NCBI GenBank assembly: GCA_001789445.1
Contig: MFZQ01000014.1
Location: 11,557-75,556 of the forward strand
DNA length: 64,000 nucleotides
Source: Candidatus Roizmanbacteria bacterium RIFCSPHIGHO2_02_FULL_40_13b
GTDB taxonomy: Bacteria > Patescibacteriota > Microgenomatia > UBA1406 > HO2-37-13b
Reading direction: 5' to 3'
Position numbers and translations under genes: made by a program
In this document: piece after piece, positions 1-64,000 of the stretch
Layout of the letters: each line of letters begins with the position of its first letter
Position numbering within the stretch: position 1 is the first letter of the stretch
Notes under the pieces: model-generated
What the model saw: only the letters and a program-made list of their open reading frames with translations
Databases searched by the model: none
What the model was told of the DNA's origin: nothing

Positions 1-38
1 GGTTTGGGGAGGGTACGATTTTTTATTATCTCAAGGAA

Positions 39-857
39 ATGAGGAAAAATTGGCTAAAGGGAAAGCAAAAATTTCAGCCGCGCTTATTGGGTTTTTTATT
101 CTTATTTTTGCCCTATTTATTGTCCGCATCATTGGTTATATCTTCAAACTCGGTAATGGAATCTTCTAACGCCCCGCTCGTATTATCCTTAGGTGGAAGT
201 TTAGTCTCTACAAAAGAGGGAATTGATACCGCATTTTTGAAAGAATTTAACCAGATGGTGCGAAAATTCGTAAAAGGTGGAAGAAAATTTTTCATTGTTG
301 TTGGTGGTGGCCGGTTATGTCGAGATTATCGAGATGCTGGACAAGAAACTATTGGTGAAGTCACCGATATTGATCTTGACTGGCTTGGAGTTCATGCAAC
401 ACGCGTGAATGCACATCTCATTCGAACAATTTTTAAAGATATCGCCCACCCACGGATCATCGAAAATTATGAAAAAAAACTAAAACCACATGCTGAACCT
501 GTTGTGATTGCCGCCGGTTGGAAACCGGGCTGGTCAACCGATTATGATGCAGTACTTTTGAGCAAAGACTATGGAGCAACTATAATTATTAATATGTCGG
601 ACATTGATTACGTATACGATAAAGATCCAAAAATGCATGCGGATGCAACAATAATAGAAAAAATGTCATGGAACGAATTCGAAAAACTTGTTGGTACAAA
701 ATGGAGCCCTGGGGCCAATGTTCCGTTTGATCCAGTTGCCTGTGCACTTGCCAAAAAGCTTGGATCAACTGTTATAATCACCAATGGACGCAATTTGAGC
801 AATTTAGAAAATATCATTAACGGAAAAAAATTTATTGGCACCGTTATAACGTCGTAA
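39..857 (+). CDS. pyrH: Archaeal-type UMP kinase (amino-acid kinase family); likely true start at 156 (MESSNAPLVLSLGGS)
   Basis: Motifs LSLGGS, IVVGGGRLCRDY, GVHATRVNA, AAGWKPGWSTDYDA, IDYVYDKDP and FDPVACALAKKLGSTVII align with archaeal PyrH. The first ~39 codons are hydrophobic and outside the homology. Confidence 0.75.
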   Translation: MRKNWLKGKQKFQPRLLGFLFLFLPYLLSASLVISSNSVMESSNAPLVLSLGGSLVSTKEGIDTAFLKEFNQMVRKFVKGGRKFFIVVGGGRLCRDYRDAGQETIGEVTDIDLDWLGVHATRVNAHLIRTIFKDIAHPRIIENYEKKLKPHAEPVVIAAGWKPGWSTDYDAVLLSKDYGATIIINMSDIDYVYDKDPKMHADATIIEKMSWNEFEKLVGTKWSPGANVPFDPVACALAKKLGSTVIITNGRNLSNLENIINGKKFIGTVITS

Positions 858-863
858 ATTTTC

Positions 864-1925
864 ATGATTCTTTCCAAAATCACGCTTTCAAACTTTCGTA
901 ATTTTGATACAAAAAAGGTTGTGTTACATCCGAGCACGACCATTATTACCGGGCCCAATTCTATTGGAAAAACAAATCTCTTGGAAGCTATGTATGTACT
1001 CATTACTGGAGCTGGAATTCGAGACGAAAAACAAGATGAGCTTATTAAAATTGGAGAGAAAACTGCGACTATTGAAGGAAAACTCGAACATAACAACGAT
1101 ATAGATACACTGCGAATCTATCTTGAAAATGGTATTACCGCAAAAAAAGTTTTTAGTATTAATAAAACACAAAAACGCCTGTTTGAATATACGAAACAAG
1201 TGATGCCAACTGTTTTTTTTACTCCAAAACTCGTCCATGTTATTGATGGTGAGCCTGCAAGTCGGCGAAAGTTTATTGATCGAATTCTCTCAAAGCTCGA
1301 TATTGAGTATAAAAAACGGTTGGGAAATTATGAAACTGCACTTCGAAAAAGAAATAAGATTTTAGAAAAAGTGTATGACATCGCAAAATTAAAAGATGAA
1401 CTTCCCTTTTGGGATACTTATTTAATTGAACAAGCGGCATATATCTGTGAAAAGCGAGCATGGTTTGTGGACCAGTTGAACTCTGGAGTTGCTATGCAAA
1501 ATCACCTTTTCTCGATAATCTATACTGAAAAGGAGATTTCAAAAAAAACACTCCAAGATACATTTGATAAACAGTATCAAATAAAATCAACACGTGTTGG
1601 TCCACAACGTGATTCATATGAGATTTTTCAGAAAAATTTACTTCGCCCCGACACAGAGGCAAAAAATGTTCATCAATTTGGTAGCCGCTCCGAGCAACGT
1701 CTGGCCCTTTTTTGGATTATCGTAAATGAGCTCAAACTCTATGAAGAAATCTTCAAAACAGCTCCCCTCCTGTTGCTCGATGACATCTTCTCCGAGCTCG
1801 ATGAAGCAAATAGGGAATATGTGGTTGATTTAATAGGAAAGTACCAAACGGTGATTACAAAAACGGATGAGGAAGTCATCAAACTCGGCAAACTCCCGCA
1901 CTCGACCATTGAAATGGTAAAATAG
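864..1925 (+). CDS. recF: DNA replication and repair protein RecF
   Basis: N-terminal Walker A (GPNSIGKTNLLEA), ABC signature (SRSEQRLALF) and Walker B (LLLLDDIFSELD). Length 353 aa. Confidence 0.9.
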   Translation: MILSKITLSNFRNFDTKKVVLHPSTTIITGPNSIGKTNLLEAMYVLITGAGIRDEKQDELIKIGEKTATIEGKLEHNNDIDTLRIYLENGITAKKVFSINKTQKRLFEYTKQVMPTVFFTPKLVHVIDGEPASRRKFIDRILSKLDIEYKKRLGNYETALRKRNKILEKVYDIAKLKDELPFWDTYLIEQAAYICEKRAWFVDQLNSGVAMQNHLFSIIYTEKEISKKTLQDTFDKQYQIKSTRVGPQRDSYEIFQKNLLRPDTEAKNVHQFGSRSEQRLALFWIIVNELKLYEEIFKTAPLLLLDDIFSELDEANREYVVDLIGKYQTVITKTDEEVIKLGKLPHSTIEMVK

Positions 1926-1931
1926 AGGTCT

Positions 1932-2018
1932 GGAGGGTTGGCCGAGCGGTTTAAGGCGCAGGTTTCGAAAACCTGTGAGCGAAAGCTCTCAGAGGTTCAA
2001 ATCCTCTACCCTCCGCCA
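1932..2018 (+). tRNA. tRNA-Ser (anticodon CGA), CCA encoded
   Basis: Cloverleaf with acceptor GGAGGGT/ACCCTCC, anticodon stem CAGGT/ACCTG, loop TTCGAAA (anticodon CGA), long variable arm GAGC..GCTC, and T-arm AGAGG-TTCAAAT-CCTCT. Confidence 0.85.
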
Positions 2019-2046
2019 AAGCCACTGAATATTGTATCCTTAAAGA

Positions 2047-4524
2047 ATGGGGAATGAAAAAGGACTTTCGGGGGAAGAAGCTTCCGCACTACTAAAATCT
2101 CACGGTTTTAATGAGATTGCTGTAAAACCGCGCCAAACTCCACTGCAGATTTTTGTCTCGCAGTTTAAAAGTATTCTCGCCGTGCTTCTTATTCTCGCCT
2201 CCCTCGCATCACTTTTCTTAGGCGACCTTGTTGACGGAGTATTAATCTTACTCATTATCGCAATTAATGGAATCTTGGGATTTATCCAAGAGTATAAAGC
2301 CGAACAAGCAATTGCGGCACTTGGAAAAATGACTGTTTCGAGTGCCCGGGTTGTGCGAGATGGAATTGAGCAAAAGATTGAGAGTAGAGAGTTGGTGCCT
2401 GGTGACATCATTATTTTAGAACAAGGTGATAAGATCCCGGCAGATTGTACGCTTGTTCACAGCACACACTTTGAAGTTAATGAAGCATCTCTTACTGGAG
2501 AGTCCCTCAGCGTTGAAAAAAACCATGAAAAAGAGAGTACAAATAAGATTTTTCTTGGAACGATTGTTGCCAAAGGAAGAGGACGCGCGTTCGTCACTAC
2601 AACCGGCATGCAGACTCGCTTTGGACAAATAGCTAAAAAACTTTCGAAAATTGAAGATACTGCAACTCCACTTGAGAAAAAAATAAATACACTGGCTAAA
2701 CAACTCGGATTCCTCGCGCTTATGGGTGCTATCACCGTTTTTATAGTTGGATACCTCTATAATCATCCACTCGTTCAAATGGTCTTTACAAGTATTAGCT
2801 TAGCCGTCGCGGCTGTTCCGGAAGGATTACCGACTGTCATTACCATAACACTTGCTGTAGGCATGCAGAGAATGGCACGAAAAAAAGCAATTATGCGAAG
2901 ACTTTCATCTATCGAAGCACTTGGTTCTATAACAGTCATTGCGACAGATAAAACGGGCACACTCACCCAAAATCAAATGCGTGTATCTAAAGTTTGGCTT
3001 AATGATTCTTCAGATAAGACAGAAAGGCTACTTCTTGAAGCAGGTGTTTTGTGTAATAATGCAAGTCTTGTAAAAAATAATGATAAAAAACTTGACTTTT
3101 TAGGTGATACTACTGAAGGATCACTCTTGTTGTACGCTGCAAGCAATGATGTGGATGTTGAAAAACTTCGAAAAAGCGGAAAACTCATTGAAGAATTCGC
3201 ATTTGATCCGGCGCTTAAGCTCATGAGCGTTTTGTGGGAAAAAAATGGTGAGAAATATGTGTATACAAAAGGATCGTATGAGTCTATTTTAACAGTATCT
3301 AAGAACGTCGATACAGAAGAAATTGAAAAAATTCATACGGAATTTGCAAGTGATGGACTTCGAGTTATCGCAGTTGCGTATAAAAAAGTTCATTCTATTC
3401 CTAAAAATAGAAAAGAGGCAGAAGATGGTCTTGTGTTTCTAGGGCTTGTGGGTATTGCTGATCCCCCCCGGGACGAGGTTACAGGCGCGATCAAGATCGC
3501 CCGACTAGCTGGAATACGAACAATTATGATAACGGGTGATAACGAACTTACTGCCAGAGCTATTGCATCAAAAATTGGTTTGCTAGAAAATGGTGATGAG
3601 ATTATCACCGGAAAACAGCTTAAAGCTTTAACCGATAGTGAGCTTCTCAATAAACTTGATTTAATAAGAATTTTTGCTCGAACAACTCCTGAACAGAAAC
3701 TTCGTCTGGTGACGCTCCTTCAAAAACAAGGACATATTGTCGCTGTCACTGGTGATGGGGTGAATGATGCACTTGCGCTAAAGCAGGCTGATGTTGGTGT
3801 TTCAATGGGAATAACAGGTACTGATGTTGCTAAAGAAGCTTCAGATATGATTTTGACCGATGACAATTATGCAACACTCGTTACTGCCATTTCCGAAGGA
3901 AGAACGATCTACACAAACATAAAAGCATCGGTTAAGTATTTGGTCGGAAGCAATACAGGTGAGGTAATTACGGTCGTTACTGGAATTTTTCTTGGACTTC
4001 CCCTGATCTTTTCACCAATACATCTTTTATATATAAATCTTGTCTCAGATGGACTCCCTGCTATTTCCCTTGCAATGATGCCAAAACATGCAGGAATCAT
4101 GAAAGGTTCGGTTGTAAGATCCAAATCAATGTTTGACCGGTACGATAAAATTTGGTTTTTTGAAGTGAACTTCATAACAGTTATTATCACAATTCTCTCA
4201 TTTATTATTGGGCTTGCAACAGGTTCTATAGAGACTGCTCGAACAATGGCATTCTCCATATTCGTCTTTGCCCAAAGTTTTATTCTTCTCGATGTATGGC
4301 ATCTCAATAGATCGATTTTGGGTGGAACAATGTTCAAAAGCTTTATTTTTCTATTAGCATTTTTGACTCCTTTTATATTACAGTTACTGCTTATCTACAA
4401 CTCAACACTCATCACGCTATTCAAGCTAAGTCCACTTTCCATTACCCAGTTACTGTATGTTATTTCACTTTCATCAATACTCCTTTTTGTTGCAGAAGTT
4501 CGAAAAGTATTGATAAATCGATAA
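2047..4524 (+). CDS. Cation-transporting P-type ATPase, P2A (Ca2+/SERCA-PMR-like)
   Basis: DKTGTLT phosphorylation motif, PEGLP in TM4, TGDN and GDGVNDA motifs, about 10 TM segments, and an N-terminus (GLSGEEASALLKSHGFNEI) typical of Ca-ATPases. Confidence 0.85.
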   Translation: MGNEKGLSGEEASALLKSHGFNEIAVKPRQTPLQIFVSQFKSILAVLLILASLASLFLGDLVDGVLILLIIAINGILGFIQEYKAEQAIAALGKMTVSSARVVRDGIEQKIESRELVPGDIIILEQGDKIPADCTLVHSTHFEVNEASLTGESLSVEKNHEKESTNKIFLGTIVAKGRGRAFVTTTGMQTRFGQIAKKLSKIEDTATPLEKKINTLAKQLGFLALMGAITVFIVGYLYNHPLVQMVFTSISLAVAAVPEGLPTVITITLAVGMQRMARKKAIMRRLSSIEALGSITVIATDKTGTLTQNQMRVSKVWLNDSSDKTERLLLEAGVLCNNASLVKNNDKKLDFLGDTTEGSLLLYAASNDVDVEKLRKSGKLIEEFAFDPALKLMSVLWEKNGEKYVYTKGSYESILTVSKNVDTEEIEKIHTEFASDGLRVIAVAYKKVHSIPKNRKEAEDGLVFLGLVGIADPPRDEVTGAIKIARLAGIRTIMITGDNELTARAIASKIGLLENGDEIITGKQLKALTDSELLNKLDLIRIFARTTPEQKLRLVTLLQKQGHIVAVTGDGVNDALALKQADVGVSMGITGTDVAKEASDMILTDDNYATLVTAISEGRTIYTNIKASVKYLVGSNTGEVITVVTGIFLGLPLIFSPIHLLYINLVSDGLPAISLAMMPKHAGIMKGSVVRSKSMFDRYDKIWFFEVNFITVIITILSFIIGLATGSIETARTMAFSIFVFAQSFILLDVWHLNRSILGGTMFKSFIFLLAFLTPFILQLLLIYNSTLITLFKLSPLSITQLLYVISLSSILLFVAEVRKVLINR

Positions 4525-4534
4525 TCCTATAGTA

Positions 4535-4563
4535 TTGACAAATGTCCCTCTTTGAGGTATAAT
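4535..4563 (+). promoter_or_regulatory. Perfect sigma70 consensus promoter TTGACA-17 nt-TATAAT
   Basis: TTGACA at 4535-4540 and TATAAT at 4558-4563 with a 17 nt spacer, read directly from the sequence. Confidence 0.4.
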
Positions 4564-4577
4564 TGACAAGTTCCAAT

Positions 4578-4601
4578 AGCCACATTAGCTGTGGTTTTTT
4601 T
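4578..4601 (+). terminator. Rho-independent terminator-like hairpin plus T7 run, probably terminating the P-type ATPase gene
   Basis: agCCACAttagcTGTGGttttttt: a 5-7 bp stem followed by seven T residues, about 55 nt after the ATPase stop. Confidence 0.5.
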
Positions 4602-4789
4602 GGACATTTTCGCACCTTAACAAAACGGATAGTACAAAAGTGAGCTCAACTCACGAATTTTGAGTACAGTATCGAATACAGTGATATTGTGCCTAGAATC
4701 CGTGAGTTGTAGTTCAAACAAACGGCCTGCTTCATCAGAAGCTTGACCCTCTCATCATCACTGGTCCCCACAGAAATGATGAACCGAAC

Positions 4790-5599
4790 ATGTTTTACAA
4801 CCGAAGAAGCACGAGTCGAAGAAGCACCATTCAGGCACCGCGAGCACCGATGGTACCGCTCGCACTACTACTCTTGCTCGTTTTGATCATCCTAGGCAAT
4901 GCCTGGTGGTCACCGACGACGGAGGCCCTTTCGGCACAACCGACAGCAGTTGTAGACGCTCCTGTCCAGATTTCGACAGTGAGAGGACTTGCAACCGCCA
5001 CACCGGAACCACCGATTCACATCGCGTGGTTATCACACACGCTCGACCCGTTCCTCTGGAAACTCGCCAACGCCTGCAATAGGTGGGGCGTGGATCCAAG
5101 ACTGTGTGCCATTGTTGCACTTGTGGAGTCCGGGGGAAACCCGTACGCCGTGAGTGAAAGTGGCGCATATGGGCTGATGCAGATCATGCCAGCAACGGGC
5201 TCGCTCGTCGCTACAAGTCTCGATACCCCAGTGGATATCTACGTCATCGACGACAACGTCAATGCCGGAGCGTTCCTTCTTGGAGACGAGCTTGGCTACT
5301 TTGGATTCCTGCAGAGTGCAGATCCAACCTGGCGATGGAGCGTCATGCGTGCAGCAGCTGCCTTCAACGGTAGCCGCAAGTATGCAGACGAGCTGATCGA
5401 CTACGAGACGCTCAAGGTAGGTGGCAATTGCGCCCTCTACTATCCAGAGATCTTTGACCAGCAAATGCATCGGTATTCCTGCTGGGTAGGCGGCCTCTGG
5501 GACGACATCGACGAGAAGGAAAGCGACACGCTTAACTACTGGCTTGCCAGTGGAGGTCAACGACTGATCGACGATGCCGTAGCCGCAGCACAGCGGTAA
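4790..5599 (+). CDS. Membrane-anchored lytic transglycosylase (SLT domain) on a GC-rich island
   Basis: SLT catalytic motif [25 protein letters not shown], an N-terminal hydrophobic anchor, and local GC near 58% against roughly 35% in the flanks. Confidence 0.7.
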
Positions 5600-5731
5600 A
5601 GCACAAGGGCCAGGAGGCACACAGACGGATGTCAGCGTGATCCTTCCTTCCCCCTTTTTGCCCCAAGCGTTCTCGCGCCCTCGAGACTGTACTATCCGTT
5701 TTCCAACCCTTTTGCTATAATATTTTTATAC

Positions 5732-6223
5732 ATGAATACTTCTCAAATAAAAATCTTTATCACTGGTGGAACAATTGATGACTTGAATTATGAGAGAGAC
5801 GTCCCTCAAAATCATCAATCCCTCATTACCGGCTTATTAGAGCGAGCGAGAATTACTCCCGATTATGATGTTGAAGTACTCATGCAGAAAGATAGTCGAG
5901 TTATTTCTGATAAAGATAGAGAAATTATTTTAGAAAGATGCAGGAATTGTACTGAGGATGAAATACTTATTACTCATGGCACATACACAATGCCTGGAAC
6001 TGCAAAATATTTAGGCAACACTCATCTTGATAAAACGATTGTTCTTTTTGGAGCACATATTCCTGCAAACAGAGATAATTCGGACGCTCTTTTTAACCTA
6101 GGAACTGCCTTCATTGCCTGTCAATTACTACCAAAAGGTGTCTATATTCTTATGAATGGAAAAGTATTCACATGGGATAACGTCAAAAAGGATTTTCCAA
6201 CCGGGTACTTTAAAGAAGAATAA
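5732..6223 (+). CDS. Asparaginase/glutaminase-family N-terminal domain protein (short, 163 aa)
   Basis: IFITGGTIDD motif (asparaginase TGGTIA threonine box) and a size that covers only the N-domain. Confidence 0.5.
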   Translation: MNTSQIKIFITGGTIDDLNYERDVPQNHQSLITGLLERARITPDYDVEVLMQKDSRVISDKDREIILERCRNCTEDEILITHGTYTMPGTAKYLGNTHLDKTIVLFGAHIPANRDNSDALFNLGTAFIACQLLPKGVYILMNGKVFTWDNVKKDFPTGYFKEE

Positions 6224-6267
6224 TCAAAGAATTTTCTACCTCTTTTTCATGGTATACTTCACCATAC

Positions 6268-8046
6268 TTGCATAGAAAATCGCGTATGAGTACACTCACA
6301 CACTCCATTGAAGAAATAAAAAATAAGCTTGATATCGTTGATTTCATTGGTGGCTATACGACACTGAAAAAGATGGGACGAAATTATAAAGCCAACTGCC
6401 CGTTTCATACCGAAAAAACTCCCTCATTTGTAGTTTCCCCAGACCGGCAAATTTGGCACTGTTTTGGCGCATGTCAAGATGGGGGAGATGTGATTAAGTT
6501 TTACATGAAGTGGGAAAATGTGACTTTTTTTGAAGCGCTCAAAGAGCTTGCTGTTCGAACTGGCGTAAAGCTTGAAACGAGTGAGGTCGAGGATCATACG
6601 TGGCAAAAAAAGGCACGAATGTTTGAAATAAATGCACTTGCGGCAAAATATTACAATTACCTTCTTGTAAACCATAAAGTCGCAAAAGTTGCCCGCGAGA
6701 TTCTTGAGAAAAGAAACATTTCAGACAAACTCATCAACACGTTTCAACTTGGATATGCTCCCAATTCGTGGGATTCGCTCATAAAGTTTTTGACGAAAAA
6801 AAAGTATTCGCTTCCTGACCTTGAATCGGTCGGACTTGTTATTAAAGGAGATAAAGGAAGTTATTACGATCGATTTCGAAATCGAATTGTTTTTCCACTC
6901 AAAGATAGTCGCGGAAATATTTTAGGATTTTCGGGCCGAGCTATTGAAACTGATGATGGCGGGGCAAAATACATTAATACTCCTGAAACAGAAATTTATC
7001 ATAAACGAGAAACGCTTTTTGGGATTGATATTAGCAAAGAAAGTATTCGTCGTTCAGAGAGTGTTATTTTAGTTGAGGGAGAATTTGACATGATCGCCTG
7101 TTTTCGAGAAGGGGTGGAGAATGCAGTTGCAATAAAAGGCTCTGCAGTGACCAGAGATCAACTTTTAGTAATAAGTCGATTGTGTAAACATATAATTCTT
7201 GCACTTGATGCCGACTTTTCTGGAAGTGAGACAATTAAAAGAGCTATTAAAGATGCACAGATTCTCGATTTCAAGATTGAAGTTGCAGTTCCAAAAAATG
7301 GAAAAGATCCCGATGAAGCATTTTCAATTAATAAGGTTGAGTATAAAAAGATACTCAAAAATCCCCAAAACATTTATGATTTCGTCATTGAAAATACCCT
7401 CGCCCAGTTTCCCAAAATTGATGCATATTCGAAACGTGAAATTGCAGATAAAATTATTCCCTTTGTTGTCTTTATTGAGAATCCTATTATTAAGTCACAT
7501 TACATTCGCCGACTTTCTCAAATATTGGAAGTCGATGAAAATTCTATCCAAGTCGAGCTTACAAATTTCGGAAGAAGCGAAGAGAAAAAAACAAATAAAA
7601 AATTTATTACAGAAAAACCCGTTATAAAAAAAAGAGATGAACTCATCGAACAACATGTATTAAGCAAAACTTTTACTAGTGAAGCTATTGATGAAGCGCT
7701 AGAAAAATTGAAACAAGAAATTACAGAAGATGACTTTACTTCAAATGTGTATCAGAAAATATTTCATGCATTAATTGAAAGTAAAGAGCGTTTTACTGCA
7801 CAAAGTTTTGCAAAATTGTTGCCTGCAGAGTTGCAAGAAGCATATGACCAGTTATTTTTAGGAGCCATGGAAATTCCAACTTCCGATATAGGTGATTTTG
7901 ACAGGACGCTTCTTGAAATGAAACGACTTTCTTTGAAACGAAAAATTCGTGATCTCATACAAAATGAGAAAGACGATAACTTAAAAAGGGTTCAAGAACT
8001 TTCTGATTTATTATCTTCAGTGGAAAAAAGGTTGTTTATGGTGTAA
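6268..8046 (+). CDS. dnaG: DNA primase DnaG
   Basis: CHC2 zinc finger (CPFHTEKTPSF...HCFGC), Toprim EGEFD motif, 592 aa, and location upstream of rpoD. Confidence 0.9.
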   Translation: MHRKSRMSTLTHSIEEIKNKLDIVDFIGGYTTLKKMGRNYKANCPFHTEKTPSFVVSPDRQIWHCFGACQDGGDVIKFYMKWENVTFFEALKELAVRTGVKLETSEVEDHTWQKKARMFEINALAAKYYNYLLVNHKVAKVAREILEKRNISDKLINTFQLGYAPNSWDSLIKFLTKKKYSLPDLESVGLVIKGDKGSYYDRFRNRIVFPLKDSRGNILGFSGRAIETDDGGAKYINTPETEIYHKRETLFGIDISKESIRRSESVILVEGEFDMIACFREGVENAVAIKGSAVTRDQLLVISRLCKHIILALDADFSGSETIKRAIKDAQILDFKIEVAVPKNGKDPDEAFSINKVEYKKILKNPQNIYDFVIENTLAQFPKIDAYSKREIADKIIPFVVFIENPIIKSHYIRRLSQILEVDENSIQVELTNFGRSEEKKTNKKFITEKPVIKKRDELIEQHVLSKTFTSEAIDEALEKLKQEITEDDFTSNVYQKIFHALIESKERFTAQSFAKLLPAELQEAYDQLFLGAMEIPTSDIGDFDRTLLEMKRLSLKRKIRDLIQNEKDDNLKRVQELSDLLSSVEKRLFMV

Positions 8047-8102
8047 AATACTGCTGTTGAGTTTCCCCCAAAGGGAGATGCTCTCCAAAATTTTTATTAA
8101 TT

Positions 8103-9206
8103 TTGGCCTATCATATGCCTTTGCAACGAATTCCAAAATCAATCAAAGAACTACTCAAACAAGGTGAGGAAAATGGTTTTTTGGTTCTTGATGATATCTT
8201 CTTCGTATACCCCGACCCCGAACATCACATTGAAGAAATAGACGATCTTTTTGACAAGTCAATGAAAAAAAAGATTGATATATTTGAAAATGTTTCAACC
8301 CGAGATGAAGAAGACGCTAAAAAAACTATTGAAGAACTTGAACGAGAGCTTAAACAACTCGTTACGATTAGACATGGTGAATCACTTGATCCAATAAAAA
8401 TGTATTTGAAGGAAATTGGTCAATATCCACTTCTTAAATTTGAAGATGAGATCAAACTTGCCAAGGCGTATGAAAAAGAAGATTTAGATGCACGAGAAAA
8501 GCTGATTAAGTCTAACTTACGTCTCGTTGTTTCTATTGCTAAAAAGTATCTTGGCCGTAGACTTTCATTCCTTGACCTCATTCAAGAAGGAAATCAGGGA
8601 CTTATTAAAGGAGTTGAAAAGTATGACTGGCGACGTGGGTACAAATTTTCAACGTATGCAACGTGGTGGATTCGCCAAGCCATCACCCGCGCAATTGCTG
8701 ATCAATCTCGTACAATTCGAATTCCAGTCCATATGGTTGATAACATCAATCGATATTACAAAATTCAACGAAAACTTATTCAAAAACTTGGCCGCGATCC
8801 CTCAAACGAAGAAGTTTCAAAGGAAATGGAAATATCGATTAAAGAAGTTGAGAATTTAATAAAAATTTCACAACACCCAAAATCGCTTTCAACCCCAATT
8901 GGAGATGACAAAGAGACAACGCTTGAACAATTTGTAGCAGATAGTGATCAACCAACGCTTTATGATACTGTCTCAAAAGAGTTTTTGAGAGATTATCTCA
9001 ATGAGGTTCTTGACACACTTTCTGAACGAGAACGAAAAGTGCTCATCATGCGATTTGGACTCGATGATGGAAAAACAAAGACACTTGAAGATGTGGGAAA
9101 AGAATTTAATGTGACCCGTGAACGCATTCGACAAATTGAGGCAAAGGCAATTCGAAAACTTCGCCACCCCACCCGCGCACGTAAACTGAAGGACTTTGTA
9201 GAGTAG
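8103..9206 (+). CDS. rpoD: RNA polymerase sigma factor RpoD (sigma-70)
   Basis: Region 2 ([27 protein letters not shown]), region 4 HTH ([29 protein letters not shown]), and the dnaG-rpoD arrangement. Confidence 0.9.
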
Positions 9207-9219
9207 TATAATACGTGTC

Positions 9220-12177
9220 ATGAACCTTACTCCCACACAAAAAAAAGCTATTTCTAACAATGAAGGTCCGCTTCTTATTATCGCTGGCGCAGGAACAGGA
9301 AAAACAACTGTACTCGTTGAGAAAATAAAATATTTAGTTTCTAAAAACCTAGCAAAACCCGAGGAAATTCTCGCACTAACTTTCACCGAGAAAGCCGCAC
9401 AAGAAATAGAGGAACGCGTAGATCTCGCACTTCCAATGGGGTATTTTCAAATGCAGATAAGCACCTTCCACGCATTTTGCGACAAGATTTTACGCAACGA
9501 GATCATAAACATCGGACTTTCTCCAGCTTACACTCTTCAAACACAAGCCCAGACGATGCTATTCTTGCGCCAAAATTTACCAATCATGAATCTCACCTAT
9601 TTTCGCCCACTTTCAAATCCAAACAAGTTTCTCTATGGACTCTTGCAACATTTTTCCAGGCTTCGGGATGAAGATGTGAGTCCGGAAGAGTATGATCGTT
9701 GGATAAAAAGAGGGCTCGAGAGCTCGTCAGCTGGAGGGCTTGAGGAAAAAGGGAAGTATAAAGAGCTTGCGAAAGCATACAGCGAGTTTCAGAATCTGAA
9801 AATAAAAAATAATGTGTTCGATTTTGCGGATCTCATTTATTACACGTTGAAGTTATTTAGAACACGAAAAAAAATACTTGAGCAATACCAAAATAAGTAT
9901 AAGTACATTCTCGTTGATGAGTTTCAGGATACTAATATTGCACAGTATGCATTGATTAAGCTTTTAGCTCCGCCTAAAAGTAATAAAAGTTTGACTGTTA
10001 TTGGAGACGACAATCAAAGTATTTATAAATTTAGAGGGGCGGCAATTTCAAACATTCTCACGTTTAAAAAAGATTATAAGAAAACAAAAACTGTTGTTCT
10101 AAATGAGAACTTCCGAAGTACACAAAAAATTCTCGATGTTGCATACAAAGTTATACAAAATAATAATCCCGACACGCTCGAATCTAAACTCGGAATTTCA
10201 AAAGAATTAAAAAGTCAACAAGGTGAAGGAGCAACAGATGATATTGAATTAAAACTCAACATGAATGTAGTTCATGAAGCAGACGCTGTAATTTCCAACA
10301 TTGAAAAACGAAAAAAAGAAAATCCAAAACTTACCTTCAATGATTTTGCAATTCTCACTCGAGCAAATGCGCACATCGATCCATTTATTAAAGCGCTTTC
10401 CGCCGCAGGAATCCCATATCAGGTAAACAATCAAGGACTATTATTCAAACAACCAGAGATTAAAGATCTTATTTCATTCCTCTATATATTAAATGATGTG
10501 AATGATTCGACTGCTTTTTTTCGAGTTATTTCCATGGATATTTTTGATATTGATTCCACCGATATTGCCAAACTTGTTTCGTTTGCTCGAAAAGTTGGCG
10601 TGTCGTTTTTGGAAGCAACATCAATTTATGTAAGCTCCGAGCACGAGGATTTTCGAAATGAAAATTTTGAACAATATAAACCGTACTTACCTGTTCTGAA
10701 AATCGGTACAAAAGAAAGACTGTATAAAGTGATTACGCAAATAACCGATGGGATCTCTCGAATTAGTAAAGATAGTGCCGGACAAATTCTCTATTATTTC
10801 CTCGAAAATAGTGGCCTCATGGCAAAAATCTCGGTTATTAAAACAGAAAAGGAAGAAATAATTGCAAAAAATATCTCTCGCTTTTTTAATAAACTGAAAA
10901 GTTTTGAACTTACCCAAGTTGATGCTTCTGTAAACGCGGTTGTTGAGTATTTAACATTATGCATGGAAATGGGGGAGTCGCCCATTACTGAAAATGACGA
11001 TTGGGAACAGATGGATGCGGTCAATATTCTGACTGTCCATGGTTCAAAGGGATTGGAATTTGATACTGTTTTTTTGGTAAATCTCACAAGCGGCAGATTT
11101 CCAACAATTTATAGACGTGAACAAATTCCCCTTCCTGATGGAATTATTAAAGAATTACTTCCAACTGGAGATGCACATATGCAAGAAGAACGACGACTCT
11201 TTTATGTTGGAATAACTCGGGCAAAGAATAAGCTGTTTTTGAGTGCATCATATTTTTATGGAGAAGGGAAGCGTCGTCACAAATTATCTCCCTTTATCGA
11301 TGAAGCACTTGACCCAAAGCTTATTCAAAAAGCAAAAAATGAAACACTTGAGACTTTAGAACAATTACCTCTCTTTGACTTAGCAAAAATAAAAGATGAC
11401 TTTGAAAAAAAGCCTGAAAAAAAATCAAAAGCGCTCTCAAAAACCAAAACACTTTTCTCATACTCACAAATTCAAACGTATCAGATTTGTCCACTTCGAT
11501 ATAAATATCAGTACGTTGTAAAACTACCAGTAACTGCCGGATTTGCCGCCTCATTTGGAGACTCGATGCATAAGGCTCTTCAATATTTTTATACTCTCCA
11601 CTTGAAAGATATGCATCCGACCCTCGATGATTTATACGATCTGTATTATAAGTACTGGGTTCCAGTGGGGTATGGATCTAAACAGTATGAGGAGAAAGTT
11701 AAAAATGAAGGAAAAAGGTTACTTCAAGAATTTTACGATACGTACCATTCAGAAAATATTCAGATTGCCGGACTTGAACAGTGGTTTAAGATTAAGATTA
11801 CAGATTCTATCTTTATTTCAGGGAAAATAGATCGCATTGACTTAATTGAAAATGACTCCATTGAAATTATCGATTATAAAACTGGAAAAGTACCGACCGA
11901 TGCAGAACTCAAAAAAGAAATGCAGCTCGCCCTTTATGCACTTGCGGCAACTGATAAGTCTTTGTATGCAAAAGATCTTTCTCAAATAAAATTGACATAT
12001 TATTACCTGCAAGAAAATAAGAAAATGAGTCTAACTCGAACACAAAAAGATATTGATACAGTTATTGAAACGGTTTCCCAGACTGCTCAAGCTATTCAAT
12101 CCGGAAACTTTGAGCCACGAGTTGGTCCCTGGTGCGGCTTTTGTCCGTTTAAGATCAACTGCGAGGTATGGCAGTAG
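9220..12177 (+). CDS. UvrD/PcrA-family helicase fused to a C-terminal PD-(D/E)xK nuclease with a Cas4/AddB-like Fe-S Cys cluster
   Basis: Walker A AGAGTGKT, DEFQD motif, a C-terminal nuclease motif (IDRIDL..IIDYKTGK), and Cys pattern C...CGFCPFKINC. Confidence 0.8.
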   Translation: MNLTPTQKKAISNNEGPLLIIAGAGTGKTTVLVEKIKYLVSKNLAKPEEILALTFTEKAAQEIEERVDLALPMGYFQMQISTFHAFCDKILRNEIINIGLSPAYTLQTQAQTMLFLRQNLPIMNLTYFRPLSNPNKFLYGLLQHFSRLRDEDVSPEEYDRWIKRGLESSSAGGLEEKGKYKELAKAYSEFQNLKIKNNVFDFADLIYYTLKLFRTRKKILEQYQNKYKYILVDEFQDTNIAQYALIKLLAPPKSNKSLTVIGDDNQSIYKFRGAAISNILTFKKDYKKTKTVVLNENFRSTQKILDVAYKVIQNNNPDTLESKLGISKELKSQQGEGATDDIELKLNMNVVHEADAVISNIEKRKKENPKLTFNDFAILTRANAHIDPFIKALSAAGIPYQVNNQGLLFKQPEIKDLISFLYILNDVNDSTAFFRVISMDIFDIDSTDIAKLVSFARKVGVSFLEATSIYVSSEHEDFRNENFEQYKPYLPVLKIGTKERLYKVITQITDGISRISKDSAGQILYYFLENSGLMAKISVIKTEKEEIIAKNISRFFNKLKSFELTQVDASVNAVVEYLTLCMEMGESPITENDDWEQMDAVNILTVHGSKGLEFDTVFLVNLTSGRFPTIYRREQIPLPDGIIKELLPTGDAHMQEERRLFYVGITRAKNKLFLSASYFYGEGKRRHKLSPFIDEALDPKLIQKAKNETLETLEQLPLFDLAKIKDDFEKKPEKKSKALSKTKTLFSYSQIQTYQICPLRYKYQYVVKLPVTAGFAASFGDSMHKALQYFYTLHLKDMHPTLDDLYDLYYKYWVPVGYGSKQYEEKVKNEGKRLLQEFYDTYHSENIQIAGLEQWFKIKITDSIFISGKIDRIDLIENDSIEIIDYKTGKVPTDAELKKEMQLALYALAATDKSLYAKDLSQIKLTYYYLQENKKMSLTRTQKDIDTVIETVSQTAQAIQSGNFEPRVGPWCGFCPFKINCEVWQ

Positions 12178-12195
12178 CAATTTAATAAAATATTT

Positions 12196-13527
12196 TCATA
12201 GACTTGAGCCAGGTAATTGAGATGCTTCTGAATAGAATAAATCTCCTTTATCATCATCTCTTTCACATGTAATTTGAATTATATCCTGAGGAGACATTAC
12301 TATTGATGCCGCTTTATAAACACCAGTATTCCATACAGTTCTAGTTCTGGTTGGATTATGTGATTCAGGTATGAATCCGTCTCCTGTATAGAAATACTCC
12401 GCATTATTTGATCGCCGAAGGTCTTCAATTAGCGTTTGCCAAAATACTCTATCGTGACTTGCGCCATGTTTTTCGGCCGTAGCATGAGCAAAAGCATTGA
12501 ATAATGGCCAGTCTCCTCCATTATGATAATCCCCTGGTAAATATTGTCGATTAAATTCTCTTGGATTTAGATAACCTCCATCTTCTGTAGCAACTACAGG
12601 TATTCCTCCAGAATTTTTTGGTAGGCTATATACTGTTTCTAAAACAATTGAATCAGAAAGTAATTGCTCTCCAAATAATGCCATAGCTAAAAATTCGCCA
12701 GTAAGCGAGCTCACATCTGTGTATGGTTGTGAACGAGAAAATTGAAGTCTACCAGACGAATGTTGCAGTTGTTGATATCCATCAACTGCCTCCGCTATTT
12801 CTGATCCATTTCCCAAACCAAGACGTGTCACTGCAACAGTTGTAGCAGCATAAATACCTTGAGTATAAGTATTAACATCAGCACGTGGAAAATGATATGT
12901 ATCAAACCAACTATGCTCAGTACCTGCTGGTGAAACATATTGTCCAAATTGTGTATGAGATTGGACCCATTCCCACCGTTGTCTCCATCTTGATTGTTCA
13001 TTTGCTTCAACTGGTTCTCCACTTTGAGCAAGTTTCGCTCGCCAAATAAGACCAAGCATTGTTGATTCATCGTCAAATGCCCACGTACGTGTACCTGGAA
13101 ATAAACGCGTCGTTGGTAAGTGTCCAGATGTGTCAGCTTTATCAAATTGTGATAATACATGGGCTTCAAAATCAGGCTCATCAATAAATAAAGTTCCATA
13201 AAATGAATCACGAACCCAATTATCACAATGAAATGGACTAGCTCTTAAGAAAGCTTGTTTTGGCATATATACTATATTTTGATTTAATAAATCAAATGCG
13301 GGCTGAAGATGTTCATGAATTTCTTTTTGTCTTTCAAGGTTATCCTGAATCCTTCGAAGTTCAGGAGTTAAAAAAGGGGCCGTTAGTACATTGATCGCTC
13401 GTACGTCAGTTCCTAAAGTATGGTATGCTCTTCGTGTACCAACTCCAAGTGGAGTTTTCGGTCCAGTTTCAAATTCTGGCTGTGATAAATGCAACAAACC
13501 TTCGATATTTTTAGACATTGGGAGCAA
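12196..13527 (-). CDS. Glycoside hydrolase with (alpha/alpha)6-barrel, GH100 neutral-invertase / GDE_C-like
   Basis: YHNGGDWPLFNAFAH motif resembling the GH100/GH63/GDE_C catalytic region. Length 443 aa. Confidence 0.5.
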   Translation of the reverse strand: MLPMSKNIEGLLHLSQPEFETGPKTPLGVGTRRAYHTLGTDVRAINVLTAPFLTPELRRIQDNLERQKEIHEHLQPAFDLLNQNIVYMPKQAFLRASPFHCDNWVRDSFYGTLFIDEPDFEAHVLSQFDKADTSGHLPTTRLFPGTRTWAFDDESTMLGLIWRAKLAQSGEPVEANEQSRWRQRWEWVQSHTQFGQYVSPAGTEHSWFDTYHFPRADVNTYTQGIYAATTVAVTRLGLGNGSEIAEAVDGYQQLQHSSGRLQFSRSQPYTDVSSLTGEFLAMALFGEQLLSDSIVLETVYSLPKNSGGIPVVATEDGGYLNPREFNRQYLPGDYHNGGDWPLFNAFAHATAEKHGASHDRVFWQTLIEDLRRSNNAEYFYTGDGFIPESHNPTRTRTVWNTGVYKAASIVMSPQDIIQITCERDDDKGDLFYSEASQLPGSSL

Positions 13528-13569
13528 TTATAGCAAAAGAATAACAATATAGAGAGATTATTATTATAT

Positions 13570-14562
13570 TCATCCCATCCTCATTACCTTCTTCCTTACG
13601 TTGTATGCAATATTATATATATTATACAGCAGGGGAGACACGATGAGATCTCGCCCACTGACGAGTTCTACAAACTTCGTCCCATACCCTTCCTTAAATC
13701 GGGTAAACCCCGCCCACGGATCATTTTGCTCATAGTTTGGCGGCAGTGAGCCCCACATATCAAACCGCGTACAACCATGTTTTTTTCCAAAAAGAATCGC
13801 TTCCCACATGAGCAAATTTGGTGCCATGAGGTTGCGATAATCAACGGATGAACCACCATACGGATAGTATAAGACGTCGTTAAATGTAAATAATTCATAA
13901 GAGGCGAGGGGAGTGTTTCCCCGAAACGCAATTAAAATATGCGCAATCCCCTCTTTAAAATTGTTAAAGATGGTTTCATGATATTTTTTATTATGTCCAT
14001 AATACTGTTGCCTACTGGCAGTGCCAAAGTACAGTCCTACAAAGACGTTAAATCCAGTTTCGTTTGTCATTTCCCGCACTACAATTCCATTTTTTTGTGC
14101 AACTTTTATGTTATACCGTGTTTTTGGTTTTAATTTTTTCATCAACTCCTCTTCAGAAAGTCGTAGATCGAGCATTTGTGTCCATTTGGGAAATAGTGGA
14201 TGCGGTGACTTAACAAGATGTGGATGATATGACTGGCTCGGCTGGCCTTTTTCTACATACGGCTCAACTTTTATAAAAATACAATTTCGTCTTTGACCTC
14301 CAATTTGTAAAAAATGAAGAACATCTTTGTTAGGAAATACTGATCGAGGTAGATACCCAATTTTGAATGGAATTTTGGGAATCTTGTGAAACGTTACCTG
14401 AAACACATTCTTTAACACGTCATCACGAAACTCCCCAATTCGCAACACCTCAATCCCCATTTTTTTGCGCGCCTCTCCCCATTCCCACGACTGCAACGGA
14501 TGTGGGGCAACCCGATTATATTTTTCCCTATCAAAGTCGTCTTTTATGATTTCTATTTTCAT
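13570..14562 (-). CDS. FemAB-family peptidoglycan interpeptide-bridge peptidyltransferase (FemX-like)
   Basis: KTRYNIKVAQKNG motif and overall FemAB-like layout. Length 330 aa. Confidence 0.65.
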   Translation of the reverse strand: MKIEIIKDDFDREKYNRVAPHPLQSWEWGEARKKMGIEVLRIGEFRDDVLKNVFQVTFHKIPKIPFKIGYLPRSVFPNKDVLHFLQIGGQRRNCIFIKVEPYVEKGQPSQSYHPHLVKSPHPLFPKWTQMLDLRLSEEELMKKLKPKTRYNIKVAQKNGIVVREMTNETGFNVFVGLYFGTASRQQYYGHNKKYHETIFNNFKEGIAHILIAFRGNTPLASYELFTFNDVLYYPYGGSSVDYRNLMAPNLLMWEAILFGKKHGCTRFDMWGSLPPNYEQNDPWAGFTRFKEGYGTKFVELVSGRDLIVSPLLYNIYNIAYNVRKKVMRMG

Positions 14563-14703
14563 AAGCTAATTTAAGGTTTATTAATTATAAACATATATAA
14601 GCGTAGATACCCGTTTTGAGAACAACTGGGGTGCCAGTTTTAAGCGGGGGTCCCCACTTGTTCGAGAAACTGGGTATCAAGCGATCTTACTGACTTCCAC
14701 GAG

Positions 14704-14752
14704 CTTCACACCGAGATCCTTCACCGCCAGCCGGCGGTTCAGGATGACAGAG
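14704..14752. repeat. GC-rich intergenic repeat unit (TTCACACCGAGATCCTTCAC...GTTCAGGATGACAGAG); the inverted copy is at 36411-36446
   Basis: 36411-36446 is the reverse complement of this element, differing by one substitution and loss of the central CCGCCAGCCGGCGG hairpin. Confidence 0.6.
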
Positions 14753-14763
14753 TATCTAGCTCT

Positions 14764-16551
14764 CTAGCCCTCCAGCTCTCTACTTTCATCTATAAACCTC
14801 GATACCTGCGCATAACTACTTCTTCCAAACGCAAACCGTCTCCCCACATACGTTATAAATAATTTTCGCATCGCACGCGTTATTCCAACGTAAAAAAGCC
14901 TGCGTTCTTCTTCAAGTTCATACAAATCATCAACTGATCGGCTATGCGGCAAGATCCCTTCTTCAAGTCCAATTATAAACACAAACGGAAACTCCAGCCC
15001 CTTTGCCTGATGAAGCGTCATCAAATGCACTCCCTTTTTGCCTTGAGCCTGTCGAAGAGTCTTCTCATTTTGAGAGTATTCCGATTCAACGAGCGCCACT
15101 TGTTCCAAAAACTCTCCAATCTTATTATGCGTTGTAGCTACGACCCGAAGTTCTTTAATATTTTCAAGCCGTGAAAAATCTTCCTCTGTTTCTCCATTAT
15201 ACAGATCACCATACTTAGTTTGTAGTAAAATCGCATCCAAAATATCCACACTGTCAGCCTCTTCTAATTTATCTTTGTAAAGCTCATATACTTTTTCAAA
15301 TTGCTCAAACCTGCGTTTCCCAATTTTTACTGCTCGATCGCTTGAAATCTCATCGTCCGGGTTCATTACAAGACGCATATACGAAAGTAAGTCTTTTATT
15401 TCTTTCCGCTCATAGAATCTCGTTCCTCCAATTAATACATACGGAATTCCCATATGTAAAAATGATTCTTCCACCGCCCGAGACTGTGCGTTGATTCGAT
15501 ATAGAACTGCAAAGTCCTGATACTTGCATTCTCCTCCTTGAACAAGATTTTCAATTTGTCCTGCAACGTAGAGGCCCTCGTATTCTTCGTTATCAAGCTT
15601 TTCTATCTCGACAAGCTCCCCTCTCCCCTTTTGTGTAAAAACTTTGAGAATTGGGTGCGTGTGATTTTGATTAATTACATTATATGCAAAATCAAGAATA
15701 TTTTGTGTTGACCGATAATTTTCTTTCAAATAAAACGTTTCACAATTTTCAAAATTTTCTTTAAACTTCTCAAGATTTCTAATCTGTGCACCACGCCATG
15801 AATAGATACTTTGGGAGAAGTCGCCAACAATTGTTACATTATTTTCTTTCTTTCCGAGTTGCCGAGTAAGTTGATACTGTGCGAAATTTGTATCTTGAAA
15901 TTCATCAACAAGGATGTACTTAAATTGTTGGTGATACTTATCAAGAATTTCTGGATGCTTATCAAAGAGCATAACGGTTTTGTAAATTAAATCATCAAAA
16001 TCAACCGCATTATTTTTCTCAAGTCGTTTTTGGTACGCACTGTATACTGGGCCAACCATTCGGCCAATAAAGTCTTTAAACATTTCAGCATATTTTTCAG
16101 GAGAAATAAGTTCATCTTTTGCTGAAGAAATTCTCCCCAAAAAAAAATTTCCCGTGTATCTTTTATCAATATCTTGATCAACTAGTACCTTTTTTATAAG
16201 ATTTTCTTGATCATCCCGGTCATAAATAACAAAATTTGACCCAATACCATCAACTGCACCGTACCTGCGGAGAACTCGTACACAAAATGAGTGAAACGTT
16301 CCAACAAATCCAATCGTGACTTCCTCTTTATATAGCCGCTCCTTCATCTCACCAGCCGCTTTATTCGTGAAGGTTATAAGAATAATCGAGGATTGTGGAA
16401 CTTTGTCGTTCTTAATTAGATTGACAACTTTTTTAATGAGAACACGCGTTTTACCCGATCCAGCCCCAGCAAGAATAAGAGATGGGCCAGATGTATGCAT
16501 TACCGCTTTTTTTTGTGCTTCATTTAGTTCGTTGAATAGCTCACACTTCAT
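14764..16551 (-). CDS. pcrA: ATP-dependent DNA helicase PcrA/UvrD/Rep
   Basis: N-terminus LNEAQKKAV...LILAGAGSGKT, DEFQDT and GDFSQSIY motifs. The ORF extends to 16731, but homology begins at MKCELFNELNEAQ (ATG at 16551). Confidence 0.85.
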   Translation of the reverse strand: MKCELFNELNEAQKKAVMHTSGPSLILAGAGSGKTRVLIKKVVNLIKNDKVPQSSIILITFTNKAAGEMKERLYKEEVTIGFVGTFHSFCVRVLRRYGAVDGIGSNFVIYDRDDQENLIKKVLVDQDIDKRYTGNFFLGRISSAKDELISPEKYAEMFKDFIGRMVGPVYSAYQKRLEKNNAVDFDDLIYKTVMLFDKHPEILDKYHQQFKYILVDEFQDTNFAQYQLTRQLGKKENNVTIVGDFSQSIYSWRGAQIRNLEKFKENFENCETFYLKENYRSTQNILDFAYNVINQNHTHPILKVFTQKGRGELVEIEKLDNEEYEGLYVAGQIENLVQGGECKYQDFAVLYRINAQSRAVEESFLHMGIPYVLIGGTRFYERKEIKDLLSYMRLVMNPDDEISSDRAVKIGKRRFEQFEKVYELYKDKLEEADSVDILDAILLQTKYGDLYNGETEEDFSRLENIKELRVVATTHNKIGEFLEQVALVESEYSQNEKTLRQAQGKKGVHLMTLHQAKGLEFPFVFIIGLEEGILPHSRSVDDLYELEEERRLFYVGITRAMRKLFITYVGRRFAFGRSSYAQVSRFIDESRELEG

Positions 16552-16567
16552 GGTATATAATCTTACC

Positions 16568-17221
16568 ATGAAATACGTCGTAGCAAACCTCAAAGCACAC
16601 AAAAGTGTCGATGAGACAATGGCCTGGTTACACGAGTTTATGGCCCAAGACCTCGAGAAGTTTTCAAATATCGTTGAAATTATTATCGCTCCCTCGTTTC
16701 TCGCACTTGAAAGCACATATAAAATCCTCAAAGATTTATCTATCAGTCTTTGCAGTCAAGATCTCTCTTCCCTTTCACCCGGCGCGTATACGGGTGAGGT
16801 TAGCGCACAAGCACTCAAATCATTTGTGAAGTATACACTTATTGGTCATAGCGAGCGCAGAAGAGTACTTAAAGAATCAGATGAGCTCCTCAACCAAAAG
16901 GTTGTTCAAGCAAATAGTGCGGGTATTATTCCAATTTACTTTATGAATGGTGAAAACACAGATGTTCCAGCGAATGTACATCACATAGTGTATGAACCAG
17001 CAGGAGCAATTGGAGTTGGAAATGAAATAAGTATCGATCATGTTATTGAGATTAGAAAGCAAGCTGATCCTGAAAATAAATATACTTTTTTTTATGGAGG
17101 ATCAGTGTCACCAGAAAATGCTGAAACATATATAAATAATGAAACGATTGATGGAGTGATTATTGGTACCGAGGCACTAGATCCTATTCGTTTTTACAAA
17201 ATACTCTGCACTATCATTTAA
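16568..17221 (+). CDS. tpiA: Triosephosphate isomerase
   Basis: VVANLKAH, IGHSERR, YEPAGAIGVG and YGGSV motifs. The ORF N-extension from 16316 is rejected because homology starts at MKYVVANLK. Confidence 0.85.
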   Translation: MKYVVANLKAHKSVDETMAWLHEFMAQDLEKFSNIVEIIIAPSFLALESTYKILKDLSISLCSQDLSSLSPGAYTGEVSAQALKSFVKYTLIGHSERRRVLKESDELLNQKVVQANSAGIIPIYFMNGENTDVPANVHHIVYEPAGAIGVGNEISIDHVIEIRKQADPENKYTFFYGGSVSPENAETYINNETIDGVIIGTEALDPIRFYKILCTII

Positions 17222-18244
17222 ATGAATAGAAAAAGGTTTAAAGTATCGCTTTTTTTGCTTTTTTTAATAACTATTCTTGGATTTTTATTATTTCCGTACT
17301 ATCAATTTGTTGGGCGAGTGACCGGAAGATCTCCAATTGCACTTCTTTTATTAAATAATCACTTTAAAAAAACAAATAACACGGTAAATATTTTATTACT
17401 TGGAAAGGCTGGCGGAAACAATGATGGTCCAAATCTCACCGATTCAATAACAGTTGCTTCATACAACCTCAACACTAAAAAAGTGTATCTCATCTCAATT
17501 CCCCGTGATATTTGGAGTCAAACCCTCAACGAAAAAATTAATGCGGCATATGCATTTGGAGAAGCTAAGAAAGCAGGTGGAGGAATGATACTTTCGTCAG
17601 CCGAAATTGGGTCTGTTGTTGATCTGCCAATTCATTATGCAATTGTTATCGATTTTGAGAAGTTTCAAACAATAATTGATTCAGTTGGAGGAGTTGATGT
17701 GGATGTTACGCATTCATTTGTTGATAACAAGTATCCACGCCCGGGGAAAGAAAATGATACGTGTAACGGTGATCCGGAGTATCTGTGTCGATACGAAACG
17801 ATTAGTTTTCAAGCAGGAATGCATCATATGAATGGTGAAACAGCGCTTAAATTTGCCCGTTCTCGTAATGCAGAAGGTGATGAAGGGTCTGATTTTGCTC
17901 GTAGTGCTCGTCAGCAAAAAATATTTCAGTCACTTAGAGTAAAAGCACAACAAATTGCAAAAAGTGGAAATTTAAAAAAAATTGAAGCGTTATATAATTC
18001 CTTTGATCGTGCCATCGAAAGAAATATTAAAAACGATGAAGTGGCTTTTTTAGCTAAAAAAATAGTTTTTAGTGGTGGAATTCATGAAATTACTGTACCG
18101 CTACCTGAAGATTTATTCATCGTTCCGAACGTTACTGATTATTACGGAAAATATGTACTTATCCCCGCAACGGGAAACTTTGATAGGATTCATGAATATG
18201 TGAAATGTGCTCTTTTGGATAAAGAGATTTGCTTACAAAGCTAA
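17222..18244 (+). CDS. LytR-CpsA-Psr (LCP) family cell-envelope phosphotransferase
   Basis: N-terminal TM, ILLLGKAGGNNDG..LTDSI, SIPRD and GETALKFARSR motifs. Confidence 0.75.
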   Translation: MNRKRFKVSLFLLFLITILGFLLFPYYQFVGRVTGRSPIALLLLNNHFKKTNNTVNILLLGKAGGNNDGPNLTDSITVASYNLNTKKVYLISIPRDIWSQTLNEKINAAYAFGEAKKAGGGMILSSAEIGSVVDLPIHYAIVIDFEKFQTIIDSVGGVDVDVTHSFVDNKYPRPGKENDTCNGDPEYLCRYETISFQAGMHHMNGETALKFARSRNAEGDEGSDFARSARQQKIFQSLRVKAQQIAKSGNLKKIEALYNSFDRAIERNIKNDEVAFLAKKIVFSGGIHEITVPLPEDLFIVPNVTDYYGKYVLIPATGNFDRIHEYVKCALLDKEICLQS

Positions 18245-18937
18245 TGCCAATGCTAAAAAAATAATTGGAATAACTGCAAAAAATATACTTGCTTGAAAAT
18301 TTCCGGAAACTACCAGAGTTGGTTCACTTGTTAGTGAAGACATAGTTGTAATCGTTGCAGATTGTGAAGAAATAGTTGATGAAGAGACGGTGTCGGTGAC
18401 CTGCCCTGTTGGAGAAGGTACTTGAGAAGGAGAGGAGTCAGCCTGCCCGCCGGTGCCTGAGCTAGCTTCAGTAGGCGATGGCAGACGAGAAAATGTTTCG
18501 GTGTTTGGATCAAATGGAATTTCTTTTTGTTCGTTAAATGGAGAGGTGGGCTGAACGCTTATAATTTCAATTACTTGTGTTGGAACTGGAGTTACGACTT
18601 TTGCTGTTTCTTTTATTTTTTTGGGAGTTTTTGAAAGTGTAAATCCGAGGATGATAATAATAACTAAAATCAATAAGACTCCAAGTAAAATAAAAATGAG
18701 TGTTTTATTTACCGGAGAAGTAATCGTCTCTTCTAATTGATGCATATTTAATGGAGTTGCATGCATTTGAGGATCGCCTGTTGCATTCCCATCAAAATCA
18801 GGAATCACTGGATTAATTGTTGTAGTTTTTTTATGAAAAAAAAGATGACGGAGTTCAAAAAGAAGCACGAAAATTGTTATGATAAATGCAACGATAGCAA
18901 TCAAATTAACTGATTTAATAAGTTCTACAAAATCCAT
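18233..18937 (-). CDS. Hypothetical membrane protein with 3 TM segments and a Ser/Thr/Pro-rich linker
   Basis: Hydrophobic segments at the N-terminus, middle and C-terminus, with a low-complexity STP region. No recognised domain. Confidence 0.35.
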   Translation of the reverse strand: MDFVELIKSVNLIAIVAFIITIFVLLFELRHLFFHKKTTTINPVIPDFDGNATGDPQMHATPLNMHQLEETITSPVNKTLIFILLGVLLILVIIIILGFTLSKTPKKIKETAKVVTPVPTQVIEIISVQPTSPFNEQKEIPFDPNTETFSRLPSPTEASSGTGGQADSSPSQVPSPTGQVTDTVSSSTISSQSATITTMSSLTSEPTLVVSGNFQASIFFAVIPIIFLALALAL

Positions 18938-18954
18938 ACATTCTTGCTACTAAT

Positions 18955-20262
18955 TTAAAATAAGAGAATAATACCTGCGCCCAAAAGCATGAGTGCTATT
19001 CCAGAAATTCCAAATAACTCAAATCCAATACCCGAGGGAATAAGTGTAGGTCCCGTAGTTGGTCCACCTGTTACCCCCACAGTTGGAGTAATCACCGGCA
19101 CATCTGTTGGAACGCTTGTTGGAGTCAAGCTCGCTGATCCCGTGGCCTCACCAAGTACATCTTGACCACTTTTTGGAATATTAAATACACGAGTGGCAGT
19201 AAGTACTTTTTGATTTGTATCAATGCTTTTTGCAATGACCGTTTGAGCTCCAACTTTAAGATTAAATTTTGGAACAAATTCCCAAAGTCCTGCAGTATCC
19301 GATTTTATTTCAAACGATCGTGTTTCTTTGGGAAAAGAAAGTGTAACAGATGTGTTTGGAGGCGCGCTCCCTTTGAAAAGTGGTCGAAAACCTGGAATAA
19401 CCGCACTATCTTTGGGGTAATAAATAGCCAAAATTGACGTTTTAGAGTCTTTACTTATACCTGTTTGTGCCCCCAAAATAACTTGTGGTTCTTGTGGAAG
19501 TGAGGATACAAGATTACTATTTTCTCCAAGTTTTACCGAATTTTGAAATGGGCTTACCGCAGAAATTGGTGCAGTAATAAATGAAGAAAGTCCAGATTCA
19601 TTCTCAAATTGAAGATTGACTATTTCAGTTCGAGCGGGATTGTATAGTTCAAATGTTTCTCCGTTGTATAAACAGCAAAGAGAAATTAAAAAACTACCAT
19701 CAGATTTCGTAAATGCACCCATACGTTGACCTTTTCCAACACGAACTTTCAAAAATACATCGGGAATTGGATTACCTGCCGTATCCACTACTTTTCCATA
19801 CAGCGGAGGAAGCGTGGTTGAAATTGCACTTGTCATGAGCGTCGTGAATGAAGTGTATGGTTGTTGATTTGATCCAAACAAAACATTTTCATGATTAATT
19901 TGAAGAAAATACGTTGTTTTGGCAATTAAGTTTTTTAGCGAGAAAAAATGTAGTCGTCGAGGAATTTTGCTTGATTCTATATCGTGTATATCAAGAACAG
20001 TATTTTTAGTTCCTGCAGTGTCCCAATAGATGAGTGTGTCAATAGATGGTTTTTCTGTTTTCCAATAAATATCGGTGCTCGTAGCTGTTTGATTGAGAAT
20101 TTCAACAACAACCGGCCGACTAGTATTACCAAGTGCATCTGGAGAAGAAGTTTGTTTGTGTAAGAAGAAAAAGGGGATCGAAAAAATAAGTCCTACAACA
20201 AGTACTACTAGAATTCCTGGTACGCGCCTTTCATTTGTATATAATTTATAATAGTCGCTCAT
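18955..20262 (-). CDS. Hypothetical surface protein with N-terminal TM and C-terminal hydrophobic anchor (pilus-cluster associated)
   Basis: 435 aa, beta-rich, C-terminus GPTTGPTLIPSGIGFELFGISGIALMLLGAGIILLF, and co-directional with the pilN/pilO-like genes. Confidence 0.35.
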   Translation of the reverse strand: MSDYYKLYTNERRVPGILVVLVVGLIFSIPFFFLHKQTSSPDALGNTSRPVVVEILNQTATSTDIYWKTEKPSIDTLIYWDTAGTKNTVLDIHDIESSKIPRRLHFFSLKNLIAKTTYFLQINHENVLFGSNQQPYTSFTTLMTSAISTTLPPLYGKVVDTAGNPIPDVFLKVRVGKGQRMGAFTKSDGSFLISLCCLYNGETFELYNPARTEIVNLQFENESGLSSFITAPISAVSPFQNSVKLGENSNLVSSLPQEPQVILGAQTGISKDSKTSILAIYYPKDSAVIPGFRPLFKGSAPPNTSVTLSFPKETRSFEIKSDTAGLWEFVPKFNLKVGAQTVIAKSIDTNQKVLTATRVFNIPKSGQDVLGEATGSASLTPTSVPTDVPVITPTVGVTGGPTTGPTLIPSGIGFELFGISGIALMLLGAGIILLF

Positions 20263-20450
20263 TATTCGTGTCTTTTTTGCAAAATATCTAATATAGTCAC
20301 ATCTATTTTAGAAGTTCCTAATGTACTTACCGGTGATTCAACTGCCATAAATTTCTGGGTTGTTGAAATATGATAGATGTCAGCAACAATCCATGTCATT
20401 ATGGTGACAAATATGGTTATTGAGACAATTAATAATTCTTTTTGGTTCAT
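20262..20450 (-). CDS. Small membrane protein (62 aa), possibly PilP-like
   Basis: Single TM segment and a position between the pilO-like gene and the large surface protein gene, with overlapping stops and starts. Confidence 0.3.
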   Translation of the reverse strand: MNQKELLIVSITIFVTIMTWIVADIYHISTTQKFMAVESPVSTLGTSKIDVTILDILQKRHE

Positions 20451-20452
20451 AG

Positions 20453-21028
20453 TTATAGATAAAACAAATCAAGTGATATTTCTAGTCGAACGTGAGCACT
20501 TTCTGATGCATTCTGGTTTGTTTTCAATATATGTAAATTTTTAATCACTTTTATTCTTCGTTGACTTGATAATTCCTTGAAAAAAGCAGTCGTTTGATCA
20601 TAATTTCCTTCTAGTACCATTGCTACAGTATATTGTGAGGGGATTTTTCCATTAGAAACTAAATTCACATTTGTTGTATTTAATTGTAGGATACTTACTC
20701 CCGCTGCTGCTGCTGAATTTTTTAACGACTGAAATAAAACTGCTATTTTTGGTGTTGAAGGAAGTGCTTGATCAAGTAAATAAATGCGATCTCGTATTTG
20801 TTCCAGTTGACTCTGGAGATCGACTAATTGATTTAATTCAGCCTCATAGGTGTCGTTAACAACCCGCAAGTCTTTTTCTTCACGTTGCAATGAAAAAGCT
20901 ATTGAAATAACCGGTTTTATAACAAAGAGTGCAAAAAAAGACGAAATAAGAAAAAAGAGCGTCACATATGTATAGTCCTTAACTTTTTTATTTGAACTTA
21001 TATTTTTTGCAATTTCTTTTATATTCAT
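20453..21028 (-). CDS. Type IV pilus assembly protein PilO-like
   Basis: N-terminal TM plus coiled coil, about 190 aa, and a position after pilN. Confidence 0.45.
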   Translation of the reverse strand: MNIKEIAKNISSNKKVKDYTYVTLFFLISSFFALFVIKPVISIAFSLQREEKDLRVVNDTYEAELNQLVDLQSQLEQIRDRIYLLDQALPSTPKIAVLFQSLKNSAAAAGVSILQLNTTNVNLVSNGKIPSQYTVAMVLEGNYDQTTAFFKELSSQRRIKVIKNLHILKTNQNASESAHVRLEISLDLFYL

Positions 21029-21543
21029 ACGTCAAGTGCTATTGAAAAAATAAAACCATTAGTATCTTTTATAACCGTATCAATTTTTACCTTCGAGAAC
21101 CGCTTGTCCTTGGAAAGCGTCGTATTTAGGTACTGAATTACTGCAATTGATGTCGCATGTGCTTTAAGTGTAATTCCATTCTCATTAATTCCAAAATCAA
21201 AAAGAATTACACCATCGGGAATTTTTGAAAGGACATCATTTATGAGAGAATTTACTTCGTTTTCTTTAGAAAGCTCTTTTTTTATAGAATCTGTCTTCAG
21301 ACTTACTGCTTGAGCCTCAATTACAATTGGTTTTGTAATCTTAATTATTTCTTGTTTTTGAGTAACTTTCTCTTTTAAATCTACAATTTGCTGATCAATA
21401 CTAAACCGGAAGAAAAAAACGATAATAACAACAATTTGAGTTATTACAATAATATAGCGTAAATAATGAAGCGCAAAATACAAAATCTTCTCGGTAACAC
21501 CGCGTTCCTTCTCTCCTAATAGATTAATACCATGTTTACTCAT
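21025..21543 (-). CDS. Type IV pilus assembly protein PilN-like
   Basis: N-terminus MSKHGINLLGEK (the INLL start typical of PilN), a TM segment and about 170 aa. Confidence 0.5.
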   Translation of the reverse strand: MSKHGINLLGEKERGVTEKILYFALHYLRYIIVITQIVVIIVFFFRFSIDQQIVDLKEKVTQKQEIIKITKPIVIEAQAVSLKTDSIKKELSKENEVNSLINDVLSKIPDGVILFDFGINENGITLKAHATSIAVIQYLNTTLSKDKRFSKVKIDTVIKDTNGFIFSIALDV

Positions 21544-21800
21544 TTTTTCTTATTAGCGCTTTTTGCAACTCTTGATTTGAGTCGTGCGGCTTTATTTTTG
21601 TGAATAACGCGCTTTTTGGCAGCTTTATCTATTAGTGAAGATGCTTTTGAGAGTAACGATTTTGTCTTTGCACCCTTTGATGCGACACTTTTCTTTACAG
21701 CTTTCACTACTATTTTATATTTTTTCTTTGCAACTAGGTTACGACCTGTACGCACTTTATCTTTTCTAAGCTTTTTTTTGGCAGATTTTATTATTGGCAT
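21540..21800 (-). CDS. rpsT: 30S ribosomal protein S20
   Basis: MPIIKSAKKKLRKDKVRT...VIHKNKAARLKSRVAKS matches S20. Start taken at MPIIKS (ATG at 21800) with GGTGA 5 nt upstream. Confidence 0.85.
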   Translation of the reverse strand: MPIIKSAKKKLRKDKVRTGRNLVAKKKYKIVVKAVKKSVASKGAKTKSLLSKASSLIDKAAKKRVIHKNKAARLKSRVAKSANKKK

Positions 21801-21866
21801 AAAAATCACCCCCTTTATTAAGTGTAATTAATAGTCGTGGAATATACAATATGATGAGTATAGCAG

Positions 21867-22027
21867 ATGGGAGAGGTTAAGAGGAGGTGATGGGGAGATA
21901 GGGTGGGGCAGAGGAGAGGAAGAGATGAGAAAAACAGAGAGGGAGACTTCTGCTTTTTTCCCATCCTCCTTTCTCCACTCCTCTCATCCCCCCTATCTCC
22001 CTATCCTCTCCTCCCCTCCTCTCTCCC
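21867..22027. repeat. Polypurine arm / polypyrimidine arm hairpin element (copy A) immediately upstream of a TATAAT box and murJ
   Basis: An 86 nt GA-rich arm (21867-21952), then ttctgc, then a CT-rich arm (21955-22027). The arms are imperfect reverse complements (GGGGAGATAGGG / CCCTATCTCCC). A 32-mer ATCTCCCTATCCTCTCCTCCCCTCCTCTCTCC is shared with copy B with one mismatch. Confidence 0.6.
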
Positions 22028-22047
22028 AAATGATATAATCAAACATA

Positions 22048-23673
22048 ATGGACACCTTTCTGAACAATACCAAAAAAATCATTTTTCATAGGCAAAAGGA
22101 TATTTTATCTTCAGCACTTATCCTATCGCTCATGACACTTTTATCAAGTATTTTTGGCTTTGTAAGGCTCCATACACTTGCCTCATTTTACACTAAAGAA
22201 CAACTTGGCCTCTTTTTTGCAGCTTTTCGCATTCCTGATTTCGTTTTTGAAATACTTATAACCGGAGCACTTTCAAGCGCATTTATACCTCTATTTGTCA
22301 AATATAAACAAGATGATTTGAAACTTTCTGAAAATATCTCAAGCATCATTAATTTTGTCCTTGTTGCAATGATATTTTTCGTAATTATTATTATTTTTAG
22401 TACTCCATTATTAACCCCCATCGTAACACCTGGATTTGATCGTGAAAAGACGATGCTTGTTATTTCATTTACTCAAATTTTGCTTGTTTGTCAATTACCA
22501 CTTCTTGTTATTGGTAATATTTTGTCTGGAATTTCTCAGGCAAGTAAAATTTTTGTAATTACGGCGATTGCCCCCGTTGTATATAACCTTGGTATTATTT
22601 TTGGGACTATTTTTCTTTCTTCCTCACTTGGAATATATGCACCTGTTGTCGGTGTGATTATTGGAAGTATTTTATTTTTGGCAACACAAATACCAATTGT
22701 ATTTTTTGTCTCTTTTAAATATCAAATACGCGCATTTAGGAAAAGTGCTCTACATGAATTTGTCCATCTTTTTACTCCACGTATGCTTTCTGTTCTAACA
22801 ACTCAAATTGATCTTTTTGTAGATCTTGCCCTTGCAAGTCTTTTTGGTCCTGCAGGAGTGACAATTTTTGTGTTTGCACAAAGATTGCAATTTTTTCCCG
22901 TATCGTTTTTTGGCATGTCGTTTGGACAAGCATCCCTCCCCTATTTAAGCGATTTATATAAAGAGAATAAGCTTGAAGAAATACGAAAAATATTTATAAA
23001 CTCAATATTACAATTATTATTTTTATCAATCCCCGTATCGTTTTTTTTTATTTTTGCCCGGACTCCAATCGTACGATTCTTTGTTGGAGGACAAAAATTT
23101 GACTGGGAGGGTACGGTAAAAACCGCACGTGTATTGTCATATTTTGCAGTGTCTATACCATTTCATACGCTTTTCTATTTTGTAACCCGAGCATTTTATG
23201 CTACTCATAATACTAAAATACCTTTTTTTGTAAATTTTTCATCGAGCATTATTAACACCGTATTGAGCATTCTTTTGATTGTATATTTAAAATTACCTGT
23301 TTGGTATTTGGGTATGAGCTTCTCAATTACTATGATTTTGAATATTTCAGTACTCTTATTCTTGTTTCGTAGAGAAATCGGTGGCTTTGAACTTAAAAAA
23401 CTTTTACTAAACACATCGAAAATCTATTTTATTGCCGCAATTTCTGCCGCAGTATCTTTTCCTGCAATGAAACTTATCGATGGGCTTATTCTCGATACTT
23501 CTCGTACAATAAACCTATTCCTCTTGCTTATTATTATAGGTACAACGTATACTGGTGTTTATCTTTTTCTTTCATGGTTATTTACGATTGAAGAAATTTA
23601 TTTACTTGGAAATTTATTAATTAAGATTCGAGATATTAAACGTATATTAGTTGAAATGTGGACATCTGATTAA
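22048..23673 (+). CDS. murJ: Lipid II flippase MurJ (MviN)
   Basis: 541 aa, about 14 TM segments, and a conserved N-terminal region (RIPDFVFEILITGALSSAFIPLF). Confidence 0.8.
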   Translation: MDTFLNNTKKIIFHRQKDILSSALILSLMTLLSSIFGFVRLHTLASFYTKEQLGLFFAAFRIPDFVFEILITGALSSAFIPLFVKYKQDDLKLSENISSIINFVLVAMIFFVIIIIFSTPLLTPIVTPGFDREKTMLVISFTQILLVCQLPLLVIGNILSGISQASKIFVITAIAPVVYNLGIIFGTIFLSSSLGIYAPVVGVIIGSILFLATQIPIVFFVSFKYQIRAFRKSALHEFVHLFTPRMLSVLTTQIDLFVDLALASLFGPAGVTIFVFAQRLQFFPVSFFGMSFGQASLPYLSDLYKENKLEEIRKIFINSILQLLFLSIPVSFFFIFARTPIVRFFVGGQKFDWEGTVKTARVLSYFAVSIPFHTLFYFVTRAFYATHNTKIPFFVNFSSSIINTVLSILLIVYLKLPVWYLGMSFSITMILNISVLLFLFRREIGGFELKKLLLNTSKIYFIAAISAAVSFPAMKLIDGLILDTSRTINLFLLLIIIGTTYTGVYLFLSWLFTIEEIYLLGNLLIKIRDIKRILVEMWTSD

Positions 23674-23678
23674 AATCT

Positions 23679-24944
23679 ATGAAAAGCAATGCAAATACAA
23701 ACAAATTAAATGCTATCGAAACAATAAAAAAGAAACTTATTGGTAAAACATTAACGTACCATGAAATATTCAATTTAATGGACGAAATTGCACACCATAA
23801 GATGGGTGACATTCTTACTACCTATTTCGTAGCTTCTTCTTTTCAACAAGGATTTTCCGAAGAAGAACTGTACCATTTCACAAAGGCAATGGTTGAAACA
23901 GGTAAGAAAATAAAATTTGATGGAATTGTTGCCGATAAACACTGCATAGGTGGAATTGCAGGAACGCGCACAAGTATGATTATTGTTCCGATTATTGCCG
24001 CGGCAGGCTTTAAAATTCCCAAACTCTCCTCACGGGCAATTACCTCTCCGGCAGGAACTGCCGACAGTATGGAAACACTTGCCCAAGTAAGTTTTAAAGT
24101 AGATAAGGTTCATGATATTGTTGAAAAAGTTGGTGGGTGTATTGTGTGGAATGGAAACATGGGAATTGCCCCTGCTGACGACATTATTATTCAAGTAGAA
24201 GAGCCGCTTTCTTTTGAATCATATGATAAGGTAATTGTATCAATAATGGCAAAAAAAATTGCCGTTTCAGCAAATCACCTTATTCTAGATATTCCAGTTG
24301 GAGCTACTATGAAGGTCCGTAATACAGAAGACGCAGAGAAAATCGCAGCAAAGTTTAAACGACTTGCAAAACGATTTAATATAGAAATAACAATTGATAT
24401 AAATTATATGTATGAACCTGCAGGTCGTGGTGTAGGGCCGGCACTTGAGGCCTTAGACGTACTTTATATATTAGAACAAAGTCCGCTTAGACCAATTAAT
24501 CTTGAAAAAAAGGCGCTTCGGCTAACTGGTAAATTATTGGATAGTTGCTTTAAGCATGCTCAGATTGATAAAGATGGGGAAAAAGAGGCATTACATTTAT
24601 TACAAAGCGGGCAGGCACTAAAAAAATTCAAAGAAATAATTAAAGCACAAGATGGTGACGATCACGTTACATCACGTTCATTTACTATAAAAGGACACAA
24701 TGCAGAGCTTAAAGCAATTCATTCAGGAAAAATTTCAAAAGTTAATAACTTTAATATAAACACAATCGCACGAATACTTGGTGCGCCTGAAGATCAATAT
24801 GCTGGTATTTACTTGTTGAAAAGACGAGGAGAATCAATTAAAAAAGGTGAAGCACTTTTACGATTTCACTCAACAGATAAATATAAGCTAAAAGAAGCAC
24901 AAGATACAATTATCAATATTCCAATATATACAATAGAAAAATGA
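23679..24944 (+). CDS. Thymidine/AMP phosphorylase family protein (DeoA-like)
   Basis: DKHCIGGIAGTRTS motif (compare thymidine phosphorylase DKHSTGGVGD). 421 aa with a glycosyltransferase family 3 layout. Confidence 0.75.
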   Translation: MKSNANTNKLNAIETIKKKLIGKTLTYHEIFNLMDEIAHHKMGDILTTYFVASSFQQGFSEEELYHFTKAMVETGKKIKFDGIVADKHCIGGIAGTRTSMIIVPIIAAAGFKIPKLSSRAITSPAGTADSMETLAQVSFKVDKVHDIVEKVGGCIVWNGNMGIAPADDIIIQVEEPLSFESYDKVIVSIMAKKIAVSANHLILDIPVGATMKVRNTEDAEKIAAKFKRLAKRFNIEITIDINYMYEPAGRGVGPALEALDVLYILEQSPLRPINLEKKALRLTGKLLDSCFKHAQIDKDGEKEALHLLQSGQALKKFKEIIKAQDGDDHVTSRSFTIKGHNAELKAIHSGKISKVNNFNINTIARILGAPEDQYAGIYLLKRRGESIKKGEALLRFHSTDKYKLKEAQDTIINIPIYTIEK

Positions 24945-25912
24945 GACTAAAAAAAAGTTATATATTTATTTGCATTTTCGTAATTATTTCTATCGGATTC
25001 TTCCTTTTTTACAAGGAAGGAAGTTTACCGGTAAATAAAACGGATAAAGGAACAAGACTTTTTGTGATAAATCGTGGGGATGGCCTTATTAATATCACTA
25101 ATCGGCTTGATAAAGAGGGTCTGATACGAAGTAAAACTGTTTTCTACATAATCACTCGACTTAACGGACTAGAGAATAAAATAGAGGCTGGTGATTTTCG
25201 CCTTTCACCTTCAATGACCAGTGAACAGATTGCAAAAACCCTTACGAAAGGTACACTTGATATATGGGTCACCGTTATTGAAGGGTTGCGCCGGGAAGAA
25301 ATTGCCGATATTCTTTCTGAAACCCATGGAATTGACAAATTGGAATTTATGGATAAGGCAGTTGAAGGATATCTTTTCCCCGATACGTACCTTATTCCAA
25401 AAGATGCATCTGTTGATATGATTCTTTCAATTTTTAAAAATAATTTCGATTCAAAATATAACGGAAATATAGAGTCACTTGCACAAAAAAAACAGCTGAA
25501 TCGAATGCAAGTTATTACCTTAGCATCCCTTGTTGAAAAAGAAGCTCGCAGTTTTGAAAATCGAACAATTGTGGCATCAATTATGCTAAAACGATATAAA
25601 AATGGGTGGCCTTTAGATCTCGATGCCACTGTCCAGTATGCACTTGGTTACCAATCCGATTCAAAAACATGGTGGAAAAAAAATTTGACAAGAGAAGATA
25701 TTAAAATAAATTCTTTATACAATACCTATAAAAATGCCGGTCTTCCACCAGGTCCAATTTGCAATCCGGGTCTTGATTCAATAAAAGCAGTCCTTGCCGC
25801 AGACGAAAAAACTCCCTATTGGTTTTACATTTCCTCTCGGGACGGATCGGTTATGCATTATGCGCAAACACAAGAAGAACATGATGAGAATATTAGAAAA
25901 TATTTAAATTAA
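24941..25912 (+). CDS. mltG: Endolytic murein transglycosylase MltG (YceG)
   Basis: N-terminal TM and the YceG-like signature YNTYKNAGLPPGPICNPGLDSIKAVL. Confidence 0.85.
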   Translation: MRLKKSYIFICIFVIISIGFFLFYKEGSLPVNKTDKGTRLFVINRGDGLINITNRLDKEGLIRSKTVFYIITRLNGLENKIEAGDFRLSPSMTSEQIAKTLTKGTLDIWVTVIEGLRREEIADILSETHGIDKLEFMDKAVEGYLFPDTYLIPKDASVDMILSIFKNNFDSKYNGNIESLAQKKQLNRMQVITLASLVEKEARSFENRTIVASIMLKRYKNGWPLDLDATVQYALGYQSDSKTWWKKNLTREDIKINSLYNTYKNAGLPPGPICNPGLDSIKAVLAADEKTPYWFYISSRDGSVMHYAQTQEEHDENIRKYLN

Positions 25913-28026
25913 ATATCCCCCATCGCTTCTGGTTCAGCACCATCATCTATCGCACTCTGGCGACGAAGCACTTCGCGCGGTTTTGATCCTTCGGCGCCGC
26001 TCACAAATCCTTCTTCTTCAAGCTGATCAAGAAGCTTAGCCGCACGAGCGTACCCAATAGAAAGTTTGCGTTGTAAAAGCGAAGACGATGCTTTTCCAAA
26101 TGAACTTATTACATCGATAGCTTGATTGAAAAGTGCATCATGGTTTTCGTTCCCACTCCCAACTGTCCTTCCCCCACTTCCTTTGAGTGCAACATCTTGA
26201 TTTACAACTTCTTCAGTGTAGTGAACTGCAGGAACATTTTGCTTTATGAAAGTTACAACAGCCGCCGCATCTTTTTCTGAAAGAAAAGGACTTTGAATAC
26301 GACGTGGTTTAGCTTGATCTGGAGGCAAAAATAACATATCTCCTTTCCCTAAAAGCTTTTCAGCGCCTGGCGTGTCGAGGACAACACGAGAGTCGATCAT
26401 ACTCGCTACATTGAATGCTATCCGTGACGGGATATTTGCCTTCATGAGTCCGGTAATAACATCGACCGATGGTCGCTGGGTAGCAAGAATCAGATGAATT
26501 CCGGTTGCACGTGCCATTTGGGCAATTCTAGTAATAAGCTCTTCTGCATCCCGCGCAGAAAACATCATAAGGTCTGCAAGCTCATCTATAATAAAAATTA
26601 TGTACGGATACTTTTCCACTCCAGTTATTTGATTATATCCTTCAATATTTCGAGCACTCATTTTGGCAAATTGTTTGTACCTATTTTCCATCTCGCCCAC
26701 TGTCCATTTGAGTGCAGAAATTATCTTTTCTGGATCAACAATAACTTCAGTCATCAGATGGGGAATTCCGTTGTACAGTCCTAGTTCAACCCGTTTTGGA
26801 TCAACAAGGATGAGACGAAGGTCAGATGGTTTGGTACGAAACAAAAATGAACAAATCCACGCATTTAGAATAACTGACTTTCCCGCCCCTGTTGTTCCGG
26901 CAATAAGTACATGTGGCATTCTGCCAATATCAACAACTTGTGGGGTTCCCGAAACATCCAGGCCCAAGGGAACAAGGAGAGGGTTATTACTTTTTGTCAT
27001 TATATCCTCGCCAAGCATGCGTTTGAGTGCGACAATTTCCCCTTTCTTATTTGGAATTTCTATCCCAACAAGTGAGCGGCCTGGAATTGGTGCCTCTATA
27101 CGAACTTGGCCTGTAGATGCTGCAATAGCAAGCGCAAGATCATTTGAAAGTGCAGTAATTTTTGAAAGTTTGGTTCCCATGACAATCTCAAGCGCGTATT
27201 GAGTAACCGTGGGACCTTTATTTACCTCAACAACTCGGGCACGAATTCCAAAACTATCAAGTGTGCGCTCAATAATTTCAGAGTTCTTCTTAACATCGCC
27301 ACGGTCTGCCTCGGTTTGTTCAATATCAGAAAGTAGAGAAAGTGGTGGAAAAACCCACTGCGACTGTGTTTTGGAAAGTGGGCGTATCGTCAGTTCGCCT
27401 TGACTATTGGGCAGTGCATGTGTTGGTACAGTAACAGGTCTTCTCTTATCTTGAATGTATTCATTATCTGATTCTGATTTTGATTGTCGTTTTGAAAATA
27501 AATCCGATTGTTTTTTTAGTCCTTCAATGAATGATTTAACTATTCCAGCAATGAAAACGAGGAACGCATCGATCGAAGTATTTAAAAATACAATCCCTCC
27601 AACAACAATCGTCGTAAAGAGGATAATGAGAGCACCAAAAAGTGAAAAGTCTTGTTTGAGATTATCAAATACAACATTTCCATAACTACCTGAATGTGTA
27701 AGTCCAAGTACACCGATAAAAAGAAGTAAAAGTCCAAGTGTAATATGAGGTCTAATAATTTTCAGTTTTTTTGAATTAAAAAAATGGGTGCCTAAAAGAA
27801 GTAATAAAATAGGAACAAATAGTGAAACTGTTCCAAATCCATCTGCGAGCTTAGCGTTAATGGTAATTAAAATCGATCCTTGTTGTAAATATGAAAGCAA
27901 AAGGAGTAAAGAAAACCCAATAAGAAGGAAGCCAAGTATCGTAAAAAAAGAGCGCTGATTAATTTTTAATTTCAAGAAAGGGAGTTTGATTTTGAAAAAT
28001 TTCTTAGTCCTGGCCATATACATCAA
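25909..28026 (-). CDS. ftsK: DNA translocase FtsK/SpoIIIE
   Basis: N-terminal TM segments, Walker A GTTGAGKSV, and a C-terminal gamma winged helix (LLQRKLSIGYARAAKLLDQLEEEGFV). Confidence 0.9.
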   Translation of the reverse strand: MMYMARTKKFFKIKLPFLKLKINQRSFFTILGFLLIGFSLLLLLSYLQQGSILITINAKLADGFGTVSLFVPILLLLLGTHFFNSKKLKIIRPHITLGLLLLFIGVLGLTHSGSYGNVVFDNLKQDFSLFGALIILFTTIVVGGIVFLNTSIDAFLVFIAGIVKSFIEGLKKQSDLFSKRQSKSESDNEYIQDKRRPVTVPTHALPNSQGELTIRPLSKTQSQWVFPPLSLLSDIEQTEADRGDVKKNSEIIERTLDSFGIRARVVEVNKGPTVTQYALEIVMGTKLSKITALSNDLALAIAASTGQVRIEAPIPGRSLVGIEIPNKKGEIVALKRMLGEDIMTKSNNPLLVPLGLDVSGTPQVVDIGRMPHVLIAGTTGAGKSVILNAWICSFLFRTKPSDLRLILVDPKRVELGLYNGIPHLMTEVIVDPEKIISALKWTVGEMENRYKQFAKMSARNIEGYNQITGVEKYPYIIFIIDELADLMMFSARDAEELITRIAQMARATGIHLILATQRPSVDVITGLMKANIPSRIAFNVASMIDSRVVLDTPGAEKLLGKGDMLFLPPDQAKPRRIQSPFLSEKDAAAVVTFIKQNVPAVHYTEEVVNQDVALKGSGGRTVGSGNENHDALFNQAIDVISSFGKASSSLLQRKLSIGYARAAKLLDQLEEEGFVSGAEGSKPREVLRRQSAIDDGAEPEAMGDI

Positions 28027-28077
28027 TTATTGTAAGCTATAGTGTGCGAGAATGTCAAAGGAATTACAAATGCACCT

Positions 28078-28113
28078 TAAATACTTCGATTATTCGAATA
28101 ATCGAAGTATTTA
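28078..28113. promoter_or_regulatory. 36 bp perfect palindrome in the ftsK/nudix divergent intergenic region (candidate operator)
   Basis: tAAATACTTCGATTATTCG|AATAATCGAAGTATTTa is its own reverse complement, checked base by base. Confidence 0.5.
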
Positions 28114-28167
28114 TGAGTTATTTATTTTTCATCCAAAAATATTTATGGAGATGCTATAATTTCGGGT

Positions 28168-28620
28168 ATGAAAGATGCTCGAGAAAAAAAGATTGGAGTT
28201 GGAACGGGAGTACTTATCCTAAACAAAGGAAAAGTTCTACTTGGAAAACGAAATCAAGATCCAAAAAAAACCTCGAGTCTTCTCCATGGAGATGGTACAT
28301 GGACAATGCCTGGAGGAAAGCTTGATTTTGGTGAATCGTTTGAAGAAGGCGCAAAACGAGAGACACTTGAAGAAACTGGACTGATTTTAAATGAAATCGA
28401 GATTGTTTGCGTAAACAACGATATTGTAGATACTGCACATTTTGTGACAATCGGAGTCTTATGTAGAGATGATTTTGAAGGCCAGCCACGAGTTATGGAG
28501 CCTGAAAAAATCACCGATTGGCAATGGTTTGATCTAAAGAATCTTCCCGCTCCACTCTATTTTCCAAGTCAACGAGTTCTCGATAACTATTTAAAACAAA
28601 AGTTTTACATTTCAAGATAA
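28168..28620 (+). CDS. NUDIX hydrolase
   Basis: Nudix box GGKLDFGESFEEGAKRETLEETGL. Confidence 0.8.
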   Translation: MKDAREKKIGVGTGVLILNKGKVLLGKRNQDPKKTSSLLHGDGTWTMPGGKLDFGESFEEGAKRETLEETGLILNEIEIVCVNNDIVDTAHFVTIGVLCRDDFEGQPRVMEPEKITDWQWFDLKNLPAPLYFPSQRVLDNYLKQKFYISR

Positions 28621-28638
28621 TTTCTTCCTCACCCCGAC

Positions 28639-30744
28639 TTATTCTGATTGTTTTGGAATCATCATCAGGTTAATTCTGCCCATGCTGTCAACTTGGTCGA
28701 CTTTCACCCGTACTCTGTCTCCAATTTGAACTACATCGTGCGGATCTTTCACAAATCCGCTTCCCATTTTGGAAACATGCACCAGTCCTTCTTTTCCAGG
28801 TAAGAATTCAACAAATGCTCCGAATTGGAGTATTCGCTTCACCTCTCCCTCAAATTCTTCCCCAATCTGGACCTGTCGATAGACGTTTGCAACAAGGTCT
28901 ACGGCAATATCGACCATTTTTCGATCAACTCCAGAAATACTGACTTTTCCGTCATCCGTAATATTAATCTCGGTTTGGGTTTGAGCGATGATTCGCTTAA
29001 TATTCTTTCCTCCCGGACCGATAATTTCTCCAATTTTGTCTTCAGGTGGCGTAAGAATGACTACTTTTGGTGCAAATGGAGATACGTCTCCTCGGGGCCG
29101 ATCAATGACTTTATGCATCGCTTCAAGGATGTGAAGCCGAGCAACATTTCCCTGAGTAAAGATTTTCTCAATCATGTCCTTTGTGAGGCCGCGATTTTTA
29201 ACATCAAGTTGAATTGCTGTAATTCCTGTCTTTGTTCCAGCAATCTTGAAGTCCATTTCGCCTGCAAAATCTTCAAGTCCCACGATATCGGTGAGAACCA
29301 CGTATTCTGAGTCAGACTTGGTGACAATTCCCATGGCAACCCCCGCTACAGCTTCTTTAATTAATACTCCAGCATCCATGAGGGCGAGTGAGGAGCCACA
29401 CACCGATCCCATAGAACTTGATCCGTTCTCTGCTAAAATTTCTGAAACCACTCGCATGGCATATGGGAATTCTTCAAGAGATGGTAAAACCGGCTCTATT
29501 GCTTTTTCAGCCAAAGCTCCATGTCCAATAGCACGCCGGGACGGACTCATCATACGACCAACCGTTCCATATGAGTATGGACCGTCAGAGTAGTGATGAA
29601 TGTACCGTTTGGTTTCCGTTCCTTCCGGACCCTCGATAGTTTGTTCAAGTGTTGAGGAACCAAGCGTCACGGTTGAAAGTACTTGTGTTTGACCACGTTG
29701 GAAAAGTGCTGATCCATGTGTTCGAGGTAAAAGAGAAGTCTCCACATAAAGCTCACGTACTTCATCAACCGCTCGACCATCCGGTCGTTTCTTGTTTTCA
29801 AGAATGTCACTTTTAATAAACGCATAATTATATGTTGTGAGTGCAGCAGAGATTTCCTTCTTGTCGTACTTTTCATCCAATTTTGTGTATAAATCATCAA
29901 TGATTTCATTGAGTAACACGCTATCAGATCCGGCTGTTCGAGCAGACTGGGCAATCGCTTTTTCAATCAAATCTTTATATTCCTTCTTAATAAGCGAGAC
30001 AATTTCATCGTATGTCTCACTTTCTTTTACAACTTGCTTTTCTCTACCAATCTTCTCTCGCAAAGTCTTGATAAAGTCGACTATTTTCTTGTTTTCTTGT
30101 TTTGCCATCTCAATTCCCTCCTTGATTATATCTTCGGAAACCATTTGAGATTCAGCTTCGATCATTAGAACCTTTTCTTCTGTTGAAGACACAACAAGAT
30201 CAAGAATTGAATGTTGCTGTTCCAAATCAGTTGGATTTAAGATAAGTCCGCCATCGCCGTTTTCGGTTGATGATTTAACATATCCAACACGCATGGTGCT
30301 AATAGGACCTTCCCAAGGAACACTTGAAACATGAAGTGCGGCAGAAACTGCAATTGCTGATAGAATTTCTGGGGAATTTTCACTGTCTACTGAAAGTAGT
30401 GTGATCACAACTTGGACTTGATTTTTATAATTTTTAGGAAAAAGTGGGCGAATTGAGCGATCGATGAGTCGACCGGTAAGAACTGCCTCATCAGATGGTC
30501 GTCCTTCTCGTTTTACCCAGCGAGAACCTTTGATAATGCCTCCAGCATAGAGCTTTTCAGCATACTCTACAGAAAGGGGAAAATAATCCAAATTTGGATT
30601 TTCCTCTCCAACGGCGACAGTTACCAGAACTGCAGTGTCACCAAGTGTGGCATATACCGATGAGTCTACAGCTTGTGCTAACTTGCCAAACTGAAGCGTA
30701 AGTTTTTTATCGTCTATGACGATAGATTCTTCAATCTTGTTCAT
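28639..30744 (-). CDS. pnp: Polyribonucleotide nucleotidyltransferase (PNPase)
   Basis: Two RNase PH domains plus C-terminal KH and S1 domains, 701 aa, located downstream of rpsO. Confidence 0.95.
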   Translation of the reverse strand: MNKIEESIVIDDKKLTLQFGKLAQAVDSSVYATLGDTAVLVTVAVGEENPNLDYFPLSVEYAEKLYAGGIIKGSRWVKREGRPSDEAVLTGRLIDRSIRPLFPKNYKNQVQVVITLLSVDSENSPEILSAIAVSAALHVSSVPWEGPISTMRVGYVKSSTENGDGGLILNPTDLEQQHSILDLVVSSTEEKVLMIEAESQMVSEDIIKEGIEMAKQENKKIVDFIKTLREKIGREKQVVKESETYDEIVSLIKKEYKDLIEKAIAQSARTAGSDSVLLNEIIDDLYTKLDEKYDKKEISAALTTYNYAFIKSDILENKKRPDGRAVDEVRELYVETSLLPRTHGSALFQRGQTQVLSTVTLGSSTLEQTIEGPEGTETKRYIHHYSDGPYSYGTVGRMMSPSRRAIGHGALAEKAIEPVLPSLEEFPYAMRVVSEILAENGSSSMGSVCGSSLALMDAGVLIKEAVAGVAMGIVTKSDSEYVVLTDIVGLEDFAGEMDFKIAGTKTGITAIQLDVKNRGLTKDMIEKIFTQGNVARLHILEAMHKVIDRPRGDVSPFAPKVVILTPPEDKIGEIIGPGGKNIKRIIAQTQTEINITDDGKVSISGVDRKMVDIAVDLVANVYRQVQIGEEFEGEVKRILQFGAFVEFLPGKEGLVHVSKMGSGFVKDPHDVVQIGDRVRVKVDQVDSMGRINLMMIPKQSE

Positions 30745-30905
30745 AAGAAAAATATGTATGTTTACGGATGCGATTTTTCGAGGTTGGATATTGAGATTCG
30801 AAGCTAGTCCAGCTGTGCCGAGATCTAATTTCCAATTTCAACATCCAAATTGAACCTCTTTTGTAAACCGTTTCCGAAAGCAAAATTAGTAATAATTAAG
30901 AGACG

Positions 30906-31379
30906 TTACTTTGACAAGTTCACTTTTTTGATTAAGTCCTTGTACCGATCACTATCTTTTTCCGCTAAATAATTAACTATTCGTCGTCGTTTTGAAATAA
31001 CCTTTAATAATCCTCGTCGTGAATGATTATCCTTTGGATTTTGTTCCAAATGTAGGGTCAAATTCAGAATTTTGTGTGTTGCAAGCGCCACTTGAACTTC
31101 CGGAGACCCGGTATCACCATCTTTGGTCGCAAATTCTTTAATAAGGTCCTCTTTGCTTGATGTTGTGATCCAATCAGACACCTTACTTGCTTCAGCTTTT
31201 ACTTCTTTTGAAGTTTTAACAACCTCGACCTTTTCAACTTTTGGAGCTTTTTCAGCTATTTTCTTTTCCACAACAGGCGCCTTTGCGACTGTCTTTTTAG
31301 CTTGAGTTTTTACCTCGGGTTTCTTCGGAGCTACTTTCTTGCCCTGAGCTTGTCGAAGGGCTACTTTCTTTTCTGCCAT
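30906..31379 (-). CDS. rpsO: 30S ribosomal protein S15 with a roughly 70 aa Lys/Ala/Pro-rich N-terminal extension
   Basis: C-terminal core [45 protein letters not shown] matches S15. Start taken at [10 protein letters not shown] (ATG at 31379); the ORF reaches 31448. Confidence 0.85.
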
Positions 31380-31489
31380 AATTACGTAAATTATACTGGA
31401 AAGAGCTCGTTTATGCAACTGAAGGATTAATTTTCTCTCACTTTGCAAAAGTCGTGCCTATTCACCTTAAAGGTGAAATAGGCATATTA

Positions 31490-32125
31490 TTAAGAATTTT
31501 CTAATCTTTTATCTACTTCTATCAACAATTTATTGAGCGTTTCTATGTCCAAATCTTCATCCCCTTCAAAATTAATACCTCTCTCGTGTAAAATTTCAAA
31601 GACTCTTCTCCATCTCTCTTGAAAATATTCTGCATCAATTTTTCTTATAATGGTGTATCCACCAGATGGAACTTGTAAAATCATCATCTCATCAGAACGA
31701 TCAAATTGCATCAAGAGTTCGTTTGGATCTTGTCCCGGCATAACCATCAGTACAGATCCTTCTACAAAATTATCAACTCGATATTGTGGAGTTGTTTTTA
31801 ATCTATTGACCTCTTTTGGTAATGGCAAACGTACGCCCGTTTCTTTATCGATGAGTCCCGCAGGCTCTGCCAAGGCATCAATTTCGTGTATCCTTTGAGT
31901 AACCTCCTCTAAAGGTAAATCCTTGTCCCACATAATCATACCTTCTGATGTATCGATGAGATGCATTCCTGAACGGGGAATTGAGCTACCTGCTGCGATC
32001 ATACGGGCAAATCCGAGTCCTTTTTGGGTTGATCCAGAAAGCAATAGTACATTCTCACCAGCTGCGTCACTAAGGAAAAAGCGTCTGGCACGGTCTTCTT
32101 GTGGATCAGATAACCCATATTTCAT
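31490..32125 (-). CDS. Hypothetical protein (211 aa)
   Basis: No confident domain. It has a degenerate P-loop-like segment, ENVLLLSGSTQKGLGFARMIAAGS. Confidence 0.3.
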   Translation of the reverse strand: MKYGLSDPQEDRARRFFLSDAAGENVLLLSGSTQKGLGFARMIAAGSSIPRSGMHLIDTSEGMIMWDKDLPLEEVTQRIHEIDALAEPAGLIDKETGVRLPLPKEVNRLKTTPQYRVDNFVEGSVLMVMPGQDPNELLMQFDRSDEMMILQVPSGGYTIIRKIDAEYFQERWRRVFEILHERGINFEGDEDLDIETLNKLLIEVDKRLENS

Positions 32126-32321
32126 TTATATATCTAATAAATCAGATAGTGTTGCATGTGTTAATCCCTCAAGTCCTTGAGGGATTGAACCTTTAATGAC
32201 TAATTGTTCTTTTGGCGACTGTCCTGTTTGTTCTTTCATGACAATCTATTATAACAAATTATCTGCAAATTCTGTGTATGAATAATACCAAGCTGACAGA
32301 TATGGTTTTGTTTTCTTCTTC

Positions 32322-32358
32322 TTGACAAATATTAGCAGATGGGTTAAACTATTGCTAA
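32322..32358 (+). promoter_or_regulatory. hrcA promoter region with a degenerate CIRCE-like inverted repeat (TTAGCA-N15-TGCTAA)
   Basis: TTGACA at 32322-32327, TTAGCAgat-N9-tatTGCTAA at 32332-32358 (CIRCE consensus TTAGCACTC-N9-GAGTGCTAA), and TAAACT as a -10 candidate. Confidence 0.45.
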
Positions 32359-32398
32359 TTCCTTCGATTCCGCCCCTGGCGGGACTCAGGATACATAT

Positions 32399-33127
32399 AT
32401 GGATGATTTGACGCCTCGGCAGACCGAGATTTTGAAAACAATTATTGCAGAATATACCGAAACGGGGCAAGCTGTTGGCTCGGAAATTTTAGATAAGAAG
32501 TATAATCTAGGCGTCTCGCCGGCAACTATTCGCAACGAGATGGTGGAACTCTCCAAAAAATCATATCTAAAAAAAGAGCACTTTTCTGCCGGACGCGTGC
32601 CAACGGCTAAGGCGTTTCGGTTTTATATTCAGAACATAATGCAAGAACGAGAGCTTTCAACGGCTGATGAGGTATCATATAAAAGTGATGTGTGGGATCA
32701 CCGGGCAGATTTACATGAACTTTTACAAACAGCAACTCGCGTACTCGCCCGCCGAACTGGACTTTTGGCTGTTACAACAACAGATAAGGGCGACGTATAC
32801 TATTTTGGAATCAATAACTTTTTATCAAACCGAGAATTTTGGGATATTGCCGAAATTCGATCGTTATTCGAGCGATTTGATGAAAATAGTTATTGTAATC
32901 ATATAATGGACGAACTCGCCCGAATGGAAAATGAGCTTCTTTTTATGTTTGAAGAAAAAGATGCATCGGGAATTTGTTCATCGGTGTTTGGAGAATTTAA
33001 AGGAAAAAGTGTGTCGGGGGCAATTGGCGTCATTGGGCCACGTCGTATGCGATATGACGTGATTGTTCCAAGCGTACGATATTTCACGAGCCTTATAAAT
33101 AGTATTGTGGCCGAACAAGGAATGTAA
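32399..33127 (+). CDS. hrcA: Heat-inducible transcription repressor HrcA (short form)
   Basis: N-terminus LTPRQTEILKTIIAEYTETGQAVGSEIL...SPATIRNEMVELSKKSYL...FSAGRVPT. Confidence 0.85.
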   Translation: MDDLTPRQTEILKTIIAEYTETGQAVGSEILDKKYNLGVSPATIRNEMVELSKKSYLKKEHFSAGRVPTAKAFRFYIQNIMQERELSTADEVSYKSDVWDHRADLHELLQTATRVLARRTGLLAVTTTDKGDVYYFGINNFLSNREFWDIAEIRSLFERFDENSYCNHIMDELARMENELLFMFEEKDASGICSSVFGEFKGKSVSGAIGVIGPRRMRYDVIVPSVRYFTSLINSIVAEQGM

Positions 33128-33147
33128 AAAAATTCTATAATAAATAT

Positions 33148-33612
33148 ATGAGAGCAACAAAAATTAAAAAAAATACAGATGTAGGGGACGGTTTGCAACC
33201 GTCCCAAAAAATGGATCCAGTAGTCGAGGAATGGAAAAATAACTATTTACGGGCGCTTGCTGATTACAACAATTTAGAAAAAAGAACCGAAAGTCAGACA
33301 ATTGATATATTTAAGAGAGCGAATAAGAACATCCTTTTGAAGCTCTTGGATCTGTATGACATACTGGAACAAGCAGAGGTGTTTGTGAAAGATGATGGGT
33401 TGAAGCTAGTTAAAGAATCGTTTGAAAGACTGCTTGCAAGCGAAGGAGTTACTAAAATGGAGCTGTTAAACACAAAGTTTGACCCCTACCACGCAGAATG
33501 TATCGAGGTAGTTCCCGGAGAAAAACCAGAAATAATTTATGAGATAGTAAAAAATGGTTACAAGTTGCATGGAGAGATCTTAAGGATCGCTCAAGTGAAA
33601 GTATCAAAATAA
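33148..33612 (+). CDS. grpE: Nucleotide exchange factor GrpE
   Basis: C-terminus FDPYHAECIEVV...GYKLHGEILRIAQVKV. Position between hrcA and dnaK. Confidence 0.85.
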   Translation: MRATKIKKNTDVGDGLQPSQKMDPVVEEWKNNYLRALADYNNLEKRTESQTIDIFKRANKNILLKLLDLYDILEQAEVFVKDDGLKLVKESFERLLASEGVTKMELLNTKFDPYHAECIEVVPGEKPEIIYEIVKNGYKLHGEILRIAQVKVSK

Positions 33613-33635
33613 TTACAAATTTTTAAACAACAAAT

Positions 33636-35534
33636 ATGGCAAAAACAATCGGAATCGATTTAGGAACAACAAATTCAGTGGTTGCAGTAATGGAGGCTGG
33701 GAAAGCTAAAATTATTCATTCAAAAGAAGGTCGAAATATCATTCCTTCAGTGGTTGACCCAAAAAACCGCGTGGTTGGGGACGTTGCAAAACGTCAGATG
33801 GTCATGAAACCGAAAGAAATTATCTTTTCAGTGAAGAGACTCGTTGGTCGAAAATTTACAGATACTTCAGTTCAGAGCGATATGAAATGGCTTCCCTATT
33901 CAATTAAGTCTGGACGTGACGGAATGGCAGTTATTGAAGTTGATGGTAAAACATATACACCGCAAGAAATTTCTTCAATGATTCTCACAAAGGCCAAAAA
34001 AGATGCTGAAGATTATTTGGGCGAAACCGTTGATAAAGCAGTTATTACCGTTCCTGCATATTTTGATGATGCTCAGCGCCAAGCCACCAAACAAGCTGGT
34101 GAGATTGCCGGGCTTGAAGTAATCAGAATTGTAAATGAGCCAACGGCGGCGGCACTCGCCTATGGACTGGATAAAAAAACGCTCCATAATATTGCGGTGT
34201 ATGATTTTGGAGGGGGAACATTTGACATCACTATTCTTGAACTTGGAGACGGTGTTTTTGAAGTAAAATCAACAAACGGAGACACGCATTTGGGTGGAGA
34301 TGATTTTGACAAAATGATTGTTGATTATCTGGTTACGGAGTTTAAGAAAACAAATGGAATTGATCTTTCCAAAGACTCTCAAGCATTGCAACGTTTACGC
34401 GACGCGGCTGAAAAGGCAAAAATCGAGCTTTCAACATCTATGGAAAGTGAAATTAATTTGCCGTTTATAACAGTACAAGACGGTCAACCACTTCATTTTG
34501 TCATTAAATTAACTCGTTCAAAACTTGAATCAATAGTTGCGTCTCTTGTTGAACGATCATTTACACCGGTTAAAGAAGCTATTAAAGATGCAAAAGTTGC
34601 GGCAAAAGATATCCAAGAAGTGATTTTGGTTGGAGGTATGACCAGAATGCCACTCATTGAGACGAAAGTTAAGGAATTTTTTGGAAAAGAACCCAATAAA
34701 TCGGTTAATCCAGATGAAGCGGTGGCGATCGGCGCGGCAATTCAAGCAGGAATTATTGGAGGAGAGGTAAAAGATGTGGTTCTTCTTGACGTTACACCGC
34801 TAACTCTTGGGGTTGAAACGTTAGGTGGAGTCACAACACCGCTTATTACCAAAAATTCTTCGGTTCCAACGGCAAAATCAGAAGTGTTTTCAACTGCGGC
34901 AGATAATCAGACGCAAGTTGAAATTCACATTCTACAGGGCGAACGTCCACTTGCCCGGGATAATAAATCTCTCGGACGATTTATTCTGGAAGGAATTCCA
35001 CCAGCACCTCGGGGAGTTCCACAGGTGGAGGTGACATTTGATCTTGATGCAAACGGGATCCTTACCGTAACTGCAAAAGATAAAGCGAGTGGCAAAGAGC
35101 AAAGTATTAAAATCACTGGCTCAACTGGTCTTACTAAAGAAGAGATTGAGAAGATGAAGGAAGATGCTGAAAAGCATGCGGCTGAAGATAGTGCCGAGGC
35201 AGAAAAGATTCAGGCACGAAATATGGCTGATTCACTCGTATATACGGCTGAAAAATCACTTCGGGACGCCGGAGATAAAGTACCTGCTGAAGTTAAGAGC
35301 GAGGTTGAGGAGAAGGTAAAAGGAGTAAAAGATGTTCTGGAGAGTGGCTCAAAAGAAGATATCGAAAAAGCCACATCAGAACTTTCAACGTCAATGCAAA
35401 AAATTGGCGAACACATGAATAAGACTGAAGATGCTCCTGCCGAAGGCGAGAGTGCGCCTAGTGAAGACGCTCCAAAAGATGAATCGGCAGACGCAAAACC
35501 TGAAAACGTAGAAGAAGGAGAAGTAGTTAAATAA
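33636..35534 (+). CDS. dnaK: Chaperone DnaK (Hsp70)
   Basis: [18 protein letters not shown] and the full Hsp70 architecture. 632 aa. Confidence 0.95.
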
Positions 35535-35540
35535 GGCCTT

Positions 35541-36383
35541 ATGGCAAGTAATTATTACGAAGTTTTGGGTGTATCGAAGTCTGCAAGCGCGGCAGAAATT
35601 AAGTCGGCGTATCGAAAGCTTGCGTTGAAGTGGCACCCCGATCGTAATAAAGATGCCGGGGCGGAAGCCAAATTCAAAGAAATTAATCAGGCATACGAAG
35701 TGCTTTCAGACACAAGTAAAAAGCAGACGTATGACCAAGTAGGTCATACTAACTTTACCGATCGCGGTGGGAATAACGCATCCGGCGGTGCATACGGAAA
35801 TCCATTCACGTATACCTACACTACTTCCAGCTCTGGGAACCCATTTGAGGGAGTAGACGGATTTTCTGATCCATTTGAGATATTTGAACAATTTTTTGGA
35901 TTTGGAAATTCGCGTGGGAACAGACGACCTCATCAAGTATATCAACTTACTATTAGTTTTGATGAGGCTGTCACCGGAATTGAAAAAACGGTACAAATAG
36001 AAGGACAAACGAAAACGATAAAGATTCCGGCAGGAATAGACAGTGGAAATCGAATTCGATTTTCTGATTTTGATGTGATGATTAATGTTGCCAAAAGCGA
36101 CATTTTCAAACGAGAACGACAAGATATTTATGTAGAATTTCCGCTTTCGATAACAACTGCAGTTCTCGGAGGAGTTGTAACCGTGCCCTCGCTTGATGGG
36201 GGCGGAGTACAAATAAAGGTGAAACCGGGAACACAACCGAATTCGGCCCTGCGTCTTGCAGGAAAAGGACTACCGTACCCAAATTCAAAACGACGCGGAG
36301 ACGAGTACGTTATTTTCAAAGTCAAAATTCCTGAAAAAGTAACCGGCCGCCAGAAACAGATACTCGAGGAACTCGATGCGTAA
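35541..36383 (+). CDS. dnaJ: J-domain co-chaperone (DnaJ/CbpA-like, no zinc-finger domain)
   Basis: J domain [32 protein letters not shown], a G/F-rich region and a C-terminal substrate-binding domain. No CxxCxGxG repeats. Confidence 0.8.
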
Positions 36384-36454
36384 ACACGCCTGAATCATGA
36401 TATAATATCGTGTCATCCTGAACGGAGTGAAGGATCTCGGTGTGAAACAACATT

Positions 36455-37018
36455 ATGAAAGTCGAAGCAAATATATTAAAAAAAGGTGATTATGTGCTCC
36501 TCAATGGAGACGTGTGGCAGGTGCAAAAAACTGAATTCAATTATCGTGGTCGAGGGGCCGCTAATGTTTCGACTCGAATTAAGAATGTGTTGACGGGGGG
36601 AACCATCGAGAATGGAACAAAATCTAACTTTGAATATGAGCTTGCAGATATCGAACAAGTCCAAGGTCAATATTTGTACAAAGATAACGCAAAGCTTTAT
36701 TTCATGGATCCCATCACCTACGATCAAATAGACATAGATATAAAAAAAACAGGTACTATTTCTGATTATTTAAAAGAGGGAGATTTGGTATACATTTTGA
36801 AATTTAATGGAACTCCAATAAGTATTCGTTCCTTGCAAAGCGTTCGTTTGAAAGTAATTGAAGCCCCAGATGCAGTTAAGGGCGATACAACAACGGCTCC
36901 CAAAAAAGATGTTGTACTGGAAACTGGAATCACCGTCAAAGCGCCCATCTTCATCAAAAAAGGTGATACAATTGTTGTTAACCCTGAAACTGGAGAATAT
37001 GTCGAGCGAGTGAATTAG
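36455..37018 (+). CDS. efp: Elongation factor P (Arg-type loop)
   Basis: KOW-like N-domain with TEFNYRGRGAANV aligning to the EF-P KPGKGQA loop. 187 aa. Confidence 0.9.
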   Translation: MKVEANILKKGDYVLLNGDVWQVQKTEFNYRGRGAANVSTRIKNVLTGGTIENGTKSNFEYELADIEQVQGQYLYKDNAKLYFMDPITYDQIDIDIKKTGTISDYLKEGDLVYILKFNGTPISIRSLQSVRLKVIEAPDAVKGDTTTAPKKDVVLETGITVKAPIFIKKGDTIVVNPETGEYVERVN

Positions 37019-37056
37019 TAGTCAGTAGATAGTAGTTAGTAGTCAGGGTCTAATAA

Positions 37057-37590
37057 ATGGATTACTTCATAAAAGTACTAGGAAAACTTTCTCCTGCAAA
37101 TATTGAAAAAGGAATTCAAATTTCCACAACTTTTTTGGTTAGTTTAATACTTATTTTAGTAATCCAGAAAACGTTGAAGATATTTTTTAATGGATTAAAA
37201 AATAAATCTCATCTTTCCTCATACTCAAATCGACTTGATACGGCTCGTGGACTTCTTGATAACTTTGTAATGGTTGCTGTTTTGGGAATCACCTTGTTAC
37301 TTTGTCTGCGATCACTTGGATTTGATATAACCCCAATTCTTACTGGTGCTGGAATTTTGGGACTTGCCATTTCTTTTGGCGCACAAACAATTGTTAAAGA
37401 TGTTCTTTCTGGTTTTTTCATTATTATTGAAAATCAATATAATGTTGGAAATCAAGTAAAAATAAATGATATTTCTGGTGAGGTTTTTAAAATAAATCTT
37501 CGAACAACTGTTCTTAAGGATAAAAAAGAAAATATGATCTACATTCCAAATTCAGAGATTAAAACAGTTTTAGTTTACAACAAATCCTGA
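37057..37590 (+). CDS. Small mechanosensitive channel, MscS family
   Basis: TM helices followed by GAQTIVKDVLSGFFIIIENQYNVGNQVKINDISGEVFKINLRTTVL, which is MscS pore helix and beta-domain-like. Confidence 0.6.
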   Translation: MDYFIKVLGKLSPANIEKGIQISTTFLVSLILILVIQKTLKIFFNGLKNKSHLSSYSNRLDTARGLLDNFVMVAVLGITLLLCLRSLGFDITPILTGAGILGLAISFGAQTIVKDVLSGFFIIIENQYNVGNQVKINDISGEVFKINLRTTVLKDKKENMIYIPNSEIKTVLVYNKS

Positions 37591-37700
37591 AAAATCTATC
37601 ACATTTTAAACAAACCGTAAGCTCGTATTATCGCGAGAAAAAAAGAAACTTCCCGTGGAGAGATATAGATAATCCATACTTCATATTTATTTCAGAAGTA

Positions 37701-38381
37701 ATGTTGCAACAAACACAGGCACATCGAGTTATTGCAAAATATAATAAGTTTATTCAGCTTTTCCCAACAGTAGAGAGTTTGGCCAAAGCTTCAAATATAG
37801 AGGTTCTTCGTGTGTGGCAAGGATTAGGATATAACCGACGAGCACTTTTTCTTAAAAAGTCAGCTGAAATTATTTGTGAAAAATACACTGGAAAAATTCC
37901 TCGCATAGTTGAGAAACTTACCGGACTTCCCGGAATCGGATATTCAACAGCTTGTGCAATTGCTACATTTGCATATAACATCCCAACTGTTTTTATTGAA
38001 ACAAATATCCGAACTGTTTTCATTCATTTCTTTTTTAAAGAAAAAGAAAATGTAAGTGATCAAGAAATACTGGAGCTTGTAACAAAAACTGTAGATAAAA
38101 ATAATCCTCGAGACTGGTACTATGCGCTCATGGATTATGGAGTGTTCCTTAAGAAAAAATATAAGAATCCTTCGAGAAAAAGTAAATCTTACTCAAAACA
38201 ATCTCGATTTGAGGGATCTAAGCGGCAATTACGAGGAAATATTGTCAAACTTTTATTAGAAAAAAAGAGACTGAGACTTATGGAAATTGATGGAGATTTG
38301 GAAACTGTTAAAAAAGTTATGGAGGAATTGGAAAAAGAAAAACTCATTAAGAGAAAAGGATCGGTGTATACTATTGCCTGA
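37701..38381 (+). CDS. HhH-GPD DNA glycosylase, MutY/EndoIII-like, lacking the Fe-S cluster loop; conserved N-terminal homology continues upstream to about 37626 without a canonical start
   Basis: MLQQTQ helix, HhH LTGLPGIGYSTACAIATFAYNIP, and IETNIRTVF (compare MutY LDGNVKRVL). No Cys4 motif. Upstream in-frame FPWRDIDNPYFIFISEV matches MutY LPWR..PY.VW.SEVMLQQTQ. Confidence 0.7.
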   Translation: MLQQTQAHRVIAKYNKFIQLFPTVESLAKASNIEVLRVWQGLGYNRRALFLKKSAEIICEKYTGKIPRIVEKLTGLPGIGYSTACAIATFAYNIPTVFIETNIRTVFIHFFFKEKENVSDQEILELVTKTVDKNNPRDWYYALMDYGVFLKKKYKNPSRKSKSYSKQSRFEGSKRQLRGNIVKLLLEKKRLRLMEIDGDLETVKKVMEELEKEKLIKRKGSVYTIA

Positions 38382-38382
38382 T

Positions 38383-38979
38383 ATGTCTTCAAAACAAAAA
38401 CTAAGTTTTGGAATTGTAACTTCAGTTTTTCTCGTTTTGATTATCTCCATCTTTTTCTCATTTTTTCAAGAAAGTAAACAGAAAAAGATACATGAAGGAA
38501 CAGTAAAAAGTATCTCTGTAGGGGAGGGTTTCAAACCCTCCCAACGGCCCCAAATCAATCAGACATTCCTCGTCACTCGAATCATTGATGGCGATACATT
38601 CGAAATACAAACGAGACAAAAAGTGAGACTCATTGGAATTGATACTCCAGAACTTAATACATCGACTAAAAAAGTTCCCGGTTGTTTTGGTATTCAAGCG
38701 AAAGAGAAATTAAGTGAACTCATTTTTAATAAACAAGTAAGGCTCATGAAAGATATTTCAGAAACAGACAGATATGGGAGACTTTTGCGATATGTGTATT
38801 TTGGAGAAAACTTTATAAATCAGGATCTCATCGAACAAGGTTTTGCCCTAGCCAGTACTTTTCCACCTGATGTGAAGTATAAAGAGGTTTTTTTGAAAGC
38901 ACAAACTGAGGCGAGAGAGAATATGAGAGGATTATGGAAAGAGTGTTATCTGAATAGATTCCCGCCTTCGCGGGAATGA
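38383..38979 (+). CDS. Thermonuclease (staphylococcal nuclease, SNase-like), membrane-anchored
   Basis: VTRIIDGDTF...VRLIGIDTPE and RYGRLLRYVY motifs with an N-terminal TM. Start taken at MSSKQK (38383), directly after the previous stop. Confidence 0.8.
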   Translation: MSSKQKLSFGIVTSVFLVLIISIFFSFFQESKQKKIHEGTVKSISVGEGFKPSQRPQINQTFLVTRIIDGDTFEIQTRQKVRLIGIDTPELNTSTKKVPGCFGIQAKEKLSELIFNKQVRLMKDISETDRYGRLLRYVYFGENFINQDLIEQGFALASTFPPDVKYKEVFLKAQTEARENMRGLWKECYLNRFPPSRE

Positions 38980-39076
38980 CATATTATTTCCAGATGATAC
39001 GCTTATTTCGAGTATCACTGGGATTACACGTACATTGAGGGCCCCTTTGATACGAGAAATAACGTATCGAGGGAAA

Positions 39077-39137
39077 TTGAGATCCTGAAACCCGTCTTCG
39101 CAGGGCTACGCCGAGGCGAGCAAGTTCGGGATGACGG
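39077..39137. repeat. GC-rich intergenic repeat unit (GATCCTGAAAC...AAGTTCGGGATGACGG) related to 62268-62292
   Basis: It shares GATCC(C/T)GAAAC at the 5' end and AGTTCGGGATGACGG at the 3' end with the 62 kb copy. It lies between the convergent nuc and typA genes. Confidence 0.55.
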
Positions 39138-39141
39138 TTAG

Positions 39142-40968
39142 TTAGCTCCTCCCTGCTATCCTTCTCGCAGATTGAGTGAGGTAGCGTTTGCGAATTCGCA
39201 GGCTTTTTGGTGTTACTTCAAGAAGCTCGTCATCAGCAATAAAATCAAGTGATTGTTCAAGTGAAAGAATCGTTGCCGGCTCTAGACTTTCTGAGACTCC
39301 TTCTCCACTTGACCGATTATTCGTAAGCTTTTTTTCTCGACACACATGTACCTCGATATCTTCCTCTCGGCTGGCTTGCCCGACAACCATTCCTTCATAC
39401 ACCGTAATACCCGGACCGATAAAAAGCATTCCTCGTTCTTGCGCATTCACCAGCCCATATGTCATCGAGCTTCCGGCTTGTGTGGCAACAAGTGCCCCAC
39501 TTCGAACTTGTTCCATAGGAGATCCTTTTGGTTCATATCCTAAAAAGTACGAGCTCATAATCATCGTTCCACGTGTTTTAGTTAAAAGTGAGGAGCGGAT
39601 TCCGATAAGATTTTGGCTGGATATCTTGTAAATCATCCGCACCGTATCATTTCGATCAGTTGTCACATCAAGCATCGTGCCTTGGCGTTTCCCAAATTCT
39701 TCGCTCACCACTCCCATAAAATCTTTGTGAACATCAATCGTCACTTCTTCATACGGTTCGCAAACCATTCCATCAATCGTTTTGTAAATCACTTGCGGCC
39801 TGGAAACTTCAAGTTCAAATCCTTCCCGTCTCATTGTTTCAATAAGGATCGCTAGATGAAGCTCACCTCGCCCCCGGACCATAAATCCTGTTCCAGAAGA
39901 TGAATCATCTTCAATTTGCAGCCCTAAATTTGTTTGAATTTCTTTGGAAAGTCGTTCTTTTATTTGACGAGAAGTGGTAAATTCTCCTTCACGACCTGCA
40001 AGGGGAGATGTATTTGGACCAATGGTTATTTTAATTGTTGGTTCCTCAATTGAGATTGTAGGAAGTGCAACTGGAGTTGCTGGATCAGTAACGGTTTGAC
40101 CAATGGTAAGCTGGGCGATTCCGGCAAGTGCTACAATATCACCGCTTGTTATTTCCTCAACCTCAACTCGAGAAATTCCTTCACTTGTGTAAAGTTTGCT
40201 GGCTGTATAATTCCCCAAAACTCCTGTTTCATTTACAAGCGTTATTTTTTCACCTTTTTTAAGTTTCCCTTGATTTACTTTTCCAATACAAAGTCGACCG
40301 ACGTACAGATCATGATCGAGCGTAGAAATAAGCATTTGAAATGGTTTATCTTCATCAATCGCACTATTTGGAACTTCTTTGATGACCGTTTCAAAAAGCG
40401 GTGTTACATCTCCTGGAGTTTCGGGCGAATACTTTTCTGGTTTTTCAAAAAAAACTTTTCCGTCCCGACCTACCGCAAAAAGAGTGGTAAAGTGGAGCGC
40501 GGACTCATCATGTGCAAGCTCTAAAAACAAACTCTCAACTTCATGAATGACTTCGTCAGATCGTTCATCTTTTTTATCAATTTTATTTATAACAAGAATT
40601 ATTTTTAAGTGCGCTTCCAGGGCTTTTTTTAATACAAATTTAGTTTGAGGTAAAGGGCCTTCTGCCGCGTCGACAAGAAGGATGGCTCCGCTCGCCATAT
40701 TTATAATTCGCTCAACTTCTCCACCAAAATCCGCATGTCCGGGAGTATCAATAATATTGATCTTATGATCTTTATAGAACACACTCGTATTCTTGGAAAG
40801 AATGGTAATCCCCTTTTCACGCTCCAAATCGTTCGAATCCATGATGAGCGTTTGACCCATTTCTTTTTGATTGTCACGAAATGTATGTGTTTGTTTTAAA
40901 AGGGCGTCCACAAGCGTGGTTTTTCCATGATCAACGTGGGCAATAATAGCGATATTGTATATGTTCAT
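39142..40968 (-). CDS. typA: Translational GTPase TypA/BipA
   Basis: AIIAHVDHGKTTL and DTPGHADFGGEVER motifs with EF-G-like domains. ATG at 40968 (MNIYNIAII); an alternative GTG lies at 40986. Confidence 0.9.
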   Translation of the reverse strand: MNIYNIAIIAHVDHGKTTLVDALLKQTHTFRDNQKEMGQTLIMDSNDLEREKGITILSKNTSVFYKDHKINIIDTPGHADFGGEVERIINMASGAILLVDAAEGPLPQTKFVLKKALEAHLKIILVINKIDKKDERSDEVIHEVESLFLELAHDESALHFTTLFAVGRDGKVFFEKPEKYSPETPGDVTPLFETVIKEVPNSAIDEDKPFQMLISTLDHDLYVGRLCIGKVNQGKLKKGEKITLVNETGVLGNYTASKLYTSEGISRVEVEEITSGDIVALAGIAQLTIGQTVTDPATPVALPTISIEEPTIKITIGPNTSPLAGREGEFTTSRQIKERLSKEIQTNLGLQIEDDSSSGTGFMVRGRGELHLAILIETMRREGFELEVSRPQVIYKTIDGMVCEPYEEVTIDVHKDFMGVVSEEFGKRQGTMLDVTTDRNDTVRMIYKISSQNLIGIRSSLLTKTRGTMIMSSYFLGYEPKGSPMEQVRSGALVATQAGSSMTYGLVNAQERGMLFIGPGITVYEGMVVGQASREEDIEVHVCREKKLTNNRSSGEGVSESLEPATILSLEQSLDFIADDELLEVTPKSLRIRKRYLTQSARRIAGRS

Positions 40969-40998
40969 ATTGTTACAAAGGACCACTAATTATATCAC

Positions 40999-41025
40999 GT
41001 TTGGTCCACCTTTTGTGGACCAAAC
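40999..41025. repeat. Perfect 11 bp stem hairpin GTTTGGTCCAC-cttt-GTGGACCAAAC
   Basis: Read from the sequence. It lies between the typA start and repeat copy B. Confidence 0.5.
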
Positions 41026-41148
41026 GGAGAGGAGAGGATGGGGGGGATTGGGAGATAGGGAGAATCCTCCCCTCTGTTTTTTTCTCCTCCTCATCTCCTC
41101 CGCCACACCCCATCTCCCTATCTTCTCCTCCCCTCCTCTCTCCTCTTC
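41026..41148. repeat. Polypurine/polypyrimidine hairpin element (copy B) upstream of a TATAAT box and the ZIP transporter gene
   Basis: GA-rich arm 41026-41063 and CT-rich arm 41068-41148, sharing ATCTCCCTATCtTCTCCTCCCCTCCTCTCTCC with copy A. Followed by gcTATAATc. Confidence 0.6.
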
Positions 41149-41246
41149 CCATGCTATAATCACACAGTGCATAAACAACTAACCATCGTCTGTGGATGCG
41201 TTGTACCACTTGACTTATTGCAAATCATTTGCAATAATACCAATGC

Positions 41247-41990
41247 ATGTCTATATTTCTTCAAATAATTCTTGCAACGTTCATTACCAGCAGTCTTTCT
41301 CTTGTTGGAGGATCTTTACTTATTTGGAAAAAACTTCTTGATCATAAATATTTACCACACTTTGTAAGTTTTGCGGCTGGAGTAATGCTTACAACCGCTT
41401 TTATTGATTTACTTCCCGAAGCTATCGAAAATAGTACAAATCACGCAATATACGAATCTGTCTTACTTGGAATTGTCGTATTTTTCTTTTTGGAGCGCTT
41501 TGTACTTTGGTTTCATCATCACGATGACCTACATGGAACTAAGCCGACAGCAGTCCTTATTCTCTTGGGAGACGCACTTCACAATATGTTTGATGGAGCT
41601 GCGATTGCAGCAGCTTTCCTCACCAATCCGAGTTTGGGAATTGTAACGACTATCGCAATTGCGGCGCACGAAATTCCCCATGAAATTGCTGACTTCACTA
41701 TTCTTATTCATGGTGGAATGAAAAAAACACGAGCTCTCTATTTCAATTTTTTATCTGCACTTACCGCATTCGTTGGGGCGATAAGTGGATACTTTTTTCT
41801 GTCGCAAGTTGAGGAAATTCGGCCGCTATTTTTGGGATTCAGTGCCGGAATGTTCATTTACATCGCCTGTTCAGACCTTATTCCCGATATGCATACTGAG
41901 TTTAAGAAACAAAAAAGATGGAAACAAAGTTGGCCCTTCATTGTAGGACTGTTAGTTGGGTACACACTCATTACAACATTGCATCATTAA
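41247..41990 (+). CDS. ZIP-family zinc/metal transporter (ZupT-like)
   Basis: AIAAHEIPHEIADFTIL signature (HExPHE), about 8 TM segments, 247 aa. Confidence 0.8.
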   Translation: MSIFLQIILATFITSSLSLVGGSLLIWKKLLDHKYLPHFVSFAAGVMLTTAFIDLLPEAIENSTNHAIYESVLLGIVVFFFLERFVLWFHHHDDLHGTKPTAVLILLGDALHNMFDGAAIAAAFLTNPSLGIVTTIAIAAHEIPHEIADFTILIHGGMKKTRALYFNFLSALTAFVGAISGYFFLSQVEEIRPLFLGFSAGMFIYIACSDLIPDMHTEFKKQKRWKQSWPFIVGLLVGYTLITTLHH

Positions 41991-42098
41991 TTAAAGGAAG
42001 ATTGCACCCAAGATCCCAACCGCAACAAGTCCAATACCGGCTTTCACCCACGTTTTTTTCTCAACCCATAATACCTTATTTTCCTTTTCAGCCATATT

Positions 42099-42350
42099 TT
42101 ATTTATACACAACTCCTCGATGTCCAACAGAAATGATATTAACTATTTTATCTTTCTCGTTAACTATATAAATTATACGAAAAGGACCTACTTTACTTGA
42201 AAATTTTCCTATTAATTCTCTAGTCAATGGTTTCCAGTAAAAGGGATCCTCTTTTAATTCTCGAATAATGAGTGAAATTACAGATTCGAATCGTTTGGGT
42301 ATTAATTTTAACTGTCGTTTTGCTTTAGGAGCAATAATAACAGTAAACAT
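42099..42350 (-). CDS. Type II toxin, RelE/ParE family
   Basis: 83 aa, C-terminus FRIIYIVNEKDKIVNIISVGHRGVVYK, and a position downstream of a Phd/YefM gene with overlapping stop and start. Confidence 0.7.
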   Translation of the reverse strand: MFTVIIAPKAKRQLKLIPKRFESVISLIIRELKEDPFYWKPLTRELIGKFSSKVGPFRIIYIVNEKDKIVNIISVGHRGVVYK

Positions 42351-42622
42351 TATTCAAAACCCAACTCTTTTTTAACGTCTTCCCAATTTTCACCTTTGCC
42401 TTCACGTATTTCTTTCTCTCCTTGACGAATAGCTTTCATGAGCGCTTTATCAGCTAAAATCTCATTTGTCTCTTTAATAGATTCATATTCTGAAAATGGA
42501 ATGATTATCGCGGCAGGAGCACCATTTACCGTAATAATATATTCGTGAAGTTTTTTGTGAGCGTTATCAACCAATTTCGTTAAATTCCCCCGTGCTTGTG
42601 TGATCGACAATGTTTGTGTCAT
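42350..42622 (-). CDS. Type II antitoxin, Phd/YefM family
   Basis: LSITQARGNLTKLVD...APAAIIIPFSEYESIKETNEIL. The ORF extends to 42658; probable start at MTQTLS. Confidence 0.65.
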   Translation of the reverse strand: MTQTLSITQARGNLTKLVDNAHKKLHEYIITVNGAPAAIIIPFSEYESIKETNEILADKALMKAIRQGEKEIREGKGENWEDVKKELGFE

Positions 42623-42687
42623 ACTGTATATGGTACATAATTCTGTACAGAATGTCAAGAAGTTAAAAAGTAATCTATCTTATTCGC

Positions 42688-43128
42688 TCACGGATTGACA
42701 ATTATTTCTTGGACGAAGTTACCTTCGAGTGGAGAAGAATTGCTGTAGTCGGCATACCGAAGATAACTGGGTTTCAGTTCATAAACCATGATGTCTCCTT
42801 TCTCAATTTTTTCAATTGGGGGCGGCCAATTAAAAAGCTTTCCGTGTTCTATTACTTCTTCTTTTACATAAATTTTTGTAAACATCTGAATAATTGTTCT
42901 AATTTTTTCAAATCCACTAATTGCAATAGCAATTCCATTTGCCTCAACTGTTTTATAACTATCCTGATCACTTACGACAACAGAGACTTTTGAGTTTGCG
43001 GCAATATTTGCAACTTTTGCTGTTTCTGATTTGGTAATAAAATAAAAGTTTAAGTCTTCGTTGGCTACGAAAAACATTGAAGATAAATGAGGAGAGTTAT
43101 CGGGTGAGGTTGTTCCAAAAACAGCCAA
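42688..43128 (-). CDS. Pyridoxamine 5'-phosphate oxidase-like FMN-binding split-barrel protein
   Basis: About 146 aa with a PNPOx-like pattern. Weak. Confidence 0.4.
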   Translation of the reverse strand: MAVFGTTSPDNSPHLSSMFFVANEDLNFYFITKSETAKVANIAANSKVSVVVSDQDSYKTVEANGIAIAISGFEKIRTIIQMFTKIYVKEEVIEHGKLFNWPPPIEKIEKGDIMVYELKPSYLRYADYSNSSPLEGNFVQEIIVNP

Positions 43129-43194
43129 ATGTCGTGAATTAAGAAATTCATAGACGTCTTGTTTCGTGACTTGAGTGTCTGTATTCTTGCTATT

Positions 43195-43410
43195 CTATTT
43201 GATACTATTTGCAACATATCCTGTTTTTTTTATTTGTTCAAGTATCTCTTTTATTGTAACTTTTTTTTCATCAAATGCAATATCAGTTTGACAGGTAGCG
43301 TATTTTGTTTTTGCCTCGTGTACTCCATCCAAATCTTCCAAGTCAAAATCAATACTCATTGCACATGATGTACAATGCATTCCCTCAATTTGTAATTTTA
43401 TTTTTGTCAT
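43195..43410 (-). CDS. copZ: Copper chaperone CopZ (HMA domain)
   Basis: GMHCTSCA metal-binding motif, 71 aa. Confidence 0.8.
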   Translation of the reverse strand: MTKIKLQIEGMHCTSCAMSIDFDLEDLDGVHEAKTKYATCQTDIAFDEKKVTIKEILEQIKKTGYVANSIK

Positions 43411-44396
43411 ATAACTTCAATAGTTCCTCGATACATCCCCATGGAACAAGTAAAAGGAATCTGCCCGATTTGTTTGGGAGTAAAGGTAATTGTTTGAGTT
43501 TCATTTGGCAATAAATTCCTTTCTATTCCCAATGACGGAATACGAAATGCCGAAGCACAACTAAATGCGTCTTTACTAGTGAGGATTATTTGTACTGGGA
43601 GATTTTTTTTAACACGAATTGTATTTGGAGAATAACCGGAAGACGTTATTATAATCTCAACATTTTGACTTGTTACTACTTGTTGTTTTGGAGTAGAAGC
43701 AAATAAGGAATTAAGATTTATTGGAGATCCAAGTGCTACTAATGATCCATTGATTGAAATAATACCGAGATACAAAACTGCAAATGCTGCAATTTTCAAG
43801 AATTTTTCTCTGAATGTATCCCCTAATACACTGGTTATCCAACCAACTCCAAAAAACAATGGAGTAGTTCCTATTATAAATGTCGCCATAATAAGTGCTC
43901 CAGAAAGAGCGTTCGCACTACTGATCGCTAATGCTTCCATCGCAAGTGTTGTTCCACAAGGAATAAAAATTGTCATTGCACCAAGAAGTGCTGGTGCAAA
44001 AACTGCTTTGCTTTTAGATTGATTTCGTATCCTCTTTGTCAGAAACCGTGGTGGTTGAATAATTGCATATCGAAATATCGGATGGACATTCAATAGATTC
44101 AGCGCAACAACGATCATATAGATTCCTGCCGCAAGCTGCATAGTAGTTTGAACTGTCTGATTTATTCCAACTGCTTTTCCAAATAGTCCAAGAAGAAATC
44201 CAAGAGCTGTGTATGTGATAAGTCTAGCTATCAAAAATGTTGCTGTAGACAAAATAGGATTTTTTGTATTTACTCCTTTCTCAATTTCCTCTTCTTCACG
44301 TGCGGCAATAACAGAAGCCAGTAACCCACCCTGTACAGCCAAACAGGTTAGTCCTCCAACAGTTAGTCCGGTTATAAATATTACCCAAAGATTCAT
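43407..44396 (-). CDS. Polytopic membrane permease (TauE/SafE-like?) fused to a C-terminal cupredoxin-like domain
   Basis: Gly-rich TM helices ([23 protein letters not shown]) and a C-terminus [16 protein letters not shown] paralogous to the 46609-46968 protein. Located inside the cop operon. Confidence 0.45.
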
Positions 44397-46606
44397 ATGA
44401 TTATTTTGGCCCTTTTTAATAAAAGAGAATTAGTAACGACCGATATTGAACTTGATGCCATTGCAATGGATGCTAAAATAGGACTTAGCACTATGCCAAA
44501 AAATGGGTACAGCACCCCCATCGCAACTGGTATCAGTATTATATTATACCCGAATGCCCAGAATAGGTTAAGCTTAATAGTTCGCATTGTTTTATTGGAA
44601 AGCATGATTGCCGAACCAACAGAACGCAAGTCCTTATTGATAAGGGTAATATCAGCGGCTTCTATGGCCACATCTGTTCCGGTACCCATGGCAATTCCTA
44701 CGTCGGCGGCGGCAAGCGCAGGCGCATCATTAATTCCATCGCCAACCATAGCCACAACTCGATCAGCCCGTTGAAGTTCTCGAATAATTTTTTCTTTATC
44801 TTCTGGCAAAACTTGTGCGTACATTTTCACTATTCCTACTTGGTCAGCAATAGCTTGGGCAGTCCGCTCATTATCACCCGTGATCATAATTGCTTCAATT
44901 CCCATTTTCTGCAAGGCTTGTACTCCAACGTGCGCCGAATCTTTGATAGTATCTGCAACAGCGATAAGTCCGAGGAGGGATCCCTCGCTGGCGAGTAGCA
45001 TTACTGTTTTCCCCTCTCGTTCAAGTTTTTCAATTTCTTCTTTATGAGAGCTCGTCTCGATTTTTTCACGTGTCATCAGACGCATATTTCCAAAAAAAAC
45101 GGTGTTTCCCTCGATTGTACCTTCAACCCCATGACCTGTAATTGCTTTAAATCCTTCGACTTTGCTTAGAGAGAGATTATCAGCTTCTGCTCTTTTCACA
45201 ATTGCCTCAGCAAGCGAGTGTTCAGATCCTTTCTCAAGCGATGCTGCAAGTTGTAACATATTCTGACTACCAATTATATCTGTCACTTCTGGTTTTCCAT
45301 AGGTAAGCGTTCCGGTTTTATCAAAAACAATAGTAGTTATTTTATGGGCAATTTCGAGACTTGCGGCATCTTTAATTAAAATTCCATGCTCCGCTCCCTT
45401 TCCTGTTCCCACCATAATTGCTGTTGGCGTGGCAAGACCCATTGCACACGGACAAGCAATAATGAGCACTGCTACTGTGTTCAGAAGTGCATATACAAAA
45501 CTTGGATTTGGACCAAATATATACCATACTCCAAACGTGATAAACGCGAGCATAATAACAATAGGAACAAAATATGAAGACACAACGTCGGCCAAACGTT
45601 GAATAGGTGCTTTTGAGCCTTGTGCTTCAGTAACCAGTTTGATAATTTGTGCAAGCATTGTGTCTGCACCAACCTTAGTAGCTTTATACAGAAACGTTCC
45701 TGTTTTATTTAGTGTTGCCCCAACGACTATATCATCTTTCATTTTGTCAACGGGAATACTTTCACCGGTTATCATGGATTCGTCAATACTTGATTCCCCC
45801 TCAATAATAATTCCATCGACTGGAATTTTTTCACCTGGTCGAACCCGAATAATATCATCTTTTTGTACTTCTTCGATAGGAACGTCTACTTCTTTTTCAT
45901 CTCGTACAACACGAGCAGTTTTTGCCTGCATTCCTAGTAATTTTTTAATCGCACTACTTGTTCCAAGTTTTGCCTTTGCTTCCAAATACCGACCTAACAA
46001 TATAAGTGCAATTACGAGAACTGAAACGTCAAAATAGGGCATTGTTTCCAGACCAAATCGGGCGATACTTTGGGGAAAAATAGCTACAATTGCTGAAAAA
46101 GAATATGCAACTGTTGTGCCTAAAGCAACAAGTGTGTCCATATTGGCAGTTCGGTGTTTGAGCGCGGGTATCATGGCTCGGTAAAATGTTGCACCAGCCC
46201 AAAATTGAATTGGCGTCGCCAATATAAACTGAATAATTGGATCTTGGAAGAAAAGAGGTGCGGTTTGTGAAAGTCCTGGCAGACTTCCCCAAAGAATGGT
46301 TACTCCTATTGCAAGACTGGTAACCATTTTAATCTCCAACTCATTTAGTTCTTTTTTCTTTTCAAGCTCAATCTCTTGCTCACTTTTCTCTGTAAGTTCA
46401 AGTGTATATCCTGTTTTGCTAATAGCGTCGGCCATATTTTGGGGAGTACATATATCAGAATCGTAGCTAACGGTAGCCTTTCCGGTGGCTAGGTTCACTA
46501 TAGCCTGCGAAACTCCGGGAGTTTTTGAGAGAGCTCGCTCAGTCACCCGTACGCATGATGCACAGTGCATGCCTTTTATTGGAAATGATTTTTTTACTTC
46601 TGTCAT
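44393..46606 (-). CDS. copA: Copper-translocating P1B-type ATPase CopA
   Basis: N-terminal [14 protein letters not shown] motif ([11 protein letters not shown]), DKTGTLT and [10 protein letters not shown]. Start taken at MTEVKK (46606); the ORF reaches 46651. Confidence 0.9.
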
Positions 46607-46608
46607 AA

Positions 46609-46968
46609 TTATGTCACTAGTAACTTTCCATGAAACATGCCCATTCCACACGAAAAAATATGTTCACCCGATTTTTCGGGGGTCACTTCAATCGTAACTT
46701 TTTGATTTAGTGGAAGAAATTTGCGAATTTTAAAATCCCCTAAAACAACTTCTTCCAAACAACTTGATTGGTCTTTACGTAAAAAGGTTAATATTGTTGT
46801 TTTATTTTTTTGGATTGAAATAGTGCTTGGAGTATAGCCACCATCTACAACAATTTCTATTTCAGAATCGGCCTTAACAACAGCATCTTTTTTCATCAAA
46901 AAGAACCAATAGGTACATACAATACCAACCATGCTAAAAATTGCAACAAAAATTTTATCTAGTGTCAT
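46609..46968 (-). CDS. Membrane-anchored cupredoxin-like domain protein
   Basis: N-terminal TM and a C-terminus [26 protein letters not shown]. Start taken at MTLDK (46968), avoiding overlap with the upstream gene. Confidence 0.5.
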
Positions 46969-46970
46969 AC

Positions 46971-47408
46971 TTAATACCCCCAGTCTTTCTGCCACTGTTT
47001 CATCATGCCTACTTCGGCTGTTTGTGAAGAAATAATATCATCTGCCATTTTCTTAAGTTCGTCATGTTGGGCATTTTTTTGTGCTTCTTTTGCCATCTCA
47101 ATTGCACCTTGATGATGAGGAATCATGGCATTAATGAATGCTCTATCAAACTCGTCGTCACTAGTATCCGATAGTGACTCCATCATGTCATCCATACTTG
47201 AATTCATTCCCATCCCCGTATCTTCCTGATCGACCTCTTTCACTATCTCTTGCTTTTCTGCATTCAAACGCATTCCCATCATACGCATGGCACCTGTCAT
47301 ATTGTTATTAACAGCATTTGATGCAAAAAAAACAGTTAAGACAATACCAGCGAGAAATCCAATTATTCCATACAAAACCGCTTTTTCATTTTTCATAGTA
47401 TTCACCAC
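46971..47408 (-). CDS. DUF305-family Met-rich protein (copper-resistance associated)
   Basis: MIPHHQGAIEMA motif with Met-rich stretches (MRMMGM, MGMNSSMDDMM) and an N-terminal TM. Confidence 0.6.
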   Translation of the reverse strand: MVNTMKNEKAVLYGIIGFLAGIVLTVFFASNAVNNNMTGAMRMMGMRLNAEKQEIVKEVDQEDTGMGMNSSMDDMMESLSDTSDDEFDRAFINAMIPHHQGAIEMAKEAQKNAQHDELKKMADDIISSQTAEVGMMKQWQKDWGY

Positions 47409-47422
47409 CTTTCAAAAAAATT

Positions 47423-47698
47423 CTATTTCTTAATAAATTTGTTATACGCTATTGCAAATACATATCCAGAAATCCATGCAAATCCGACAAAGGTAATAAG
47501 TCCAACTGTCATTGATCCGATATCTGGTGTTGCTGGTGGCAATGACTTAAAATCAACTCCGTGAAACCAGCTACTCATGACTCCCATGTAACTGTTTTGT
47601 GAAATAGCTACCCAGGCAAGGCAAAGTACATACCATACCCCTCCAACTAGTGCCAGTGCGTTTGCTGTTGCTTTTGGTTCGTGTTGCATATTCATCAC
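47423..47698 (-). CDS. Small membrane protein (91 aa), function unknown
   Basis: Two predicted TM helices. Lies in the cop operon between csoR and the DUF305 gene. Confidence 0.3.
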   Translation of the reverse strand: MMNMQHEPKATANALALVGGVWYVLCLAWVAISQNSYMGVMSSWFHGVDFKSLPPATPDIGSMTVGLITFVGFAWISGYVFAIAYNKFIKK

Positions 47699-47703
47699 CC
47701 CCT

Positions 47704-47976
47704 TCAGTTTGATTTTTTAAAAATATTCATAACTTCAGCTATTGCTTCTTCGCTATTTCCGTTTTTAATCGAATCAGAAACACATGATTTGAGATGATTT
47801 TCAAGAATTAGATTGTCTGTTTCTATAATGGCTTTTTGCACGGCCTGCGATTGTGTAAGAACATCAATACAGTATTCATCTGACTCTATCATTGAAATAA
47901 CTTTATTGAGATGACCTCGAGCAATCTTCAACCGATGAAGAACTCGCTCTTTTGAATCTTTTGGTTTGTATGACAT
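47704..47976 (-). CDS. csoR: Copper-sensing repressor CsoR (CsoR/RcnR family)
   Basis: HRLKIARGHLNKVISMIESDEYCIDVLTQSQAVQKAI...HLKSCV, with conserved Cys/His ligand positions. 90 aa. Confidence 0.75.
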   Translation of the reverse strand: MSYKPKDSKERVLHRLKIARGHLNKVISMIESDEYCIDVLTQSQAVQKAIIETDNLILENHLKSCVSDSIKNGNSEEAIAEVMNIFKKSN

Positions 47977-47993
47977 AGCTCATTAGGAATAGT

Positions 47994-48014
47994 ATATCCC
48001 CTATAGGGGGATAT
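47994..48014. promoter_or_regulatory. Candidate CsoR operator: GC-core palindrome ATATCCCC-TATA-GGGGGATAT
   Basis: Near-perfect 21 bp palindrome 18 bp upstream of the csoR start. It resembles known CsoR boxes (B. subtilis TACCCTACGGGGGTA). Confidence 0.55.
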
Positions 48015-48035
48015 TACTACATTTGTAAAAAGTTG

Positions 48036-48710
48036 TCAAGCGGTAATTGGTGGAGGCTGAATATGTTCTTTTTTGGGAAAAATCGCAACAACGATTCGTG
48101 CGATAAGTACTACAAAAGCAAACCAATAGGTGATTTGACCCAGTAATCGTTTTATTACAAAAACTCCATCCTTTTGTTCCATCAGAAAAAAATGAAGAAC
48201 TACAAGCGCAAGTGCAATATAGCTCGTCATTTGTAATTTCTTCCACATACCTTCAGGAAGTTTTTCAAATATCATATGAAAAGATGAAACGGTTACCATA
48301 AAAAGGATCAACAGTGCGATTAGTCCAGCTTGAATACCAATTGTATTGCTCTTGGTAAAATTAAATAATCGAAAAAAATCAAATTTATAAAAAAACATAA
48401 TGACAAGAAATGTGTGAATTATTGCCAAGACAAAACTTGCAATTCCCCAATGCTTACGATGTACTTTTAAGATATTTACCGCTGGGATAAAACGAGAAAG
48501 TGAGCCGATGAAAAGTGTGATTGAAAGCAATGCAATTGCCACAAGTCCCGTGGTTTTGATCATCTCTGATGGAGTTATTTTGCCGAAATTGTAAAAGAAA
48601 AAATAGATCAATAATATCCCTATTGGTACAATCCAATCGAGCAATTTTTGTAGTAAATTTTTATCCATCGAAAAATGATCTGGGTGTTCCGGTGGTTTAA
48701 GATTTTCCAT
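48036..48710 (-). CDS. Ferric-reductase-like / MsrQ(YedZ)-like heme-binding membrane protein
   Basis: Six TM helices with conserved His residues in TM helices (HRKHWGIASFVLAIIH, HMIFEKL, HFFL). Confidence 0.4.
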   Translation of the reverse strand: MENLKPPEHPDHFSMDKNLLQKLLDWIVPIGILLIYFFFYNFGKITPSEMIKTTGLVAIALLSITLFIGSLSRFIPAVNILKVHRKHWGIASFVLAIIHTFLVIMFFYKFDFFRLFNFTKSNTIGIQAGLIALLILFMVTVSSFHMIFEKLPEGMWKKLQMTSYIALALVVLHFFLMEQKDGVFVIKRLLGQITYWFAFVVLIARIVVAIFPKKEHIQPPPITA

Positions 48711-48828
48711 AATTATGCTCTTTTAATTGTACTGTAATTGCCAACAAAAAAATAGTTATCATAATAAGTTGACACATGATACACATCGGACAAAATTTTG
48801 ATAAAAGAGTATATTTTTATGTGGTCGT

Positions 48829-49578
48829 TCATGCTATAGTCCATCCGCCATCAATAACTAACGTCTGACCAGCTACAAAGCTTGATTCATCGCTTGCTAA
48901 ATAAACTGCTCCATATGCAATATCTGCTGGTATACCAACCCTTCCAACTGGAGTTTTACTTAAAAATCCCTGTTTTGCTTGCTCATTTTCTAAAAAAGGC
49001 TTGGTCATATCAGTATCAATAATACCCGGGGCGATAGCATTAACACAAATTCCTTTCGGAGCATAATCCAGGGCCATTTCACGAGTTAAATTAACTACTG
49101 CTCCTTTTGCGGCACAATATGCTGCCGACTTTTCAAATCCAAATAATCCTGCTATGGAGGCAATATTTATGATTTTTCCTTTTCCATTTTTAATCATATC
49201 GGGCAACACCGCTTTTGACATGAGATATACTCCTTTAGCATCGATATCCATAACTTTGTCCCATTCTTCCTCGCTTGTTGAAGTTACATCATCAGGAATA
49301 TAGACTCCTGCATTGTTTACAAGTATGTCAATTGAACCAAACTTTAACCGAACCGTACTAAGCATTTCTTGAATTTGTTTTTGTGAGGAAACATCAGTCA
49401 TACAGTACATCGCTTCTCCACCACTTCGATCTATTTCATCAACAACTTCTTTCAACGGTTTCTCTCGTCTACCACAAACAACAACTTGCGCACCTTCTCT
49501 AGCAAACATCCGAGCTATTTCGGCCCCAATTCCTGTTCCACCTCCTGTAATTAATGCAACTTTATGTTGTAATCTCAT
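48829..49578 (-). CDS. SDR-family oxidoreductase (FabG-like)
   Basis: TGGGTGIG Rossmann motif, NNAG, and the catalytic YCAAK motif. Confidence 0.85.
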   Translation of the reverse strand: MRLQHKVALITGGGTGIGAEIARMFAREGAQVVVCGRREKPLKEVVDEIDRSGGEAMYCMTDVSSQKQIQEMLSTVRLKFGSIDILVNNAGVYIPDDVTSTSEEEWDKVMDIDAKGVYLMSKAVLPDMIKNGKGKIINIASIAGLFGFEKSAAYCAAKGAVVNLTREMALDYAPKGICVNAIAPGIIDTDMTKPFLENEQAKQGFLSKTPVGRVGIPADIAYGAVYLASDESSFVAGQTLVIDGGWTIA

Positions 49579-49601
49579 ATTTTTTTCTCCTTCCTGATAG
49601 G

Positions 49602-49973
49602 CTAGCCTGAAACTTCAGCTTTTTGAGCATCCTCCTTTGTTACATGGATTGTTCCGTCTGCATGCTCTGGTGGCGAGTAAATTGTAAACAATTTTAAGTC
49701 CTCATCACCACTATTTTTAAAGTTGTGCACCGTTCCTGCTGGAACATATACAACATCATGCTCTTTAAGCATACGTAACTCTCCATTTATTGTTGCTTCA
49801 CACTCTCCATCGATAAAGTAAAGAATTTGATCAACTCCTCCGTGCGTTTCTTCGCCAATATCTTCTCCTACCGCAATACTCATTGCAACAATTTGGCTAT
49901 GCGTCCCCGTGTACAATACTTTTCTGAAATTAGCGTTTTCTTTTGTTAGTTTTTTAATATCTGTTGCAAACAT
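49602..49973 (-). CDS. Cupin-domain protein
   Basis: Cupin motifs GEETHGG...DGE and VPAGTVHNFKN. 123 aa. Confidence 0.6.
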   Translation of the reverse strand: MFATDIKKLTKENANFRKVLYTGTHSQIVAMSIAVGEDIGEETHGGVDQILYFIDGECEATINGELRMLKEHDVVYVPAGTVHNFKNSGDEDLKLFTIYSPPEHADGTIHVTKEDAQKAEVSG

Positions 49974-50093
49974 AGTTTTGCCTCACTTTCTCGTTAGTCA
50001 TATTGTGGACCCCGGAGGTTAAAAAAACAATGACCTTAATCATCTTTTTGTGATGATGTATTGTATCGATTTAGAATAGTTCTTATTATATAG

Positions 50094-50456
50094 TTGAGTC
50101 ATATGATTACAGTTTTACAGTCGGGGACATATGAACTCTTTGAAACAAAAGAACAGACTAAAATCCTAATTTTAGATAAAAAATATACATTTGCATGGGT
50201 AAGTATACGTGAAATTGGAGAAATTTTGGTAACTTCTCATAAAACGCATAAAACTGATACTACGCTTGCTCTGGGAAAATATCGATTATATGATGTAAAA
50301 GATGAACCAAAACTTTCTGATCAAATTCATCTTGAACTCGCACTAGGAGAAGGATTGTGGCAAGGATATTTGTTACCAACAGGTCTCCCAACAAATATAA
50401 AGAAAAGGAATCGAATAATCCCCACTATTGAAGTCATAACAAAATCAACTCATTGA
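50094..50456 (+). CDS. Hypothetical protein (120 aa)
   Basis: ORF only; no recognised motif. Confidence 0.3.
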   Translation: MSHMITVLQSGTYELFETKEQTKILILDKKYTFAWVSIREIGEILVTSHKTHKTDTTLALGKYRLYDVKDEPKLSDQIHLELALGEGLWQGYLLPTGLPTNIKKRNRIIPTIEVITKSTH

Positions 50457-51097
50457 TCTTTATGCAACTCCTGTTTTAACGAATGTAAGTCGTTAAGAAT
50501 CATCGTTTTGGCACTAAATGAAATAAGTTCTTTTTCTTTCAAATGTTTTAATTCTCTACTTACCGTTTCTTTGGTCATTCCAACTTGGGCGGCAAGCTGA
50601 CGATTTGTTATTATAATTTCCCATTTTCCGTTTTTCACGACGCCAAATCGTTTTGTATAAATGATGAGTTCTGTAATAAGCCGAGCATATGCATTTCCCG
50701 CCATTAAATATGTTATTTTCTGTGTTATTCCGTCTGTTCCTTTAAAAACTCGAGCTAGAAGATCATAGAGTACTTCTGGTTCATTTTTTATAAATGTAAT
50801 AACTTCTTTTTTAGGCGCTTTGTAAATATCAAGTTCTGTTATAGCTTCATAATAATATTCGTTTGGTGCGTCATTAATTGCCCATGACATCGGGAAAAAA
50901 GAAATTGGTTTGAAGATATTTACCACAAGTTCTTCTCCTTTTTGAGAAATAGCATATTCTTTAACAGAACCTTCTTTTAGATAAAAAATTCCTGATGGAG
51001 CTTCGTCCGCACGAATGAGGATCTCTCCTTTTTTATATGTCTGGTGTTGAAATTGAGTAAAAAAACGCTCAATTTTTTCAGCAAGTTGCGGGTTCAT
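50450..51097 (-). CDS. Crp/Fnr-family transcriptional regulator
   Basis: cNMP-binding beta-roll plus C-terminal HTH RQLAAQVGMTKETVSRELKHLKEKELI. Confidence 0.75.
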   Translation of the reverse strand: MNPQLAEKIERFFTQFQHQTYKKGEILIRADEAPSGIFYLKEGSVKEYAISQKGEELVVNIFKPISFFPMSWAINDAPNEYYYEAITELDIYKAPKKEVITFIKNEPEVLYDLLARVFKGTDGITQKITYLMAGNAYARLITELIIYTKRFGVVKNGKWEIIITNRQLAAQVGMTKETVSRELKHLKEKELISFSAKTMILNDLHSLKQELHKDQ

Positions 51098-51420
51098 AAA
51101 TCAGCCTCATTAATCAAAGAATAAATATCATATGCAACTTCATCATATGGATGAGCTTTTTTCATCACGGCGATAACTTCTTTTGCTCTTTCTTTGGCGC
51201 ACACAACCTCAATCCGCTCTTCTTCAACAACTTCAAGTTTTCCAACTTCCCCGGTAAAGGGCTTGGCACCTTGTAACGGCAAAAACCGTCCGACACCTTT
51301 TGATGAAAATGAAGAATGACTGTAGTTTCTGTATTGTCCAGCTCCGGCATCCCCCATCGCACGTCGAACAACGTCAGTATGAGAAAGTGGAACGAAGACA
51401 ACGATTTTTACGAGGTTCAT
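51094..51420 (-). CDS. PII/CutA-like fold protein (COG3323-like, Nif3-insert-domain-like)
   Basis: VKIVVFVP...AGAGQYRNY...GRFLPLQGAKPFTGEVGKLEVVEEERIEVVC...AHPYDEVAYDIYSL pattern. Confidence 0.4.
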   Translation of the reverse strand: MNLVKIVVFVPLSHTDVVRRAMGDAGAGQYRNYSHSSFSSKGVGRFLPLQGAKPFTGEVGKLEVVEEERIEVVCAKERAKEVIAVMKKAHPYDEVAYDIYSLINEADL

Positions 51421-51455
51421 GAGGAGATTATATCAAATTAAGATGCGGGAACGCT

Positions 51456-51980
51456 TTATCTAGCGTGTGGCTCGAATGGGTAAAATCTTCGTCCTAAAAA
51501 AGCATCGACTGAAAAATCAGTTATGCCATTTCTTTTTCCCCATAAAGCATATGCTAATAACCGGTGATTCCCATCAAGCGCATACGTTGTATGAGTAAGG
51601 GGATTTCTCCCTCGAACAAGAAGTAATGGACGAAACTTGCCACCAGTTCCCAAAAAATCAACGAGGTCGTCAATGTGGTTACTAAAATCCGTTGGTAATA
51701 AACTACCTTTCTCGTAGTACATTTGCACGACTGATGAAATTTTTCTCTGTCTACCGTTATCTGTTAAAAGTCTTGTTGCGATTTGACTTGGACCAGTAGG
51801 TTCGTAAAACCAATTGACGTCTTGAAGCTGGGAGATTGTCGGAGTATATATGTTCCAATGATAGGTAGCTATTTCTTTTTTTAAGATCTCTGTATCTTTA
51901 TCATCGGGTACCAACACCGCTCGCTCAACATCTGCACTACTTACTGCATGATTTTCAAGACCAGGTTGTGCAATTTCCAT
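51456..51980 (-). CDS. Hypothetical protein with a ParB/sulfiredoxin-like motif
   Basis: ALDGNHRLLAYAL resembles the ParB/Srx DGHHR motif. Otherwise unrecognised. Confidence 0.35.
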   Translation of the reverse strand: MEIAQPGLENHAVSSADVERAVLVPDDKDTEILKKEIATYHWNIYTPTISQLQDVNWFYEPTGPSQIATRLLTDNGRQRKISSVVQMYYEKGSLLPTDFSNHIDDLVDFLGTGGKFRPLLLVRGRNPLTHTTYALDGNHRLLAYALWGKRNGITDFSVDAFLGRRFYPFEPHAR

Positions 51981-52048
51981 AAGAAATTATATCATTTTCA
52001 GAGCGTTCGAGCTATCGAGATATCCCAAACCACTCCCGGGGTGGGAGA

Positions 52049-52666
52049 TTACGGCATCGTTTCGACCATCATTTTGTAATAGACTTGACGGGTAAGCTCG
52101 ACATCTTTCATACAATACACGCAGATTTCCTCTATCTTCCCTTCTTGAAAATATGGCCAGACTTGCGACCCATCCATAACATCTTTTGACGTTGGAAATC
52201 CAAATACTTTGGCCAAGGTATCGAGCTTTACATTTTTTCCATACCCCCATTTTCCCCACTCGCTCATCGTATCAAAAAACGGCATACTGCGATATTTGGC
52301 AAATGAAAGCTCAAGGCGCGGTTTGACTCCATGAATGATGGAGCGCTGATAGATGAAGGGAAGGTCAAACTCAAAAATATTGTGTCCGATAAATTGATAG
52401 ACATCTGCGGCAATTCTCCAAAAATCGGAGAGCATTTGTTTTTCATCCCCTTTCAAAACACCTCTTTCTATTTGAGAACCTTCTTTGATGTATCCAATGC
52501 AACAAATACGACCAAATGTACCATCAAACGATGTTTTGGCAATCAGCTCATCAACCTTCTCAACTATAAGACCTTCGCCATCTTTCTTACTTTTGATTTC
52601 CAGATATAAATTCTTCATCGACTCATCAACCGGAATTGTTTCGATGTCAAAAAAGAGTTTTGTCAT
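52049..52666 (-). CDS. DEDD-family 3'-5' exonuclease (RNase H-like; PolB-exo-like)
   Basis: Exo I motif LFFDIETIP, with further acidic motifs (HNIFEFD, YCMKD). Confidence 0.6.
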   Translation of the reverse strand: MTKLFFDIETIPVDESMKNLYLEIKSKKDGEGLIVEKVDELIAKTSFDGTFGRICCIGYIKEGSQIERGVLKGDEKQMLSDFWRIAADVYQFIGHNIFEFDLPFIYQRSIIHGVKPRLELSFAKYRSMPFFDTMSEWGKWGYGKNVKLDTLAKVFGFPTSKDVMDGSQVWPYFQEGKIEEICVYCMKDVELTRQVYYKMMVETMP

Positions 52667-52750
52667 GGGGGTATTGTATATGCTAATTGCTATTTTGTCT
52701 ACAGTATATATGCAACATTTTGTGCGTAAGGTAGGCAGAATATAGATGAA

Positions 52751-52963
52751 TCAGGGGCAGGGGGCGAACTGGCAATTTGGACCACTCCGGCCGACAGCGG
52801 ATCCATCGGGACAAAGCTTTGCTTCCATAGTACAAGCTATTTGACCTTGTCCTTGCCAGGGGAAAATGTAACACCAGTCATCTTCACAGCCCCACGTAAT
52901 TAGCACTACGAGTAGAATTACTACAGCCACAACTACCATCACCACCACTCTCATGATATTCAT
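52751..52963 (-). CDS. Small secreted or membrane-anchored cysteine-rich peptide (70 aa, 6 Cys in the mature part)
   Basis: An N-terminal hydrophobic segment followed by CEDDWCYIFPWQGQGQIACTMEAKLCPDGSAVGRSGPNCQFAPCP. Local GC is higher than in the flanks. Confidence 0.35.
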   Translation of the reverse strand: MNIMRVVVMVVVAVVILLVVLITWGCEDDWCYIFPWQGQGQIACTMEAKLCPDGSAVGRSGPNCQFAPCP

Positions 52964-53019
52964 ACCAATATTTTAGCATTTTGACGGGTGAGAATTTTAG
53001 TGTCAAAAATTATGAACCA

Positions 53020-53646
53020 TCAAGGTTGGGAAATATTTTTTTGAACATTAGAGTTCTTCAAAACTTTGACTGGTTTATCCCCGTCTGCAGGATCAATAAT
53101 GCCTGCAATTTCAAGTGCATCAATGAGACCTGCTGCACGTGCATACCCAATACTAAGCTTTCTTTGTAAAAGTGGTGTAGAAACTTTTCCAAATTCTTGT
53201 GCTAATCTTACCGCATCATCATATACTGGGTCAGTTTTAGGATTAAGAATCTCCCGAGGTTTTGCGCCATCAACCGGACTTACGATTCCTCTTTTTTCCA
53301 TCATATCTACTAACTTTGAAGCTCTGGCATATCCAATATCTAGTTTTCTCTGTAGTAATGAAGTTGATACTTTCCCTGCCTGCATAATTGCAATCACTGC
53401 TTTGGAGTACAGGGGATCAAAATTAACATCAAGATCATCTTCTGTTTGATCTATAAATTGTTCTTCTGTAGTTGGATTAAGTCGGGAAGTAAGAATTTGA
53501 ACTGTTCTATTGAGATCAGAAATTTTCTCCTCATTTTTTTCTTGCAATTCTCGTGAAGTACTTTCGAGCCTCCATACCTCATACAAAAGGTACACTAGTA
53601 ATGCAAATATGAGAAACAAAGTAATTTGGGTAACAGTCATAACCAT
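53020..53646 (-). CDS. Membrane-anchored protein with two tandem FtsK-gamma (KOPS-binding winged-helix) domains and no motor domain
   Basis: N-terminal TM plus coiled coil, then two repeats: DPLYSKAVIAIMQAGKVSTSLLQRKLDIGYARASKLVDMMEKRGIVSPVDGAKPREIL and DPVYDDAVRLAQEFGKVSTPLLQRKLSIGYARAAGLIDALEIAGIIDPADGDKPVKVL. Both match the ftsK C-terminus at 25909-26100. Confidence 0.65.
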   Translation of the reverse strand: MVMTVTQITLFLIFALLVYLLYEVWRLESTSRELQEKNEEKISDLNRTVQILTSRLNPTTEEQFIDQTEDDLDVNFDPLYSKAVIAIMQAGKVSTSLLQRKLDIGYARASKLVDMMEKRGIVSPVDGAKPREILNPKTDPVYDDAVRLAQEFGKVSTPLLQRKLSIGYARAAGLIDALEIAGIIDPADGDKPVKVLKNSNVQKNISQP

Positions 53647-53734
53647 TTATTCAAATGGGTAGTTGGGATAAGTATAGCATAGTGAGGGGTGGATTTTTGG
53701 ATAAGAGGGGTGTAGATCATGGGTAAAATCAAGT

Positions 53735-56047
53735 TCATAAATAAGCTGCCTTAGCATATAAATCTTTCTGGAACGCAAAAAAAATTGATCGGATATCCTC
53801 TACACTTCCAAGTGATTGTTCGGCATTAGCAATGGCATGATATTTTATATTTAATAATATTGGCAACATTTCTTCATCAAGTTCTTCGACCCCTTTTTCT
53901 TCGTATTTTGACAGCACAAAATCTAAAAATTCTTTTTGTTTTTCATCGAGTCCCTCAAAAATTTTGTCCTTTGATTGTGCTATTCTTTGTGTTCTTGAAA
54001 TCGGCTGTGTTAAGAATGAAATATATGTTAAAACGTCAAATAAATCACTTTGCTCAGCATCGATCAATTTTTGCAATGTTTCTAATTCATCTTTACCATA
54101 ACCTCTTTCAGCAATCTTTTCTAAGAATGCTTTGCGTGTGGTTGGGTTTGACCAAATTTTTCTTAACTCTTCCTCATTCTTAAAAAAGTCTGGCAAGACA
54201 CCGAACATATTATCCATAAACTCATTTACAGAGATTGGCTTTCCATCAGGACCCCAAAATGATGTAGAAATCATATGTTTTATCTCACGTTCTTTACCAT
54301 CTCGTAATTTTATTTTTAATTTTTCCTTTGGTTCCACTTGATCTTTGTCACCAATAACTAAACTCTGATCATTAACTGGCTCCGGATATTTAATTACCTT
54401 TGGCTCGCTCTCTGCTGTATCATCTACGGGTTCCCCGTCCCATTCCGAATCAGAAAAATGATGATAAGCATCAACAAAATCAAAAATTGTAAAATATTCT
54501 TTACCATCAAAAAGTCTCGTCCCACGACCAATAATTTGTTTAAACTCAATTATAGAATTGACTGGCCGCATCAAAACAATATTGCGAATATTACGTGCAT
54601 CAACACCGGTTGAAAGCTTTTGTGATGTGGTTAAAATAGTGGGAATTGTTTTTTCATTATCTTGAAACTCTCGTAAAAATTGCTCACCTCGAAATCCATC
54701 GTTTGCTGTCACTCGCACACAATAATTTGGATCTCTACTGTCTTTCATTTGATTTACCAAATCACGAATTGCCAAAGCGTGGTCTTGTGTTGCACAAAAT
54801 ATAATCGTTTCTTCGTTTTGATTTATTTCGTCCAAGATTATGCGAACTCGTTTAGCTTCGCGTTCTTTAATAAAAATAATTTTATTAAAGTCGGGTTCTT
54901 CATAAATTTTGCCTTCCTCTACTTCTCCTTCAATTATTTGATCATCAGAAACGTACATATAGTCATCAAGAGTCGTTTTGATTCTTTTGACTTTAAATGG
55001 TGTTAAAAACCCATCGTTTACGCCTTCCTTGAGTGAATAAATATAGACTGGTTCGCCAAAATATTTATACGTATCTACGTTATCTTTTCGCTTTGGTGTA
55101 GCTGTTAATCCTAGTTGAACAGCTGGCGAAAAATATTCCAAAATCCCCCGCCAATTACTTTCATCGTTAGCGCCACCTCGATGACATTCGTCGATAATAA
55201 TAAAATCAAAAAAATCGGATGGGTAATCACCAAAATAAGGAGTACCGTTTGAACCACTCATAAACGTTTGGAAGATTGTAAAAAAAATACTTCCGCTCAT
55301 TGGCACAGCGCCTCTTCTTCTAATATCCAATGGATTGATTCGTACAAGCGCGTCTTCGTCAAAAGCAGAAAAAGCATTAAATGCTTGATCAGCTAATATA
55401 TTTCTGTCTGCCAAAAATAAAATTCTTGGCCGACGTGTACTATCACGTTTTAAATTCCATCGGGTCTGAAACAGTTTCCAAGCAATCTGAAAAGCTACGG
55501 CCGTTTTTCCGGTTCCAGTTGCCATAGTCAAAAGAATTCTGTTTTTTTCTTCAGCTACCGCGTTTAAAACATTATTAATGGCAATTTCTTGATAATAGCG
55601 GCTGCCATATTCGCCCTCATTTGGCACACGGGCAAATTTTTCTTTCCATTCATTTTGATCCGAATAGGTCTTGTTCCACAGCTCATCTGGAGTGGGAAAA
55701 TTGACAACTGGTCCTTCATGTCCAGTTTTCATGGACATTTCATAAATCTCACGGCCATTAGATGAATACGTAAAATCAATATGCATTTTTCCGGCATATG
55801 CTTTAGCCTGAGCAACTCCCTCACCACATTCTTGATCTTCAGCTTTAGCTTCAATCACACCAATTTTGTGATTTTTATACACAAAAATATAGTCAGCTAT
55901 CTCTGGCTTGCTCCTAGTTCCACCAATTTGGATTTTACCATCAGTAATCCGAAATTCTCGAAGAACTTTTGATCCCTCGACAACTCCCCACCCGCTCGCT
56001 TTAAGCTTTGGATCAATAAGTTCTGCCCGTGTTTCCGCTTCGTTCAT
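53735..56047 (-). CDS. hsdR: Type I restriction enzyme R subunit HsdR
   Basis: N-terminus MNEAETRAELIDPKLKASGW, Walker A MATGTGKT, DECH box and helicase motifs. 770 aa. Confidence 0.9.
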   Translation of the reverse strand: MNEAETRAELIDPKLKASGWGVVEGSKVLREFRITDGKIQIGGTRSKPEIADYIFVYKNHKIGVIEAKAEDQECGEGVAQAKAYAGKMHIDFTYSSNGREIYEMSMKTGHEGPVVNFPTPDELWNKTYSDQNEWKEKFARVPNEGEYGSRYYQEIAINNVLNAVAEEKNRILLTMATGTGKTAVAFQIAWKLFQTRWNLKRDSTRRPRILFLADRNILADQAFNAFSAFDEDALVRINPLDIRRRGAVPMSGSIFFTIFQTFMSGSNGTPYFGDYPSDFFDFIIIDECHRGGANDESNWRGILEYFSPAVQLGLTATPKRKDNVDTYKYFGEPVYIYSLKEGVNDGFLTPFKVKRIKTTLDDYMYVSDDQIIEGEVEEGKIYEEPDFNKIIFIKEREAKRVRIILDEINQNEETIIFCATQDHALAIRDLVNQMKDSRDPNYCVRVTANDGFRGEQFLREFQDNEKTIPTILTTSQKLSTGVDARNIRNIVLMRPVNSIIEFKQIIGRGTRLFDGKEYFTIFDFVDAYHHFSDSEWDGEPVDDTAESEPKVIKYPEPVNDQSLVIGDKDQVEPKEKLKIKLRDGKEREIKHMISTSFWGPDGKPISVNEFMDNMFGVLPDFFKNEEELRKIWSNPTTRKAFLEKIAERGYGKDELETLQKLIDAEQSDLFDVLTYISFLTQPISRTQRIAQSKDKIFEGLDEKQKEFLDFVLSKYEEKGVEELDEEMLPILLNIKYHAIANAEQSLGSVEDIRSIFFAFQKDLYAKAAYL

Positions 56048-56059
56048 ACAATAATTTTA

Positions 56060-56590
56060 CTATGTAAAGAGCTTTTTAACCTCTTTTGCCACTGAAAAAA
56101 CAAATTCAAGATCTGCTTTTGTGTAATCTTTAATCTCTTTATGTATGCCAATATGCTGTTCGTTTCTCAATTGTCTAACTCTATCGATTTTTTTAAATAA
56201 TTCATCTTCTATGCAGTCTTTAGCTTTCAAAAAATTATTAATATTGCCCAGATTAAGTTTTTCAAATTTTATTTTTTCAGGATTTTTCATGTAATCTCCA
56301 GCTATAATTTGATGACTATCAGTAACTTCGTGTAATACTATTTTATTTGTGAAATCCCATTTGTAGATTACCAAATCTTCTTTTGTATATTTCTTCTCCA
56401 ATAGATATAAAAGCAATGCCTCAATAATTGATGCTGTGTAAATAATTACAGTTTTTCTAAAACTGCTTTTGGCTAAGTCACTATAACTCTTTGATTCTGA
56501 AAATGGAATTAGATCAAGAATATGATTAAAGGCAATATCAAGATTTTCTCTCAAAACTAAGTCGCTAACAAAGGGGAAGTTACTAGCCAT
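56060..56590 (-). CDS. Hypothetical protein inserted between hsdS and hsdR; possible HEPN-like (R-x3-6-H) motif
   Basis: 176 aa, alpha-helical, C-terminal RVRQLRNEQHIG. No confident family. Confidence 0.3.
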   Translation of the reverse strand: MASNFPFVSDLVLRENLDIAFNHILDLIPFSESKSYSDLAKSSFRKTVIIYTASIIEALLLYLLEKKYTKEDLVIYKWDFTNKIVLHEVTDSHQIIAGDYMKNPEKIKFEKLNLGNINNFLKAKDCIEDELFKKIDRVRQLRNEQHIGIHKEIKDYTKADLEFVFSVAKEVKKLFT

Positions 56591-56594
56591 AGTC

Positions 56595-56789
56595 TCAAGG
56601 CTTGAGCATCTCAGAAAGAGATCTGTATCCTTTTTGTTTTAAATAATTACCAAGCTTCATATTTGATTTTACTCCCAAATCAATGCCATATTTTTTTTCA
56701 ATTGTTCCGACTTTTGTATCAAACCTTTTTGGAGTGAACTGACCCTTGTTATTCTTAGCTCGCGAGGTCTTTGTTTGTTTTGTATTCAT
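56595..56789 (-). CDS. Small basic protein (64 aa)
   Basis: Lys-rich with pI well above 10. Lies in the R-M operon between hsdS and the HEPN-like gene. Confidence 0.3.
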   Translation of the reverse strand: MNTKQTKTSRAKNNKGQFTPKRFDTKVGTIEKKYGIDLGVKSNMKLGNYLKQKGYRSLSEMLKP

Positions 56790-56822
56790 AGATTTATTAT
56801 ACCAGCTTTAAAGTAAACTCCA

Positions 56823-58001
56823 TCACAATTCTCCGGCAAACGCCTTCCTGAGCACAGATTTCTTCATCTCCTCCAAATCAGCCAATTTTTGTTTATAAAT
56901 AACTTCCAGTTTTTTAGTCTCAGCCGAAAGCGCATCAAGTTTGATAACAATAGATTTTTGTTCGGAAATATTAGGCATTGGAATAACAAAATCTAAAACC
57001 AAATTCATATTCGCTCTTGGCATTCTGGCTCCTGTCCATGTAGCATTTATTTGTTTAACTGTTTCTTTGGAAATAAGCCAATAAAATAAAAAATTTCTGT
57101 AAAGGTTTTTATTAGGCTTGATAGGGAAAATCTCTGTTGAACAATGACCTTCAAAGTTTGGTAATAGCACTTTATTGAGATATGGTCTTAGTCTTCCATA
57201 TAAAACATGCTCACCACTAAAATGGAAAGTATTGCTTTTTACTTTCAATGGATTCAACGAGCCAAGAAATTTACCAGTATTAGATTCTATATCTTCAAGT
57301 CCAACATACGGCAGATTTGTTTTTTTGTACGGAGTTTTATCATATTTACACACCTCATCCAAGGTATTCTCCTCCCAATCTTTCCCCGGATTAGCAAAAA
57401 CACTCTGCAAATATGATTCAAAAAGCTCTTTGGAGTTTTGAAGATTTTTTTCAGTGTTTTCTTTCGCCTTCGCCACTTTCCCAAAAACCTCATCTAGTTT
57501 TTTTACAATTCGTGTTTGCTCACTGAATGATGGCAACGGTGCCTCAATATCTTTATATGCCTGCATATTTAGATTCCTTATACCAGTTGAGTGACTTTGC
57601 ATTCTCTCTGTTATGCCAGATATATAAGAATAAAATAGAAACTTATGTAGGAAATTAAAATCCAACTCACTTTGATCTTTAATTCTGATCACAGATGTAA
57701 AATTACTAAAAGAAAACTCGCCATCTTTTTTATTAAAAATAATGACACGTCCAACTGGCTGTTTCGGTCCACCCCCTGATTTCTCCAGAACAATATCGCC
57801 ATACATCAGTTTACGATTTGCAAATTGCTTTTTCTCAACATCTAAATAAGCTACGTCAGAGTCGTCTAAACGGCCATCTTTAGTAATGTTTGTATTACGA
57901 ATCACACCAATATTTATATATGGTGGTTCTTTTCCTTTCCATAGGCCGTTATAGAAATCACAGGTCTCACTAAGTTTTTTGGTTTGCCAATTATTTTTCA
58001 T
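56823..58001 (-). CDS. hsdS: Type I R-M specificity subunit HsdS
   Basis: Two target-recognition domains separated and followed by conserved coiled regions. 392 aa. Flanked by hsdM and hsdR. Confidence 0.85.
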   Translation of the reverse strand: MKNNWQTKKLSETCDFYNGLWKGKEPPYINIGVIRNTNITKDGRLDDSDVAYLDVEKKQFANRKLMYGDIVLEKSGGGPKQPVGRVIIFNKKDGEFSFSNFTSVIRIKDQSELDFNFLHKFLFYSYISGITERMQSHSTGIRNLNMQAYKDIEAPLPSFSEQTRIVKKLDEVFGKVAKAKENTEKNLQNSKELFESYLQSVFANPGKDWEENTLDEVCKYDKTPYKKTNLPYVGLEDIESNTGKFLGSLNPLKVKSNTFHFSGEHVLYGRLRPYLNKVLLPNFEGHCSTEIFPIKPNKNLYRNFLFYWLISKETVKQINATWTGARMPRANMNLVLDFVIPMPNISEQKSIVIKLDALSAETKKLEVIYKQKLADLEEMKKSVLRKAFAGEL

Positions 58002-59439
58002 AATATGAACGCAACAATTTTATGGAGTCAACTAACTTAGTATTAAAATCTTTTCCTCTGTTCGACGGATAATGAATACAGTTTCTTATGTATGTTGGCA
58101 GAGTTATCTTCTTATCTCCTTTTTTTAATGGGTACTCTTGTTCGAGTTTTTTTACCTGCACAAAATAACCATTATCAAATTCTTTTATCCCAACAGCGTC
58201 TTTATTATTTTCATCGCCATAAACCGCTCTGAGATGATCGTATAATTCGTTATGATAATCAGTGCTAGAAATTTCAAAAACATCGTACGTCACACTTGCA
58301 TATGTTGATGCTTTTTTTTCAAATTGTTTTTTTTCTGTTTTTTCTTTCTTTGTTTCCTTGTTAGGATTTTTAAATATTTTGTAGTTTCTGCTTAAGTCGT
58401 CCTTATCTATCATGTAGTTAGAATGTGTAGCAAAAAAAACAATATTATTTCTTCCACTCCGAGTAATCTTCACCAACTCTTTTAACAAGTCTTCTTGAGC
58501 TTGCGGATGAAGATGGGTTTCTGGTTCATCGAGTAACAAGATTGAGTTAGAGAGTTCGTTGTTTCTATTTTGCGCAGATACTGTTAAAAGAAAAGACACG
58601 AACTGCTTAAATCCATCGCTTCTCTGATCAGCAGTTTTTGCCTTTCCTTTCGTACCGATATCGTGTACATGAAAATTTATTAAACCATCTGATATGTCAA
58701 ATGTTACTTTGATCGGGTGTTTCGGCCAGGCTGTATTAATATGTTCGCTTACTTTATCACTCAGTTCAGTTTTCAACTGTTCGCGCTCGGTAGATTCTTT
58801 AGCTAGGTCTACTCTTGCCTTAATGGCATCCTGCCCAATAATCCCAGCAAGTGCAAAACAATTTTTTAATGGCACTGAGATATCATCTGGTGTACTTGCA
58901 AATTGATCTAAATCTATTGGTTGGGAAATTAAATATCGATCCTCAGCTGTCCAAAAAATAGTTTTATGGGCTTTGTTTAAAATTGATTCCTTTATAAGCT
59001 CTTGAGCTGCAGATTTATTTTCATAATCATCCGTAATATTAATAATTTCTAATTTAATTTCAGACTGGCTTGGATTTGCATAATTAAAACCAATAACAAG
59101 TTTGATGTCTTTTATGTCAACGTCTTTTGTATCTATTGGTGTTTCTTGGGATTTTAAAAGCTCTTTATATTGATTTGCTTCATCCTCTTCTAAAGAGTAT
59201 GAATATTCAATCTCTATTGACTTCAATCTATCTTTAAAATCGTTCTTTAGTGGTAAAGGATTACCTTTTTCATCTTTAAGACCATCTTTTAATGCCAATG
59301 CTTTTAGAATGGTTGACTTGCCCGCCTCATTGACACCGATCAAACCATAAGTAAAAGTATTATCACTAAGAGGTATAATATCAAAAGATATTTCTTCTAT
59401 ACTTCTGTAATTCTTTATTTGTATTGACTTTAATATCAT
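57991..59439 (-). CDS. ABC/SMC-like AAA ATPase (AAA_21/OLD-PrrC-like N-domain) with an uncharacterised C-terminal domain, inserted between hsdM and hsdS
   Basis: Walker A GVNEAGKST, Walker B/D-loop LLLDEPETHLHP, H-loop FFATHS. The ~130 aa C-terminus has RNCIHYPSN and YDHLRAVYGDE. Confidence 0.7.
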   Translation of the reverse strand: MILKSIQIKNYRSIEEISFDIIPLSDNTFTYGLIGVNEAGKSTILKALALKDGLKDEKGNPLPLKNDFKDRLKSIEIEYSYSLEEDEANQYKELLKSQETPIDTKDVDIKDIKLVIGFNYANPSQSEIKLEIINITDDYENKSAAQELIKESILNKAHKTIFWTAEDRYLISQPIDLDQFASTPDDISVPLKNCFALAGIIGQDAIKARVDLAKESTEREQLKTELSDKVSEHINTAWPKHPIKVTFDISDGLINFHVHDIGTKGKAKTADQRSDGFKQFVSFLLTVSAQNRNNELSNSILLLDEPETHLHPQAQEDLLKELVKITRSGRNNIVFFATHSNYMIDKDDLSRNYKIFKNPNKETKKEKTEKKQFEKKASTYASVTYDVFEISSTDYHNELYDHLRAVYGDENNKDAVGIKEFDNGYFVQVKKLEQEYPLKKGDKKITLPTYIRNCIHYPSNRGKDFNTKLVDSIKLLRSYYEK

Positions 59440-59442
59440 ATT

Positions 59443-60894
59443 TTATAAATATTTACTGATGCTATTTAATATCTGTCCACTTTTCTGATCCAAGCTTCTC
59501 ATTTCTTCCAAAATCTCCTTTGGATTGCGTAATGGTGCCGAGCCAATTTTGTTTGGATTTTTTACCGATAAGTCAAATGTTTTTTGATCGATATTTTTAA
59601 CATCAATGCTCCACGAGTTTTCGCTATCTGCTTTTGTTTTTTGTAGTTCGACAAATTCTGCCAAGTCCGCTTCGCTTAATGGGTTGCCCTTACCGAGGTT
59701 GCGGGTGAGGTTGAGTTGGTAAAACCAAACTTTTTTTGTTGATGCGCCTTTTTCAAAAAATAATACAACGGTTTTAACCCCTGCTCCGGCAAATACACCA
59801 CCTGGGAGATCAAGCACTGTGTGTAGATTGCAACTTTCTAGAAGAAGTTTCCGCAGCGAAACAGAGGCATTGTCGGTATTAGAAAGAAACGTATTTTTGA
59901 TAACAATACCAGCCTTACCACCTGCTTTTAGAATTTTGATGAAGTGTTGAAGAAAAAGAAACGCTGTTTCGCCTGTTTTAATTGGGAAGTTTTGTTGAAT
60001 TTCTCGTCCAATTCCAGCGCCGAAAGGTGGATTGGCCAAGACTATGTCATATCGATCTTTTTCTTGAATATCATTGATATTTTCAGCCAATGTATTCATG
60101 TGCCGAATATTTGGCGCTTCAATACCGTGCAAAATCATATTCATAATGCCTATGATATATGCGAGTGATTTTATTTCTTTACCATAGAAAGTTTTGTTTT
60201 GCAGTATTGATATCTGACTTGATGAAAGCTTTGACTGATTTTGAGTGAGGTAGTTAAATGATTCAACCAAAAAGCCTGCACTTCCACACGCTCCATCGTA
60301 AATTGTCTCACTAATTTTCGGCGCAACTACTTTTACAATCGTTTTAATAAGTGGACGTGGTGTGTAATACTCGCCACCATTTCGGCCCGCGTTGCCCATG
60401 TTTTTTATTTTGGCTTCGTAAAGATGTGAAAGTTCGTGTTTCTCTTCATATAGTCGGAAGTGCATGCCGTCAACGATATTTAAAATCTCCCGCAATTTAT
60501 ACCCACTGGAAATTTTATTTTTGAGTTCATGAAAAATTTCGCCAATCTTATATTCAATTGTATTTGGATCTTCCGCTCTAAATTTCTTGAGATATGGAAA
60601 CAGATTATTATTTACAAAATCTTTTAGATCGTCACCATCAAGCGCTTTATTATGATCGAGTTTGCCTTCGTCGTTCTTTGGACACGCCCATATATTCCAC
60701 TGGTATTCCGGAGACAAAATATATTTATATTCCTTCCCAGCTAGTGCCGCTTCCGTTCGTTTTGTTTCCTCCAGACCATCAAGATATTTCAAAAAGAGAA
60801 CCCATGAAGTTTGTTCCACATAATCAAGCTCTGTTCCACAACCGGAATCGGTATGAAGAATATTGTCAATGTTTTTGAATGATTGCTCGAACAT
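59443..60894 (-). CDS. hsdM: Type I R-M N6-adenine DNA methyltransferase HsdM
   Basis: VLANPPFG catalytic motif, an AdoMet-binding motif, and a typical HsdM N-domain. Confidence 0.9.
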   Translation of the reverse strand: MFEQSFKNIDNILHTDSGCGTELDYVEQTSWVLFLKYLDGLEETKRTEAALAGKEYKYILSPEYQWNIWACPKNDEGKLDHNKALDGDDLKDFVNNNLFPYLKKFRAEDPNTIEYKIGEIFHELKNKISSGYKLREILNIVDGMHFRLYEEKHELSHLYEAKIKNMGNAGRNGGEYYTPRPLIKTIVKVVAPKISETIYDGACGSAGFLVESFNYLTQNQSKLSSSQISILQNKTFYGKEIKSLAYIIGIMNMILHGIEAPNIRHMNTLAENINDIQEKDRYDIVLANPPFGAGIGREIQQNFPIKTGETAFLFLQHFIKILKAGGKAGIVIKNTFLSNTDNASVSLRKLLLESCNLHTVLDLPGGVFAGAGVKTVVLFFEKGASTKKVWFYQLNLTRNLGKGNPLSEADLAEFVELQKTKADSENSWSIDVKNIDQKTFDLSVKNPNKIGSAPLRNPKEILEEMRSLDQKSGQILNSISKYL

Positions 60895-60936
60895 AGGTTA
60901 GTTTCTAAATATGGCTCCATTCTACCACTCCATAGC

Positions 60937-61191
60937 CTATTTATACACTCCTTGTCTGTGGCCGATTTTGATAACTAAAATAAGCAATTGATGTTGATAA
61001 ATTTGATAGATGATTCGGTAAGGCCACATACGAAAACTATATGATCCTTTATATTCTCCTTCTAATTTTTTACCAATAAGTGGATTTATCGATAATGAAA
61101 TGAATGCGGAAAGAATTCTGTTGTATTCTTTTTTTGGAATTTTTTTAAGTTTTTTTTCGACTGTTGGTTTTAGTTTTACTTGGTATGCCAT
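60937..61191 (-). CDS. Type II toxin, RelE/ParE family
   Basis: 84 aa; YRIIYQI...IGHRQGVYK is RelE-like. Confidence 0.7.
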   Translation of the reverse strand: MAYQVKLKPTVEKKLKKIPKKEYNRILSAFISLSINPLIGKKLEGEYKGSYSFRMWPYRIIYQIYQHQLLILVIKIGHRQGVYK

Positions 61192-61504
61192 ATTTCTTTG
61201 CGACTTTATCAGAAACTAAAAAGCCCTCTTGTTTCAGTAGGGCATCTAGTGTGACCCAATTTTTATACTCTCCTGATTCAAACGCTTTATGTGCTTCTTC
61301 AATATCTTTTGAAAGATCAGGAAATTGTTCCATTACCTCGAATGTCTCTTGCCATGATTCAAACTCTTCAGCTGATATAAGTACCGCTTTGGGCCGACCT
61401 TTTTCAGTAAAAGTATAGTGCACTCCCGGCTGTTGTACCGCTTCGGCAATATCAAAAATATTCTTTCGCGCTTCTGTTATTGGAATAGTTGTTTTTGTGT
61501 TCAT
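61145..61504 (-). CDS. Type II antitoxin, Phd/YefM family
   Basis: IPITEARKNIFDIAE...PKAVLISAEEFESWQETFEVM. Its 3' end overlaps the toxin gene by 47 nt. Confidence 0.6.
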   Translation of the reverse strand: MNTKTTIPITEARKNIFDIAEAVQQPGVHYTFTEKGRPKAVLISAEEFESWQETFEVMEQFPDLSKDIEEAHKAFESGEYKNWVTLDALLKQEGFLVSDKVAKKYGIPSKTKTNSRKKT

Positions 61505-61551
61505 AGTATTACGTACATAATAACGTACGCTTCCTATTTTGTCAAGAGCTA

Positions 61552-62217
61552 TTATATTTGTCCTTTTTCTTTAAATGAAACGTATTTCGATGAACTCACA
61601 ATAATATGATCTGCCATTTCTATTCCCAGTATTTTCCCAGCTTCAATAATTCGTTTTGTAACAAGTTCATCATCATGTGAAGGTTCGGGATCACCTGATG
61701 GATGATTGTGGACGATAATAATACTTGCCGCATTATGCTTTAATGCCGGCGCAAATACATCGCGCGGGTGAACAATACTAGCATTAAGCGTACCGATTGA
61801 AATTGTTTCCGTCGTGATAAGTTGATTGCGCGCATCAAGGTAAAGTGCTACAAAATGTTCTTTCTTTTTATGACGAATGTCGCCTACTACTTTAATAACA
61901 TCGCCAGGTGTTGTAATTTTAATTGACGGATCATTTTTAAAAATACGCTTAGCGATTTCAAGAGATGCGGAAATAATAGATGCACGTGAAGTTCCAACAC
62001 CTTTTAATTTAGCGATTTCTTTTGGGTCCATTGCGGCTATATCCATAAAAGACAACGTTTTTAGAATTCGCTTAGCAACGCTTATTACATTTTGACCTTT
62101 ATAACCAGTGCGAAGTAATATTGCGAGCAGTTCAAAATCATGCAATGCACGGGGTCCTTTTTCAAAGAGTTTTTCACGAGGTTGACTTGAATGGGGCAGG
62201 TCCTTGATGCTAGCCAT
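61552..62217 (-). CDS. radC: RadC-like JAB/MPN domain protein (UPF0758)
   Basis: An HhH-like N-domain and the JAMM motif HNHPSGDPEPS. Confidence 0.8.
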   Translation of the reverse strand: MASIKDLPHSSQPREKLFEKGPRALHDFELLAILLRTGYKGQNVISVAKRILKTLSFMDIAAMDPKEIAKLKGVGTSRASIISASLEIAKRIFKNDPSIKITTPGDVIKVVGDIRHKKKEHFVALYLDARNQLITTETISIGTLNASIVHPRDVFAPALKHNAASIIIVHNHPSGDPEPSHDDELVTKRIIEAGKILGIEMADHIIVSSSKYVSFKEKGQI

Positions 62218-62260
62218 GCTCTATTCTACCACTCGTCCTTCCCAAATGCGCTGGGATGTG

Positions 62261-62389
62261 CGTGGATCCCGAAACGAGTTCGGGATGACGGCGGGCAAGG
62301 CACGTTCAGGATGACCCCACTTCGTCACGTTCATGTAAACCGAACGTGACTACGAGGGGCAAGCAGAGGGTGGGATCAGGATGACAGAG
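62261..62389. repeat. Cluster of three GC-rich repeat units with core TTC(A/G)GGATGAC, plus two perfect hairpins
   Basis: AGTTCGGGATGACGG (62277), CGTTCAGGATGACC (62304), GATCAGGATGACAGAG (62374). Hairpins ATCCCGAAacgagTTCGGGAT and GTCACGTTCatgtaaaccGAACGTGAC. Confidence 0.55.
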
Positions 62390-63206
62390 AGGGCTTAAGT
62401 TTCTTGATGGATGGATTTCCCAGGAGTGATTTCATTTGTGAAATTGCACTCTGATTGAGCTGAATTAATCTTTCGGGCTGAGAAATTCCTTTTTTAATGA
62501 GTTCTGCGTTTATTCCTTCCAGATTTGCGAGTACTACCAGTTTTGTTACATCTTCATAATCGCGAATATTTCCATCTTTTTTAGGATTTTGATCTCGCCA
62601 ATCCTTAGCAGTCCTACCAAATAACGCACTATTTAATACATCGGCTTCTGTTGCATAGACGACAGTGATAGATTGTTTCGAAATGTTTGGTGGGATCAAG
62701 TGTATCATAATCGCATCGGTATGGATTCGATAATTAATTTTAGTGAGCTGTCTTTTTATATCCCAACCCAAAGCCAATCGTTCATTTTCTTCTGATTTAA
62801 GTCGTTGAAATTCCTTGATTAAATACAACTTAAATTCTGGGCTAATCCAACTGGCAAATTCAAAGGCAATGTCGCGGTGCGCAAAAGTACCTCCATATCT
62901 ACCAGCCGACGACCGAATACCTATCGCATTTGTTTTTTTAATCCACTTTGAAGATGATACTATAAAGCCATTTGAGCCGGCTTCGTTTTTAATGTTATTG
63001 AATTCCATAACATTAAAATTTGGATTATGCACCTGTTCCCAAGTGCCCATAAATTGAATTGTATACTTCGTAGATAGCCAATTCACAATTACTATACCCG
63101 TTGCTTCACGATCTTTGAATTTGGCCATATCAGTCAAAGAAATATATTCTTCCTCATTGTCTTTCACGACTGCTATTTGTAGACCTTGAGCAATAATTTT
63201 TTTCAC
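62376..63206 (-). CDS. KilA-N domain protein (phage/virus-type DNA-binding)
   Basis: N-terminus ISLTDMAKF and GGTFAHRDIAFEFASWISPEFKLYLIKEF, which is the KilA-N/APSES-like signature. Confidence 0.6.
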   Translation of the reverse strand: MKKIIAQGLQIAVVKDNEEEYISLTDMAKFKDREATGIVIVNWLSTKYTIQFMGTWEQVHNPNFNVMEFNNIKNEAGSNGFIVSSSKWIKKTNAIGIRSSAGRYGGTFAHRDIAFEFASWISPEFKLYLIKEFQRLKSEENERLALGWDIKRQLTKINYRIHTDAIMIHLIPPNISKQSITVVYATEADVLNSALFGRTAKDWRDQNPKKDGNIRDYEDVTKLVVLANLEGINAELIKKGISQPERLIQLNQSAISQMKSLLGNPSIKKLKPSLSS

Positions 63207-63334
63207 GACATTATTCTACCACGTTTAGACTCTGTAAATGGGCTGGAATGAGGGGAACACCTTTCACTTTACAACCTAAAAAGTGTTTTAAATTAAGGTA
63301 GCTTTCATGTATAATAGCCCTTACTAAAGCAATA

Positions 63335-63406
63335 TCCCCTGTAGCTCAACGGTAGAGCAGGATCCTGTTAAGATCAAGGTTCGTGGTTCGAATCCACGCG
63401 GGGGAG
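63335..63406 (+). tRNA. tRNA-Asn (anticodon GTT)
   Basis: Acceptor TCCCCTG/CGGGGGA, D-arm GCTC-AACGGTA-GAGC, anticodon loop CTGTTAA, T-arm CGTGG-TTCGAAT-CCACG. Closely matches E. coli tRNA-Asn. Confidence 0.85.
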
Positions 63407-63928
63407 CCTAGATGGATGAGTGTTCAATTCCACAAGGTATGAAAAGGGGAATCTGTGCTCTACAACAACCTCTTTGTTAGTCAAAAAAAGGTTCGAAGAT
63501 ACCTTCCTCAAAAAAAGATATTGTGGTAGCTCTTTTGCCTTCAAAAAATACTTTTCAGCGTTCTGACAGAGCAAAAAGAAGTTCGAAGCTTTTTTCTGCC
63601 AATCAAGGCTATTTTTTTCCAGCTTATTTTGTGTCCCCAAAAGCTGAATCCTGTCATTTTCTTTTTTCTGTTTGTATTCCTCATATACTTCATCAGGACT
63701 CTTGTCCCCTATGGCTGTTATTTTCCCAGCAATCCGCATCTCAAAGAGATTCTTTAGCTCGGTATCAATTTGACCAATACGTTTACTTATATTGACCAAT
63801 AATTTATTCTGATCCTCCTTCAATGCAGAATACTCCCGATCCATCTCCTCAAGTAGAAATTCAGAAAGATCCATGCCTATGTCGATAGGTGCAACTACCT
63901 TGTCAGCAAACTCCTGTACAAGGTCCAA
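63374..63928 (-). CDS. Hypothetical coiled-coil protein; the 3' end of the ORF runs antisense through tRNA-Asn
   Basis: ORF only. The last ~11 codons are the reverse complement of the tRNA, so the real stop and extent are doubtful. Confidence 0.2.
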   Translation of the reverse strand: MDLVQEFADKVVAPIDIGMDLSEFLLEEMDREYSALKEDQNKLLVNISKRIGQIDTELKNLFEMRIAGKITAIGDKSPDEVYEEYKQKKENDRIQLLGTQNKLEKNSLDWQKKASNFFLLCQNAEKYFLKAKELPQYLFLRKVSSNLFLTNKEVVVEHRFPFSYLVELNTHPSRLPRVDSNHEP

Positions 63929-64000
63929 TCGATTGATGCTAGGCTGTGTGCAAGTGTGGCGACCTCGTGATTTTGTGCAATGATAGAGGCAATGTTCAGT

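Follow-up and report, generated by a model that had tools for sequence, protein, structure and literature searches.

Nucleases coupled to ABC ATPases are a major theme of anti-phage defence, represented by OLD, Gabija, PARIS, the Septu and retron effectors, PrrC and RloC. Like the gene described here, prrC of the E. coli prr locus (EcoprrI, a type I restriction-modification (R-M) system) encodes an N-terminal ABC ATPase followed by a C-terminal HEPN-superfamily nuclease domain of ~110-130 aa and forms part of a type I R-M operon, where it is co-expressed with the hsd genes. Unlike the present gene, prrC sits between hsdS and hsdR. PrrC provides a second-line abortive defence (PMC3710099; 10.1101/2024.01.29.577857). 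RloC likewise combines an ABC ATPase with a C-terminal HEPN domain, usually stands alone with R-M linkage being the exception, and is presumably self-regulated by its own ATPase, as may also be the case here (PMC3458546; PMC3710099). Several ABC ATPase-coupled effectors have recently been found to target tRNA (PMC12409363; PMC12673091; 10.64898/2026.07.10.737580). A literature search retrieved no paper devoted to the ABC-ATPase-HEPN family that we describe below.

An ATPase-HEPN gene inside a type I R-M operon

The window, i.e. the 64,000-nucleotide stretch of DNA analysed here, carries on its minus strand a type I R-M operon that encloses a 482-aa open reading frame (ORF, 57991..59439, -), present exactly where the first-pass annotation had placed it. 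Pfam searches identified the flanking genes as hsdM, encoding the type I methyltransferase (59443..60894, -; N6_Mtase at 2.6e-63, along with HsdM_N), hsdS, encoding the specificity subunit (56823..58001, -; Methylase_S in two stretches), and hsdR, the last gene of the operon, encoding the restriction/translocase subunit (53735..56047, -; ResIII at 1.3e-37, EcoEI_R_C at 1.2e-25 and Helicase_C), which bears out the R-M embedding proposed in the same annotation. Reading of the junctions placed hsdM directly upstream of the ATPase-HEPN gene with a gap of 3 nt and the ATG of hsdS 11 nt inside its 3' end; the gene is translationally coupled to both. The ORF is a real gene, a homolog search having returned at least 880 full-length homologs of the 482-aa protein (best E ~1e-228). 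An AlphaFold2 model of the whole protein reached a pLDDT of 93.8 and a pTM of 0.90.

The same operon harbours two additional small genes, orf64 and orf176, of which the latter (176 aa) lies downstream of the ATPase-HEPN gene, has a weak DUF4145/HEPN-like match and features an invariant R-x2-R-N-x2-H motif. The pair forms a mobile two-gene cassette of its own, which is also encountered at other sites where the ATPase is absent, such as within a ribosomal-protein operon.

An OLD/Septu-type ATPase head

The N-terminal part of the protein (residues 1-372; 58324..59439, -) is an ABC ATPase head of the AAA_15/AAA_21 type with two inserts. All of its motifs are intact and, across 120 homologs, invariant or nearly so: the Walker A motif GVNEAGKST (residues 35-43; 59311..59337, -; G35, N37, E38, G40 and K41 invariant), the ABC signature-like RSDGF (residues 273-277; 58609..58623, -; R273, S274 and F277 invariant), the Walker B motif with D-loop ILLLDEPETHLHP (residues 300-312; 58504..58542, -; D304, E305, P306, E307, H309, H311 and P312 invariant) and the fully invariant H-loop ATHS (residues 337-340; 58420..58431, -). 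Walker A, Walker B/D-loop and H-loop thus lie at the places first assigned to them. The top PADLOC matches of the protein (Old, AriA, GajA, AbiLi and PtuA) concern the ATPase part only, with PADLOC and NCBIfam matches ending at residue ~390-415, and the top PDB sequence match is 6p74, the OLD nuclease of Thermus scotoductus. In the source databases, homologs go by the name of 'predicted ATP-dependent endonuclease of OLD family' or 'ATP-dependent nuclease'. On the best reading, the head is an OLD/Septu-type ABC ATPase that is joined to a classical HEPN domain.

The C-terminal domain has a HEPN fold

The remainder of the protein (residues 374-482; 57994..58320, -) is not represented in the libraries that we searched. 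Pfam returned no match for the C-terminal ~110-130 aa even at E<=10, curated models of the HEPN clan included, residues ~374-482 matched no NCBIfam, PADLOC or PHROG model, and sequence comparison with the PDB, conducted with the single sequence and with a profile, yielded only noise. Among 46 divergent family members, the matches to HEPN-clan models were all sub-threshold (Ribonuc_2-5A, 0.0015; DUF3644, 0.015, in two members; HEPN_RiboL-PSP, 0.05; HEPN_Apea, 0.53). The AlphaFold2 model of the domain is all-helical save for one beta-hairpin and forms the four-helix up-down bundle of two alpha-hairpins, ~100-120 aa in size, that characterizes the HEPN fold. Within it, the beta-hairpin insert (436-445) precedes a helix (447-456) at whose end the family motif is located, followed by a loop (457-464) that leads to the last helix (465-481), which is the placement described for HEPN domains (PMC3710099, section 7). 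The closest structures are classical MNT-associated HEPNs.

A Toprim C-terminus was rejected on the basis that the region has no Toprim match, is helical in the model and comprises ~110 aa, while library matches end before residue ~415. This agrees with the earlier judgement that the region is too short for Toprim, and the known domain in an ordinary OLD architecture that could have explained it away was not seen. The same annotation had proposed a novel C-terminal domain, which stands in that no Pfam, NCBIfam, PADLOC or PHROG model describes it and falls in that fold and family motif belong to a known superfamily. An ABC-type ATPase fused to a small HEPN domain, of the RNA-cutting type, is also the design of the suicide anticodon nucleases PrrC and RloC, so we regard the tail as a member of a known toxin superfamily that has diverged and is uncatalogued, and not as a new kind of domain.

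A Tyr variant of the HEPN motif

HEPN domains are marked by an Rx4-6H motif with a polar residue (N, D or H) right after the Arg (PMC3710099). The Arg (R452) is found in 142 of 142 divergent representatives of the family and is followed by Asn in 113 and His in 28 of them, whereas position 457, at R+5, is His in 137 and Tyr in 5, giving the consensus R-[N/H]-x-I-x-H (Rx4H). The window protein (R452-N-C-I-H456-Y457; 58069..58086, -) retains the Arg and Asn, with a His at R+4 and the Tyr at R+5; this Tyr replaces the canonical His in 46 of 120 close homologs as well. The first long helix begins with a second conserved element, DYHNELY (residues 394-400; 58240..58260, -), whose H396 (120/120 close homologs and 136/142 divergent representatives) and E398 (110/142) are candidate auxiliary active-site residues. 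An Ex3[KR] motif starting at E398 was set aside, with Lys or Arg at position 402 in 74 of the 120 close homologs and no conservation family-wide.

The Tyr variant speaks for a non-catalytic HEPN-like domain that, akin to the motif-less HEPNs of MtlR or of nucleotidyltransferase fusions, would bind RNA or nucleotides, mediate dimerisation or dock onto the R-M complex, the ATPase then being a sensor or regulator of the restriction complex instead of a toxin. Motif-lacking HEPN domains do act as binding domains (PMC3710099), and translational coupling to hsdM and hsdS also favours this alternative. Nonetheless, the full Rx4H is present in nearly all divergent representatives, R452 never varies and is still followed by a polar residue, and H456 and H396 are fixed throughout the Tyr subclade. 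Moreover, the HEPN domains of AbiV and AF0298 have lost the motif His and retain an alternative conserved His (PMC3710099), and the change from His to Tyr is tied to one specific substitution, H404R, as if remodelled under selection. We consider a non-catalytic domain unlikely. As Y457 covaries perfectly with R404 among the homologs, the pairing suggests that the active site has been remodelled rather than decayed. The variant is not correlated with R-M embedding, both forms being found inside and outside of R-M loci.

What the remodelling entails may be a change in chemistry, for instance to a Tyr/Arg-assisted RNase that uses the His at R+4, or a shift by which RNA is bound or sensed and no longer cleaved. 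We tentatively entertain the possibility that, within a widespread ABC-ATPase-HEPN defence family lacking a library model, the subclade of the window protein has had its active site rebuilt from (H404, H457) to (R404, Y457), perhaps with altered chemistry or substrate, and has retained its position between hsdM and hsdS, where it guards type I restriction.

Family distribution and genomic neighbourhoods

The family exceeds 900 clusters at 50% identity and is common in CPR/Patescibacteria, Bacteroidota and Proteobacteria, with the ATPase and HEPN domains joined exclusively as a fusion. Searches for carriage on plasmids or phages revealed no full-length relative in PLSDB or IMG/VR. We then surveyed the neighbourhoods of homologs, as the first-pass annotation had advised, by clustering the ORFs within 5 kb at 36 loci. 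HsdM/HsdS were encoded within 5 kb in 13 of the 36 genomic copies and the remaining copies were solitary. Because of this ratio, the R-M linkage is recurrent but facultative and RloC-like, not obligate and PrrC-like, prrC being almost always embedded.

The only recurrent neighbours at the 36 loci were HsdM, HsdS and HsdR, and ORF clustering revealed no conserved partner effector gene. This bears on the alternative that the protein supplies the ATPase of a two-component system, as in PARIS (AriA/AriB), AbiL (AbiLi/AbiLii, i.e. RloA/RloB), Septu (PtuA/PtuB) or HEC-01..03, with the effector encoded separately, for example by orf176. The identity of the best PADLOC matches and the presence of two small genes in the operon, one with an invariant R-x2-R-N-x2-H, are in keeping with such a system, yet the PADLOC matches are confined to the ATPase part, and neither orf64 nor orf176 had a tblastn match in any of 83 homolog loci. 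We rejected this independent mobile pair as a part of the system and regard a separate effector as very improbable. Lastly, the homolog names, the 6p74 match and the prrC-like R-M embedding might suggest a standard nuclease of the OLD family, or an orthologue of PrrC itself, whose C-terminus escapes the libraries. This is hardly credible given a helical ~110-aa domain without Toprim match, a fold that refutes OLD, the lack of AAA_13 or Abi_C matches even at lax thresholds and a position between hsdM and hsdS instead of hsdS and hsdR.

Proposed function

On balance, we favour the view that the gene encodes a self-contained defence or toxin module on a single polypeptide, an HEPN RNase regulated by an ABC ATPase. 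The N-terminal ABC (SMC/Rad50/OLD-like) ATPase would serve as sensor and switch, and the C-terminal HEPN domain as the predicted effector, a metal-independent endoribonuclease that would leave 2',3'-cyclic phosphate ends in the manner of HEPN RNases. On the model of PrrC and RloC, the RNase would be held silent by the ATPase head until ATP-dependent dimerisation or a trigger brings two HEPN domains together, and the active RNase would then cut tRNA or other cellular RNA to abort the infection. Embedded copies could be set off when the type I R-M complex expressed alongside them is lost or inhibited, solitary ones by a DNA or phage cue. We infer the RNase activity, its substrate, R-M regulation and the trigger. 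Since it is co-translated with hsdM and hsdS, the window gene probably backs up restriction as a second defensive line, as PrrC does.

The family represents a compact and very widespread version of the ATPase-coupled nuclease, in which a classical HEPN domain replaces the Toprim or HNH effector and whose gene frequently lies between hsdM and hsdS. Domain and defence-system libraries currently miss the family, its members being labelled only "AAA family ATPase" or "OLD family endonuclease", and its recognition would improve the annotation of defence systems. Alongside PrrC, the family makes available another, independent system in which the coupling between a restriction complex and an RNase toxin can be studied, and the natural (H404, H457) / (R404, Y457) pair is a ready probe of HEPN catalysis.

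Comparison with known systems

The protein shares with PrrC and RloC an N-terminal ABC ATPase domain fused to a C-terminal HEPN domain. Anticodon nucleases of that group are further characterized by being silenced by the R-M complex, activated by an anti-restriction factor and directed at the tRNA anticodon loop, which they cleave. Beyond generic ABC motifs, there is no detectable sequence relationship to PrrC: the Pfam models AAA_13 (ATPase) and Abi_C (nuclease), which we take to cover PrrC and RloC, had no match at E<=0.1 for the whole protein or at E<=10 for the C-terminal part, and no PrrC-type NCBIfam model was among the protein's matches. PrrC further differs from the AAA_15/AAA_21 (OLD/Septu/Gabija-like) ATPase and from the HEPN structure closest to MNT-associated HEPNs that are found here. 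RloC belongs to another sequence family as well. The family motif, written R-N-x-I-H-H, recalls the R-N-K-x-H-H of the KEN domain of Ire1 and RNase L, in which the second His is catalytic, and one divergent member matches Pfam Ribonuc_2-5A across the motif at a sub-threshold E=0.0015 that implies no specific relationship. KEN itself is a HEPN of eukaryotes that is circularly permuted and joined to a kinase (PMC3710099). The R-M system around prrC differs from the one here too, the hsdR of the window carrying EcoEI_R_C whereas PrrI is a type Ic system (PMC3710099). RloC is set apart by the zinc hook of its Rad50-like region (PMC3458546), while the present protein has 482 aa and a model without a long coiled coil.

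Other ABC-HEPN fusions, ERFG_01251 and APECO1_4465, have been reported (Anantharaman et al. 2013), and the architecture described for ERFG_01251, which also occurs fused to HEPN/Toprim-NTD1, fits the protein studied here. The contexts reported for these families are CRISPR-linked (Neisseria, Kingella) or prophage, neither of which was seen here. The closest relatives of the ATPase, by sequence and by structure, are OLD, Gabija GajA, PARIS AriA and Septu/retron PtuA, which follow, as this gene would, a scheme of sensing by an ABC ATPase coupled to a nuclease effector. Their effectors are Toprim or HNH domains, fused or separate; the present family has the AAA_15/AAA_21 ATPase of OLD, lacks a C-terminal Toprim with acidic metal-binding residues and features a fused HEPN domain instead. 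No concept is overturned by this arrangement; both the architecture and the R-M association were predicted in 2013.

An intact ABC ATPase lies within a type I restriction-modification operon

The window protein, a 482-aa ORF at 57991..59439 (minus strand; hereafter the product of the ATPase-HEPN gene), carries an intact ABC ATPase. The ORF is real, and the ATPase motifs quoted for it in the first-pass annotation translate at the expected positions: Walker A (GVNEAGKST, residues 35-43), Walker B with the D-loop (ILLLDEPETHLHP, residues 300-312) and the H-loop (ATHS, residues 337-340); translation also gives an ABC signature-like motif (RSDGF, residues 273-277). Alignment of 120 close homologs shows every catalytic position to be invariant or almost so, and Pfam matches AAA_15 (3.9e-22) and AAA_21 (3.2e-20) on residues 1 to ~372. 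PADLOC matches fell on the ATPase parts of the Old, AriA, GajA, AbiLi, NsnB, mad3 and PtuA models, and the top PDB sequence match, the Thermus scotoductus OLD nuclease (6p74), covered the ATPase core only.

Embedding among restriction-modification (R-M) genes, also claimed from the first reading, was confirmed by Pfam searches of the window. The gene adjoins a complete type I system on the same strand, sitting between hsdM (59443..60894, minus; N6_Mtase, 2.6e-63, and HsdM_N) and hsdS (56823..58001, minus; Methylase_S in two stretches), with hsdR at 53735..56047 (minus; ResIII, Helicase_C and EcoEI_R_C, 1.2e-25). EcoEI_R_C is a typical feature of HsdR subunits in the EcoAI/EcoEI (type IB) group. 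Because only 3 nt separate the hsdM stop from the ATG of the ATPase-HEPN gene, whose 3' end in turn contains the hsdS ATG 11 nt inside, the gene is translationally coupled to hsdM and hsdS.

Type I R-M is the sole recurrent, yet facultative, associate of the family

The neighbourhood survey proposed in the first-pass annotation was run on one genome per species and found full-length relatives at 37 loci, of which 36 are distinct. Using tblastn with the window neighbours, we found the order hsdM-X-hsdS-hsdR in L004-L008, L012, L013, L015, L016, L028 and L059. ORF clustering within 5 kb placed HsdM and HsdS in 13 of the 36 loci and HsdR in 11, while every other gene family occurred in at most 4. 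In Mucilaginibacter ginkgonis and Maritalea mobilis the homolog is a lone gene with housekeeping genes around it, and no full-length relative was found on PLSDB plasmids or IMG/VR viral contigs. Type I R-M is thus the only recurrent associate of the family and the association is facultative; the ATPase-HEPN protein is self-sufficient.

At L011, L030, L032 and L034 the HsdM homolog is only 24-29% identical to the window HsdM, and clustering also recovered HsdS and HsdR homologs there. With type I genes this divergent beside it, the family has joined several type I lineages and has not simply moved along with a single one.

Other genes in and around the operon

The restriction operon hosts two separate embedded passengers, the second being a gene pair between hsdS and hsdR, orf64 (56595..56789, minus) and orf176 (56060..56590, minus). 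The orf176 family (127 homologs, mostly from CPR bacteria) has no Pfam domain beyond a weak match to DUF4145, which is HEPN-type, and shows invariant R139, R142, N143 and H146 (R-x2-R-N-x2-H). Elsewhere, an orf176 homolog always has an upstream 57-aa ORF that is 54% identical to orf64. Such cassettes (L084:6818-7543 and L085-L087; proteins of ~57-64 aa and ~180 aa) are found in other genomes, where they interrupt a ribosomal-protein operon between rpsJ and rplC. The two genes therefore make up a mobile cassette of their own, which may be a toxin-antitoxin module whose toxin is HEPN-like and which shows no association with the ATPase-HEPN family.

Directly upstream of hsdM, two small ORFs that overlap, one of 119 aa and one of 84 aa (60937..61504, minus), appear, judged by eye, to resemble a Phd/YefM-type antitoxin and a RelE/ParE-type toxin. 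A 221-aa ORF (61552..62217, minus) seems to resemble RadC (JAB/MPN-type motif HNHPSG), whose gene often adjoins mobile or defence DNA. The RadC-like ORF, the toxin-antitoxin-like pair and the R-M operon together suggest that 53.7-62.2 kb is a small island of defence or mobile genes. A 208-aa ORF (53020..53646, minus) has a hydrophobic stretch at its N-terminus and a tandem pair of repeats, VSTSLLQRKLDIGYARASKLVDMMEKRGIV and VSTPLLQRKLSIGYARAAGLIDALEIAGII, which by eye seem to resemble the FtsK gamma (winged-helix, KOPS-binding) domain in an unusual small architecture.

The C-terminal domain very probably belongs to the HEPN superfamily

No Pfam model matched residues ~330-482 or ~377-482, even at E<=10, no NCBIfam, PADLOC or PHROGs match extended past residue ~415, and PDB sequence searches with the family or the domain profile returned nothing beyond the ATPase. 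Nonetheless, the C-terminal domain (residues 374-482) is conserved family-wide, its main motifs being DYHNELY, whose H396 is present in 120/120 close homologs, and TLPTYIRNCIH[H/Y]PxN. A domain-only profile (A3), searched against 1.84 billion representative proteins, retrieved 923 clusters at E<=1e-3, of which 357 also pass E<=1e-10. All architectures that were inspected have it as the C-terminus of an AAA_15/AAA_21 ATPase, short matches being gene fragments and one 1798-aa match a cysteine-repeat artefact. The domain is therefore a dedicated partner of this ATPase and not a mobile module.

In a divergent set of 142 representatives, no two from the same 50%-identity cluster, all 142 have R452; N (113) or H (28) follows it at position 453, I occupies position 455 in 133, H (137) or Y (5) stands at position 457, and H396 is kept in 136. 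Anantharaman et al. 2013 (PMC3710099) define the HEPN motif as Rx4-6H in which, characteristically, the Arg is followed by a polar residue, and the family signature R-[N/H]-x-I-x-H is this motif. Scanning 46 divergent domain sequences singly against Pfam yielded sub-threshold matches, among them Ribonuc_2-5A at E=0.0015 (this is the KEN RNase domain), DUF3644 in two members with a best value of 0.015, HEPN_RiboL-PSP (0.05) and HEPN_Apea (0.53). DUF3644 is itself a HEPN family (PMC3710099; 10.1101/2024.01.29.577857), and in two traced members the Rx4H falls within the matched stretch (R77..H82 in residues 38-89; R85..H90 in 29-93). Modelled alone, residues 374-482 (pLDDT 88.5) form helices at 380-386, 393-410, 418-429, 447-456 and 465-481, with a beta-hairpin insert (436-445) directly before helix 447-456; the motif lies at the end of that helix and continues into the loop before the last one. 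Four lines of evidence, none decisive alone, jointly make a HEPN domain very probable. The novelty claimed for the domain was not borne out, as fold and motif likely point to this known superfamily.

A coupled substitution distinguishes the window copy

The window protein reads R452-N-C-I-H456-Y457 (58069..58086, minus), with Tyr in place of the canonical His at R+5 and a His at R+4. This Y457 variant is common to 46 of the 120 close homologs, all 46 of which keep H456, and occurs at R-M loci as well as away from them. A comparison of the Y457 and H457 groups across the whole 482-aa protein showed only positions 457 and 404 (codon 58228..58230, minus) to separate them: every one of the 46 proteins with Y457 has R at position 404, where the other close homologs have H, Q, E or N, and in the divergent set R404 occurs in 5/5 Y457 proteins and in only one H457 protein. 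In their N-terminal parts, sequences are as similar across the two groups (identity 0.57) as inside each (0.58-0.60). Together with the coupling, this pattern indicates a presumptive coordinated remodelling of one site under selection, not decay. AbiV and AF0298 are HEPN families that lack the motif His and use another conserved His (PMC3710099); by analogy, H456 and the invariant H396 are candidates for this role in the Y457 variant, which may or may not be an RNase. The apparent H404R/H457Y active-site swap is the one unexpected detail of the family.

A proposed mechanism and comparison with known systems

An ABC ATPase and a HEPN-type domain with conserved catalytic-type residues are fused in this family and co-occur exclusively. 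ABC heads dimerise upon ATP binding, and HEPN RNases generally work as dimers. Rx4-6H HEPN domains are metal-independent endoRNases (PMC3710099); the HEPN nuclease of PrrC and RloC is under the control of their ABC domain, and an R-M partner keeps PrrC silent until an anti-restriction factor from a phage appears (PMC3710099; 10.1101/2024.01.29.577857). The related ABC-nuclease systems PARIS, retron-Eco7 PtuAB and P2 Old have recently been reported to target tRNA (PMC12409363; PMC12673091; 10.64898/2026.07.10.737580). We moderately favour a model in which the protein is a latent HEPN RNase toxin regulated by its ABC ATPase. The ATPase would sense a trigger, which may be the state of the type I complex for embedded copies and a DNA or phage cue for solitary ones, and would license RNA cleavage by the HEPN domain, most plausibly of tRNA, leading to abortive infection. 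The first-pass guess of an effector coupled to restriction is reasonable.

The likeness to PrrC and RloC lies in architecture and, more loosely, in genomic context. In sequence the window protein falls outside both, matching neither AAA_13 nor Abi_C, the Pfam models that we take to cover them. The window HsdR has EcoEI_R_C, whereas PrrI, the partner R-M system of PrrC, is named type Ic (PMC3710099). Its ATPase is closest to the OLD/Septu/Gabija/PARIS group. Lack of a Toprim sets the protein apart from OLD nucleases, and lack of a conserved partner gene from two-gene systems. Neither the family nor its domain has a model of its own in Pfam, NCBIfam, PADLOC or PHROGs, and we found no paper on the family in the literature. 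Further ABC-HEPN fusions were reported in 2013, among them the ERFG_01251 type, with a classical HEPN close to MNT-associated ones (PMC3710099); the window protein fits what is described for these fusions, and for the ERFG_01251 type above all.

Follow-up and report, generated by a model that had tools for sequence, protein, structure and literature searches.

The GC-rich intergenic repeats found in this DNA of a bacterium of the candidate phyla radiation (CPR; the whole 64-kb stretch analysed is hereafter called the window) are best explained, with a probability that we put at roughly 85%, as CGTC-tagged REPs, alias Ssn-related motifs (SRM, or NTS-like hairpins). The family has already been described on two occasions, in 2013 under the name CGTC-tagged REPs and in 2025 as the targets of the ssDNA nuclease Ssn. 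What is new here is incremental: a CPR host, two stem variants that the published search pattern misses and that nonetheless have Ssn-like genes beside them in CPR and in further phyla, and the presence of the family in viral contigs.

Repeats in the Window

A previous sequence-only reading had proposed a family of repeats with the core TTC(A/G)GGATGAC(A/G)G, and such repeats are indeed found where it placed them, far above chance. The core YCRGGATGAC matches six times in the 64-kb window (0.29 expected; none of 100 dinucleotide-preserving shuffles reaches six), and TTCRGGATGACRG with at most one mismatch matches five times (0.17 expected). The tally over the 64 kb is five full copies (c1, c2, c3, c4a, c5) and two partial ones (c4b, c4c). 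The covariance-model check that had been proposed was run on the window: model R1, built from 125 distinct units of relatives elsewhere and applied with filters off, confirmed four of the full copies (c1, c2, c4a and c5; E 1.6e-6 to 0.03). The copies are local islands of 62-70% G+C in a window of ~38% G+C, as previously described. Rfam gave nothing at the gathering threshold in the window and nothing at E up to 1 in five repeat-rich loci, and a full-text literature search with the core sequences returned primers only. The features are the following:

14704..14752, - strand: c1, class ii (R1 29.7 bits, E 5.6e-5, at 14711-14750)
36410..36448, + strand: c2, class ii 27-mer (R1 36.1 bits, E 1.6e-6, at 36410-36440)
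38953..38982, - strand: c5, dRS3/NTS-like (R1 18.4 bits, E 0.03; strict hairpin search)
39079..39137, - strand: c3, class i with a 35-nt GC-rich loop insert (core pattern matches)
62261..62291, - strand: c4a, canonical class i (R1 35.2 bits, E 2.7e-6)
62292..62318 (approximate), - strand: c4b, partial, tag and 5' arm alone (core match at 62306-62315; no full R1 match)
62324..62350, no strand: perfect 9-bp hairpin GTCACGTTC-N9-GAACGTGAC (sequence and fold; not a member according to the model)
62370..62389, - strand: c4c, partial, internally deleted (R1 11.8 bits, E 1.1; core match)

Read on the tag strand, i.e., the strand opposite to that on which the core had been written, the copies share one plan: a (C/T)GTC tag, a stem starting with the pairs A-T and T-A, a loop, the returning stem and a tail that begins with C. 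The tag is CGTC in c3 and c4a, TGTC in c1, c2, c5 and c4c, and GGTC in c4b. Broadly, two classes of unit can be distinguished: class i has a perfect 8-bp stem (ATCCYGAA) and a 5-nt loop, and class ii reads GTC-ATCCT-GA-AC-GNA-GT-GA-AGGAT-CTC, with two G·A oppositions in tandem and two further pairs above a 5-bp stem, capped by a GNA triloop. The stem is ATCCCGAA in c4a and c3, ATTCCCGC in c5 and ATCCT-GA-A in c1 and c2 (G·A at two of the eight positions). Loop and tail are 5 nt and CCA in c4a, 4 nt and CTA in c5, and a 5-nt region and CTC in c2; the loops of c1 and c3 are expanded. The palindrome is preceded by GTC and followed by C in 5/5 full copies.

The two class ii copies are c1, cTGTC-ATCCT-GA-AC[CGCCGGCTGGCG]GT-GA-AGGAT-CTC followed by GGTGTGAAG, and c2, gTGTC-ATCCT-GA-AC-GGA-GT-GA-AGGAT-CTC followed by GGTGTGAAA; the extension after the tail of c1 is common to c2. 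They had been taken as almost exact reverse complements over 36 nt, of which blocks of 20 and 13 identical nt stand, split by an indel of 12 versus 3 nt at the hairpin tip, so that the identity is not continuous. Copy c1 combines the tandem G·A pairs with an extended apical stem and lies 12 nt past the stop codon of a uvrD-like gene (14764), upstream of a femAB-like gene; c2 lies in the 71-nt dnaJ-efp gap, immediately 3' of a TGATATAAT box (36398-36406). The sequence of c2 is identical in three strain contigs (L001-L003), and another contig, L005, has an N-run exactly at c2.

Copies c5 and c3 are oriented alike, with 97 nt between them. The former, aTGTC-ATTCCCGC-GAAG-GCGGGAAT-CTA, had been overlooked, leaving the previous copy list correct in its main entries and incomplete. 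It constitutes the final ~8 codons (NRFPPSRE) and the TGA (38977-38979) of a SNase (thermonuclease) ORF, and this C-terminal extension is absent from the nine closest SNase homologues aligned. The latter, cCGTC-ATCCCGAA-[35 nt]-TTCAGGAT-CTC, lies in a convergent gap and starts 5 nt after the stop codon of bipA/typA (39142); it gave no R1 match. Similar loop inserts (CTTCG..CTACGC..) are also present in other loci (L078, L111, L174).

The cluster at 62.3 kb, between a KilA-N gene and radC, had been described as three tandem units at 62277-62389. A cluster of head-to-tail units it is, and a mosaic one: a single complete copy (c4a, cCGTC-ATCCCGAA-CTCGT-TTCGGGAT-CCA), a half copy (c4b, gGGTC-ATCCTGAAC-GTGCCTTGCCCGCC) and an internally deleted one (c4c, cTGTC-ATCCTGA//TCCCAC), with the unrelated 9-bp hairpin of 62324-62350 between the two partial copies. 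Copy c4c provides the codons L-S-S and the stop TGA (62378-62376) of the KilA-N ORF (62376..63206). On the other hand, the "weak copy" previously suggested near 32384 has no R1 match at E<10, and corresponds to a CCGCC-CCT-GGCGG hairpin together with the hrcA ribosome-binding site.

The richness in hairpins that had been noted applies to c1 (14711-14752, -10.6 kcal/mol, z -4.1), c5 (38953-38984, -8.9 kcal/mol, z -4.0) and c4a (62259-62293, -8.8 kcal/mol, z -3.2) as DNA folds, and not to c2 (the 27 nt at 36410) or c3 (39079), whose predicted folds are poor by nearest-neighbour rules (z ~0); in c3 the outer stem is not the predicted minimum-energy fold. All copies are confined to gene gaps or ORF 3' ends, and every one of them sits after an ORF end. 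The earlier statement that they are all intergenic is thus nearly correct, the exceptions being c5 and c4c, which overlap the 3' ends of the SNase and KilA-N ORFs and supply their stop codons. With regard to gap type, three loci are unidirectional, one is convergent (two copies) and none is divergent, and the tag strand is the mRNA sense strand in all three unidirectional gaps. The surrounding ORFs are ordinary housekeeping genes according to ORF calls and Pfam. The nearest named relatives of the window proteins are Microgenomates/Patescibacteria, and contigs near-identical to the window are present in aquifer-type metagenomes.

Correspondence with the Published Families

CGTC-tagged REPs were defined by Di Nocera, De Gregorio and Rocco (2013, BMC Genomics 14:522; PMC3733652) as units with a CGTC tag (or TGTC or CCTC), an 8-9 bp stem opening with the pairs A-T and T-A, a 4-5 nt loop and a short unpaired tail of consensus CCA. 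[quoted passage not shown] The window copies fit this definition, as the sequence-only reading had anticipated in speaking of a REP-like family: they share the tag, the eight-position stem with AT first, the 4-5 nt loop, the short tail and the multi-copy character, the location in unidirectional or convergent gaps or at ORF ends, the occurrence of copies within hairpins or palindromes, and the lack of any known RAYT partner. The differences concern the host, since the 2013 survey covered five phyla and no CPR; class ii (c1, c2), which that pipeline would have left unscored because it rejects more than one stem mismatch; the commonest tail, which is CTC here; and the lack in the window of head-to-head dimers, which are a tendency rather than a requirement and abound in related loci.

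Chenal et al. (2025, Nat Commun 16:2388; PMC11893778) showed that about half of the Neisseria dRS3 are an oriented 28-nt sequence, the NTS (CGTCATTCCCGCGMAVGCGGGAATCYRG), and that NTS-like Ssn-related motifs flank homologues of SsnA, a 94-aa GIY-YIG protein (CDD cd10448), across phyla. Binding by SsnA is confined to ssDNA of that one strand of the motif, dsDNA and RNA being left unbound; the cleavage site of the enzyme lies a few nt upstream (5') of the motif and its tag, the C that follows the palindrome is critical for binding, the three preceding bases are critical for cleavage, and the loop can be removed or extended (PMC11893778). Ssn activity was shown for the enzymes of Neisseria, N. 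elongata, N. wadsworthii and Wolbachia, and DNA carrying NTS transforms N. meningitidis less efficiently because of the enzyme. A homologue is present in 81% of the genomes with more than 200 SRM, and the authors likened the NTS-ssnA-NTS layout to an insertion sequence (PMC11893778). The repeats described here resemble SRM/NTS in the oriented hairpin, with GTC before and C after the palindrome, in the tolerance of loop extensions and, in other genomes, in a layout of the SRM-ssn-SRM type with small GIY-YIG genes for these same stem types. They differ in that the degenerate pattern as published does not cover the stems ATCCYGAA and ATCCT-GA-AC, in the lack of an ssn gene in 72 kb of this genome, and in the CPR hosts and viral contigs, which were not discussed in that work (PMC11893778).

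The published search pattern, HGTCWYN(0-2)YYVSBRHN(0-5)WNVSBRGN(0-2)RNCYNB (PMC11893778), is tuned to stems of the CCCGCG type. It matches only c5 in the window (38954-38981), and not c1, c2, c3 or c4a; in the fetched loci it matches 4/456 units, and it matches in 0/11 GIY-YIG gene neighbourhoods. By this operational test the unmatched ATCCYGAA copies are therefore outside "SRM". Nevertheless, the pattern misses the hairpins at all 11 GIY-YIG genes, and it is therefore treated here as a narrow search tool rather than as a definition.

The Family Beyond the Window

An anchored pattern, GAGATCCYKMA-N5-35-TTCRGGATGAC, was scanned against larger collections, where, by our own rough estimate, chance would account for a few matches among the viral contigs and a few tens among the genomes. 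It matches 71 stretches of IMG/VR viral contigs, several of them with 3-5 copies, and at least 119 stretches of species-representative genomes from more than 15 phyla, with Patescibacteria accounting for at least 13 of the loci. The hosts among the matches listed are Patescibacteria, Bacteroidota, Ignavibacteriota, Omnitrophota, Chloroflexota, Acidobacteriota, Verrucomicrobiota, Planctomycetota, Alpha-, Gamma- and Deltaproteobacteria, Campylobacterota, Spirochaetota, Firmicutes, Elusimicrobiota, Calditrichota, Nitrospirota and others. Most of the matches are 27-mers such as GAGATCCTGAAACAAGTTCAGGATGAC, and their flanks carry sister units with other stems (ATGCTGAA, ATTCTGAA, ATTGCGGA, ATTTCGA and more), often as inverted doublets or regular arrays (e.g., L093, L095 and L111). 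A strict hairpin search over 1.5 Mb of loci gave 204 class i units (4 in shuffled sequence) and 198 class ii units (0 in shuffled sequence), and R1 gave 206 matches in 710 kb of repeat-bearing loci. Furthermore, an exact 25-mer of the class i consensus occurs on plasmids of Sphingobium, Novosphingobium and Sphingomonas, sphingomonads being hosts named in both published studies (PMC3733652; PMC11893778). On the other hand, essentially no copies were found in 20 loci from distant relatives (150 kb in total; EF-P at most 50% identical), and the distribution of the family is therefore patchy. These relatives are too distant for a site-level comparison of the spacers (EF-P at most 50%, closest SNase 70% identical), and alignments of empty and filled homologous loci are too divergent to set insertion boundaries.

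The stem varies in a compensatory manner in the R1 alignment (pair 8-41: CG 95, UA 21, GC 18; pair 10-39: UA 103, CG 31), with a covariation score of 0.271 against 0.099 in shuffles, none of 500 reaching it, a comparison in which selection and alignment by a hairpin model inflate the pairing. The stem-initial AT is invariant among 136 distinct family members, and ~94% of the units have C immediately after the palindrome, a base that the search left free; among tails CTC is the commonest and CCA a minority. Only the tag strand carries the G·A tandems and the GNA triloops (74/94 seven-base apices of class ii). The first and fourth loop positions of class i change together, as C..G or T..A (CTTG, TTTA), a known two-residue mini-loop geometry. 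Because the G·A and GNA features belong to one strand only, and because of this mini-loop geometry, the functional form would appear to be the single-stranded tag strand. This assignment agrees with the strand-specific ssDNA recognition that has been published, and, taken together with the C after the stem in ~94% of units and the invariant GTC, it is in line with the mutagenesis of Chenal et al.

Regarding genomic context, the family is found preferentially in convergent (68) and in unidirectional gaps, with 23 copies in divergent ones, a location bias like the published one. These counts were made with a crude ORF caller whose 91 "inside ORF" cases are unreliable, above all in GC-rich loci. 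The sense-strand bias of the window (3/3) was considered as a property of the family and discarded, as 68 copies are sense and 79 antisense to transcription (34 versus 53 for single copies). Some units in other genomes are nested, either in a terminator-hairpin loop (L018, L040, L071, L132) or in the loop of another unit (L030, L172, L191), which suggests that hairpin loops may be a preferred landing site.

Association with GIY-YIG Genes

On requiring copies on both sides of an ORF in the loci fetched with the pattern, a recurrent gene emerged. Inverted copies whose tags point outward enclose an ORF of 94-100 aa in L111 (Lutibacter), L184 (Parcubacteria) and L192, and the same ORF adjoins one copy in L102 (Vibrio) and L150 (Saccharibacteria). 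It consists of a single GIY-YIG domain (Pfam PF01541, E 1e-13 to 1e-18); a search of PDB sequences with these proteins gave SLX1 as the best match, a weak one (E 0.004). This link between gene and repeat was reached independently of Chenal et al. (2025). In the reverse direction, hairpins of the superfamily flank 6/6 neighbourhoods of diverse homologues of the L184 protein, as detected by R1 or by eye. The CPR loci with GIY-YIG genes (L184, L150, L220) carry the ATCCYGA type, as the window does, and in L220/L221 (Patescibacteria) GTCATCCCGAATGCCGCTTCAGCGGCAGAGGGATCTC lies upstream of the GIY-YIG gene and its inverted partner downstream. In this sense, the proposal of the sequence-only reading that the repeats are protein-binding modules has found a counterpart, since related copies flank genes of small, Ssn-type nucleases. 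No ssn homologue was detected by tblastn in the 64-kb window or in the 8 kb past its right end (L216), 72 kb in total. An all-against-all BLAST of the flanking ORFs was also tried as a route to a recurrent neighbour, and it ranked clusters of ABC ATPases and related phage genes first.

Alternative Explanations

The short length of the copies and their low number, merely 5-7 in 64 kb, could also be expected of chance GC-rich palindromes or of operator sites of a local transcription factor. This explanation is close to negligible: the enrichment over shuffles is too large, the R1 E-values reach 1e-6, identical units recur in hundreds of unrelated genomes, and the copies lie downstream of genes instead of in promoters. 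A classical GTAG-type REP or REPIN, moved by a REP-associated tyrosine (HUH/Y1) transposase, has the same look, with short intergenic palindromes, inverted doublets and BIME-like arrays (as in L093, L095 and L111), and a Y1_Tnp gene does lie immediately upstream of one Ssn-like gene (L222/L223). The likeness to GTAG REPs and to the BIMEs of E. coli extends to the hairpin with an unpaired tag, the small ssDNA nuclease, the gene flanked by inverted copies, and the doublets and arrays. The unpaired tag is, however, GTC here and not GT[AG]G, and the enzyme fold is GIY-YIG instead of HUH/Y1; moreover, near-identical 27-mers of the window family cross phyla, unlike RAYT REPs, which are largely lineage-specific. 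Neither the window nor 1.65 Mb of repeat-bearing loci contained an ORF with the HUH...Y..NP/Q motif, Pfam gave no Y1_Tnp among most of the larger window ORFs and the precomputed calls of 26455-47018, and Di Nocera et al. reported no RAYT flanked by CGTC units (PMC3733652). The tyrosine transposase that the sequence-only reading had nominated as a partner is thereby replaced by the GIY-YIG gene as the recurrent neighbour, and a GTAG/RAYT origin is very improbable. The MITE-like element that the same reading had offered does not fit either, as the unit is merely 27 nt long and has neither terminal inverted repeats nor target duplications.

Some E. coli REPs act at the RNA level, by termination or by protection from 3' exonucleases, and the repeats could likewise be primarily 3'-UTR stem-loops that terminate transcription or shield mRNA. 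The location of each window copy after an ORF end, the coincidence of tag and sense strands in the three unidirectional gaps, the preference of the family for convergent and unidirectional over divergent gaps and the transcription argued for many copies by Di Nocera et al. (PMC3733652) all speak for such a role. As a primary function it is unlikely, since no copy has a T tract and a terminator scan was negative at the copies, since SsnA does not bind RNA (PMC11893778), and since the orientation of the family to transcription is unbiased, yet the G·A pairs and the GNA loop are features of one strand only. The conserved-terminator reading previously offered finds no support, on the same grounds of T tract and orientation. 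Hairpins at gene ends may affect mRNA, and an RNA effect may be a side effect rather than a rival of the identification as CGTC-tagged REPs/SRM.

Proposed Mechanism and Significance

Judging from their sequence, the window copies would be the same kind of putative Ssn site as those published. According to the mechanism that we favour, the hairpin formed on ssDNA of the tag strand would be bound by a cognate single-domain GIY-YIG endonuclease of ~95 aa (Ssn), which would cut a few nt 5' of the tag; binding would need the C after the palindrome, and cleavage the three preceding bases. The copies would spread as short, non-autonomous hairpins into the spacers at gene ends and into the loops of other hairpins, and those landing on an ORF end would rewrite it, because both orientations of the unit carry TGA. 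What role they play in the CPR cell is a matter of speculation: they might serve the restriction of incoming ssDNA, as in Neisseria, they might be relics of an IS-like SRM-ssn-SRM element, or they might be incidental 3'-UTR hairpins.

The basic picture given by the literature is unchanged by these findings. For annotation, the hairpins explain GC-rich islands and assembly breaks in CPR genomes (such as the N-run of L005 at c2), as well as odd C-terminal extensions or stops (the NRFPPSRE of SNase, the stop of KilA-N). For the Ssn field, they suggest that counts of the family based on the published motif definition are too low, and that CPR bacteria and phage-like contigs may carry enzyme-site pairs with new stem specificities, which would be candidate reagents for site-specific ssDNA cleavage. 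A more far-reaching proposal, which we advance tentatively and consider rather doubtful, is that the Ssn/SRM system is broader than published, that the CPR enzyme-site pair works as a gate for ssDNA, and that the sites spread by insertion into loops, including those of terminators. Its basis is the occurrence of near-identical copies of both variants, the perfect ATCCYGAA stem and the one in which a GNA triloop closes tandem sheared G·A pairs, in more than 15 phyla (among the matches listed), in CPR and in viral contigs, together with the co-located GIY-YIG genes. If true, CPR bacteria, which are thought to depend on DNA uptake, would possess a gate against incoming DNA or against the ssDNA intermediates of phages and plasmids.

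Repeat Copies at Gene Ends and in Hairpin Loops

Two copies of the CGTC-tagged REPs, also known as Ssn-related motifs (SRM), each form the end of the ORF next to them, contributing its final 3–8 codons as well as its stop codon (38957-38979; 62376-62387). The thermonuclease takes its tail NRFPPSRE and its stop from the first of these stretches, on the copy at 38953-38982 (-), and this tail is missing in all nine of the closest thermonuclease homologues aligned. At the second, within a partial copy, the repeat encodes the end of the KilA-N ORF (…LSS*). Repeat units are also nested within other hairpins: the loop that holds them belongs to a terminator-like hairpin in L018, L040, L071, and L132 (loci from other contigs or genomes) and to another unit in L030, L172, and L191, a pattern suggesting that these units target hairpin loops for insertion.

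KilA-N is also the innermost gene of a probable integrated element that would comprise 62376-64000 and L216 1-9842, a locus extending beyond the right end of the window; the repeat cluster at 62261-62389 lies at the KilA-N edge of this element, beside radC. A large serine recombinase gene within it extends past the window end, and beyond this gene come MerR/excisionase-like and HTH_3 repressor-like genes along with small hypothetical ones. The 3' end of the recombinase gene carries the following feature:

63335-63408: tRNA-Asn, overlapping the 3' end of the large serine recombinase gene

Other Features of the Window

Upstream of hrcA-grpE-dnaK-dnaJ, a CIRCE-like operator (32332-32358; TTAGCAGAT-N9-TATTGCTAA) adjoins and partly overlaps a likely promoter containing a TTGACA box (32322-32327), the whole region spanning 32322-32358. 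The weak repeat copy that the sequence-only reading had placed near 32384 proved instead to be a small CCGCC/GGCGG hairpin together with the AGGA ribosome-binding site of hrcA, separate from the CIRCE-like operator.

A second repeat family, unrelated to the CGTC-tagged REPs, consists of imperfect long hairpins with purine-rich and pyrimidine-rich arms (GAGAGG…/…CCTCTC), the two loci being 71–81% alike:

21862-22028: long hairpin 1, spacer between the divergent genes S20 and MurJ
41022-41150: long hairpin 2, spacer between the divergent genes BipA and ZIP transporter

Just past the end of each lies a TGnTATAAT box (TGATATAAT near 22030; TGCTATAAT near 41155). The former hairpin has a fold energy of -41.6 kcal/mol (z -3.75), and the latter folds less strongly (z -1.2).

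A defense and addiction cluster (53735-61504 and 42099-42658) contains the hsdR, hsdS and hsdM genes of a type I restriction-modification system, into which a gene for an AAA_15/AAA_21 ATPase has been inserted, along with two toxin-antitoxin pairs of the Phd/YefM-ParE type. One island is G+C-rich (about 45% vs. 38%) and may be of foreign origin:

4790-5700: gene for an SLT-domain transglycosylase, with the spacer downstream of it

Nuclease Genes and the dnaJ-efp Copy

In one Patescibacteria-type contig (L222 959-1803; L223 3-799), a Y1_Tnp (IS200/RAYT-like) gene lies immediately upstream of an Ssn-like GIY-YIG gene, itself followed by an SRM-type hairpin; the two hairpin-nuclease systems may interact.

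The copy in the dnaJ-efp gap (c2, 36410-36448, +) appears to disrupt the assembly or scaffolding of short reads: an N run in one metagenome scaffold (L005 931-941) corresponds exactly to its tag half (window ~36407-36420). Immediately 5' of c2 is a perfect extended -10 box (TGATATAAT, 36398-36406), which the promoter scan did not report because it has no -35 match. If this box is used, the efp mRNA would carry the c2 hairpin at its 5' end, and the hairpin would not belong to the dnaJ 3' UTR.
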